A stretch of 64,000 nucleotides of DNA, taken from assembly GCA_951406725.2 (NCBI GenBank), contig OX597818.1, positions 70,184,001-70,248,000 of the forward strand, given 5' to 3'. Positions 1 to 64,000 of the stretch are shown here, piece after piece; the stretch's first letter is position 1; each line of letters starts with the position of its first letter. This stretch comes from Octopus vulgaris. Its lineage: Eukaryota. The notes beneath the pieces are model-generated. The model was not told where the DNA came from, searched no databases, and worked only from the letters and a program-made list of their open reading frames with translations. Made by a program: the position numbers and the translations under genes.

Positions 1-488
1 CATGACCATACCAGCGCAAACATCTCTCTTGCACACCACAACTGATGCTTCTTAGGTCCAGCTTTTCTCTCAAGGTACTTACACTCTGCCGAGTATGAGT
101 ACTGACATTACACATCCATCGGAGCATACTGGCTTCATTTCTTGCAAGCTTACGCATATCCTCAGCTGTCACGGCCCATGTTTCACTGCCATGTGGCATG
201 GCTGTTCGTACACATGCATCATACAGTCTGCCTTTTACTCTGTGTGTGAGGCCTTTTGTCACCAGCAGAGGTAAGAGCTCTCTGAACTTTGTCCAAGCTA
301 TTCTTACTCTAGCAGTTACACTTTCAGCACACCCGCCCCCGCTGCTGACTTGGTCACCTAGGTAACAGAAACTATCAACTATTTCTAGTTTTCTCCCTGG
401 AAAGTGACGGAAGTTGGTCTCAGAGCATTTTCAGTGTTTATTGTTCCTGAGCATCTGCCACATACAAAAACCATCTTCCTAGTTAGCC
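1..488 (-). mobile_element. RTE-clade LINE fragment (end of PHD finger, RT motif 7 and thumb), decayed; runs off the window edge
   Basis: Minus-strand translation gives RLTRKMVFVCGRCSGTINTE...GEKLEIVDSFCYLGDQVSSGGGCAESVTARVRIAWTKFRELLPLLVTKG. It is collinear with the RTE ORF at 15585-16620. There are small frameshifts, and the 5' end stops at a (TA)n tract. Confidence 0.9.
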
Positions 489-513
489 TATATATATATA
501 TATATACATATAT

Positions 514-677
514 ACGATGGGCTTCTTTCAGTTTCCGTCTACCAAATCCACTTACAAGGCTTTGGTCATCCTGAGGCTATAGAAGAAGACACTTGTCTAA
601 GGTGCCATGCAGTGGGACTGAACCCGAACCATTTGGTTCGTAAGCAAGCTAATTGCCACACAGCCACTCCTAAGCCT
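514..677 (-). mobile_element. tRNA-derived SINE, family A (short form)
   Basis: Minus strand shows A-box-like TGGCTGTGTGG, B-box-like GGTTCAGTCC, a CORE-like CCTTAGACAAGTGTC and tail GAAAGAAGCCCATCG. It sits in (TA)n and has many homologues in the window. Confidence 0.85.
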
Positions 678-887
678 ATATATATATATATACTGGCACT
701 CAGTCACTGATGATGACAAGGGTTGCAGCTGTTCCAATCTCAATGGAACAGCTTTTGTGAGATTAACGTGCAAGGGGGCTGAGCAATTCACAGACATGCA
801 TGCTCCTTCATTAACTTCTCAGTGTGTCACAAGGCTCCAGCATATATAGATACATGTATGTATCTATATATATATAGAGAGAGAGAG

Positions 888-1620
888 AGGTAGACACAGG
901 AAAACCTGGGACGAGGTGGTGAAGCACGACCTTCGAACTTTAGGTCTCACTGAGGAAATGACTAGAGACCGAGACCTATGGAAGTATGCTGTGCATGAGA
1001 AGACCCGGCAGGACAAGTGAGACCATAACCCATGGCCTCTACCTGGGATGTAGCCAGTCCACTTATGCATACATTTCCTTCTTGGGACACAAAACTCTAC
1101 TTGTGAAGACCTGTTGAGGCAAGTGGGAATCAGAATCAAAATCGAAATCGATCAGCATCAATGGAAATTGTAGCTGTGATACCAGTGCCGGTGGCATGTA
1201 AGCAAACCATCCAAATGTAGCCATTGCCAGTGCCGCCCTGACGGGCTCCATGCCGGAGGCATGTAAAAAGCACCATCCGTTCGTGCTGTTGCCAGCTCCA
1301 CCCGGCCCCCGTGCCGGTGGCACGTAAAAAAATACCATCCGATTGTGGCTGTTGCCAGCCTCACCTGGCCCCCGTGCCAGTGGCACGTAAAAAGCACCAT
1401 CCGACCGTGGCCATTTGACAGCCCCGTCAGGCACCTGTGCCGGTGGCACGTAAAAAAGTACCCACTACACTCATGGAGTGGTTGGCGTTAGGAAGGGCAT
1501 CCAGCCGTAGAAACATTGCCAGATCAGACTGGGCCTGGTGCAGCCTTCTTGCTTCCCAGACCCCAGTTGAACCGTCCAACCCATGCTAGCATGGAAAGCG
1601 GAGGCTAAATGATGATGATG
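888..1620 (+). mobile_element. RTE LINE 3' end: ORF C-terminus, 3' UTR with 5 hairpin repeat units, and (GAT)n tail
   Basis: Translation GRHRKTWDEVVKHDLRTLGLTEEMTRDRDLWKYAVHEKTRQDK* matches the C-terminus of the 15585 ORF. It is followed by ~63-bp units GTGCCGGTGGCACGTAAAAAGCACC, a conserved GGTTGGCGTTAGGAAGGGCATCCAGC block and GATGATGAT. Confidence 0.9.
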
Positions 1621-1621
1621 A

Positions 1622-1825
1622 TCTTCTTTTACATACCTCGGCTCTATTGTGTCTGATGATGCAAAATTTGAAAAAGATATCCAAAACAGAATCAATAAGG
1701 CAAGTGAAGCATTTGGTAAGTTGCGACACAGACTCTAGAACAGCCACGATGTGTCTCTGAAATTAAAAGTAGCAGTCTACAAATCTGTTGTTCTATCTAC
1801 TCTTCTGTATTGTGCCGAAATGTAC
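1622..1825 (+). mobile_element. RTE/BovB-like RT motif 7-thumb fragment (separate family)
   Basis: SSFTYLGSIVSDDAKFEKDIQNRINKASEAFGKLRHRL*NSHDVSLKLKVAVYKSVVLSTLLYCAE, with typical FTYLGS...RI.KA..AFG.L...LLY.E motifs and one stop codon. Confidence 0.85.
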
Positions 1826-2106
1826 AAATTTGTAATTAAATTATTTGGTATTAATTGAAACGGCTGTAAGAAGCAAAGATGACCAATTTCTTAATAATAA
1901 ATAATTGTTAACTTCCTTATCTCCATTTTCTTCTCTTCTTTTAACTGGATATAAACTAAATGCTTAATATATACCTATTGTTTTAAGGGAATTTCATTCC
2001 CTAACAACACTAGGTATTGAACCAGTATTTCCTTGGATGTAACCATCCCTTCACGAGGTTAACATATCCTTTAATTAAATTAATATCTCTTTCTCTCTCT
2101 CTCTCT

Positions 2107-2147
<41 letters not shown>

Positions 2148-2652
2148 CACACACATACATGTGTATTTATGAATTTTGTGTATGTGCATGTGTGTGTGTC
2201 TGTCTGTGCATGTGTCAGTGTGTGGAGGGAGAGGTGGTGTGTGTGTAAAAGTAAGAGAGACTGGAAAAGGCAATATAAAAAGTATAGAAGTTCTCCCGTA
2301 ACATGAATATAAACTACAACAATGCGATTCCTTTTTGGTGCTGTTATTTCAGTTTCTTCACTATTTTGTTCATTATTTCAAACATTTTTTACAAGCTATT
2401 TTCTATGGGAAGAATGAAAAACATAAAAAGAACTAAAAAAAACAAAAATGATGCAATATCACCCACCCATACCCCTTTCCAACGATGCCATCCACACCAA
2501 AACAAAAAAAAAATGAGAAAAAACAAGAATATAAAAAAAAAGGCAGCAATGAAAAGGAATCTTTCTTCTCAACAATTATCTTCTCTTCTTACAATTAATC
2601 ATTTCTGTTGTTCTGTTTCTCTTGTTTTGTTGTTGTTTTAAATAAAGAAACC

Positions 2653-2689
<37 letters not shown>

Positions 2690-3194
2690 GAATAATGGAA
2701 TAATGGAATCTCTCTAAAGTATAAACTGACAATTAAAAGACTGCAAGTTTCACCTTTCTTTATTTCCTCATCCGGAATCCTAATGGAAGATTTCTTTTTG
2801 ACAAAAATGAAAGAAAAGAGGTCAACTTCAATAAGAAAGTGTAACAAAAGATAAGTAAATAAATAAAAAGTAATATAGATCTGGGAAACTTGAGGAAAAT
2901 ATTTTTGGTTATTATTCTAAAAAGAAACGAAATGATGGCAACAAAGTGCATTGTTAATTTTGATGTAAAGCATCAAGAACTAGAATAGCTCTTATTTGAA
3001 ACCAAACTTTTGCACTGCTTCACTTTTCATATTGTTTCATTTTTAACCAAAAATCATGAAAATGTTTGGTCCAGAATATTTATATCTCATTTCATTTATC
3101 CACTTTCTCATATATTTAATAGATTTTCCTGACTTTTTAAGACCTGACCTCATCCCTTCACCTGATCTTACCTCAATGGTGAAAAAGCCGTAGC

Positions 3195-3520
3195 TGTTGT
3201 CATCATCGTCATTTAGCATCCATCTTCCATGCTTGCATGTGTTGGATAGTCCGATAGAGTCTAACAATGTGGAGGACTGCCTTGTGCTTCTGTGTTGCCT
3301 TTGGCATGGTTCCTATGGCTGGATGCCCTTCCTAATGCCAACCACTTTACAGAGCATACTGAATACTTTTTACATAGCACCAGCACTAGTGAGGTTACCA
3401 AACAACTCACAAGACAAAGACGAGCCCTCGACTGAGTGGAGCTGTTGTTGCAGATAGAGAGGGGACTGTATATGCCAGGTATTGAGGGGCTAATTTGTGA
3501 ATGGGAGACAAGTTAAGGTG
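3195..3520 (-). mobile_element. Old RTE-tail-derived repeat
   Basis: Diverged reverse complement of the shared tail (CATCATCGTCATTTAGCATCC...GGATGCCCTTCCTAATGCCAACCAC). Confidence 0.6.
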
Positions 3521-4853
3521 TTTTACTTACAGCAGAGGCAGTTGCCATTGAGATTATTGGCAATCAAGACCAAACAGTGAGAATGGCAACGAAAAACTTT
3601 GCAGAATTTAGTTGTGTCATTTCCTGTTCTGATATAGATCCACACCAAAGCTGACATTTCTAATGAGGGGTCAATAAGATTAAGTGCCAGTCATATACTG
3701 GGGTCAATGCAATTTGGAGTCGTATTCCAATGTAAGAAATAGATAATGATGGTTGTTGTCTATTGAGTGGTTTTTAAGCAGCAGCAGCAGTAGTAGTAGT
3801 GGCAGTAGTGCAAGTTTCTGTTGACATAGCAGTAGTCTTTGGTTATATATTAATAAAGAGGAAATTAGATATAAGAAGTGTTATAAATTTCAATTATTGA
3901 TTTTTAGGAAAATCATTTAATTACATCAGCAATTTCATCTGCAAATTTAATTTCAGATTTCAGATCTGATCTCAAGAATTCCTAGAAGTAGTTCTATGAC
4001 TATTCAGAACAATATAACGACAAGTCAATCACAGAAGCCTCTGTATGATCCATTCATCTGCTGGAAATAGTAGCCTGATAAAATTATCCTCAAATCATAC
4101 CCTGTCATCGTAAAACAAGGGTGACACATTTTGGATAGGTGGGCCTAAATATACAATTCCTAAGAACTGTCATAAACGCTATGCCTTCAATTATGGGCTC
4201 ATTAGATAACTGCTGATCACCACCACCACCACCACCAACAACAACAACAAGAGCAACAACAACAACAATATGTAAAAAGAAATTTCAGTAAGAGCTTACT
4301 AGGAGTTGGCTAATTAAAAACAACAAAAATAAAGAATAAAAAATAACAAAATAAAGGTGTAAATATGCTCATGGCAAACGTGTATGAGCACATGTCCATA
4401 CATATACATGCATGTATGCACACACACATACATGTATCTGTGCATATGCTCATCTACACTTGCTTGAAACACACACATGTGTACCCCCACATTTGCCAAA
4501 AAATAATTTATGCATGCACACACACACACGCGCGCACTCAAAAGAGGTTCATATACACATCTATATACACACACACTCGCATGCACACAGACACGTCTGT
4601 ATATGCACATACCCAAACACACGCACACATCCACATGTGCACACAAAAAACCCCAATACACGCCTATATACGTGCAGGAAAAATGCAGGGTGGAGGGTAA
4701 AATACAGAAAAAATATGTGTAGAAAATATATGAGCAATAAACCTACAAAACAATATCTCTAAAAATATGTAAAAAATATATAAGAAATATAAATAAAGAG
4801 TATAGAGAGATAAAAAGCTTGTACGTGGACTCTATAAAAAAAGCAAGTCCTAT

Positions 4854-5081
4854 CTAATCTTGGGGGAACCAAAAATGTAACAAATATTTAACCACATATG
4901 GACATGATCCGAAAAGTTCAGTTCTTGAATTTAGACATGTGGTGGGGTCTAAGCTGCTTTTCCAGATAAGCCATCTTTCCATATCACAAAGACCGCACTT
5001 TCTATTGGTGTAGGGCTTGCACTTGGCTAAGCTCTTCCAATGGATGTTGTAACTGATACCTTTATCTTTTAAGGACCATAT
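4854..5081 (-). mobile_element. Penelope-like element, C-terminal half of the GIY-YIG endonuclease
   Basis: Open 76-codon frame IWSLKDKGISYNIHWKSLAKCKPYTNRKCGLCDMERWLIWKSSLDPTTCLNSRTELFGSCPYVVKYLLHFWFPQD*. It shows the PLE pattern IW.LK...W...PY...C.LC..E..I...LN.R.E...C. The 5' side is cut off just before a SINE. Confidence 0.8.
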
Positions 5082-5124
5082 TCATTGTTACAGCATCCCT
5101 TGTTACAACATCCATTGGGTTCCA

Positions 5125-5471
5125 GTTGATCCGATCAATGGAACAGCCTGCTCGTGAAATTAACGTGCAAGTGGCTGAGCACTCCACAGACATGTGTGCC
5201 CTTAACGTAGTTCCCAGGGAGATTCAGTGTGACACAGAGTGTGACAAGGCTGGCCCCTTTGAAAATACAGGTACAACAGAAACAGGAAGAAAAAGTGAGA
5301 GAGAAAGCTGTGGTGAAAGAGTACACCAGGATTCATCACCCCCACCTCCCTGCCAGAGCCTCATGGGGCTTTTAGGTGTTTTCACTCAATAAACACAATG
5401 CCCAGTTTGGGAATCAAAACCACAATCCTACGATCATGAGTCCATTACCCTAACCACTGGGCCATTGCGCC
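5125..5471 (-). mobile_element. tRNA-derived SINE, family B
   Basis: Minus-strand head GGCGCAATGGCCCAGTGGTTAGGG...GGTTTTGATTCC; body shared with copies at 715-838, 27733-27985 and 52780-53055. Confidence 0.8.
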
Positions 5472-5499
5472 TATGATGTATGTTTGTATGTATGTATGT

Positions 5500-5877
5500 A
5501 GGGCGACCTGCTGTGCTTGAGGAGATCTATTGAGTCAAGTACATCAACATCAAAGAAATCCAATGGAAATTGTTGTTGTGATACCTGTGCCGGTGGCACG
5601 TAAAAAGCACCACCCGGACATGGCCAATGCCAGCGCCACCTTGACTGGCTTCCGTGCTGGTGGCATGTAAAAAGCACCAACCAATCTTGGCCATTGGCAG
5701 TCTCCCCTGGCACGGAAAAAGCACCCACTACACTCACGGAGTGGTTGGCGTTAGGAAGGGCATCCAGCTGTAGAAACACTGCCAGATCAGACTGGAGCCT
5801 CCTGGCTTCCCAGACCCTGGTCGAACCGTCCAACCCATGCTAGCATGGAAAATGGACGTTAAACGATGATGATGATG
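5500..5877 (+). mobile_element. RTE 3' UTR/tail copy (3 hairpin units)
   Basis: GTGCCGGTGGCACGTAAAAAGCACC units, GGAAGGGCATCCAGC block and (GAT)n. Confidence 0.85.
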
Positions 5878-7014
5878 TATGTATGTATGTATGTGATGCA
5901 CTTCTTTCATTTTCTGTTAACCAAAGTGACTCACAAAGCTTTGTATGATCTGATGCTCTAATAGAAGACCTTTACTTTTCAACACTTGGGACTGAAACCA
6001 AAACCATGTGGTTAGGAATCAAGCACCAAAACCACACAGCAATTCTTTTATGGTGATTTTATATTTATAGACTCTTAATACTTTCAGACAGACCTTGTTT
6101 CGCTTCTCTCGATTGTTCTCTATTTATATCTCTTTTGCATGTCTCTGGGTGTTAAGCATTTTGTGTGTACATCATTTCAAGATTCGGTGCACTTTGTAAT
6201 CCATTGCATATATTTGATAATTGCAATGGGCTGTTTTGATTTGCAGCCTGAGGTTTACCTTATGATTGGTCATATACATATAAACACACACACACACACA
6301 AATTGAGTGAAAGAGACAGAATGGAATGTGACAATATTTAGAACTCCCTAATGTGTGTATATACATTTGGACACGTGAAAGAGTGTGAGTTTCCACATAT
6401 ATTTTCTCATGATTCCAGTTATGTTGATGGCCTGTTTTGAATATATTTTATAAACTCTAGAATTACGTATATTATACAGCCTGGCATAGTTGTCATATGA
6501 ATAGTTAGAGAATATATTTCTCTATACACGCTTTATATCATTATATGGAATACAGACGTGTGTGTGTGTATATATATATACACACACACACGTATACACA
6601 CACATTTCATCATTTCATATTCTTCATGATACTGTGTATTGTTTGTGCCAAAGATGTATAGACAGAAGACTACTTCCCCATCACATTACAACATATTTCA
6701 AACCGTTTTATGTATTTCTTCCAGTCATAACACCTTGAAAGACCATTCTTTAAAATACTATCCCATCTGCCATTGCTACATGTCATTTTACTCTGAAAGC
6801 AAGTTATTTATCTTTTCTGTACATGCCTGGACATGCTATTCATGAAATATACTGCCTAGATTTACTACAGAGACATTTCACCAACCCTGAAGATATTTCA
6901 TAAATTTTATATGAAAGATTCTTCTTTCTCTCAGATGGGATTTCTACATTCAACGACAAAACTCTCCTTAAATCTTCTTTGCATCTTTGTCAAAGAACAG
7001 CTCCATGAACATGT

Positions 7015-7015
7015 A

Positions 7016-7089
<74 letters not shown>

Positions 7090-7129
7090 CAATAACAATA
7101 ACAACAACAATAATAATAATAATAATAAT
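7015..7129. repeat. (AAT)n microsatellite
   Basis: Directly visible; explains the poly-N and poly-I ORFs. Confidence 0.95.
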
Positions 7130-7238
7130 GATAACAGACAAGATTATGCACAAAATTAGTAGTTAGTGCTGGCAGCTCTTGTTTTTGTATTTTTTTTATT
7201 GCTTTCTATCTTTTTCCCATTGTGGCTGATATAAAATG

Positions 7239-7281
<43 letters not shown>

Positions 7282-7669
7282 TGTTGTTGTTGTTGTCAGT
7301 AAGTAGGGAGTGAAGCTAGGTTAAAGACTATTTTGTAGAGTAACAGCAGCAGCAGCAGCTAAACAGACAAGATTTTGACAATGGAGAGAAGATGATGAAA
7401 GAAAGAAAGGAAAAACTACAACTGTAAGATGTTGATGCCCCAAGATAGACATAAAGATAGACATAAAGTTTCATGTTAACATTGTGTGCCAAATGATTGC
7501 AAAAATGTAATCACCTCTCAGTTCCACAAAACAAATTCACCACCAAAGCAGGCAGTGAAAATATAATCAGACAACCTAACACACACACACACACGCATGT
7601 GTGTGTGTGTGTGTGTGTGTGTGTATTACAATGATCACCTAATAGAAATCTATCAATCTCTATATTTGG

Positions 7670-7875
7670 ATTGTTCCTTCACTGTATCTAATATTTATGG
7701 CAAGAGTTCCAAACATTTATTCCAGTCTATTCAACATTTTCATGGCAAATGCTAAGAAAATGTTGGAAAGAGAAAGGTTTTAGCAGGCAACCTTGTTTTC
7801 GTCCCAAACATACTTCAACGCAGGGGAACCAATGATCTCACCATCATAACGTGGTACACTCAATATTTCAGCAGC
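7670..7875 (-). mobile_element. Heavily decayed non-LTR RT core fragment
   Basis: Frame-shifted minus-strand reading ...KQGCLL..LSNIFLAFAMK...GTLAINIRYSEGT resembles RQGC.LSP.LFNI...IRYADD. Confidence 0.5.
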
Positions 7876-8495
7876 AACAGTGATTTACATCTACTTTTTC
7901 ATGCCACTATGGGTCAGATGTTCTATTTATTAATTATTGTTTAAGGAACTGTCATAAGATTGGATGCCATTGTTGTGGCTAACCATTTTATTCACCTCTT
8001 GCAACATCCACCCAGTCACTGTTATTGTATAAAACCTCTATAATTCTCACTATCTTTCAGTCTACCCCTATCACCATCATAATTTTCTCCTGACCCTGCA
8101 AAGAGCAGCTTTAAAGCCAATAAAGTTGGAGTATAAAAGTGTTTTATTTGTTTTTACAATTATCAACCTGATGATGCTATTAGCACTGGACATCTTGACT
8201 TGGTTTACCCCTGAATCATGTCTGTAGGGTGGAGAGGGATTTGTGAGATACTGTGCAAGCCTTATTGGCCTAAGATCTTAGTTTGTGCAGTCGCCCAAGA
8301 GGTGATTGTCTGATGATGTAGGTGGGTGTTGCAGTGAATATGGAAGTCACAGGCATGATCCTAGGTGTAGTCAACTGCAGGTACAGTAACCTTATGTACA
8401 GGCATTGCTGAACTTTGGCATAAGCAATGTTCAGGGTCAGTCTTCCTAGGTCATGAGTGAACAGCCATCGTGATCATCATCATCATATATACATC

Positions 8496-8536
<41 letters not shown>

Positions 8537-8544
8537 TCATCTTC

Positions 8545-8728
8545 ATCATCATCATTGTTTAACGTCCGTTTTCCATGCTAGCACACGTTGGATGGTTCGA
8601 CCTGGGTCTGGGAAGCCTGGAGGCTGCACCAGGCTCCAGTCTGATCTGGCAGTGTTTCTACAGCTGGATGCCCTTCCTAACACCAACCACTCCGTGAGTG
8701 TAGTGGGTGCTTTTTACGTGCCACTGGC
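8545..8728 (-). mobile_element. RTE tail copy, 5' truncated
   Basis: Reverse complement of the shared tail with one hairpin unit. Confidence 0.85.
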
Positions 8729-10504
8729 ATACATACATACATAATCTAATGTTTGTGTGTGTGTGTGTTTTATGCTTTATGTAGGTGTGCACATAAAGCC
8801 TAATGGTTGAGACATTCACTTCACAATTACAAGGTCCAAGGTCCGACCACACTGCATGGCAACTCAAACAAGTGTCTTTTACTAACAGCTCAGTAAAACT
8901 ACACCAACACAAACTATATAAAGCAGTTAGAGGGATTCATCATCATCATAATCGTGATTGCATATGTTTATTTAAAGATACAGCTTTGTCTCAGAGTGTA
9001 ATCTTGAATTTGATTTTGAATTGCTTTAAGGACACATATGACTGTGGTACACTCAGCCTCTTACAGTTTGCTTCATTGAGAAGGTAACCCAGTTGATCGA
9101 ACAACTGGATGCTCCTCATAGAAACTGATGGAGATCCACTATTTGAGTGTGTGTGTGTGTGTGCCTACGAATCGTAATCTGGTTATTAATTTCATTACAA
9201 AGTGTGCTTAGGTGTAAGAAAATGTTTAATATCAGTTTGACATGTTCTCTTCAAAGTAGAAATGAGGAAAGCTGTGATAATTAGCCGACTTGATTACATG
9301 TTTCCAATAGACTTCATATCACATTGGATCTGGAAAAGGTGCTGTCAATGCTTTCATTGCATATATATGTGTACGTGTGTTAGCGTGTGTGTGTACATCT
9401 CTCTATCAATCTGTCTTTTTATCTTTCTGTCTGTGTGACAGCGGTTGTTTAGAATTTTCTCTTTATAGCATTAGATGTTACTGTATGTGTGTGTGTGTGT
9501 GCATGCACCTACACACACATATATCCACACATACAGCCATAATATATTATATGTGTATACAGAGAAGCACACCTCAATATAAATATTAAATTAAGGTTGT
9601 TTGAAATCAAATTTGATAGCGGAACTTTTGCTGATGGGGAAGCACAATACTGTGAGTCAAATTTATTATGGAATATAGACATATGAATGTGTGTGTGTGT
9701 GGGTGTGTGTTAGAGAGACAGACAGACAGACAGAGACAGAGTGAGTGCACATAAGTGAGTGAATGTGTATGGATTTGTGTGTATATTTGTGTATGTATAT
9801 AGAAACACACACACACATTTCTGTTTGAGGAATGGTATGTCTCGAGGCAAAGGAAACAAATAAATATTGGTTTGTTACTGTTTGAATAAAATATGTCAAA
9901 GACTCACTGTGAGATGAAACCCACACCTTTTGTAACCATGACAGACGTTTTGCCATTGGATCAAAGCAATCTTTTGAACTTCTCAAGCCATTTGAGAAAC
10001 TTTATTCTTACCAACGAAAATTCTATGTTGTTGCCATCATAAGAATTTAGAATCTTCAAGAATGTGAAATAATTCTTTTTAGATTAAGATGTAATCTGTA
10101 GAGATCAGTGAATGTAACAATGTATTTGCAATTGATTGGAATTTTGAGTAAGGTTCCATTTGGCAACTTGAGTAAGCTGACTGAGAAAAGGCTTTGAAGA
10201 AGGTTGCAAAAGGTTGCATGCAGTAGAGTCAATCATTTGCAGACACATTGAAAGAAACTGAGGCAGGAAATTTATTCTTATCTTAGATTTTATTAAACAG
10301 TTACAAAATTTTCTGCAACTAAAAGTTGGAAATAGATATAAATATAAGTTTTGATATAAAGTTTTTTGTAGTAGATCTGGAGGTCTGCTACTAAGTTGTG
10401 GACAACTTCACTGTCTGCAAGTGGCAAAGTGAAAAATAGTTAACTCTTTAAAAGTTACTGAAAAAAGAGGATTTTTTTAGGGCTGTCTTAAAGTTAAGCT
10501 AGGT

Positions 10505-10740
10505 TAGCACCACCTTGACTGGCGTCCATGTTGGTGGCACGTAAAAAGCACCCACTACGCTCACGGAGTGGTTGGCATCAGGAAGGGCATCCAGCCATAG
10601 AAACACTGCCAGATCAGACTGGTGCCTGGTGCAGCCCCCTGGCTTCCCGGATCCTGCTTGAACTGTCCAACCCATGCTAGCATGGAAAGCAGACGTTAAA
10701 CGATGATGATAATGATGATGACGGATGATGATGATGATGA
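10505..10740 (+). mobile_element. RTE tail copy, 5' truncated
   Basis: One hairpin unit, conserved block and (GAT)n. Confidence 0.85.
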
Positions 10741-11507
10741 AGTGGATAAGCTTGTCTAAAGTGAACTCTATCTCACCAAAGATGGTGACAAACTTGAGAA
10801 ATGCCACTTATAAATTCTGAGAGAAAGATTCCAATAACAATGGGAAGAAGCAAAAAGACTGAGGTTTGATTCTTGGTGGCAAATTCAGTGTGTGTCTGGT
10901 CCATCCTCATCATTATTTAACATCCATTTTTCTATGCTTGCAGGAGTTAGACACAGCTTGTTTGAGGCCAATTTTCTGTGGTCAGAGAGCCTTTCTTTTA
11001 CCAACACTCACTTGTTCCCAAATAAGGTAATATTTCTTCATGGCCAAACGTGTTCTCACAGAATTCTGGAAGTGAATGACTCATTTACACCTCTCAAGCA
11101 GTGCCAAGACAAGAAAACCCTAACATGCACACATTTATACACACACACACACGCACACACACACACACACACACACACTTTCATGCAAACGAGTTGATAA
11201 ATAGAAATTAAAAGAAATTAAAGGCTTAATTAGATACTTGACACCAACTCAAGAAAATGAGAAGAGAGCTTCCACTACCTCCAACACCACCACCACATCC
11301 ACCACCTCCACCATCACCACCACCAATACCACCACCACCTCCACCACCACCACCACATCCACCACCACCACCACCAATACCACCAACACCTCCACCACCA
11401 CCACTAACATGCATATTATAACACGTTTACCCTTACCTGTAGTCAGATCCTTTTGATGACTGCTTAATTTCTTCCTCTTTCTCCCTCTCTCTTTCTGTAT
11501 CTATCTA

Positions 11508-11542
<35 letters not shown>

Positions 11543-11631
11543 ATATAATTTGACAACTGTTAGCCCAGACCTGTTTCTTTTCTTGTTCCATCTCCATTTT
11601 GCCTTTCTCCATCTATTTTCTCTCCTCATTC

Positions 11632-11667
11632 CTTTCTGTTGAAGAACATAGGCTTGAAACATCAAAG
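11632..11667 (+). ncRNA. Decayed minimal hammerhead-like motif (PLE type)
   Basis: CTTT-CTGTTGA-A-GAAC-ATAG-GCTT-GAAA-CA-TC-AAAG. Stem I CTTT/AAAG is intact, the core has A6->T, and stem II/III changes partly fit CpG decay. Confidence 0.35.
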
Positions 11668-13199
11668 ACTTCTTCCATTTTTCCCAAGTGCCAAGCTAAT
11701 ACACCCTTGTTTGTTGTTCTGTCACCTGTCTCTATTTTTTTAAACTTTTTTTATAATTTTAAGCGATGTGTGTGTGCTCGCACGTGCATGTGTGCATGTC
11801 TGTGTGTGTGTGTGTGCAGCTGTAAAGCCGAATGCCCCAGTCGTCAATCTCTTATGATAAGACAAGGATTCTCTTTCCACTGCCTTTCTGCATCTTTAGT
11901 CTTAAAGAACTTTCTCTCTACCCTGACCTCTTACTGTTAACAACAACCTCACCAACCCCAACAATCATCATCATCATCATCATCAACTACTACAATTGCT
12001 GCTGCTGCTGCTGCTGCCTTGCTTTGGTGGTAGTCGTTAGTGATACGTTCTTGCGCTGCACATGCTAACTAATTAAAGTAATTATATAGTTGAGCTGACG
12101 GAGACGCAAGGGATGGAAATGTTCTTTTCAAAAGAAATAATAATAATAAAAATGAATAACAAAACCAAAAAAAGGGACAAGAAAATTTCATTGGTTATTA
12201 ATTGGTCCTTGTGCACCAATCAGTAAACTTGTGCCAGGCAAATAATTTATAAGGCGATGACTGTAGATATTCATTACAACATTCATTCCCCCTACTCCCC
12301 ACCCATTCTCCCCCCCCCCTCCCACCATTCTTTCAATTTCCATACATCTATCACTGACATCCTTCAGAGAAGATGACAAATAATGGTAAATGGCTTCCAC
12401 TTCATAACAGGTTTTGTAGTTTCTTTGCTGCAGACAGAATTTTTGGTGATTTGTGAATGTTTCATGGCCGTGGGTTATGAAAGCATCATCATCATCATCA
12501 TCACAATCATCATCACCATCATCATCACCATCATCACAATCATCCTCACCACTGTAATCTCATCATTATCATCATTGCCATGCTGATGATGATGATGATC
12601 ACCCTCATTCTTACCTTACCTTTTCTAATTAATCATTCACTCAGGTGGAATAGCTCTACTTATAGCACTCTTCAGGGCCCTGAATCTTAATGTGAGTGTG
12701 CTTTGATGCTAACTTCCTGCCATAGTCCTGTACCAAATTCCAGCAAAAGATTGGACTCCTTCGTTGAAGGTACCCAAAACATCAGAAATGCTGCTAAACC
12801 AGACAAAGAATGAAGCCTTCCATGTGAAATACATTTGATATGAATAGATTTGAGACTTCTCCCCAACCTCCACTTCACTCATGGAATTCTGTCAGTTTTA
12901 AAAATGGTAACAGTGATGGGGTGGGTGAGAAGAGGGATCAGCAAGGGGAGGTGTGAATTTACTGAGATGTCAGAAGTAAAAATATGATTTTATCTGATAA
13001 GGGAATGTCACCTTCCATAGACTTGTATCTTATCCATGGAGAAAGCTATTTCTCATCCTCTTAATAACATTTCAACCATTGATGAACATCAGCCACTGAC
13101 CCTTTCATTACATTCTATGTTCAGCTCCTTGTCCAGCTCAACTTTGTCTCTCGTCCTTCCAGAGTTGGAAAACGAAAAGTATCCATCAAGCACCAGTGT

Positions 13200-13879
13200 T
13201 ACCGGGGCTAAGCTATTCCTTACGCTGCTTCATATTGATATACAGGCACCATTTTTCGTCGACAGTAACAATTGGGTAAAGAAATCGTTGCTTGTGTTCA
13301 TGAGTTGAGCAGGGACGAGTAAGCAAACCAGCGGAGATTGTGGCTCACTGATTTTTGTTGATGTCCCTTAAAGCATGCAGAACCCATGCTCCATACCTCT
13401 GAACATTTCCTATCGAGTGAAGATGCTTCTCTATAGCAGTGGGGAAGCATTCCATTTTCTCTGCTAGTTTCCTTGTCCTTTGATGAGAATTTTTGTTCAA
13501 CAGTTGGTTTAATTGCTCTTCATTGAACTCAACTGGATGGCCAGAACGAGGTGCATCTTTGAGGTTAAAATTTCCATTTCTGAACTTTGCATACCATTAA
13601 TGAGCAGTTCTTTCAGCTATAGCACCCTCTCCATACACAGCACAAATGTCACAGGTATATTTTGCGACCTTAGAACCTTGATTAAAAGCAAAAAGAAGGA
13701 GGTGTCGAAAATGCTCGTTTTTCTTAACTTGACATTCCATTTTAACGATCTGAAAATAAACAAAAATTAACTAAAACTAACTAAAAGAAAAACAAAATAG
13801 CTTCCAAAATGATTCAAAAATAGAATTCTCAAAGATTCCAAAATCTAAAAAAACCGCAGTAACTTAGCTGCCAACCTAA
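13200..13879 (-). mobile_element. mariner transposon (mellifera-subfamily-like), left TIR plus N-terminal half of transposase; pseudogenised
   Basis: TA|TTAGGTTGGCAGCTAAGT terminal repeat at 13881-13862. ATG at 13740 gives MECQVKKNEHFRHLLLFAFNQG...DAPRSGHP...GAWVLHAL...RFLYPIVTVDEKWCLY, with WVPHEL-like and IVTGDEKW-like motifs. Three in-frame stops; the 3' half is lost. Confidence 0.92.
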
Positions 13880-13880
13880 T

Positions 13881-13973
<93 letters not shown>

Positions 13974-15101
13974 TAAGTATATACATATATATGTATATAT
14001 ACATATATACATATATATATGTATATATACATATATATATATACATACACGTGTGTGTGTGTGTACATTCAGATGTATGTGACTGGCTTTGTGTAATTTG
14101 ATTTGCTGAATTCACTCGAAATGCATTGATTAGCCTGGATCTACAGTATAAGACACTTGTACCTGAAGTGCTGTGAGACTGAACCAAAAATCACATGCGT
14201 GAGAAACAGACTTCTTTAAAATCCATGGCCATACCATACCTGTTTGTTGATCATAGAACTCAGGTGTAAACTATACTTTGCTCATTTTGAACTTGGAATT
14301 CAGAAAGATGAAACTAAATACTGAGAAAGCACTTTAATATTCCGCCCTGAAATTCACTTCTCTTTATTTCTATAATAAATATTATTTATAGTCAAGGTGA
14401 ATGGAAGGCTATAAATATTATTTCTGCAAAAAAACCCGAACACAATGAATGAACACTCAATTAGTATTTGATTTATTAAACAAAATGATTCTAGGGGTAT
14501 AATAAACAAGAGATCATTCGTGTTTATTGAAGAAAACATTTAACATTTTTTTCTGTTTTTATTTGTTTGTTTGTGATATGAACTAATAACAACAACAACA
14601 ACAAATGCCAAGGTAACAATAACAAGTTAACAAAGTTTAAAAAAAAATAATATAAAGAAATACAAAATGAATAAATATGAGGAAATAAACATAACAAACT
14701 GAATAATTATAGAAAACAAGTAAATATAAACAAGAGTAAATTTCTCTCTCTCTTCTCTATCCTCCATTTCTCTCTCTCCCAATCTCTCTCACTCTATATG
14801 CACACACACACACAAACACACACACATACATACACACACACATATATCTGTCTCTCTGATAAATTTCACCCAAACGAAATTTCTTTTGTGTTTTCAAGTA
14901 AAAATATTATTTCCAAAATTGGAGGTCACAAGAGATATAAAGTATATGAATGTTTACACATCACTGTAGACTGATATATGTAGATATTATATATACATTA
15001 TGTATATTTATATATTACACATATGTATAATTTATATAAATATTATTTATATATATCATATATATATATATATATATATGAACATACAAGTATGTGTGCA
15101 A

Positions 15102-15142
<41 letters not shown>

Positions 15143-15584
15143 CACACACACACAATTAAAATAAAAGAGTGATGTATATATATTTATGCTGGAAAGAAAT
15201 GAGAGGTGTTTGGTGTGTACAAGTAGAAAACTGAAGATAACTATGGTGGAAAATATGTAAGCAGCCAATATATCTGAACTGATAACATCTATAAATTTAT
15301 AATTAAATTTTGTGGACTTGCAATAATCGTAATTCGTTTTGAGCAGAAACTTTTGACATATAAGACTGTCAAGTTTCCATTTGAATGACCTTCCAATAGA
15401 TTTCGTATCAAGGTGGGGATGTTGCCAGATGAATATATGTTCCTCTTTGCGTTTGTATACATCAGCATCATCAGCATCGACATTTTAATGTCCCCCATTT
15501 TTCATGCTTGCATTGGTCAGACAGAGTATATTAAGGTAGAGTTTCTAGAGTTCTGGAATTCAAGGTACTTTGAATGGGCAGGGG

Positions 15585-16620
15585 CTATGCGGAACTGGTG
15601 CAGGAAGCAGCCCGGGTCTTTGCAGTCACAGCATATCTCCAGAGATCTCGGTCCTTCGCCATTGCCTCAGTGAGGCCCAACACTCTGAGGTCATGCGTGA
15701 CTACCTCATCCCATGTCTTCCTGGGTCTACCTCTCCCCCTGATACCTTCAACTGTTTGGGAGTGGCACTTCTTCACACATCTCTCCTCATCCATCTGCAG
15801 TGCATGACCATACCATCGCAAGCGTCGCTCTTGCACACCACATCTGATGCTTCTTATGTCCAGCATTTTTCTCGGGGTGCTTACCCTCTGTCGTGCACGC
15901 ACACTGACATTACACATCCAGTGGATCATGCTAGCTTCATTCCTTTCAAGTCTACGCATGTCCTCTGCAGTCACAGCCCATGTTTCACTACCGTGAATCA
16001 TGGCAGTTCGCACACATGCTTCATACAATCTACCTTTCACTTTGAGCGAGAGACCCTTTGTTGCCAGTAGGGGTATGAGCTTTCTGAACTTTGCCCAGGC
16101 TATTCGTATTCTAGTGGTGACACTCTCTGAGCATCCACCTCCACTACTAACTTGGCCACCCAGGTAGCGGAAACTATCAACTACTTCTAGTTTCTCCCCC
16201 TGGAGTGTGATGGAATCTGTTTTCTGAGTATCTGTGGTGTCTATTGTCCCTGTGCATCTGCTGCACATGAAAGCTATCTTATCAGTTAATTTCCCTTTGA
16301 TGTTGCTGCACCTCTTATGCGTCCATAGCTTACACTGGGTGCATCTTATGGAGTTTCTACCTACACCTTTCCTACAGATCGAGCAGGGCCACCTGCCCGA
16401 GGGTGTGTGTGCTCTGTTCGCCTTTCTGCTTACTATAACTTTGGTCTTTGCTACATTTACTCTAAGGCCCTTTGATTCTAACCCTTGCTTCCACACCCGA
16501 AATTTCTTTTCTAGTTCCGGTAGTGAGTCTTGCAATGAGAGCCAGGTCATCAGCATAGAGGAGCTCCCAGGGGCAACCTGTTTTGAATTCCTCTGTTATT
16601 GCCTGGAGGACTATGATGAA
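15585..16620 (-). mobile_element. RTE LINE, 5'-truncated ORF (RT from motif 4/5 onward, with inserted PHD finger, thumb and C-terminus)
   Basis: PWELLYADDL at ~16540-16575, one frameshift, then the 323-aa ORF with LRVNVAKTKVIV, a C4HC3 finger, LEVVDSFRYLG, HGSETW, RLRWYGH and GRGRPRKTW. Confidence 0.95.
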
Positions 16621-16634
16621 TAAATATATATAGA

Positions 16635-16798
16635 CTTTATTTAAAGCAGCAGTCCGTTCGTCAGACAGTTTTTGCTAGAGTAACTCAGAGTAACAGGTTT
16701 TGTTGAATTTTCTGCTCCTTTAAATAAAGCATATTACTCTACCACTGGTATTTGAGTACTCTTTTTTCCACATTGTTTCACATTTATGTGTTTACTCC

Positions 16799-16800
<2 letters not shown>
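16635..16800. mobile_element. Fold-back PLE terminal-repeat remnant with split hammerhead halves
   Basis: CTTTATTTAAAGCAGCAG (16635-52) is inverted against CTGCTCCTTTAAATAAAG (16712-29). The minus strand reads CTGT-CTGACGA-ACGG and the plus strand reads AAC-TCAGA-GTA-ACAG. Flanked by (TA)n. Confidence 0.55.
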
Positions 16801-16839
<39 letters not shown>

Positions 16840-17367
16840 GGATGAATGAATTATCCTTTGTTTACCGTTAACATGGAAAATATATATATTTCAAAAATTT
16901 ACAAAAACATAACAAACAAAAAATTCATAGCAAATTCCTCATCAGTCAACGTCCCAAATATTTTTAGAATTTTGTGCCTTCTGCATTGATATTGTTCGCT
17001 TTTGGTGCTGTCAGTTGCGACAATCCACTGGGAGTAGCAAATAAATCTACCGGACAATGACAAAAACAAACACAACAAAATAAAAGATACATATACAACG
17101 TAAAAAGCCATGCAGCCACAAGACCACCAGATGTGGGGTAATGCAAAGGAAAATAAAAATGGTGTGTAGGAGTGGAGATGGAAGATGGAGAGACAGAAAG
17201 TCAGAATGAAAGAAGAAGGGAGGGAAAGAAAGAGGAATAGAGAGGGAGGAAGGCAAGAGAGATGCAAAGAAAGAAAAACTGATAGAAAGACATGTCCTAT
17301 ATGTGTATGTATATGTATATGTATGTGTATGTGTATGTATATGTATATGTGTATGTTTAGGTATATA

Positions 17368-18217
17368 CAGGGTGCAATGGGTAAGTTGTCGCCATTTTAT
17401 AGATTTAATTATGTGCATGTGCATTGTTTTTGATTTTGTTGGCTGCACAGTATAGAAGGGTCAGTTGGGCAGCATCTGTAAGAAAAACTGCATCATGATA
17501 CAATTCACTCTGCCAGAAATTGGGAACAACCATGTTGTACTGCTTGGCATTTGCATGAGAAGCTCCGATACAAACATTTCAGAGTGTTTGAGTCTCAGTC
17601 TGAGGACATGTACTGAGGGTGATAAAAATCAAACATCCAGTCAACATCAAGGTATTTGGAGTGATCCCTACTAATGGTGATGTTATGCCACCATTCATCT
17701 TCCCACACAGCATCAGACTGAACACAGAAGACTATTTCAAGTGCTTGGAGGAGATAGTGCTGCCCTGGGTCAAGAGGGTGGCTTCTGGAAGACAACCCTA
17801 TGTCTGGCAACAGGACCCTGCACCACGCCACACAAGCAGAAGACCCCAGTCATGGCTGTCAGATAATTTCTGCAACCACATCACCCCTAACATCTAGCCA
17901 CCTAACTCTCCAGACTGCAGCCCCCTTGATTATTATGTGTGTGGTACAGTTGTAACACCAAAGATGAACTGAAGGCAAGGATTATGGCACCATTCACCAA
18001 CTTGTTTAACAAGGAGATCATCCAGAAGAGTTGCAGGAGATTCCCAAGCCGTCTGGAGGCTGTGGTTGAAGCCCATGGCAATTTTATTGAATAAATTTAC
18101 TCTTTAGTATTTCAAGATATTTTAATGTAATTTTGGTAAATATATCTGTTAAAATAAGATGTCTAAGTTATTTTCACTTTTGCGTAATTTAGACAACAGT
18201 TTATTCACTGCAACCTG
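17368..18217 (+). mobile_element. Tc1/mariner maT-family (DD37D) transposon, internally deleted
   Basis: TA|CAGGGTGCAATGG...CACTGCAACCTG|TA ends. Transposase YVWQQDPAPRHTS...PPNSPDCSPLDYYV has 37 residues between the 2nd and 3rd catalytic Asp, counting an in-frame stop. Confidence 0.9.
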
Positions 18218-19515
18218 TATGTAAATATATGTATTCTTTCCCTTGTCTGCTATGGTTCTAATGCTTTCCACCCACACCCTTTACTGTCAACATCTACTCT
18301 CTGCTGTCTATTTACCCCAAATTCATACGTATCACTGGGGCCACCACCCGATCTACCATTCACTATATTCACCCTTCAACTTTAGTTAGTTTCTACAGTT
18401 GTCACCTACTCTTCCCTACTATCCACACCTGTATCTTTCAACACCTGTTCTTCTTTATATTCCCCCTCATCCATTTCTCACCTCTTACTTTTCCTTATCT
18501 TTGTACCCTCCACCCACTCACACTCTCAATTCTCCTCTTCCCATTCTCTTCCACTCATCTTGTACGTTGAATATCCACCCAGACACCTCATCACCATGGT
18601 TTTTGTCTCTTTTTTCTTCAGCTCCATCCGGGACACTCCCACCCTTTCTTCTGACCATTAAGCTCCTCAACAGTGAGAAACCCATCCTGTGCTGGTCTTT
18701 TCTCTCATCCTTTAATCCTTCATCCTTTTGCATAAAGCCATTTCCTCCCCAACTGCAGCCCTACCCCCTTAAAGGATATCCTAGTCTTACAGGCTCAATG
18801 GCTATCTCACATGAGCTAATGTCATAACAACAGATCCCAGAGCATTCTGTTAAGGGGTTAGCATTGGGAAAGGCATCCAGCCAGGTAAAAGGGAGTATGG
18901 GAGTCTGATGTAGAAATTGATCCCATCAGATTCTGGCTCATCATCATCCATAGAATATGAACTTTAAATGATGATGATGATGAGGAGGAGGAGGAGGAGG
19001 AGGACGAAGATTCTCTCCCACCTTTTGTCTTTCTCTTACTCCTCCATCTCTTACTCTTTCTCTCTCTTTCTCATTTTCTGTGTGTGTGTGTGTGTGCATA
19101 TAAGTATACATATATATATATATATATATAGACACACGCATTCTTTTTCCTCTACTCAACCATCCTTTTCTCCCTCTTTCTTCTCCTCTCTCTCTTTCTT
19201 TCTCTTTTCTCCTCTCTTTCTCTCTCTTTCTCTCTACTTTGCTTTTCTACAGGTGTGGTGCAATAACTAAATCTAAAGACAACTTCATAGAAAATTTATG
19301 ATGTAAACAGAACAATGTTTACTATTCCAAATATTACCAAAGTTTAGCACATCCTGTTGGCTTTTTTCAAAGACACTTAAACCAAACACATATCTTGAGA
19401 AACTTTGTTATCAGCAGTGGTGGGGGTGGGGGTGGCAGTGGTAAGGGGGAAGATAGGTTCATTGTCAAGAAGAGTCTCTTTTGTAATACTTTTATATTCC
19501 AGGAAAATATGCTTG

Positions 19516-19559
<44 letters not shown>

Positions 19560-21299
19560 CACACACACATATGTATGTATATATGTATGTGTATATTTAT
19601 ATGTATATATATACGTGTATATGTATGTATAATTATATTTATATATATGTGTGTATATATATATATGTATATATATGAATGTATATATAAATGCTATGTA
19701 TATATATATATATATGTATATATATATGTATATATTTATATATGTGTATAATTATATGCATATATATGTGTGTGTATATATATGTATATATATGAATATA
19801 TATATAAATGCTATGTATATATATGTATGTATATATATATGTGTGTGTGTGTGTGTGTATACACATATATATGTGTACTTACACACAGACACACAAACAC
19901 TCACACACGGTTTTTGCTGTGATGGATAAAACAAAACAGAACCATATCTGAAAGCAACCCAAGATTCTTACTCCTGGATCAAAGGTTCGTTTGACCAGGT
20001 TTAATCTGGGACTAAATAACGATAGCAACTCTATGACACTTTAGTCTTGTATGTATGTAGGGAGCTGTTCTTCTCTCAAAGCTTGAAAATCTGTGATCTA
20101 AGGCTGAATACTGAACCCTTAATCTATAAGTTGTAGATGACATGTTTTGTCAGTTGACAGAAACTCCTAATTGAACACCAACAAAATGTGTGTGTGTGCA
20201 CCTGCTTGTGTGTGTTTCAGTGTATATGTATAATTATGTACTCAGGTGTGTGTGTGTGTTTAGATATGTGTGCAAATATAAATGGGTATATCTACTTAGA
20301 CTATATATCCTATGTATCTACTTAGACTCAATTCAATTTGATGCTGTATTTCAGATGTAAAATAAAGTGTAAATAAAGGCACACACACATGGATATATAT
20401 TTATGTATGTGTTTGTATATATTAATGTGCTCACACACATGCACACACATCAATATATAAAGATGTGTGCGTGTGTGTGTGTGCTGAGCAAAAGAAAAAG
20501 GAGAAATTTTTTTCTTATTCTTCTTTTGGTTTCAGTAAACATTTCTCTCTCATTCATATATTTTAAAATGACTTAATAAATAGTATCTTATGATTTATAT
20601 TCTCTCCTGCTATTTTTGGAAAGTTGGAACCAGCTCTGGATACATAAAATAACTGACTGCAATCAATGACAAGTGAACTACCTTTAGATATTCCCTGTGT
20701 GCATTAATAATATATCATTGATTTCATTTCTTCCTGTAGTGTCTCTCAGTGATAAAATGCTTTCGGAATGTTGCTTGTCCTGCTTAATAAATTTTATTAC
20801 TCTTGGGTCAGTAAGGTTATATTTTTTATTGCTTTAATTATCTAACAGACAGGATATTGGCTGTCTGCTAGTCTACTAGTCTAGAGATTGTGCAGTGCTG
20901 AGTTTGTTCTGATTTTTCAATCTTCATTTTGGGGCAAGAATTTATGTTACTGGATGTGAAATCAGCATGTCTTTGAATTTCAAGGATGGTTTTAGTGTCT
21001 ATTGTGCTAAAGGTACTTCACATATGTCATGGTTTACCTGTAACTTTAAAGTGAATTATAAACGATGTTGTCATGAAGATATAGGCCCACCTGGCTGCTA
21101 CAACAGATCAAGAGGTCCATACCTAATCTATGGATGCCATGATTTTCTTTCAACTGCTGTTGACTCCATACTGTTGTTTTTGCCCATGCTTTTATAAATG
21201 GTGGAAGAATGGTTTTACCTCTGGACACTAATTATATTTGTTGTGTCATCTGTTTATAGTGACAAGTTCATAACAACTTGTGGGAAGGGATGAAGGCCA

Positions 21300-21530
21300 T
21301 AAGCACCATCCGTCCGTGGCCATTTACCAGCCCCGTATGGCACCTGTGCGGGTGGCACATAAAAAGCACCCACTACACTCACGGAGTGGTTGGCATTAGG
21401 AAGGGCATCCAGCTGTAGTAACACTGCCAGATCAGACTGGGCCTGGTGCAGCCTTCAGGCTTCCCAGACCCCAGTTGAACCGTCCAACCCATGCTAGCAT
21501 GGAAAGCGGACGCTAAATGATGATGATGAT
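21300..21530 (+). mobile_element. RTE tail copy
   Basis: Last hairpin unit, conserved block and (GAT)n. Confidence 0.85.
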
Positions 21531-21560
21531 GCTTCTAATAAATGGGGTTCACCGACCAAG

Positions 21561-21955
21561 CAGGCATGGTTATGTGGTAAGAAGCTTGCTTACCAACCAC
21601 ATGGTTCTTGGATCAGTCTTGCTGTGTGGCACCTTGCGCAAGTGTCTCCTACTATAGCCTTGGCCTGACCAAAGCCTTGTGAGTAGATTTGGTAGATGGA
21701 AACTGAAAGAAGCCCATTGTATGTATGCGTGTGTGTGTGTGTGTACGTGTGTGTCTATGTTTGTCCCCCCACCATCGCTTGACAACCAATGTTGGTGTGT
21801 TTATATCCCCATAATTTAGCAGTTCAGCAAAAGCAACCGATAGAATAAGTACTAGATTTACACAGAAAATGTCCTGGGGTCAATTTGTTCTACTAAAGGC
21901 AGTGCTCCAGCATGGTCACAGTCAAATGACTGAAACAAATAAAAGAATAAAGAAT
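21561..21955 (+). mobile_element. tRNA-derived SINE family A, long form
   Basis: tRNA-like head, CCTTGCGCAAGTGTC, central (TG)n, second half ending GACTGAAACAAATAAAAGAATAA. Confidence 0.85.
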
Positions 21956-22882
21956 AATTAAAAAGAGAAAAAGGATATATATATATGTATATATATGTGA
22001 GAATAAATATTTATTTATGTCTGTCTATATATACTGATATACATGTACACATGAATATATATTATGTAGATGGGGTTAAAATCTGAACTGTGTCATCTTG
22101 AAGCATGTCTGCTTATTTCTGTATTCCAAATCCTTAGGAAGATGTTATATTTGTCTGAAGTTTTCATAAGAGTTGAAAATACTGGACAATATTTTGTGCA
22201 GAGTAATATCATCAAAACAGGAGATCAGGAAATTTTTTGGTATCATTGTGTTTCATTTGCTAACAGGAGTTACTAATTTGTACATGTTGTAGAAAACATG
22301 TAGGATATCTCTTATCAGAAATTCTAGAGACAGAGAATCAAATGAAAAACTTTCCAATCTCCTCTTTTGCTATGAGCAAATATGAGTGTGTGTGTGTGAG
22401 AGTCACTTCATTTCATTTAATAACTAGTGTTTCCCAAGCTGGATTGGACATGTCACCACAATCCAAGTCTTAAAAGACAGAGACCACAGACAGAGGTTCT
22501 TACGTGTCATTCAGGTGGGTTTCTAAGGCTTGATACCCTTCCTATTCCTAATTACTTTATGGATTGTACTCTTGATGATTTTCTTGTAGCACCAGTTGTG
22601 TTTGTGTGTGTGCTGCTAGTCATCTTTGCCTGTATCCAATACTGCCAATGTAATTATGAAAAGTTGTGATAAACTCTCCCAATATTCCACAGAACAATTT
22701 AAGCAAATACATAGCAGAATTCTCTCCCACCTTTCAGTAAGAATTAATAGATTTAAAAGAATATCTAATGTCCAATTCGTTACTGCTGTGACATTGCTTC
22801 CATCAAGTTGACAGCAAAAATTGCAGTTTCACTCCATGTCTTCCTCTCAAAATAAACATACATATACGTAGATGTATGTATA

Positions 22883-22933
<51 letters not shown>

Positions 22934-23149
22934 GTGAACAAATCGCAATATGCATGATGTATTTAACTATCACTTCATCAGATTGTTTTCTCTGTCCTAT
23001 CTATCCATCTCTCTGTATTTATATATATATATATATTTAATAAAGATGTATTATTACCATTATTAATGATTAATGATATTAATAAGGTAATAATAAGGTT
23101 GCTAGCAGGTTCACACCGTTACAGGCACAATATTAGCTAATATGAGAAT

Positions 23150-23421
23150 CAGTAGGGTATATAATACCACTTGTTAAAATCAGAATCAATGCTCCAAAAC
23201 CACTAAAGATACACACAAACAGTGCAATGAACAGACGAGAAATAGATTTACCTTTGCATTGAATGCATCAACAAGTAATGTATAGCAATTCATTTCACCC
23301 TCTCAATGACCAACACAGACTGGGATGTTCAGTTGAAAATAACATTTTAACATCTATTTTATTGTGAGTTTCTGGTGGTCTTGGAGCATTGGATCAGATT
23401 TTAGCAAGTGGCACCCTACTG
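23150..23421. mobile_element. MITE-like element with ~55-bp imperfect TIRs (CAGTAGGGT...ACCCTACTG)
   Basis: Left end CAGTAGGGT(ataata)ACCACTTGTTAAAATCAGAATCAATGCTCCAAAACCAC; reverse complement of right end CAGTAGGGTGCCACTTGCTAAAATCTGATCCAATGCTCCAAGACCAC. Confidence 0.7.
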
Positions 23422-23804
23422 ATATATATATATACATATCTTCTCTCTCTCTCTCTTTCTCTCTCACATGCACACATGCATATATATATGAAGTAAGTTT
23501 CAATTGAATTAGGTACTTAAACTGAGGCACCTTGTTAGGCCAGAATAATATACACACACAACAATATTACGAGAATAGCAAACTTGGTGCATAAGTACTG
23601 ACTGAATGATATTCTTGCAGTGTATGTAGACAATGAGACCCAACTGAGTGAAGAAATCCACTCTTGAGCTGAGGGAAACACATACGCCACAGAAAATGGG
23701 AAACCAGGCTCATGAGCCTGGCTGGGCTTGAGAAGGGCAACGTATATTGTTATATATATATATATAGCTGTCTCCCTGTCTATCTATCTATCAATATATT
23801 GAAC

Positions 23805-24146
23805 CAGCCAGGATCCCTGGTCTGGTGGTACGTAAAAAGCACTATCCGACTCGTGGCCGATGCCAGCGCCGCCTCGACTGGCTTCCGTGCCGGTGGCACA
23901 TAAAATACACCAATCCGACCGTGGCCGTTGCCAGCCTCGCCTGGCACTGTGCAGGTGGCACGTAAAAAGCAGCCACTACACTCACGGAGTGGTTGGCGTT
24001 AGGAAGGGCATCCACCTGTAGAAACATTGCCAGATAAGACTGGAGCCTGGTGCAGCCTTCTGGCTTCCCAGATCCCCGCTCAAACTGTCCAACCCATGCT
24101 AGCATGGAGAACGGACGTTAAACGATGATGATGATGATGATGATGA
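23805..24146 (+). mobile_element. RTE tail copy (3 hairpin units)
   Basis: Same units and tail as 888-1620; CpG-rich, so probably young. Confidence 0.88.
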
Positions 24147-24371
24147 TATATATATATATATATTTTGTGAAATAGAAAGATGAATAATCTTATTGCAGAT
24201 TAATCAAAAGTTTAACCGATACCTTGGTAGCAAAAATCACAGTAGAAGACAGCACGGTTGGAGGTACAACCATATGGTGTTGCAACCATGCATTGGTGTG
24301 GATAATTGAATTTTAATATTATTAGTGAATTGAAGAAATGGAGTTGAACGAAGATTGAACAGAAATCGTTT

Positions 24372-24464
24372 TATTGCATTCTACACGTGTTTCGAAAGCC
24401 ACAATTTACCAAATTATGATTGAATAAGGAGACCATATTGTGTCTTTCTCTTCAGGAAGAAATA
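24372..24464 (-). ncRNA. Type I hammerhead ribozyme (PLE type), left arm
   Basis: Minus strand TTC-CTGAAGA-GAAAGACACAAT...ATTGTGGCTTTC-GAAA-CACGTG-TA-GAA. Confidence 0.8.
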
Positions 24465-24574
24465 GGAAATCCGTTGGCAAAAACAAAAACAGAACAGAGG
24501 CGCAGCAAAACAAATCGAACGAGGCTCCTAAGAGCCCATGGCCAAACTGTTTTTGTTTTTGCCAACGGATTTCC

Positions 24575-24667
24575 TATTTCTTCCTGAAGAGAAAGACACA
24601 ATATGATCTCCTTATTCAATCGGAATTTGGTAAATTGTGGCTTTCGAAACACGTGTAGAATGCAATA
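24575..24667 (+). ncRNA. Type I hammerhead ribozyme (PLE type), right arm
   Basis: Stem I TATT..TTC/GAA..AATA; core CTGAAGA (24584-90); stem II GAAAG-a-CACAAT/ATTGTG-g-CTTTC; GAAA (24646-49); palindromic stem III CACGTG; GUA cleavage triplet ending at 24657; AATAAA follows. Confidence 0.82.
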
Positions 24668-24717
24668 AAACGATTTCTGTTCAATCTTCGTTCAACTCCA
24701 TTTCTTCAATTCACTAA

Positions 24718-24770
<53 letters not shown>

Positions 24771-24818
24771 GTATGTAACAGAGCTGTACTTGCATAGCAG
24801 GTGACCTGAAGCAAAAAC

Positions 24819-25017
24819 AATTGCAGCGTGGAAGGTGACTATAAGCCATTTAAGAAACACTGAAAAAATTCCATACAGCACGGAATTTTGTCAGTGATCA
24901 GGTCATGGTCTCATAGAGATGGAAATATTTTGGCAAATTAAATTTAAATATTGAAGTGAATGTAACGGTTTTTCTGTGTTTCTTAAATGGCTTATAAACA
25001 CCTTCCATGCTGCAATT
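24819..25017. repeat. Second fold-back element (asymmetric, left arm internally deleted), probably PLE-derived
   Basis: Outer arms 24819-24860 / 24976-25017 and inner hairpin 24858-24874 / 24880-24896. Confidence 0.75.
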
Positions 25018-25028
25018 ATGTGTGTGTG

Positions 25029-25059
<31 letters not shown>

Positions 25060-25389
25060 GTATATATAAAATGGACTCTCCTGTCATTAGAAAATGTATG
25101 CAGGTTTGATCATTTCTTACTGAACAACTACACATATGATTTGTTTATAGTAATCAAATATTTATGTACACATCAGCTCACTCCCTCTATCAGATCGACA
25201 TTACCTGTACAGGTGCAATGGGTGCCACATTTCAGATGTCGAAATTATCGCAGAGCAACATGAAATGAACACAACGCAATGCCAGGTCTGGAAACCGAAC
25301 CCACGATCTTTCAATTATGAGTGTAATACCTTAACCACTAAGCCATGTGCCTTCACACACACACACACACACATATACATATATATATT

Positions 25390-25780
25390 CAGGGTGCAGT
25401 GTGCAGTGAAAAAACTGTCATCTAAATTATGCAAAAACGAAAATGTCACTGTTTGGCAGTGTGGGCATAACGTCACCATCACTATTGATCACTTTAGACA
25501 CTATGATGTCCATTGGGTGTTTGATTTTTATTACTTTCAGTACATGTCCTCAGATTGACACCCAAACACTCTGAAATGTTTGTATTGGAGCTTCCGGTGT
25601 GAATGCCAAGCAGTACAGCATGTTGTTTACAAATTTCTGGCAGAGTGAATTGCACCATGATGCTGTTTTTCTCACAGACTGTGTCCAACTGACCCTTCTA
25701 TACTGTGTAGTTGACAAAATCAACAACAAACAATGTGCGAAATCAAAAATGAAAAATGGCAACAATTTACCCATCGCACC

Positions 25781-25782
<2 letters not shown>
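25390..25782 (-). mobile_element. maT (DD37D) non-autonomous derivative, second copy
   Basis: CAGGGTGCAG...CCATCGCACCCT termini. The interior is homologous to 17368-17710 plus the opposite end of that element. Confidence 0.85.
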
Positions 25783-25861
<79 letters not shown>

Positions 25862-25989
25862 TATATATATATGTAACTATAGGTGACAGTATCAACAATT
25901 CTCACTCAAATTTATATATATATATGTATATATGTATCCAAATGATAAGAAGAAAACGAAGAGGATTCTCTCTGACATCTTTAATGATT

Positions 25990-26083
25990 TGTTACAATTG
26001 TTTCTGTACCAACTCCATTTGAAATGCTAACTTATGCAAAAATTTGAAGTGAAAAATTTACAAAATGTTTGTGGGTTTAGACA
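25990..26083 (-). ncRNA. Hammerhead remnant (3' half intact, 5' core damaged)
   Basis: Minus strand TGT-CTAA-ACCC...GGTACA-GAAA-CAATTG-TA-ACA, with palindromic stem III CAATTG and stem I TGT/ACA. Confidence 0.4.
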
Positions 26084-26227
26084 TTATATAAATATATATT
26101 TACTAAACTTTTACGAGGTAAATGTTGACAGTGGCTTCAAATTTTTGATGTGTTTGCTGCCTTGTAAAAATGTAATAAATATGTACTGAACTAAAATGTA
26201 TTGAGCAATTCTTCAGTTTGACATACA

Positions 26228-26263
<36 letters not shown>

Positions 26264-27732
26264 TATATATAGAGAGAGAGAGATACAGACAGACAGACAA
26301 GCAGATAGATAGATATATGCATGGGTGGATGGATAGATGGATAGACAGATAGATACATAGATAGATGGATAGGCAGGTAGGAAAGCAGGTAGGCAGGCAA
26401 GCATGTATAGATAAATACTGTGTGTGTGTGTGTGTGTGTGTATTAGTTTAGCACAGACTTTTATAATATTTCTCATTTTGTTTTAGCTCCACCCTAAATG
26501 TTTGGAGGTCATTGATCTCCCAATCACAGCCACACCTCCAGTTTAAGAATTTCTTAGTTTATATTCTTGGTTAATGTTATTTGACTGGAAACGCAACAAC
26601 AACAACAACCACACCAACAACGATCAGCTAAAATGTATCGTTATGTTTTCTTTCATCTCTCTAAGATCAGTGTTAACAGCCTGTTCATGGTGATTTTGTT
26701 TTTCTCTTTCTCGGCTGTCAATAAAATTAATTATCAACAAACGTGTTGGACTACTGGCTGAAATAAGAAAACCAAACCCTACTGGTATGGGTAAAAGCTT
26801 CATCACATTGATATTTGAAGCAAATTCACTGGTACAGTCTCCAGGAAAATACCGGTTAACACCCTGAGATCGTCATTTCATTGTATTATCTACTTTTCCA
26901 TGCTTGCATGGGTCGGATGAGATTTGATGAGGCAGATGTTCTGCGCTGGAGGTCTTTCCTGCCTTCAACCTTCAACAGTTTCTTTTTGCTTTACAAAACT
27001 TGCTCTACATGTGGAAACACATTGAGAAACCTGGATGTGTTTGCAGGGTTAAATGTAAATAAATAATCCTGTTTGTGTCTGATAACCAAGCTGTTGCTTT
27101 GTTTACAGACACCAGACATGTAAAGACAAAGAGAAGTCACACACACGCAGCTATAGTATAGACAACAACGTTAACACAGAGGAACTGAGCCCCTAACAGC
27201 AGACATGCTTATACCTCTACACAGGGGTTGTATCATCGCAGATGAGTGTCCAGTGAAGGAGATTAGAATATTTCTTCTTTATATCAGTTTCAGAAATATC
27301 AGAACCCAAAACTCCAGTATTTTCTTTATCCTTCACTTCCATCAACTTATGAGATTCCTTCACATTCAGCTAAATTCTGTTCATCAAAAACCAAACACAT
27401 ATCTCCACACCTTTACTCTAAACTGCAAAGTCAGCAGAGATCCTCCGTTCTTCTGTTATTGCCTATTTCCTCAACAGGTGCCACAGTTGCACATGGTGTC
27501 ACAGGAGGAGCTGCATCTCCATTAATTGAGTGTCACCTTTAATCCAGACTTTCCTGCATTACTTACCTTACATCCAAACTAGATTGCAGAAGTTCAGGTA
27601 CCAAATTTTCCATTGTTGTTCAGGTTGGAGGCTATTGTTTCTCTCTTTCCTCGGAGTTGTCCTTACGTCACATGTGATGTCAGCCTCAACATAAGAGTCA
27701 CATTTAGATACGTCTCATCTGAACTTCAGTGA

Positions 27733-27985
27733 AGGCAAGTGGCATAGTGGTTTGAGTATTTGGTTCCCAATCATAAGACAGTGGGTTCAATTCCTGGTGG
27801 TGCATTGTGTCCTTGAACAAGACACTTTATTTCACATTCCTCCATTACACTCAGCCTGCAAAAATGAGGGCCTGCTTCATCACATTTTGTGTTATACTCG
27901 ATCTGCCTGAGAATTACATTAAGGGTTCACATGTTTGTGAAATACTCAGCCAGTTGCACATTAATTTCACGAGCAGGCTATTGAT
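27733..27985 (+). mobile_element. SINE family B (CORE-like domain)
   Basis: TGGCATAGTGG A-box, GGTTCAATTCC B-box, and GTGTCCTTGAACAAGACACTTTA CORE-like block. Confidence 0.8.
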
Positions 27986-29531
27986 CAAATGCCAATGTTT
28001 AAAGTTAAAATCTGAGCTTCAGACAACTCTGAATTGGGTGTTTAATCAAACATGGGGTACCTTGAATATCAAATTGTTTGCAGAAATGTGACAGATTGGA
28101 CGGTGAGTTTGGCAGTCATGAAAATGTTCAACAGAATGTTTGAGAGCAAATCTTTCCAGTTATCTGCAACCAGAGTTCAAATCCAACTAAGGTCAACTTT
28201 GACTTTTATTCTGATTCCTGGCAATGGAGAGATGGAAATGTTTGAGGATTGGATGTGATGTCTTGCACTGTCTGGTGCCTGATTCTTACTGTTAAGACAT
28301 AAACACATGCAACAACATTTGTGCCAAGCCGTTTTTGTTCAGATCTGTAAACTTTCTTTGGAGCAAGAAGGGAAAATTGTAGCCTTCAAATAAGGGCAAA
28401 ATATCTTGCCCAGGTCTGTCCAAATATAACTAAATGCATGAACAGTACTGGCTGACAGGGGCCATACATTGTTCCTTAATTATGATTCCTGATTTCTTCT
28501 TAACAGAATATAGAAAATTTTCAGTGTTTGTTGGTCTACAACAGCCTAAGTTCAGTCAAAAGGAATTAACAGCTGGATCTAGTTTCTTTCCCTAACTGGG
28601 TTGGTATACACACTTGTGGAATAACAAAGAATTACAGCAGTTGAACTCCGTTAGAAGTGATTTATTAGTTTCTCTTTTCTCCTTATTTGTCATTGTCATA
28701 TTCATATTTTTAAAGATTCTGAAAGCTTTTTTTTATGTATATCTTAGTGTGTGTGTGTGTAGTTAATGGTGGTGGTGGTGGTGGTGGTGGTGGTGGTGTT
28801 GGGGTGAGGTATACAGTAAAATTAATAACTTCTATGAGTCATCATTACTTGACGGACAATCTCAAAGAATAATAGATACTTAATCAACAAGTGATATTTC
28901 TACGAATAATGTATCTTATTGATCAGAAGATTATAAGAAGAGAAAGAAAAAGACTATTAAAAATGAAAGGGAAAAATAAATATGAAAGTTAATGGAGGAC
29001 GCTCTCTGAATATGATAGAAGAGGTCATTTTAAAACTGTGAGTATGACAAGGTCAGAGTGGATATCATGTAATGTGCTGCTGCTGCTGCTGCTGCTGCTT
29101 CTACTACTGCTGCTGCTGCCGCTTCTACTACTGCTGCTGCTATCAGTGTATAAATTATTGGTCCACTCCTGTATATTTGATATCTGAAAAACTATAATAA
29201 AATATAAGTATTTTCAGTTGTGCTTTTAATGACCAACAAAGAATTTGGTAGAGATGTACAGACTGGGATACTATAGTAACTATCAGGGTTTTCTAACTAC
29301 TACTACTACTACTTAATGATAATAGTGGTTTCTGATTTAGGCACAGGGCCAGTAGTTTTAAGGGGAGAGGATTAGTCGATTTCACCAACCCCAGTATGTG
29401 ACTGGTACTTTAATTTATTGACCACAGTGGGAGTTTAATGACAAAGTTGATTTTGGCAGGATTTGATCTATAAACATAAAGATCCAAAGCAAATAACACA
29501 AGGCATTTTGTGCAATATCTTAATGGTTCAA

Positions 29532-29581
<50 letters not shown>
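29532..29581. repeat. (TAA)n microsatellite abutting the R4/Dong element
   Basis: Directly visible. Confidence 0.95.
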
Positions 29582-29582
<1 letters not shown>

Positions 29583-30714
29583 CTATCTACCACAGAAACA
29601 ATATGTCGATATGACCAGGCTAAATGATATAATATAGAAAGCAGCCTCAGAGGCCACAAAGGAAGTTGGATACTCCCTCAAACCCATCCAAACAGGAGTA
29701 TCACCACCCAAACAAATCCTATGGATAAACAATATCCAGAAAAAAATAGAAAATAAAAGAAAGGGTCTCTCAATCCTTAATGAAACTAGTAGACAATCAG
29801 TACTACTAAGCAAGAAAAGGGGATTTAAAATACTATTACGAAATAACTACCAAAGGATGACAGAAATACCTACTTTGGAAGCAAGGAAAACTAATACAAA
29901 TAACCACAAAACACAAACAAAACAAAAAACTGTTTTCAGTCTTTAAAGAAGCTGACAAATGCAAAAAGGAAGTCAAACTGCCTGACAACTATGAAGAAAA
30001 AGAAGAAACAACAAAAGCTGTAAAACAGCTGAATTCCAAACTAAAACTGGAACAGCAACGGATCATGATAAAACGATGGCAAGAAAAGCCTCTACATGAC
30101 AGATATTGGGTTAAGCTAAACAGAAAAGAAATAGACAAAGCAAAATCCCCAAAATGGCTGAGAAGCTCAGGACTCAAAGCAGAGACTGAAGGATTTTTAA
30201 TTGCAGCACCAGACCAAAGCCTCCCCACCAGAAATCACCAAAAACACATAATGAAAAGAAATACAACAAGTAACTGTAGAATATGTGGTGATGGAGAAGA
30301 AACAATAAATCATATTGTCTCTGGCTGCCCAGTCCTGGCAAAGAAAGAATATATTCACAGACAAGACAGAGTTGGGATCTATATTCAATGGAAGCTATGC
30401 CAACACTATGGAATAACAACAGAAAAAAAGATGGTATAGACATATGCCTGAAAAGGTCAAAGAAAATGGGAAAGAAGCAAACTCTGGGATATACCAATAC
30501 ACACAAACAGAAAAATCAGGGACAATTCTGGATATAGTTGTCAGAGATCACCAAGGAGAAAAATGCTTTCTAATCGATGTATCAATACCAACAGATGACA
30601 GTGTTTCTCTAAAAGAAACTGAGAAACCTTCAAAATACAAAGATCTGGAAATAGAGGTAACTCGAATATGGAATCTAAAAAACAAACAATTCCTATTACA
30701 GTAGGTGCATTAGG
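29582..30714 (+). mobile_element. R4/Dong-clade non-LTR retrotransposon (RLE endonuclease), RT deleted, frameshifted
   Basis: WQEKPLHDRY...LKAETEGFLIAAPDQSLPTR...CRICGDGEETINHIVSGC (CCHC)...RQDRVG...LDIVV...FLIDVSIP...EK.SKYKDL...PITVGALG. An N-terminal PPKQILWINNIQKKIENKRK segment lies upstream, with no RT in between. Confidence 0.9.
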
Positions 30715-30757
30715 TTTGACACCAATTGTCAAGCAGAAATGGGAGACAACACACACA

Positions 30758-30804
<47 letters not shown>

Positions 30805-31021
30805 TAAATGCATCAGGTTATTTTTGATTTTTGTCTACAAATCCACTCACACGGTTTATGGTTAGTCCAGGGCTACAGTATAAGATATTTGTCCATGGGG
30901 CCACACAATGGGACTAAACTTGAATTCAAGTTAGTCACAGGAAATGAAGGAACTCTTCCTTAGTTTTGTCATCATCATCGTTATTGTTTAACATCTGCTT
31001 TCTAGACTGGCATGGGTTGGA

Positions 31022-31062
<41 letters not shown>

Positions 31063-33126
31063 AGATATAAATGAGTAACAAAGAGGTACAATGAAGTTAC
31101 AGATAGTCTCCCAATTCTCCAAGGAATTGAACTGGATGAAATATAATAAACTATTTACATTATTACATTTAAGAAATTTTTGTCAACACTTAAGAATGTT
31201 TGTTCCTCTTTGGTAACAATACAAGCATACCTAAGTACTACTTTATTTTCATTTCACTTTCTTGGAAAATACGAAGAATTCTGTACTTGTATATTTTTTG
31301 TGTATATATACATACACACATACATACATACATACATACACACACATGTGGTGCTGTTAAGCCAGACATGGCTTAGGCCAGTTCTTGGTCACAACATAAT
31401 TATTTTTAACGTTTTGTTTTTATAAACTAAGGCACAATTCCTTTATTTCCACTGATTAACCTTATCATTGTATACTATTCTTTACACTACTAAAACCTTA
31501 ATATTTCCGTGTGTGTGTGAGTAGCCATACCTGAGCCACCAAAGATGCCCTTAGAGGCAGCCACTCAACTGACCGCTTGCCTAGAATCCCTTAAATCGCA
31601 TTCCAACATCTGGAGAAAGAGAAATACACTGAATGATACAGTCCTGGATAGACTATTCCTGAAAGCAAGACAGGTTGATCACTGTTATGTCCTGGGGTTA
31701 AACAACAACCACAATAACAACAGCAACACACTCTGATTAAAATATTTGATGTATTCTATCTTCAATTCAAGTTAAAATTGTCTTGAATAGTTAACACTCG
31801 ACATGCTTCGCTTTAGTTTCCAGTATATCTTCTGGATATATATCGAACCCATTTCTCACGTTTTTAAGACAGTAGGGTGAAGTTGTGGGGAAAATTTAGC
31901 TGTTATTTCAAGCAGGTCAAACAACCACATAGGGTTCCTTTCTAGCTTTGTTGCTTTGTTAAATGGATGGAAGTGAATCTGCTTTGTTTTGTTAAGTCCT
32001 TTTACAAAAAGACAGAAGAGGTTGCTTCTAAATAATGGCTACAGTTTGTTGTAGGAAAGAGCCAGAAACAGTGAAATGGAAGCGAGAGAAATATGAGGTT
32101 TTGATATTTCAGTCTTGCTAACCTCTAAATCCTAACTTATTACAACAGTCATTCTATATTACTGTTGTTCCATTACAGCTTTGCCATTTCAATCTTCTAA
32201 CAATATTTCAAACAGCCATATTGTGAATCGATTAATTATGGTTATGTGCTTCTTAGCTCGCGATACTCTTTAATACATAATCATTCTTCTATTGAGTATC
32301 ATTTATCATTTGGTCAAACATCAATCTTTTCGCTATTTGTTCATTGATTTTTTTTTTCCACTCCCCTATTTCCCACTTTCTATTCCCCGACCATTTTTCT
32401 ATCTCCTCTTATCATTTGTTTATTGTCTATTTTCCTTCTATCTCCTTTCACCTCATCTTTTCCTACAGTTTTTTTCCCCCTCCATATCATCTCATTTCAT
32501 CAACTTTATCATCTGCCATATCTTTCACTTGCCAATGTTTGGCATCGGCTCCAAATGCTTCCCCGCCCCCGCCACATCTAGCACTCTGTACTTGACCCTC
32601 GTTTATGCCTGTTGACACCACAACTTCATTATAGATAGTTTGTTCAGAATGTATTTATTCGCTTTAACTGCACTGTTTAATGTGCTTGCAGCTTCTCAAG
32701 TTATCATCAGCAAATCACTCATTTTAAAATAAATATTGATTACAATAGGGATCATGTTTATTCAATCAGCAGAAACAAATAATCACAGCTGAAAGATTTA
32801 TAACATCACAGATTTCAGTTTGCTGTGTTGTCGAGTTGAGATGATAGCCATATCAAGTTAACTGGTTAAGGGAGGATGGAAATAAACTTTGGTAAGTTAC
32901 CTCGTCTAAATCAGGTAAGCCGAGATATGCAAGATTTGTGATAATTTATGTTAGTGCCAATGAATTTAATATTCTTCTTGTGATCATTATTATTGAGACT
33001 AAATTGGTTATATTTAATTAATATCAGCTATTGTTTCTCTTATCTTAATGGTGTGAAGATATGACTAGGTAGATAACTCAATTGGTTTCATCATCATCTT
33101 CATCATCATCATCACCATCAGTGTTG

Positions 33127-33171
<45 letters not shown>

Positions 33172-33834
33172 GTGGCAGCAGTGGTGTAATTACTATCATC
33201 ACCATTGTCATCATCGTCATCATTACTACCACCATGCCAATGGCAGAATTGATAGAGTGCTGGACAAAATGCCTCATAGAATTTAATCACCACCTTTTCT
33301 TACTGAGTTCAAATCTTGCTGAGGTCAACCATGTCCTTCAATCTTGTGGAACTTCTAAAATATATCTCCCATCAAAAGTTGGGAATTTATTAAATCAGCC
33401 ACACTTCTTTGAAAAATTTTGCTTCACCCAACGCTAGAGGTCATTATTGTCCACAGAGCAGTGGATTGACAGAATTATGGATGACAATTGGACAAAATAC
33501 CTTGTTTCTGGTCCTTCTCATTCTGAGTTCTAAACCACACTTGGGTCAACTTTGTTTTTCATCATTTCATTAGATGATAATGAAGTACCAGTCACATACT
33601 GGGGTAAATTTAACCAATTTATTCCTTCTCCAAAAATTCCTGGTCTTCTGGGAAAAATCATTATCCAAGCCATTATGATCCACAGCACCATCTTCACCAT
33701 CACTATCATCACTGCCACCAACACTACCACCACCACCACCAATATTGCCAGAGTCACATGATCATCTGACTGAGCTTTTATAAGCCAATCAGGAAATTTT
33801 GACTTTAGTTAACAAGGAAATATTGCATAATTGT

Positions 33835-34385
33835 TTGACCTGCTAGAAATAATAGTCAAGTGGGTCTCCAATCAAATTGTATCTTCTATAACAAGGAGGA
33901 CCACTTTCAGTAATGAAATTCTAAAAACACGAGATGGTCAAAGTGTAGATATGTCTAAGGTTAAACCTGGGAGACAAAGTAAGTAATATTTTATGCTTTG
34001 CAAAAAAAAGCAAATTTTACTGTTAATGAGTGATCCACTGCATGGTCAATCGATCTGCTAGAAATAACAGTGAAATCTCCCTTAAATCACAACCTGCTGT
34101 CTTACAAAAAAAAAGGTAATACTAAATAATTTAGTCTTTGAGATAAATATGCAAGAAAAAGAAAAACCAAAATTCCCAGCTGGAGCATCAGTCAGATGAG
34201 GAAAAGTTGATGAACCATGTAACAGCATAGGTACGTGTTTACTTAACCTGCCAGAAATAGCAGTCTAAAATCCCTCAAATCACTCATCAGTCTATAGAAG
34301 AAAAAACAAAATGGTCACATCCTTGAATATGAGTTTGATCAGTTGGGGATGACCAAAGGCTAAATAACAACAACAACAACAACAA
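33835..34385 (+). repeat. Cluster of three old retroposon tails ending in (CAA)n
   Basis: Recurring motif ACCTGCTAGAAATA(G/A)CAG..AAATC..CCTCAAATCAC...GGTCA..GCTGG...AAACAACAAC; also at ~4055, 31560, 35290, 36500 and 49490. Confidence 0.55.
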
Positions 34386-34965
34386 AAGGTTCCTCTCTTT
34401 CAATTCAGATGTTGTGTCATGCCTGAAACCCATGAAGATTCCTACGGCCAATCTTATGCATCTTTTCCTTTCCCCCATCAATCACTGCAACATCATTTTA
34501 TTTCCAAGGTTTGTGTCCTGCAGCAACAAATACACAAATACATGACAAGGTCTTCCACTTCTTTTTTTACCATCTTCTTGTTCCCATGGCAACAGTTGAC
34601 ATATAACTCATTCTTTTTTTCACCATCAACATTCCAGTCCAACAAACATAGATCCATATGTTTCAATGGTTTCTCTTAATAATGGTAAACTTCCATAGAA
34701 TACTCTGTTCACTAAATGTTGTGCCTAAGAACTATTCTTCACCCTCCTTAATATTTTGAAATATTTTCAATTTAGTTTGTTTTCTATCTCTTTCCCAAGT
34801 GTTCAACAGTCAAATCCACAGATTAAAACAGTTCCTACAGCAAATCTATAAAAACCTTTAACAGAGTTTTTCGGATGCAAATGGCAAACAGTGGAAAGTT
34901 GGAAAGCAAATTGTTTTCCTTCAATTCTGTTCTTAATGGTTAATGCAGCTATTTACAAATGACAA

Positions 34966-35185
34966 ATTAACCATTTTGAAATCAACCCCATAGAGACTGG
35001 CACTAGTTCTCTGATGTAAACTTTCCATTTTAAACTGATGTGAATTAAAACCTTCTCTGAAAATTTCATGGAATGTTCCAAACCCCAAATTAACAATGAC
35101 AAAAGTTATTTTACTAAATTCTTTAATTTCAAAATTAATTGGAATGCAAACAGATTATTTCAATAGAAATACGGCAATAAAGGAT
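34966..35185. mobile_element. piggyBac-like MITE, decayed
   Basis: Begins TTAACC and is homologous, in the opposite orientation, to 54312-54531. Further pieces lie at ~40255, 52430, 53160 and 55615. Confidence 0.55.
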
Positions 35186-37981
35186 TCCACTTTTCTTTGA
35201 GGTTTTTCCTACCAAACAGAGAAATTAATTTTACTTTAGATGATGTATCATACAACTCATGGCAATTGGAGAGCCTTAATAGGGTTGCTTGACCTGTTAG
35301 AAATAGTAGCCAAATAAGTCTCATATCGTACCCTTCATGTCAAAAACAAAGTAAGTTGCCACTGGATAATGTAGTCCAAAATATACTGTACCTGAAATAA
35401 GAGTGGACAGTCATGGCTGGAATTATCATGATCATCGTTTAACATCTGTTTTCCATGCTGGCAAGAATAAAGCAGTTTGACAAAGAACCACTGAGCTGCA
35501 GGACTGCATTGGGCGTCAGTGTAATTTTTGGCATGATTTCTACAGTTAGATGCTCCACCTAATGCCAACCACTTAAGAGAGTTTACTGGGTGCTTCTTTA
35601 TTTGTATGCCACTGGCACTAGTGAGGTTGCCATGTAACTTGCAGGAGAGAAAAAAAGCTCAGGGGAAAGTGGTGATAAGTGGATGTATGCCAGTTGTTGA
35701 ATGGCCAAAGTATGACAGTCAAACATGAGTGTGTTGCTATAGAGGAAATATCTGGGAGATAGGAGGGGGGTAAGCATGAACAAACTATGCAGTAACAAGG
35801 AACAAGAAAGTGAGCAAAAGAGAGGACAAGTGGATGATGGGAGGGGATATGCTTTCATAACAGTGAGAGGAGGGAATAAACAGGTGAAAAAAGAGGTCAG
35901 TGTAGTGATTGAAGAACAAGGGTGGGCATTAGTTTGGTTGAACAGAATCGACTTAGGGGGTTGCCTTAGGCAAAACACTAACCAATGTCAAGAGTGAAGC
36001 TTATAATTCTTGCTTTAGCTACTTCAAGTTCCTGCAAATGGGAAGCATTTCTCCATGCTATGCCAGAATTTTCTATCTCCCATTAAGCTTTGGAAGTTCC
36101 ACAATTTCAAGTTATGTTTCTCTGCCAGTAATACCAACGTAGTTATGTGGTCTTCATCCTCTGATAATGTAGAAGTCTTCAAAATGTAACATTTGATACA
36201 ATCTGTTGTTTAATACGGTAGCAATGGCAAGCAAAGCTTACTCTGTATTGAGCAATGACAGCAGAGTTAGATGGAATGTGAGTGAAATCTCTTTTGTGGT
36301 CTCGTGCTCATGTCATGAGATATTTTTGATACCAGACAGAAAGCTTGATGAACATAGCAACAAAAGCATAGTAAACATGAACAAGAGCAATGCCTCTTTA
36401 GTGACCTATAATTTAAAAAAAAATTTTAATGTTTTTAAAGGACATTTATTAGCAAAAGGTATGTGAAATGGTTTTATCAAAAAGCCTAAATGAGGTCGAA
36501 CTGACTAAATTATGAAGTTCTTCGAATATGCTAGAAATAGTAGTAAAATGTCCTTCATGCCACAGATTAGTATCTTAAAACAATACATTGTATTCCTTGC
36601 AAACAGGAAAAAGTTGGAATGGTCATGATTGGAGTGTCTTTGATCATAAATTTTTTCAGTCAGATTTGACCTGGGACCAAACAACAACAGGGTCTAAACT
36701 AAAAGAACTGTCTCTCTGCAGTCCCGATTACATGCAACCGTTTTATAATAAAGGGAAGGACACAGTCGATGGTGTTTATTCTGCCAAGACTGATGTGAAT
36801 GTCAGAAAACAAGATGGGATGGTCAAGGCTAGAATCTTTTCAATCATGTCTGGCTAAGACTAAACTTTGAACTAAACAACAACAACAACATTAAAAAAGT
36901 AACCTTTTTGTAAATATCTCCGGATTCCTGGCTCTGCAGGAAATAATTATATTTTCATGAACTGATAAATGATATTCCCACCAAAAACACAAAACCAAAT
37001 AAGCTATCTTGTGTGTGATTGTGCTTCATAGATCAAATCGCTGGCATTAGTTTATCGTTTAATCAATCAGCCCACCTTATGACATCATCATCGTCATCAT
37101 TCGTTCAACCCCAGACATTATTTTACTGATTCAAGTTGTTTTAACCACCGCAACCACCACAATGACCACAAATATTTTTTAAAAAATCAAATAAAAGAAA
37201 TTAAAATAAAAAGCAGGAACAAAACTATAAATATATGATTTAGCACCTCCTCTTCTAGCAGTGTACTGTAATATTAAATCAACTTAATTAGACATTTAAA
37301 AAACAAAACAAAACCAAAATGTTTTCTCTCTCATTGATATTTCAGATCAGTATCCATAATTGATTAATTAAAGAATTTCTAATGGTTGTACAAATAGTTG
37401 TTTCGGTTGGAATTACTTCAGTAAAAGACAATAGAAAAAGAAGGGGAAAATGAACAACAGAGCACATTAAGTGGTTTTAGTCTGAGTCACTGAAGATATA
37501 AATCAAACTGACTTTAATAATAATAATAAAAATAATAATAATGGTAATAATAACAATAATAATAGATGGATCTATTTAAAAGAGAAAGGATAAAGGAAAA
37601 TATGGTGATATTTAACATGATTTAGTTGTGAGTAAAATCGTTAATTTGAATGAGTTAGTTACTGTTGTTAGTGTGAGATTGAGAGGGATACAGAAAGATT
37701 ATAAGTTTGATCAACATTTCTAGTTTTGACCAACCTTTCTTTTAATTGGTGAGTCTGGAAGAAAGAGCAGTACCCATGACTTTTGTAGGTATCCCAACGC
37801 AGGTGAACTTGATGCTAATGACTTGCTGTTTAAAATGCTGCAGGAAAACAGAACAAGAAGATTTGAGAAGAGCAATAGTCTAATGCCAAAATATTTAACA
37901 AGTGTTCTATGGTCCTGGACTGACCAATGCCTTGTGTTGAGATTTAGTAGATAAAAAATTAAAGAAGTCTATATCTATCTT

Positions 37982-38088
<107 letters not shown>

Positions 38089-38149
38089 CAACAAAAGAAT
38101 GAATGCAACCGCAATATTACATAAAATAGAGGAATTTATCTATGAATAT

Positions 38150-38227
38150 AATATGTGACAATTGGTTGTCCACTCCGGCATCTGAAACTCTGAGTTTATT
38201 ATGACAACCAACTAATTGTCACATATT
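38150..38227. repeat. Small fold-back with hammerhead-like 3' half
   Basis: AATATGTGACAATT(----)GGTTGTC is inverted against GACAACCAACTAATTGTCACATATT. The spacer contains GAAAC-TCTGA-GTT. Confidence 0.6.
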
Positions 38228-40457
38228 TTATATATATATAATGCAAATAATTCTACATTTGTAAAACAGGTAAAGGTTGGTGATATGAAAAGCCTGTAGC
38301 CATAAAACTTCTCCTTTTCAAATTTTCTCCTCTCTCAGCCATGTTTGCATGGTCAATCATGCATTAAAAAGGAATAGATACCTATACCAGCTGATAGCTT
38401 TAATATTCATTACGATTAGAATGTGTCCAGTCTTTGTAGATATCTTCCACATCCTTTGCTTCTGGATAACATCACAGAGCCCCACATTTCTTACACTGCC
38501 ATCACACTGTCATTTGATCAGCAATGCTTTGTTCTTCTGATTTCTTCTAATCCCTTCACGTTCTGGCTCTAATACAACCACTGCTACACCACCCAATAAG
38601 GATAAGGTAAATAAACAGAAACTATCATTTCTCTCTTGTAAACCATATTTTATTAATAAAACTAAACAGTAGAAGTCCATATTGACAACATTAGAATGTT
38701 TTGGGTTCAAAACCCACCGGGGTTGAGTTTACCTTTCATTCTTCTCTGTTTAAGTAAAAGAATAATTGGCAATTTTTAAATTTTGTACAATCGAATATGC
38801 CTTGGCAATATGGGTATGAGGTTGCCATAATTATTTATGGTTTGACTTGGACATTTTATAAGAGACCAAATCTCCCCAGATTTGACTATAACCAATAATT
38901 TTCACTGAGAGAAAGAGAAAGAAAAGCCCCAGTACTGGACTGGTTTTATATTTATTGACTTGAAAGGATGAAAGGCAAAGATGGACTTGGTGGGATTTGA
39001 ACTAAGAATTACAAGAATAAAACTGAATACCCCAGGGTACTCTTGTTTGTCACTCTAATAACTACCAGTTCACTGCTTGATACTATGAAATATATGAGTG
39101 TCTGCAAAATTTTGGTTAGGCACTGATGTCATGCATCCTTGTTGGATTTACTTTCAAAGAGGCACAGTAGTCACAATTTTAAAGTACTTTAACGTACCGG
39201 CTTACTGGAATGGTTGAACTGGAACCTTTCTCCAGCCATTGTGTGGTGTCATTCCTTTACAGTTGAATAACTTGAATTAAGACAGTCATTTCACAAACTA
39301 ATTGATCCTCAAATTCTCATGCAAATATCCAAATTGGAAGAATTCTATCACTGGCACCAACTGTAGAACTGTTGATCAATTAGAAAGTGATGAAACAATT
39401 CCAGTTTAGCATCATAAATTCCAACTATTTCAACAGTACCTATCCATTTACATGTAATTCCCTGTCATCAGAGTCATCAGGCTACTTCTACAGACTCTGT
39501 GACTCAGAACTAAGTGCCAATGTAACATGACTCAATAAATGATATTCATGTTTCTCTCTCTCTCTCTTTTTTTTTTTTTTTTTAGTTTTTCTTCTGAACC
39601 AAAATATCTGTGGCCAGAGAGTTGGAATATTCATGGCAGCAGACATGTCTTCATGATAAATGACTGGCTGCTGTTCGGTTTGATATCAGAATTAGATTAT
39701 CTTTGGATCTCTTTTATAATTGTTACCATGAGTAATGACAAACTGCCATGAACAATGTCTCTACAGTGTTCTGGGGAAAAAATGTAGATGTTCAAATGTA
39801 AAGCTTGCAAGAGAAAAGCTTTTGCGTAATTACGTTGATTTGATTATTTGTTGTTATTGTAAAGATGAAAGGAGGCTTAGCAGAACATAACATCCCATTG
39901 GGTTCTTGCAGATATCAGAGAGATAGAAGGAAATGAATGCTAGAGATTAGAACAATAGATGCTTCAGTTTGAGAAGCACTTAAACTTTAATCCTTCCATA
40001 CACCAGTTACTTGGAATATGATATCCCTTCCAGTCAATAAAAGACAATAAATCGACCACTCAAAAGACTAATTTTCTTTAATTACCAAAACCCTCAAACT
40101 TGTATCTTGACAAAAGCTGAATACGATGTATTTCTCTTCATTTGGTTTATCATTATGATGATGATGATGATGTCATCTCCTTGAAACCTGCTTATGCCTG
40201 TATCCAAGGCTGTGGTTCTTATGGAGTCACTCAACAAATATCTTGATGTGTTTGACCTTTTGAGATATAAACCTTACCTGAGACCACCTTTCATTCAGTT
40301 ATAAATGTATCTCATATTAAAAATGTTTGATTCTAAATTAAAACATTCCAACATAACCTCATACTTAATTAATATGTTCTAGACTTCAGTCTAATTAAGG
40401 ATTTTACTTAGGTACCAGACCAGAAATTTAGAGATAGGAAAAGTTAATTGAAGACAA

Positions 40458-40972
40458 AGGCATAAATGTGTAGTAAGAAACTTGCTTCCACCCACGTGTT
40501 TCTGTGTTCAGGCCCACATCATGGCATCGTGGGAAAGTATTTTCTACTAAAGCATCAGACCAATTAAAACCTTGTGAGTTGATTTGGTAAACAGAAACTG
40601 AAAGAAGTCTGTCTTATATATATATTCAGTGGTTTGAGCATTGGGCTCACAATTATGAGGTAGAGAGTTCAATTCCTGGACCAGGCTGTGTGTTGTGTTC
40701 TTGAGCAAGACACTTTATTTCATGTTGCTCCAGTTCACTCAGCTGTACAAATGAGTTGCAACATTACTGGTGCCAAGCTGTATCGGCCCCTCTGCCTTTC
40801 CTTTGGATAACATCGATGGCCTGGAGAGGGGAGGCTGGTATGCATAGGCAACTGCTGGCCTTCCATAAACAACCTCACCCAGACTTGTGCCTCGGAGAGG
40901 AACATTCTAGGTGCAATCACATTGTCATTCATGACCAAAGAGGGTCTTTACCCTAAATATATATATACACAA

Positions 40973-41004
<32 letters not shown>

Positions 41005-41255
41005 ATGCACATATATATATGTATGTGGGTGGGTGTGTCTTTGTGTCTGTGCTTGCCCCCCACCATCATTCCACAACTGGTGTTGGTGTGTTTACATCCT
41101 TGTAACTTAGTAGTTTGGCAAAAAAGACTGATAGAATAAGTACCAGGCTTTAAAAAGAAATAAGCTATGGGGTCAATTCATTTGACTAAAAGTTCTTCAA
41201 GACAGTGCCTCAGCATGGCTGCAATTTAATAACTGAAATAAATAAATAAATAAAA
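40458..41255 (+). mobile_element. SINE family A (long form) interrupted by a CORE-like SINE at ~40628-40955
   Basis: The first half ends GAAAGAAGTCTGTC-(TA)n. The inserted SINE has B-box GAGTTCAATTCC and TTCTTGAGCAAGACACTTTA. The second half resumes after (CA)n/(TG)n. Confidence 0.75.
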
Positions 41256-41439
41256 GATATAAAAAAATGACAAAAGATACCAATTCTTCCTTTTTCAAAA
41301 CTAAATACCAGAAATTTCTTTTCCTCCATTTAATGTCTATAAACCATCAATTATTCTCTCTTTTGAGTTTTAAGGCAGCAAAAATAATTAATTTTTTTCT
41401 TCCAAGCAGCTCAATGTCCAGAACGTGTTGAATGTGATT

Positions 41440-41990
41440 TCTATAAACTGAAATGGTTGTAAGAGAAAGCATTCCAACATAATATTGCAAATATTGATAA
41501 TTAATTTCCTTAAAATCCCAGACTGACATCACACTAAATCTACTTTTGTACAGCTCATCCTGAATCAAGCATTCTGTGATCATTCCATCCAGGAAATACA
41601 TTTTGTGACCATCCCATCTTTTTTTTCTCCAGTGAGTAACCAATGTATGACTAAGTACATCATGTAGCCTACTAGGTACATGTGAAAATAATGTCAGTAT
41701 TGTTTCTTCCATCAGCTTAACAGGACACACATTTAAGAACAGACTACACCAGCATATGAGCTCTTTCAAATACTTTAATAAAGAAAATATTACATCACTG
41801 ACAAAACACAACCAAAAAAAGAATTGGGTGACTTTTAAGATATTGTATGTCTGTCTTTGACACTGCTACCCATACAAAAATAATTCAAACTGATGCAGTT
41901 TATGTTTGGCTGAGAAATATTATGTTATATACCATTACACATCAATAATAAACAGAGAGATCTAGTATAAGCTTGCAGATATTATATGAT
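41440..41990 (+). mobile_element. Penelope-like element, decayed thumb/GIY-YIG region
   Basis: Broken frames NIDN*FP...QCMTKYIM*...SISLTGHTFKNRLHQHMSSFKYFNKENITSLTKH...YPYKNNSN*CSLCLAEKYYVI...LV*ACR match the PLE consensus YIGLT..FK.R...H..SF...T.LSKH...C.LCL.EK..I...CRH. Confidence 0.75.
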
Positions 41991-42506
41991 GCCTTTGTTA
42001 TCTCTTTCCAACAAAGAGAGAGAGAACTCTGGTGACATCACACATTGTGTGATATAGCACCATCCTATCCTTTGTCTCAGCAATTATGGAAGTCTGATGA
42101 AGTTTATTGCCCTAATTCATGGGTAATAGTATGAAACTATGATACATAGAGGGCTACATGTACCACATGTGCACACATGCATGCATACGTGCACATGTAG
42201 ATAGATAGATAGACAGATAGACAGATAGGCAGATAGATAGATAGTTAGAGAGAAAGATAGACAGCTAGACACACAAGCAGGCAGGCAGACAGACAGAATG
42301 GATAGATGCTTGTGTATCTGTATGTACTTTGATTCACAACTGACAGGAAAGAAACTACTCACAATGTTTTGTAATTTGTTCTTTTATCAAAAGTTTCCTA
42401 TTTACATTCCTCACATGCACACAAACATATACACCTGCTAATACAAAAACCCACCCACACTCACGCATACATACACTCTCTCACACATAGTCTCTCTCTC
42501 ACACAT

Positions 42507-42545
<39 letters not shown>

Positions 42546-42686
42546 CACACACATATTTAATATATCACCTAATAAAGAATTAAGTATATTCTTTTATGTA
42601 TTAAATTTTCTTCCATTTCTAAAAGCAACTGTGATGTGTTATGTGTGTGTGTGTGTGTGTGTGTATTAAACATTTACAAATAAGAC

Positions 42687-42800
42687 ATAAGGTAGAAAAA
42701 GTGAACAGAACTGCCTCTGGGAATTGAACCATGCATCTGTTGCTTTATGACAGATACATATTTGGAATCCCATAGGCAGTTCTGTTCACTCTTTACTTAT
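42687..42800. repeat. ~110-nt hairpin formed by inverted duplication of a B-box-containing sequence
   Basis: AGTGAACAGAACTGCCTCTGGGA (42700-22) pairs with TCCCATAGGCAGTTCTGTTCACT (42768-90) at 22/23 positions. The inner stem is ATGCATCTGTTG/TGACAGATACAT. Confidence 0.85.
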
Positions 42801-44304
42801 ATAATGTATGTACATGGTGAGTGTGCGTGTATATATATATAGATATAAATCTGCTCATGTATTTTGTGTGTGTGTTTGTGTGTGCATCTGGCAGCAGCTC
42901 TATCATATAAATATATATCATTACAGCCTTCACTTCCCCCAGCAAATGTGAACTGTTATAGTTTTGTATATAGAGCCAACACAATAAATGTAAACACACA
43001 CACACTCCCTCACACACACACACACACTCACACACACACACGTTATATTACATGGTATACACACAGACATAACTCTGTATATACTCCTCTATTTATACAT
43101 TGCCATACTTATCTGTTACTGCAGCTCTGTCTCTTTGCATATTAATGCATTATAAATCTAATTTATTATCCTTTTATATGTTTAAATATTTAGAATATCA
43201 ATATTTCATAAAGCAGCTTATTTCTGCAGATTTCATTTATTAATAATAGAAACCTTCATCACTGAACAAAATTAATTCTTAACTGAAAGAAAATTAAAAT
43301 CATTTCTTTTCCCATTTACCTGACAACTAATACCTGCAATATTCTCTTCTTTCTGCTAAATTACAATGGCCATCACTTTTAAGTGAATTATATTGGTCAT
43401 CATAAGAAGGAGGTAGGTGTTTATTTTATCATAGCAGTGCATTGAAATCAACTGAAAATAGAAACTGGATTGATGTCTTGTGTTGCTGTTGTCAGGATCT
43501 TCTTCTATGTACGTGTTGCTACAGTTGTTTCCATTCAGAATTTCAGGATAACAAACTGTTTAGTGGTGCCAACATTATACAAACGTATTGAACACTTACC
43601 ATTTTTTTTATGATCCCTTCCCTGAAGATCTCCATCAGGATTAGTTTAGCAAAATTATATTTATTAAGAATAACCCATTTTATTTAACATTTGTTTTTCC
43701 AAGCCAGCATGGGCTTCATGCCCATCTTGTTGAGGCATTGTTTTCCAATCAGATGCCCTTTAAGTCCTCTGTTTTCAACTAAGGTATCTCTTATTATAGT
43801 AATTGATGTTGTTGATAAGAGAAATTACAGCATCACTACCTTTGATGAAGTGATTTTTTGGAGAAGTAGAGATGCAACCACATGCAATTACAATGGGCTT
43901 CTTTCAGTTTCTGTTTTTTGAATACACTCAGGACCCACTTGCCCAAGCCCTAATCTATAAAAGATACTTGCTCAAAGCCATGTTCTTCAAAAGCTAACTT
44001 CTCAACCAAACAGTCATACTGGTGACTGGTGTCTTAGGGTTAGTTTTCTTAAAGATTTGATTTGGCAGAAGATGCTGAGCCCATCGTCTTCACAGATCAT
44101 CCGATGAGTTGATGTTGTTAACAAGTGCAAGGAAGAACTTTCAAAGTGACAACATTTACAAGGGGAGAACAGGGAATCATGGTAAATGTGGCCCCAGGGA
44201 AAGGGTGATACAATAAGGGTAATTTAAATGTGGCCCCTGGGGTAGGAATAACATAATAAGGGTGACGTATATTTGAAATCTTTTATTCAGTGTGTTAAGC
44301 TCCT

Positions 44305-44601
44305 TGGCTCCAGTGCTGGTGGCTTGTAAAAGGCACCATCTGAACATGGCAGATGCCAGTACCCTCTGACTGGCCCCTTTGCTGGTGGCACATAAAAAGA
44401 ACTTTCAGAAAGTAATTGATGCCAGGCCCACCTAACTGGCTCCTGTGCCACTGGCACCACTACACTCTCAGAGTGGTTGGCGTTAGGAAGGGCATCCAGC
44501 TGTAGAAACATTGCCGGATCAGATTGGAGCCTCCAGACCTCAGTCAAACCATCCAACCCATGCCAGCATGGAAAACAGACGTTAAACGATGATGATGATG
44601 A
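44305..44601 (+). mobile_element. RTE tail copy, older (3 units)
   Basis: Diverged hairpin units, conserved block and (GAT)n. Confidence 0.8.
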
Positions 44602-45429
44602 TCATCATCATGAAGACAGAGCTGTGTGAATAAGTTTACATTTCAAGTTCAACACATGGTATGGTACTTAGTGTAATTCTTCTATTGTAGTTCTTGTGCT
44701 GGCCAATTCAAAGGTAGCGGAATTTGGTGAAAGGAAACTGTATAGAAATGTGTGTTTGTTTACAATGTGGTTAATAGAATTGTGTGTGCACACACGTGTA
44801 TATATATGTGTGTATGTGTGTGTGTGTTTACATTGATAGGAACCTATGTTTATTTTGTGTCCCTTTATATCCAAACCAGTGGCTGAAACTTTCAATAAAC
44901 AGAAGCTCAGAATTGTTGACGCATGGCATAAACTACCTGCCTTTAGTTGTTAGCTGTCAGGACAAATATTCCCTGTTTCCCAAATTCGCCAACAGATAAT
45001 GGAACCTCATGTGACCCCTGGCCTTACTCCCATCAAAACATTCAACCCATACTAGCATGGAAAACTGATGGTAAATGATGATGATGATGGTGGTGGTGGT
45101 GGCAACGACGATGATGATGATGAGGAATTCTTGACATACTTATGGTCCCTTACCTCTTTGCTGTTCACTTTTCTTGATTTTTCGTTTTATTCTGTTGACT
45201 GTGGATGTCCATTGTGGCTTTCATTACTCTCTTTCTTTACTTGACTCAAATGTCCCCTTTCTGTCTCCCCTTTCATCCTTTTCTGATGAGTTGTAGTGCA
45301 CTGGAGCCCTGTATATAATATGTTGAATAGTTGTTGTTGTATTTGTGGGGGTCGAATTTGACACTCAGCAGAGTCCATCATGAGGATCAGCCCAACACCA
45401 AACTTTAACAAGCCAGGCAATGTTCCTCT

Positions 45430-45665
45430 GTCAAGTGACTTTGGCAAACGAAGATACATGATTCATGGTGCTGAAAGGATTGGCAAAAGACACTTTCTTC
45501 TTTGGTCAAGTCCTCATTGATCTTTTTCAGTTCCACTTGAGAAGGAATATGAGAATGGAGAAAAAAGTACTCTCTTCCTCTCTCAGTGGATTTGTTAAAA
45601 GGTGGGTGACCATGGCAAAAATGATTCAGGGGAATGGACCTACTCTTAGCATACACCTGTGGGTT
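45430..45665 (+). mobile_element. Possible L1/Tx1-clade LINE ORF2 C-terminus, decayed
   Basis: VTLANEDT*FMVLKGLAKDTFFFGQVLIDLFQFHLRRNMRMEKKVL...FVKRWVTMAKM resembles the AK..IW..R...F...W ending of L1/Tx1 ORF2 (from memory). Confidence 0.4.
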
Positions 45666-45794
45666 AGACAACAACTACTGGGTGAGGACATGTGCTTTTA
45701 CTATTCTAGATAATTCTGGATCTGTGAGATTCTTTGATTGGCCTTGGTGAGGGTTCTTCTGTATCAGACACATATTTTGTATACTACTTTTTTA

Positions 45795-45994
45795 TTCTTT
45801 TATTTGTTTCAGTCATTTGACTGCGGCCATGCTGGAGCACAGCCTTTACTCAAAGAAATTGACCCCAAAACTTATTCTATCAGTCTCTTTGGTCAAACAC
45901 TAAGTTACAGAAATATAAACACACCAACACCAGTTGTCAAGCGATGATGGGGGGACAAACACAGATACACAGATACAGAAACATATACATTTAT

Positions 45995-46061
<67 letters not shown>

Positions 46062-46180
46062 ATGGGCTTCTTTCAGTTTCCATCAACCAAATCCACTCAC
46101 AAGAATTTGATTGGCCTGAGGCTATAGTAGAAGACACTTGCCCAAAGTCCCACAAACTTCTTGCCTCACAGCCTTGCCTG
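45795..46180 (-). mobile_element. SINE family A, long form
   Basis: Reverse complement of 21561-21955 with an expanded central microsatellite. Confidence 0.8.
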
Positions 46181-48449
46181 TCTATTTTTATCGCTTTTCA
46201 ACCTCTTTTCCTTTCCTTCTCATCTTTTATGTAAATTCCAGCACAAATCATGAGCTATTCTTGTAATGTCTCCCACACCACCTCCAGCAAATAAAAAAAA
46301 CAGTTCTGGTACCAAAATCTGAAACCATTATCAAAAAAGGCAACGAGCTGTCAGAATTGTTAGCATGTCAGGCAAAATAGCATTTCTTCTGGCACTTTAC
46401 GTTATGAGTTCAAATCTTGCTGAGGTCAGTTTTGCTTTTCATCCATTCAGGGTTGATAAAACAAAATAGCAGTCAAGCATGAGCGAGATACCATTGTCTA
46501 GCCTCCGCCTTCAAAACTTCAAACTTTGTGACCAGAGCAAAAAGAGTTGTTGTTGTTGTTATTAACAGACTGAGATTAATAGAGGGGTTGATAGGATCAA
46601 TTAAAACTGTTGAAGGCATTCTCGCAGTATGAAATCAATAAAAAATGTAAAAAAGCAAGACATTAACAGAGAGAGAGTTAGATAGGGGACGGACATCAAG
46701 GCAGACATACAGACAGACTTACGTAGGAGACAGAGAAATACACAGACAGAAAAATAAAGTGACTGAGACAGGTAGATATATAAATAGATAGGTGGGAATG
46801 GAAAAAGAGAAATAAACTGAGGAAGAACAGCAATCCATAAAATATTTCTTTTAAAATAAAGAATTGAAGAGGTGTAAAACAAAATATTACTAAGGATAAA
46901 AAGAAAACTCGTTAATTGTTACAAAATGTAATCAAAAATTTTAAATTATTAGTCATTAAGAGCAACGCTAAAATTTTAAAAGATACAAATTTATTTTCTT
47001 TTTGGAGCAAGAATACCAGCCAAAGTCAAAAACCTGAATTTTTTATTTTTGAAAAAAATAGGAAAGGAAATTAATTGATTTAGCAATTTAGTTGAAGTCA
47101 AAATTGTTTGGAATCTTCTGATGCCATGCTGATATTTAATACGGCGGCAAGAGATTTATGAAAATTAAATGATCCCTTCAATGACTTTTCACTTTCCTGT
47201 TTTGTTTATTTGTTCTTTTGGGGGCATTTTTGTTTTCGTTTTTTTTTTATTTTCCTAATGCCCCCCCACTGTCTGTCTGTCTTTCTCTCTTTCTCACCCC
47301 CACTCTTTTTCCCCACCAGCCTTTTTTTCTGGCACTTTTTAAACCCTAATCAAACAGAAAGAGATATCACTAATGCAAGTTTCTCAGGAAATGTTAAAAG
47401 AAATAACATTTTATTTTAATAGGCAGAGACGAAAATTTTCTTTTTGCTTTTGTTTTTTATTTTGAATCATTTAAACTGAGTAATTAAGAAAAATTAAAGA
47501 TAATCAATCGTTATCTCCATCTTAAATACTCTGATATTTCCTCAATAGCTCGTTTCGACAAGCTTTTCAAATGTTAACATTTAAAAGTTACCGCAGTGTC
47601 TTAGTTCATTTTATTGCTTTTCAAAAACATGATTTTTCATACAAACTAGTTAAAAAATAAATAAATTAAAAAGCAGGGAAAGGGGAGGATGGAGGGGGTG
47701 ATTTTTAATGGAAATATCTGATAGATAAAGGGTTAGTTTCCTATAAACAACAACAAAACAAAATAAAACTTAATTCAAGAAGAAAAAAGTAAACATTTGT
47801 ATAAAATAAATGAAGAGCATTGCTGTTTTATTTACGAGTTGTTTGTATTTGCAATGAAAGTGAAAGTAGCTTCTGGAAAATATTTAACGCAAAATAACAA
47901 AAGGAAACGTTACAATGTAGATGTTACGACAGTTTTAGAATTTGCTTTCATTAATTCATTTATTCATCATCATCATTGTCATCACCACCAGCATCATCAT
48001 CATCACCATAATTATTACTATTATTATTATTGCGACTACTATGTTTTTTTTGTTTCCATTAATACTTGTCAAAATGCCACATTATTCAAAATAGTGTTGC
48101 CCTTTGTAATAGAAGGTGGGAAGAAGAAGAAGAGAGAAAAGCTAAAAAATGATTCTGATTATATGTTGTATAAGGGATGTGCGATAAAGTAAAATAAACT
48201 AAAATAACAACTTGCTATTAGACATATCAATATTTATTACGAGAGCTTTTAACTTCCCATTGCTAGCCAACGTTTGTTTCACAAAAACAAATTTGCTTAA
48301 TGTTTGCGTGCGTTTTTTCTGTCATGTCCTTTCTAATATGAATTTCATACCATAATGTTTAGGTTCCATGCTGTATCCTTTTCAAGCAAAATGACCATCA
48401 TTATTGCATATATTTTTATTTTCCATGAGATATATACATAGATACAGAG

Positions 48450-48572
<123 letters not shown>

Positions 48573-48814
48573 TATTTAGATATTTTATGTTATATTTCCA
48601 TCTTCAGGAAATCCCCTTTTCGTTGTTATATATGTATATATTTTGCTTTGTTGTTTTTCTATTTCTTTTGAGGAAATTAAGGAACAACCTGTTGTTTCCA
48701 ATCATTTTCCATGCATTCTCCATGATTGAGAAAAAGCAACAAAAAAGAAAAGAATGCAGAAGAAAATACTTGTCTCAAATCTACAAGTTTTTATTGCTTT
48801 CACAACATATATAT

Positions 48815-48865
<51 letters not shown>

Positions 48866-51230
48866 CTCACACAGATACATACAAATATATGTGTGTGTAC
48901 ATATATATATTTATATACATACATAACATACATTCATATACACACACGTGTATAAAATGCATTATACTGCTTACAAGATTCAGCTTGATAAATAATAAAA
49001 AGTAAAAGATCCATTCCCAAATAATTTATCATCACTGCCACTGCCACCATCACCACCATCACCACCATCACCACCATCACCACTATCGGCAATCTCACTC
49101 TCCTCAACTTCACATCAGGCTCTCTCTATAACAAACATGGATTGCTCAGGTTTGCAATATTGATTCTACTAAGTTGCATTGCGTTCAATAATTCTCCTCT
49201 TTGATCATCACATTTAAGTGCCTAATATTAGATCCTCCCTCCTCACTGCCTTCTCAGATGCTAAAAATCCACAAGTTATATTTATGATTGAAATAAAAGA
49301 CGACGTCGTTAGCTCCGATATAAAGGTATCGGATTACACAGTATATTTAGGCTTTAATCATTGGGTGGCCATCCTTGTCCGTGTGTCCACTCACTGCCTG
49401 TGAGGACCTCAAAACTGTCATACCACCCCACTACCATGCACACACCACCAACAACAATTCTATCAAATGAGGGCACATATAGAGAGTTGCTCTGCCTGCT
49501 AGAAATAACAACCAAATCACCCTTGAATTACACTGCAATTGTCTTTTAAAAAATGGATACTTTGAATTATGTTGTCGTGGATTCTCTATTTGTTCTTAAG
49601 AAGGAAAATGGCATGATCACAGCTGGACTGCCTTTAACCGTAGGTCTGTTGGATCGGAATCAACCCAGGGTGAAACAACATCAAAAGTGGGCACAAGGGC
49701 ACTATATTTGTGGGTGGGGCTTAGTCAGTTAATCCCTACTGCATAACTGGTACTTCTTTTATTGATCCTGAAACTATGGAAGGCAAATTTGACTCAACAG
49801 CATTTGAACTTAGAATGTAGAGAGTCAGAGAAAATATCCACAAAGCATTTTCCTGAGTCTTTGATGATTCTTCTTGCTCCAATCATCAAAACTAAAACAT
49901 CTGGAGGAGTTCAAGAACTAGATTAAGCAAACAATATATGGGAAGTGGAAAGTGACATTTTTACCAGACATATGCAACAAGATAATCCAAAGACACAGTT
50001 TTCAATTTTGCATCAGTTATGAATCAGAATCCACACACACACACAGTGTTTAAGCAGTATAATATTTGATCGATTCCTGTCTCCCAAATCATTAAGAAAG
50101 GTATGAAATGGAATACATTGGTTTACATCTGTTTATACACAAACACAGACACAGTTTTATATTTAGTTTCTATAAAATTCAAGGCACGTGGCCTGGTGGT
50201 TATGATTTTCAGCTCATGAACATAAGGCTGTTGGTTCAATTTCTGAACTGTGTGACATTCTATGTCTTAATTTCACATTGCTTCAGTTTCTTCAGCTCTT
50301 ACATCCCACACTCCTTCCTGCTGTCGATTCTGCCATGTTCTGCTGTATCAAGATTGAAGGGCCCAGGTGGAATGGTCCGCACTTGATCATAACTACACTA
50401 GCTCCTAAAACACTTAGCAAAAACATTGTAAATGTTAGCAAGCTGCACTCACTCACAAATGACAGCTGGTTGCACTTAATCAAACGTTTTGCCATATCTG
50501 GATTGGCCTGAAACCCTTATATACATGACAAGCTACACATGTACACTAATTAAAATTAACAACAGCTACTATTACCGCAAGAGTAGAATTTCTCAATTTG
50601 AGTTTAATTATATATTTTGTTAATTATGTATTTTGTTAATTTGAGTTTAATTATATATTCCAGTAATTATATATGTTATTAATTTGCCTATTAATTATTG
50701 AACATTTTTCTCTAAAAAATACGATGGTGGCGGTTTTTCAGATATCAATTTCAATCTATTACATCATTTTCTGTCCATTGGAGGTGATGGGGAATTTTTT
50801 TTTTAATTTTTAGTTTTTTTTCACTTGACAACCCTTTCACCTGTCATGTTTCTAATATTTCTGGCAAAGTGCCAGAATAAGAACTGGGGCTACTTTTCTT
50901 ATACACATAAACCGTTATCAGCATCACCATCCTCCTCCTCATCATCATCATTATCACTTTAAGAGCAACTCTTTCATGCTTGAATGAGTTGCATGGAGTT
51001 TGTTGAGACAGACTTTCTACAACTGGATACCTTTCTTGTTGCCGACCCTCCCCTGGTTCCAAGGAAGGTAATATTTCCCCAGGGATGGTCGTATTTTCAT
51101 GCAACATTAGAAACGAAGTGCACCATTTGTATGACAGCAACACTCATTTAGAACTGTTGCATGGTGTCAAGGCACACACACACATCCATGCACCACATAT
51201 ATACATGCACACACACGTGCATATGCACAA

Positions 51231-51262
<32 letters not shown>

Positions 51263-52779
51263 TTCAGTTTCCATTTATTAAATCCATTCACAAAGCTTTG
51301 GCCAACCCAAGGCTAAAGTAGAGGACACTTCTTTAAAGTACCACACAGTAGGACTGAACCTGCAACCATGTAGTTGGGAATCGTCTTTCACAGAAATATT
51401 TCCATCAACCACTCGACATCTCCATCCACCCCACCTCCTTACAATGTTGTTCATAGCCATTAAAAGACTGGTTTTGCAGCTAATGTTTGAACTGCTGTTG
51501 TTGTTGACTGATCAACTTTGCTATTTCTACCACAAACTGTCATTTTGTTCAATGACAAAAGCTTTTGCTCTCAGTATCTCACTAAAACTGTGGATTTTTA
51601 GCAATTTATGTAATAATATCCATGGATTAAGAGAAATTATTGTAGTAGAGATTATTCTGACATGATACAGACATGAGGAAGGGGAAACAGAACCATTCTG
51701 TTTCCAAACTAAATACTTTCCACTGACATTTCAGTCAATTTGACAACATTCATTTGCTTTTTATTTTTCTTCTCTTATTTTCGCTTTTTTGGTTAAATCT
51801 GGTTCTTGTCTCTAATTAAACTTTACAACAGTAAACTGCTCAATAGACTTAAAAACAAACTTTCAACAGAATTAACTTCCAACGAGACAAGATTGATTGT
51901 GGTTTAGTCAAAAGATAAGAAAAACAAAAAAAGAAAAGAAATTGGTTTAGTGATTAGTGCCAACCCAAAACTAAAAACACCCCAAAGAAAATCTATTTAC
52001 AAACTTACAAAGGCTAATTTCACTAATCTGGGATTAACAGAAAACCAATGAATAAGACTGGAGTGAAAACAATTGGTAAATAGACTTATGTTTTATTGTT
52101 GTTGGTTTTAGTATATCCAAGAAGTCTGAAGTCTTCTTAGATATTCTAAAGCATAAAACACTGTCTCTTTTCTTCCGTCATCATTTTCTGTTCATTACTT
52201 CTTTACTTCTCCTCTCTGTATTTCTCATTTCAAAAGATGCTCTAATGTCTTCCTGTCAACCATGCGAAATTTGAATCACGTGAACAATATAAGCAACTGT
52301 CACAGATATGTTGTGGGCAACACATCGAAGCGAATAGCTTTTCTAGATGTATGAGGGGGAGGGTAAACATGTTGTTACTACAGTTTGTTCTGATACACGT
52401 TGACAACTTTTAATGCGTCTACACAACCAACCACCTTTTTTGTTACCATATTTCTGTTAGAACTGCTTTTGTCTGTTTATTTTGAAAATCATGAAGAATT
52501 TAGTAGAATAACTTAGTCATTATTTATCTTGTGTTGACCCCTCTCAGAATAAGATATACCTTGATTCCTACCCCTGTTGCTTTCTTATATAAATACAAGG
52601 CCAGTAACTTTGAGATGAGCAGGATTAATAGATTATATTAAGCCCAGTATTTGAGTGGTACTTCATTTTACTAATCCTGTACAGCTTTACAACAAAGTTG
52701 ACCTTGGTGAGATTAACTTTGCTGTTCATCTTTCCAATGTCAGACCTGACTCTCCATCACTTATTATGACAAATCTTCC

Positions 52780-53055
52780 AATTGATTCAATCAATGGAAC
52801 AGCCTGCTCATGAAATTAACATGCATGTGGGCGAGTACTCCACAGACATAGGAACCTTTAACATAGTTCTCAAAGTGATTCAGCACGACACAGAATGGGA
52901 CAAGGCTGGCCTTTTGAATTACAGGTACAATTGATTTTTGCCAGGTGATGTACTGGAGCAACATGAAGTAAAAGTGTCTTGCTCAAGGTAAAAAGGCACC
53001 ACCAGGAATCAAACTCACAACCACAGCTATATACCCTAACCACTGAGACATGTAC
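52780..53055 (-). mobile_element. SINE family B
   Basis: AAAGTGTCTTGCTCAAGG CORE-like block and CCCTAACCACT head; body shared with 5125-5471. Confidence 0.8.
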
Positions 53056-54311
53056 CTTTACTCTTCCAATATCAATACAATAAAATATTAATGAAGTACT
53101 GGGGCTTGGTGCTATCAACTGGCCCCTTCCTTTCAAAATTCCAAACCTTGTGCTTCAATCAGCTATCATTACTAAACCAATGTTTAAAGAATAAATTAAC
53201 ACAAAGTTATGATGGAAGGTTTTAATCTCCTTCACTTTAAAACAGGAATTTTGTATCAAAGAACCAGAGCAGATTGGTCTCAAAAGAGACACATATTAAA
53301 GAATAATCTAAGGTAAAGAATTCCACCTGCAATAGGTTCACAACCTTTTGAAGAAGCAAGGGTTTTACCTTTCAATAGTTCCTCACTATGAAACTGAATC
53401 AAAGTCTTATGGAAAGTTTATAGAAATTTATGTTTTTGTATTTCCCAGAATATAAAAGTTAGTGAGGTGGACTTTGTGTCAACATAAACAACTAATAAAA
53501 TATTTACAAAAAAAGCATTGGCAAGAGGTGTTTATGTTGGCATGCTATAAGAGCTAAAGACCAACATTTCAGAGATGTTCTTTTGTGAAGGAAGATAAAC
53601 AAGCTGTCAAACTCAGCAAGATTTGAACCAGAAACACCATGCAGCCATCGCATTGCATTTGTCATCCAGTTCAGGATGGTATTCAGCTGCTAAGCAAATG
53701 ACTTATACATTTCATTTATCTTTTCTTTGGTTGATTGTAAAAGATGAAAGTTCACAAGTTCCTGCTGTGTGTGAGAGATAAGAGTATGCGTCTGTCTTTT
53801 AGCTGCCATTGTAAAAGGAACATATCAGATAAGCAGGAAGCTCTTACCACAGAAATCAATATCTCTTCAAGTCTAATCCATATGACTTTGAGAGGAAAAG
53901 ATGGTTGTGGTAGGGGTTAGAATGTCAGCAGACATTAACCAACACTGGTTAAGTCTCAGACATTTTACTATAAATTTTAAAAGTACATAGAAGGGTCAGT
54001 GATCCCAAAGAAAGGACTGTCACACAGGAAATTTTATTTCAAAAGAATTAAGTTTAAATGAATATCACTGCCATCATCGACCGTCTTGTAATTCAGAAAG
54101 ATATCTATCTGAGTGAATATTTATGATAATGAGTTTCACATTTGATGTGTTAACTTCATTCCCTCAGCTTTGTCTCTCGGACAGGCCAAAAAAACTGTGG
54201 ACGGTTGTTTCATTACACTTTAGACATCATCTCATGTAACTGAATTTAGATCCTAACATTTAGTATTTCCTGTTGCCTTTAATGCTGTTGAATTAATGTA
54301 GATTGCTTTAA

Positions 54312-54531
54312 CCCTTATGTGGCCATAGTTGTGTTAAAATACACAACCCATGTTTCGATTAGGTTTGAAAATAATAAAGAATTTATTGAAATAACTTTGT
54401 CAGCATTAAAATGGAGTTTGAGTATAAATGATCTTGGAACTGTAAAGGAAGGTTTAATTTCGATCATTTCAAAATATGAAGTTTGTATCATAGAAGAAAG
54501 GTGGGCACAAGGTGGGTTAGTATCAAGATGG
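54312..54531. mobile_element. piggyBac-like MITE with TTAA target-site duplication (TSD)
   Basis: TTAA|CCCTT...ATGG|TTAA (54308-11 and 54532-35); multi-copy in the window. Confidence 0.65.
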
Positions 54532-54778
54532 TTAAAGACTCAACAATTTGCAGAATTATTTTACAAAAATAAGAAAAGGTAAAATTAACAAAAACTGAGA
54601 AAAATAATGAGATTAGGTTAATACTGTCAGCATTTTAATTCTTCAGTCAGTTCTAAAATGCTTATTTTTGTGTGGGAAGTAATTTTGTATCAGCAATTTT
54701 AACTGAGCAGTTTTTCAGTAAGTTCAGTTCTGTTTGGGGTTGAGTCCAGTTTGTCATAACTAGGTCCTTCTTCTGTTA

Positions 54779-54831
<53 letters not shown>

Positions 54832-54876
54832 TAATAATATAGATGTCGTACAGTGTACAATATTGTGAGGTTGTTG

Positions 54877-54914
<38 letters not shown>

Positions 54915-55230
54915 TATTATTATTATTATTATTATTATTATTGACATCACACAGTATACAATAATAATAATAATAATAATTGTTATTATTATTATTGACA
55001 TCACACAGTATACAATAATAATAATAATAATAATTGTTATTATTATTATTATTATTATTTACTCAACTGAAGGACCTAGATTTTTTTATTATTATCATTA
55101 TTATCTCTCTCCCTCAGATTTCCTCATCATTTGTCAAAGCATCCAAACAATAAGGAATCTGGTGAATCTAGAATTGTTGTGAAACTAAAAACACATTTTG
55201 AAAGACAGAAAATAGTTTTACACCAATTCA

Positions 55231-55590
55231 CAGATGGGCTTCTTTCAGTTTCTGTTTACCAAATCCACTCACAAGGCTTTGGTCGGCCCAAGGCTATAGT
55301 AGAAGATACTTGCCTAAGGTGCCACACAGTGGGACTGAACCCGGAACCATGTGGTTGGTAAGCCAACTACTTACCACACTGCCACTCCTGCACCTATTTA
55401 TATACATATATATATATATACACATACACGACGGGCTTCTTTCAGTTTCCGTCTACCAAAGCCACTCACAAGGCTTTGGTTGGCCCAAGGCTATTGCAGA
55501 AGACGCTTGTGAAGCTGATACACAGTGAGACTGAACCTGAAACCTTGTGGTTGGGAAGCAAACTTCTTACCACACAGCCAGGCCTGCACC
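55231..55590 (-). mobile_element. Two tandem SINE family A copies
   Basis: 55231-55394 and 55427-55590, same orientation, separated by (TA)n. Confidence 0.88.
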
Positions 55591-56015
55591 TTGGTTTGCT
55601 TGTATAATCTTGTATAATATTTCTGTTGAAATAATGAGGCTGTGTTTTAATCCAGTTTGGAAAATTATGAAGAATTCAGTAAAATAACTTGTTGATTATT
55701 AAACTAATGTTTGGTACATACGATGGCATGAAATTTGAATGGAAGTTTTTAATTTAGTTGACATTGAAACAGGAAATTTTTATCGAAGATCCAGGAATGG
55801 TTTTGGACAGGTTGGAATGAAAAAGGACAAACCTTTGAGAAATTTATCATCAATAACGATGAAGTTAATAATGCAAATAATTACAATAGCCACAGCTCAC
55901 CATTAAAATTAATGAGAATATACATTGCCTTGAATTGTACTGACTCTGGCTTTGTGATTAAAAAGTTTGCATCTCAACCATATGACTTCAAATTCATCTT
56001 ACTCTGTAGCATCTA

Positions 56016-56254
56016 TTTCTTTACCACCCACAAGGGGGGGGGGGGCTAAACACAGAGAGGATAAACAAGGACAGACAAACGGATTAAGTCTATTACATCG
56101 ACCCCAGTGCGTAACTGGTACTTATTTAATCGACCCCGAAAGAATGAAAGGCAAAGTCGACCTCAGCGGAATTTGAACTCAGAACGTAGCGGCAGACAAA
56201 ATACCGCTAAGCATTTCGCCTGGCGTGCTAACATTTCTGCCAGATCGCCACCTA
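56016..56254 (-). mobile_element. Young tRNA-derived SINE family C with a perfect 16-bp TSD, nested in an old family A SINE
   Basis: TACTCTGTAGCATCTA at 56000-56015 and 56255-56270. B-box GAGTTCAAATT; central GTCGACTTTGCCTTTCATTCTTTCGGGGTCGATTAAATAAGTACCAG, a Meta/Nin-type domain from memory. Confidence 0.92.
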
Positions 56255-58134
56255 TACTCTGTAGCATCTAGGACAAGTGTCTCCTACTAATGCTCTGGGT
56301 TGACCATTACTCTGTAAGTGAATTTGGTAGATAGGACCTGTCACAAGTCTGGTGTAAATGTTTATATATATGTGTGTGTGTGTTTATGTATGTGCACAAA
56401 CATGTGTGAATATTAATGATTTGTCAATGGTTGAGCAAAATCGTGATGTTTAAATTTACTAGTGGACATTCTAAAACATTGGGTCATGTTTATTGAAAAC
56501 CTGCTGAATAAAACCGAAAATCATTTACTTGAAAAATAGATGAAGGTTGGTGACAGCAAGAACACCCAACTGTGAAATCTTGCCTCAAAATTGAATTTCA
56601 TTCAAATCATGCTAGCATAGAAAAACATGGATTTTGAACAAATGGATGAATTTTGTGGCTAATGTGATTAACACATGGACTACCATGTAGTCATACAATG
56701 GTGTTAGCTGCCATGTAGCGATACAAAGGTGTTAACTGTCATGTGACTCATCATTATTGTCTTCAGAAGAATCACTACTCTAATAAAAACCTCCACCGCA
56801 GAAATAAAAATGTGTCTGCCTGAATTTGCAGAACTGTCCCTCTTCATTCTGTTAGCGTTTCCTTTTCTTCTGTCATTGCACTGTGGCCATGCTGGAGCAC
56901 CACTCTACTTATAGCCTTTTACATCAATTCCAGTACTTACTTTATTTTATCCACCTCTGAAAGGTAAAAGACAAAACGGATATAGCTGGAATTTGAACTC
57001 AGAACCTAATGGCACATAACCCAGTATTTCCTCCTGTTCTTGGCTAGATTTGCCATCCACCCACATGTTCAGGAAAGAGATATTTTTTTTAATTTAAGGG
57101 AAGTAAACATTGAGGACATAAATCTTATCTTTTCACTAATTCTGTCATTTTACCAAGACTTGAATCTATACTTTGGAGAATTGTTCCATAGTAAGAACTA
57201 TGTTTAAAACATGAATCTATGTCAACTCTCTGAATGTTTTAATTTGCATGCAGCATCTTGAATATAGAGAACTTTTGACAAAGTCACACTAGCACCACCA
57301 ATATGCAAATTAGCTTAACCATTGATAAGCCTGTAGCAGTATTTTTATTGTAGCAATAAGCTAGTAATAATCTCAACAGAATGGTGAAGTTAAGTGGAAA
57401 CTATTGAAGAATAACAATTCTGAAAGTCGTCTTTCTAATAATACCTCTGCCATTTTGATGAGAACTTGAGATGTATCCTGAAGATTTTTTTTCCACAGAA
57501 AGAAGTCTGTATAGATTTTCAACACACAAAATATACTTCAGAATACTGAATAATATCTTAGAATTCAACAACAATACAAGTTTCCTATCCTGCATTGAGA
57601 ACCAAATACCTGATTGTATTTCTGGCACTTGCTACTTGAAATCATGGAAAAGAAAAAGAAAAAAAAAAACACTTGAAGATAGAAAGAAGAAAAACCATCC
57701 ATATTACCACGTTTTCTTTCTTTATCTTTTTTTTTTTCTGCTATGCCAGATTAAAAATTGTTTTTATTATTTTCATGGGATGTCTTTCAAGTGTAACAAC
57801 TCCTGCACTGAGCTAATAATGCGTTCGGTCAAGGATGATGTTTTGCAGTTGATGATGTTACACGTGATGTTAACAATGGGGAACAAGCAAATCTACCGTC
57901 GTCGATATGAGCCATGACAACAGTCAATTTCAGATGGAAGAGATGTGCTTTTGAAGATTACACATCAAATGTATACGGATATGTTATAGGATTATATTAT
58001 ATATATTATATTGTATTTATGTAGTCATTCATATCTGAGAACATGTGTATGATTGCATCAGTACATGGACACAAGGATTTATGTGTACATCAGTAGATAC
58101 ATATGAATGCATAAGGTGTATCTCTGCACACGTG

Positions 58135-58170
<36 letters not shown>

Positions 58171-58403
58171 CAGACAGATAGATAGATATACATGTATGTG
58201 TGTGTTTATAAACTGTTTCTCTGTGTGTGTGAGTATATATACCTATAAAACATGAATGTGTATATATTGTGTTTGTGTGTGCATTATGCATCTGAGCATA
58301 TGTATCTGGGAAGATAAGATAAGATTACCAATTCCAACCTGACAGCTCTCTACAACCCATACTGCAGTGTGATCTCTAATCCTCTGTGTGTGGGTGCATA
58401 TAT

Positions 58404-58457
<54 letters not shown>

Positions 58458-60879
58458 CAAGAGAGAGGGGGGGAGAGAACATCATATGTTTATACTTTAT
58501 TGTTGTTGTTGTTGTTATTATCATTATCATTATTCAAGCACATAAGCACATATGCATCATCAAACATCAAATCATAACAGACACAAAGAATATTTCTGAG
58601 TGAGCTAGATGCATAAATTTGTTTATGCGTATATATGTGCAGGCACGAGTGTGTGTGTGTTGATGAACACTTGTGTGCTTACACGTTGAAACCTACAAGC
58701 TTACGTACACATTCCCACACAATTACGCCATGCCAGTGCAGTTAGTGAAAGTAGTGATGCAAACGGTGTAGTAAAGCCTTATCATTGCCTTTGATGCAGT
58801 GATGGCAGCCTTGTTAATATTCCAAAAGACTTCAGAGTGCCATTGCAAACAACAACAACAACAACGCTGCCAGTAACAACAACAACAACAACAACAGCAG
58901 CTTGCATCAAGTAGATCGTAATCAATTGCCACACAAGCTCATTTCTCAATGGCTTTTATCACACAGAGGAAGGCTGTTAGTGTAGAATTACATTAGCAAT
59001 CACTAAACAAAGAATGCTGTGAAATAAAAGACGAGAAATAGTCAGTAAAATTTTGGTACTTTAAAAGTTTCCTTCCAAAGGAACTTCACATTTTGACATT
59101 TAAAGAACTTAACTGAGGATGGATTCTGCTGAAATTGATATTTACAAGCAGCTGTAGAATTATGGAGGCTGTTTGCCCCATCTGCAGCAACATAACCAGG
59201 AAAATTTATAAAGTTGTATGTAATTGTGAGTGAATGCATGTGTGTGTGTGTGTGTATGCACGTGTGTGAATGCGAGTGTATATGTGTTTCCTTTCATTAG
59301 TTGATTTAGTTATGTATTATGACAATTTCTAATTTAATCTTGGGTAGGGCAAAATTAAATTTTAAAAAAATAATAATAATCAAGTTACAATGTCTAAATA
59401 AAATTTCATTTACTAGATATATTAAATTGTTGGAATTGTAATGGTTGCCATTTTTCTTGTTGTTAAAATTAATAATAATAATGATGATAATAATAATAAT
59501 AATAATGATATTATTATTATTATTTTTATTATTGATCAATTTCGATGATACAATAAATCTTTCGCAATGTTTATTTGTTATTTGCATTTCTGCTTTTCAC
59601 TTCATCGATAATAACAGAAAATTTGAAATAAATTTATAAACGAAGAATTAATGGATGGTTTCAGGCTTACGCTGTTTATACAAGCTGACATAAATTACTG
59701 CTTAATTCTTGGAACTCATTGGTTACAAATACGCACACACACACACACACACACACATGCAGATAGGTTTATATTAATATACCTAAAATCCTGGCATATG
59801 TAAACATATAAATATGCATTTTATCCAAATGTATTTTAAAATTTTGGCTACACTTTTATAATGATTTTATTTCCTCTTCGTTTGTATAAAATTGCAATAT
59901 TGTGTCTTTGTAATATTTGCAATAGGGAAGGCTGAGAATGGCAGAAGCTGTAATATGACAGAATCAGTGCCTTCTGGTATTTAATGCTGTCCCTTTATGT
60001 TATGAGTTCCTATCAATATCATTTTGCATCCTTCTGGCATGGAGAAGATAAGTCTGTAAATACACTTAACAGAATCAACTCATCGTAAAACTTCCAAGTG
60101 AAAAGTGCTTAAAATAAAGCATCACAGCTTATTTCAGCAATTATAAAATATTTTGGCCATTCTTTGTTGTGTGAATTCTTGGCCAGGCACCTACATAGCT
60201 CTGTGATTAAGAAGTTTGCTTTCCAACCCCATGGTTTTCTTTGGTCCTGAGCTGCAATGGAAGTCACTCGTGCAAGGTGACATGCACAGGATTGAACCTG
60301 GAACCATCCACTAACCACTCTGCCAATTTGCTGCTATGGATTGAGACTCTTTGACCTCAGAAAGATAAAAGACTAAGTTGACATTGACAGGATTTGAACT
60401 CAGAGCCAAAACAAATAATTGTTTCTAATTCAGGCAGAAATCCATCAGTTTTGATGGCAGGATTGGCCCGAATATTTGACTGGTACTTTCTGGTCAAGAG
60501 TGGAACGACTTTGATCATGGTTAATCAAGGGGAACCTAGAATAAAAACACATCAATGTAACCACTACAAGTCAATATCCTGCTAAAAATAGTAATGAAAT
60601 CCTTCTCAGTTACACATTACTATCTTTAAAAAAAAACAAGGCAGACGCTGGGCCCCTGATATTCAATAAGATGTTGAGCATTTAAGGGATGCAAATTAGT
60701 AGCTCCAGATTTCTGTAGTTTCTCAAATTGTAGAGTATATAAGCAGGTTGGCTGCTTGCTTCTCTGCGATTGGTCAAATTGAGGAACACATTGCTCACAA
60801 AAGCCGAACCACAGTTAAGAACAGATTAAGGCTTTTCATTTGCTTTAGAGAGAAAGAACTAAACTTTCCCTGATTATAT

Positions 60880-61260
60880 CTTTTACTTGTTTCAGTAATT
60901 AGGCTGTGGCCATGCTGGGGCACCACTATGAAGAATTTTTAGTTAAATGTATTGACCCCAGTTCTAATATTTTAAAGCCTGGTACTTATTCTATCAGTCT
61001 CTTTTGCCAAACTGCTAAGTTACATGGATGTTACACCATCACCAGCTGTCAACTGGTAGTGGGGAGACAAATACACACACACACATGCATACATACATAT
61101 ATGTGATGGGCTTCTTTCAGTTTCCGTCCACCAAATCCAGTCACAAGGCTTTGGTTGACCCAAGACTTTAGTAGAAGACACTTGCACAAAGTGCCACGTA
61201 GTTGGAGTGAACCCAAAACCATGTGGTTGGGAAGCAATTTTCTTACCTTACAGCCATTGC
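60880..61260 (-). mobile_element. SINE family A, long form
   Basis: Homologous to 21561-21955. Confidence 0.8.
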
Positions 61261-62429
61261 GAGAAAGAGACTGGAGTGGCATGGCTGGAATGCCATTGAT
61301 TTTAGGACTGCTGACCTGAAGTTAAACAATGACTACACACAAATATATACCTGCTACTGTATTTGGTTCATGTATATATATATATATATATATATACCAA
61401 TTCCTATGCACACATCTACAACCCCCCACCCCCCGCCATTTAAATTCTCGCACATTCTACCTTTTACCTCTCAAAATCATAACTGCAAGAAATGTAGCTG
61501 CTATTTCATAAACGTCACTCCTGTATCTTTATGCATCGTCTCATTTTCTCATCTCTTCTAGTTCGTGACTTGTAAACCTAGCAAGAACAGGTTTCCAAGA
61601 AGCTCACTTGTAACCAGTGACAACCAGCTGAGGTTACTTTCAAGGATCAAAGCAGTGCTTCAGTGGCAACTTATGAGATTCACCGACTGACTCTCCTCAC
61701 CCCCTATCACCCAAAAACGAAAACTACATCAAATAATTAATCATTTTATATATTATTAATTCTGTTTCATTGCTATAGGCTAAGCTTTTGGATTCACTTA
61801 CACCATATTCTTCAAACTAAAGTTTTAATTCTGCTCCAGGCATTCCTTTTAACAGCAGTCATCATATCTCTCATAAAGTAAAACATTATTTTCTGACCAA
61901 CTCTGAAGACTTTACATGTGAGAGATTTTCAACTCAACTCAACTCAACCTATCGTTTCCTTCATCTTAACCTTTCTCTGTTCTTCATAAATTTTCTCCTC
62001 AATTTCTTGCCTTCTTTCTTTCCTTTCTACTCTTCTCCTACCTTCTTTCTTCTTGCCTTCCTTCTCTTCTTTTTCCTACTTTTCACTCCCCTCTCCTCCC
62101 TTATCTCACTCTTCATCCCTTCATTCTTTCCCCTCCCTTAATGCTCTTATTCTTCTCTAACCACTCTCTCACCTCTTTCTCTTAGTCCTCATCATTACAA
62201 ATAATTTTAATAATTTATGAAATTAATTTTCACTCATCATTCCTTATCAATAATAATAACAATAACAATAATAATAATAATAATACTAATAAGTATTATG
62301 ATTATTATGATTATTATTATGATTATTATTATGATTATTATGATTATTATTATGATTATTATTATGATTATTATTATTATTATTATTATGATTATTATTA
62401 TTATTATTATTAGTAGTAGTAGTAGTAGT

Positions 62430-62645
62430 GTGGCAGGCTGGCAGAATCATTACTGCACCAGGCAAAATGGCCAGCAGAATTTTGTCCATCCTTACATTCT
62501 GAGCTCAAATTCCACCAAGGTTGAAGGCCGTTTCATCTTTCTGAATCAATAGAAAAAGTACCGATCAAGTACTGGAGTCGATGTAATCAACCTACCCCCA
62601 CTCCCTTCAAATCTGCTGGTTTTGTACCAAAATTTGAAACCATTA
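62430..62645 (+). mobile_element. SINE family C (older copy)
   Basis: TGGCAGAATC head, TTCTGAGCTCAAATTCC and AAGTACC core. Further copies at ~29325, 33235, 33460, 38930, 46336 and 49690. Confidence 0.7.
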
Positions 62646-63669
62646 TTATTAATGTTGTTGTTATTGTTATTATACAGCAGTCCTGTCATTAAAATATCTC
62701 ATCTCTCCCCAGTTAATTTATGATTTCAAAGAAAAAAATGTCAAAACGTTTTGAAGTTAAAAACTTAGAAAAAAACTATATTAAAAAATAATGCTTTTGT
62801 TTTTTTTAACCAGAAAATCTTGATAAAACAATCAAAGATGTCACAAGACAACATTGTATGGAGTTACATAGAAAAAGTATGTAAATAACATGTAAAAACA
62901 TGGCCAATCTCATTCAGAAACAAGCCAAGAGGAAGCTATCCTAAAAGGTCAAGCAGAGGTAGAAAATACCTATTTCCCCTCTATTGGCTATTACCACATG
63001 ACCATCATGCCTTGCTCCAGTTCACATTTCATTTGAGTGAAGCATCTGCTCCACCATGTTTTGTGCCAAGGACACATTTCACTTGTCAGCTGCTCCATTT
63101 GCTGTTAACAACTTCTGTATGGATGACTGGGAATGCTATGGCTGTTGGTAAATTGGTAAATTGTGACATCTCAAGCACTTCCATGATGGTGGCTTTGTGT
63201 GGTCGCTGTTTGTCAAATACATATTCCTCAACTCATCTCTTTTTGACAAAGCTACAGTCCTGGATCAAGCAAAGAATTGAGACAAAACATTTGACATCTA
63301 AAACACCATCTGGTGCCCACAGCCCCCTACTGATGTGGAAGGTGGAAGGTAAATGCTGGTGTTCTATAGAAGATTAATGTGGGCAAAAATAATGATGTTC
63401 TTGGGGAAACACCAGGCCTCACCAAACATCAGCTGCCTGGTCTGTTATGAAAGACTTTGGAGTTGGAATTTGAATCCTTTCCAGAAATCCCTAATCGGCT
63501 GGTACTACCAATGGGAGATTACAGTTGGTTTAAGTTAAACTCATATAGACAGGATGGATCCAGCAATCAGCCAAGTCCATTGTGGATATTATCTCATTGA
63601 CCTCCTTTGTCCAAGAAGAGGAAGCAGTTTCTATTTGTGAAACGGCCAAGGGTAATAATAATAATAATC

Positions 63670-64000
63670 ACTAAGAAATTGCTCAAGACAGTGAATAAGG
63701 AACAGGTGATCAAGTGTGGAATAGAAGAAAAGGATAAGAATGAAATTCCAAGAGAGCACGTTGGATAGATTGAAGAGAAACCTTTGTGTGGTCAATTTTG
63801 GAAAGCCATTGAGGATATATGCGGAACAAAATCCTGGGCTTGATTAGAAAAAAGGACAATACAAAAGAAACATGGAGTCTAATTCTAGCAGCCCAGGATG
63901 AAGAGATAAAAACAAACAACTTGTGAAAATATGTATAAGGGAAGAAGGTGTGAGAAAAGTGTAGAGTCTTTGGAATTTGAAATGAGAGAGTGGCACACAT
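63670..64000 (+). mobile_element. Second, older R4/Dong-type C-terminal fragment; runs off the window edge
   Basis: EKPLCGQFWK...SWA*L...KETWSLILAAQDEEIKTN...KCRVFGI*NERVAH parallels the 30065 ORF; preceded by (TAA)5. Confidence 0.7.

Follow-up and report, generated by a model that had tools for sequence, protein, structure and literature searches.

EN+ Penelope-like elements (PLEs) are described in PMC8557442 as inserting together with an inverted 5'-truncated copy, with a tail on one side only and with (TA)n tracts as targets. In the supplement of that paper, Penelope-13_HM, a member of the Hydra clade, is given as having a hammerhead on either strand and a 5'-truncated copy in inverted orientation. 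In Pen2a of Adineta vaga, the inverted pLTR shares 15 bp with the direct one at their overlap, and head-to-head junctions were ascribed, by way of proposal, to self-priming on the antisense template (PMC3846280). The mechanism by which the PLE junctions arise is a point on which PMC8557442 calls for work. Concerning the ribozymes, metazoan PLE hammerheads are reported to need a dimer and to cleave weakly even then (PMC4209133), and an Anolis PLE hammerhead to require the protein of the element (PMC11167929). According to the supplement of PMC13282606, the genome of O. vulgaris contains 190 PLE families, which together account for 6.83% of it.

The locus described here lies in a 64-kb stretch of the Octopus vulgaris genome (the window). 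Like the inverted copies of Penelope-13_HM and Pen2a, it consists of a long and a short copy placed head-to-head, with a short overlap at the junction and an extension on one side only. Like those of the EN+ PLEs, it occupies a (TA)n target, where no duplication can be discerned, and carries an outward-facing type I hammerhead on each strand. The features of EN+ PLEs that were matched comprise the type I hammerhead close to the 3' end, of which helix III is palindromic, the 5' truncation, the head-to-head inverted copy, the one-sided extension (longer than the published 30–40 bp) and the presence of (TA)n at both ends, in this case at one locus. Unlike in Penelope-13_HM and Pen2a, the truncation is such that no ORF remains. 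The extension measures 150 nt compared to 30–40 in EN+ PLEs, and the overlap 6 nt compared to 15 in Pen2a.

The hammerheads resemble the PLE hammerheads with a small palindromic helix III presented by Cervera and de la Peña (2014, PMC4209133): they have the type I core and the G10.1–C11.1 pair, a palindromic stem III and loop 3 capable of self-pairing, and a monomer which is not predicted to fold. A second likeness is with the animal non-LTR retrozymes as characterized in PMC7229834 and bioRxiv 10.64898/2026.07.22.740005, which are also non-coding, low in GC and present in high copy number with a type I hammerhead. The retrozymes are, however, head-to-tail tandems, whereas the present copies face each other head-to-head and four runs of short contigs showed no tandem joint. 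An identity with Hydra-1_Obim was considered and rejected by eye, as the hammerhead differs; a faint likeness between the 3' end of the long copy and the 5' end of that consensus was left out of account. The hammerhead family was not found in print in the literature searched, and motif searches of the supplements of PMC8557442 and PMC13282606 (5,371 characters for the latter) gave no match; repeat libraries may include it. It is probably one of many such families, and we did not find it described. From the whole of the analysis, we are fairly confident that the locus is a single, heavily 5'-truncated insertion of the hammerhead end of an abundant PLE into a (TA)n microsatellite, accompanied by the inverted 5'-truncated copy typical of PLEs. 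In this statement, we infer the membership of the repeat family in Penelope.

Architecture of the locus and of its hammerhead motifs

The inverted repeat was made of two arms of 179 nt each, at positions 24314–24492 and 24547–24725, 98% complementary and separated by 54 nt. The arm comparison upheld what a previous sequence-only reading of this DNA had stated, namely that the arms have three differences, all in distal stem II. The mismatches were exactly three (24606/24433, 24622/24417 and 24623/24416) and fell in distal stem II or loop II. The same reading had placed the start of the element at 24314 and had treated the 54-nt spacer as a separate part. Both assignments were wrong: the left copy goes approximately 150 nt further, to the (TA)n tract at 24146–24163, and the spacer belongs to this copy, public contigs being continuous over 24170–24552.

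The long copy (24164–24552, minus strand) corresponds to 389 nt of the 3' end, a pLTR-like region, of a high-copy hammerhead-bearing repeat, and is 5'-truncated. It was delimited by contig depth and by the (TA)n border and comprises the former left arm, the spacer and 150 nt of what had been regarded as left flank. Its left end, 24164, was read from the (TA)n border, the contig alignment covering position 24170 onward. The short inverted copy (24547–24725, plus strand), defined by the inverted-repeat comparison, is 179 nt long and stands head-to-head with the long copy. A 6-nt microhomology, CTGTTT (24547–24552), is common to both copies at the junction, and family contigs match up to its last base. 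The complement of CTGTTT at 24487–24492 is a single occurrence within the long copy, and the probability of a 6-nt overlap by chance was approximately 3e-4 at the local composition. The one-sided extension, or tail, of 150 nt (24164–24313, minus strand) is present in the long copy only; its contig depth is on the level of that of the arms and it is unmatched in the right copy. Symmetric terminal inverted repeats are absent, as the left copy goes 150 nt past the inverted repeat. The palindrome loop (24493–24546, plus strand) is ordinary long-copy sequence judging from contig depth. It contains a 5-bp hairpin (24523–24536), which in the predicted fold helps to close the fold-back.

The left border of the insertion is an (AT)9 tract (24146–24163), the left part of the target microsatellite. 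The right part is a (TA)n tract of about 25 units (24720–24768), with which the short copy overlaps at its AT-rich end, and the right end of the element does adjoin (TA)n, as had been noticed from the letters. No target-site duplication was readable within (TA)n. The absence of coding capacity, also announced by the sequence-only reading, held for the 389-nt copy, which is devoid of ORF. There were no further copies of the hammerhead element elsewhere in the 64-kb window and no tandem copies in it. The direct pLTR (partial tandem) organisation was absent at the locus, and the public contigs are short. Neither a GIY-YIG domain nor a PLE RT was found in the insertion or in a Pfam scan of 136 of the 148 stop-to-stop ORFs of at least 70 aa in the window; the 12 left out were located, by eye, in the SINE-like repeat or in simple sequence. 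The scan produced two matches, both in unrelated LINE fragments.

The element was inserted in the tail region of a SINE-like repeat (23812–24145, plus strand) to which it is unrelated. We take this repeat, the tail of which is (GAT)n, to be an octopus SINE, and it has further copies in the window. These copies, in which an internal unit measures about 63 nt and the tail is again (GAT)n, were numerous, for example at 23812–24163, 1100–1627, 5516–5877, 8517–8729, 10529–10721, 21301–21536 and 44306–44611. A full-text literature search with a motif of the repeat gave no match. A 336-aa open frame at 15585–16595 (minus strand) showed a PHD-finger Pfam match (E = 2.5e-5) and presumably represents something close to the C-terminal part of an RTE-type LINE. 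At 29861–30439 (plus strand), a 192-aa LINE fragment showed a zf-RVT match (E = 1e-5), slightly under the curated cut-off, and we assume its resemblance to be with Dong/R4-type elements. A second dispersed repeat family was represented by partial copies in both orientations (21560–21977, 40458–40625, 41008–41279, 45788–45997, 55219–55591 and 60874–61256).

One type I hammerhead motif was present in each copy. That of the right copy (24575–24667, plus strand) has its core at 24584–24590 and a predicted cut after A24657, and that of the left copy (24372–24464, minus strand) a predicted cut after A24382. Either arm contains CUGAAGA, GAAA and GUA with a G10.1–C11.1 pair, and both motifs agree with the core CUGANGA / GAAA / UH. 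In each, the 12 positions of stem II give 11 pairs, stem III is spanned by an 8-nt palindrome, and stem I is bulged. The pattern match thus agrees with the two hammerheads proposed from the letters, with their full core, 11-bp stem II, bulged stem I and palindromic stem III. The downstream AAUAAA of that proposal is present, but it lies partly within the 3' strand of stem I, and approximately 200 nt of the left copy follow it, so that its role as a poly(A) signal finds no support.

These two were the only hammerhead-pattern matches on both strands of the 64 kb and, as copies of one motif, they were counted as one for the chance estimate. Among 100 first-order Markov controls made from the window, eight matched a loose hammerhead pattern; a stricter one, set after the motif was seen, was matched in one of 500. 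The comparison with hammerhead models, suggested by the sequence-only reading, had a divided outcome: the sequence pattern was matched, whereas Rfam gave no hammerhead at the gathering threshold or at E ≤ 10. Over the whole window, no Rfam family reached the gathering threshold. Around the locus, 33 matches were obtained with E up to 10, with no hammerhead among them; the best of the 33 were to miRNA-hairpin models, far below thresholds, and these were set aside as matches that any hairpin might give. That Rfam misses the motif may be due to the long stem II and to its position in a palindrome.

A constrained fold with the three helices around the core and helix I open was possible, at −10.9 kcal/mol for the right motif and −6.8 kcal/mol for the left one. 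The monomer hammerhead fold was situated above the minimum-energy fold by 4.5 (right) and 5.7 (left) kcal/mol, and in the predicted fold the first stem I pair of the monomer had a probability of 0.003. Self-pairing of the stem III palindrome amounted to −10.3 kcal/mol, which fits the dimer requirement of metazoan PLE hammerheads. The distance from the hammerhead to the 3' end of the long copy was about 220 nt. At position 24376, the majority letter of the family (62–80% of the depth in three large runs) converts a U–C mismatch of stem I into a U–A pair; read by eye against the predicted fold, stem I with this letter is composed of 3 bp, a one-base bulge and 6 bp. Stem I thereby appears to be under constraint in the repeat family, and this is the best independent support for the idea that the fold matters.

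The repeat family in public contigs

Part of the 24170–24720 interval was contained in 20 of 24 runs, with six organism labels and one metagenome label, and the best share was 0.56. Contigs were aligned on 24170–24575 for four of the 24 runs (X1, X2, X5 and X10), all of short contigs, X1 being read to approximately 76% and X2 to approximately 80%. A wastewater run with a share of 0.29 is among the runs left out and was not counted as evidence. The contig depth given below is a sum over contigs and not a copy number.

The depth was continuous and very high over 24170–24552 in all four runs, indicating that the supposed left flank and spacer form one repeat with the left arm. The depth of the arms reached 1e5–1e6 in the three large runs; in X5, the bins from 24170 to 24547 ranged from 127,876 to 792,606. 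Beyond 24314 the depth was unreduced, and this position is therefore not a dominant end of the family. Contigs 23, 24, 32 and 15 matched up to 24552, and three X2 contigs ran past 24552 into other letters. Indel variants occurred across the family. A same-strand joint that goes back to an earlier position was not seen in the four runs, the contigs of which are short.

Other copies of the family ended at or near 24548–24552 in X10 (records 15 and 16, 24453–24552). One such end in X10 was joined to a (CT)n tract, and a 416-nt contig of the same run with a copy end in this place also contained an opposite-strand piece ending at 24213. The recurrent ends at 24548–24552 may indicate that truncation takes place preferentially here, or that the element naturally has its 5' boundary here. 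Loose contig ends were also visible before 24412–24418 and behind 24524, corresponding to at least one diverged subfamily with another stem II region and another sequence near the junction. This subfamily would be useful for a covariation test if full copies were obtained.

On the junction side (24562–24575), the depth was 0 in X1, 0 in X2, 47.5 in X5 and 0 in X10. The proposal that the same junction exists at many loci, for which the test was set beforehand, found no support: junction-side depth was present in one run of four, with 47.5 compared to 1e5–1e6 for the arms. Had the palindrome been amplified, a difference as large as three to four orders of magnitude would hardly be expected. An opposite-strand joint of another kind, from 24213 to 24552, was observed in one X10 contig. 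The locus looks like a one-off insertion and not like an amplifying palindrome. The X5 contigs at 24562–24575 appear to span the junction, as they fit in one place only. One X5 contig on this side showed a one-base deletion at 24561 which is missing from the window, and this favours a real allele over an assembly fold-back. The palindrome is probably not an assembly artefact.

Origin of the head-to-head copies

We propose that the locus was formed in a single insertion event by snap-back of the cDNA. In this model, the PLE endonuclease would nick the (TA)n tract and the reverse transcriptase would prime the cDNA at 24164, as expected from PLE biology. The cDNA, corresponding to the plus strand of the window, would halt at 24552, the end position which is observed. 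The six bases at its 3' end would then snap back on 24487–24492 of the same strand, through the microhomology observed here and a fold which is predicted. From this point, the cDNA would be copied backwards over 173 nt to the AT-rich patch at 24314, before a presumed jump to the other end of the (TA)n tract. Extension of the folded end, by copying 24486 back to 24314, would produce exactly the right arm. The second strand would presumably be filled by host repair. The outward-facing hammerheads would be a by-product of these steps, one per strand, without selected function at the locus. Taken alone, the cDNA snap-back is a route to which we give a slight preference, and the view that a cDNA 3' end snapping back is the general origin of head-to-head junctions in PLEs seems to us about evenly balanced.

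The minimum-energy DNA fold of a plus strand ending at 24552 pairs the last 6 nt with 24487–24492 (P = 0.48–0.66), and small helices within the loop help this pairing in the predicted fold. Among 273 possible ends of the plus strand, five showed P ≥ 0.4, 24552 being one of them; the rate was similar for the opposite strand, with six of 280 ends. The total energy of the fold-back was ordinary (z = 0.31), and the position of 24552 among the top five is largely due to the 6-nt overlap itself.

The letters of the arms provide information on their template. The two arms are identical at sites where they carry a family-minority letter, the other letter representing 92–94% at 24399, 62–80% at 24376 and 50–88% at 24428 in the three large runs. 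Where the arms do differ, at three sites, the family letter is present in one of them every time. Shared minority letters, together with the family letter in one arm, indicate one template lineage for both arms. From the arm divergence (3/179) and the rate implied in PMC13282606 (0.065 at 18 My), a rough age of 1.5–2.5 My can be estimated. Some observations go against the proposed origin. The extension of 150 nt exceeds the 30–40-bp tail described for PLEs, and stem II is longer than in most of the PLE hammerheads listed in the supplement of PMC8557442. The recurrent copy ends at 24548–24552 could, in place of a random truncation, correspond to the 5' end that a short element naturally has. 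In pattern scans, neither metagenome contigs nor viral contigs yielded a related locus, and no RT or GIY-YIG ORF was connected with the family.

The same structure could have been obtained by two target-primed reverse transcriptions on opposite (TA)n strands, starting at internal RNA positions equivalent to 24164 and 24314, with annealing of the cDNA 3' ends via the 6-nt overlap. An identical junction would be expected, and the Anolis PLE protein, according to PMC11167929, cuts and extends both strands and starts at internal RNA sites. However, the minority alleles common to both arms would then imply that both RNAs came from one source locus, and 24314 is not a dominant end in the family, since the depth is maintained beyond it. 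In addition, the start sites given in PMC11167929 are separated by a 30–40-bp tail and not by 150. We consider such a double priming rather unlikely.

About as unlikely, in our opinion, is a parent that would be short, non-autonomous and hammerhead-bearing, similar to a retrozyme or a SINE, and would depend on PLE enzymes for its movement; the locus itself would still be a one-off inversion. The 389 nt without ORF, the indel variants across the family and the copies ending near 24548–24552, one of them joined to a (CT)n tract, would suit such a parent. Animal retrozymes have also been proposed to derive from PLE pLTRs (bioRxiv 10.64898/2026.07.22.740005). On the other hand, head-to-tail tandems would give the same-strand joint that was not seen, the 389-nt copy is missing a second hammerhead, and three X2 contigs extend past 24552, compared to retrozyme monomers of approximately 170–400 nt (PMC7229834).

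The inverted arm may also have been added later to a plain single copy, by DNA-level fold-back repair of a break near (TA)n. The microhomology and the arms identical by descent suit any fold-back synthesis. This later repair is improbable, as the duplication is restricted to sequence of the element and both ends lie in (TA)n, like in documented PLE insertions.

An assembly fold-back artefact is very improbable given the three arm differences, with private changes in each arm, and the X5 contigs to the right of the junction, among them the one that lacks a base, in spite of a near-perfect palindrome adjoining microsatellites, a best run share of 0.56 with no contig spanning the whole stretch, and the trouble that PLE inverted structures are noted to cause in assemblies (PMC8557442).

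Ribozyme activity and meaning of the locus

In read-through RNA of either strand, the duplex was predicted at approximately −334 and −341 kcal/mol, with hammerhead stem probabilities of about zero. The fold prediction is in line with the initial idea that read-through RNA would be locked as a duplex. It speaks against the accompanying idea that transcripts started in the spacer would give free ribozymes, since no stem I is predicted for RNAs that begin in the loop (P of about 0). The motifs being on opposite strands, one transcript never has both, and a cis dimer of the kind such motifs need (PMC4209133) is therefore lacking. Both hammerheads are most likely silent at the locus, as far as the models indicate, because the monomer would misfold, there is no same-strand dimer partner and the read-through RNA would be fully duplexed.

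The sequence-only reading had suggested that the palindrome itself is an amplifying non-autonomous element, a 'retro-MITE', in which the duplex gates the ribozymes and ADAR or Dicer act as regulators. The very stable read-through duplex would indeed abolish the hammerhead fold, and the family is represented in the putative RNA run X10. The junction side was nevertheless at background depth in one run of four and absent in the three others, the joint seen in X10 was a different one, and the structure is asymmetric. Furthermore, both arms carry the minority letter that weakens stem I, RNAs initiated in the spacer are not predicted as hammerheads, and X10 had no contig on the junction side, a lack of cover which is no proof of silence. 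An amplifying palindrome is in consequence highly doubtful.

In X10, which we guess to be RNA, five T>C places and one A>G place were found. Their interpretation as RNA editing was rejected, as the T>C changes at 24414, 24441 and 24463 were also present in X1, which is probably DNA. A further reason for not counting the X10 variants as editing is that their contigs represent other family members. The invariant adenosines of the hammerhead core would themselves be struck by promiscuous A-to-I editing. The antisense version of the 179-nt arm contains 68 A compared to 52 A. It is conceivable, with a very small probability, that read-through hairpins from such loci, in a lineage where A-to-I editing is intense, are edited on the A-rich antisense arm, that the duplex unzips and that the hammerhead cuts the host transcript. 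If true, this would be an editing-gated ribozyme born from a by-product of retrotransposition, and such loci would possibly be numerous given the size of the family.

The two back-to-back hammerhead motifs are real, and their arrangement is one already described for PLEs. The locus is most likely one of the standard outcomes of PLE insertion, and as a locus it matters little. Its value concerns the formation of the junction in head-to-head PLEs: the present one is compatible with the cDNA itself having snapped back, and the abundance of the family would permit a statistical test.
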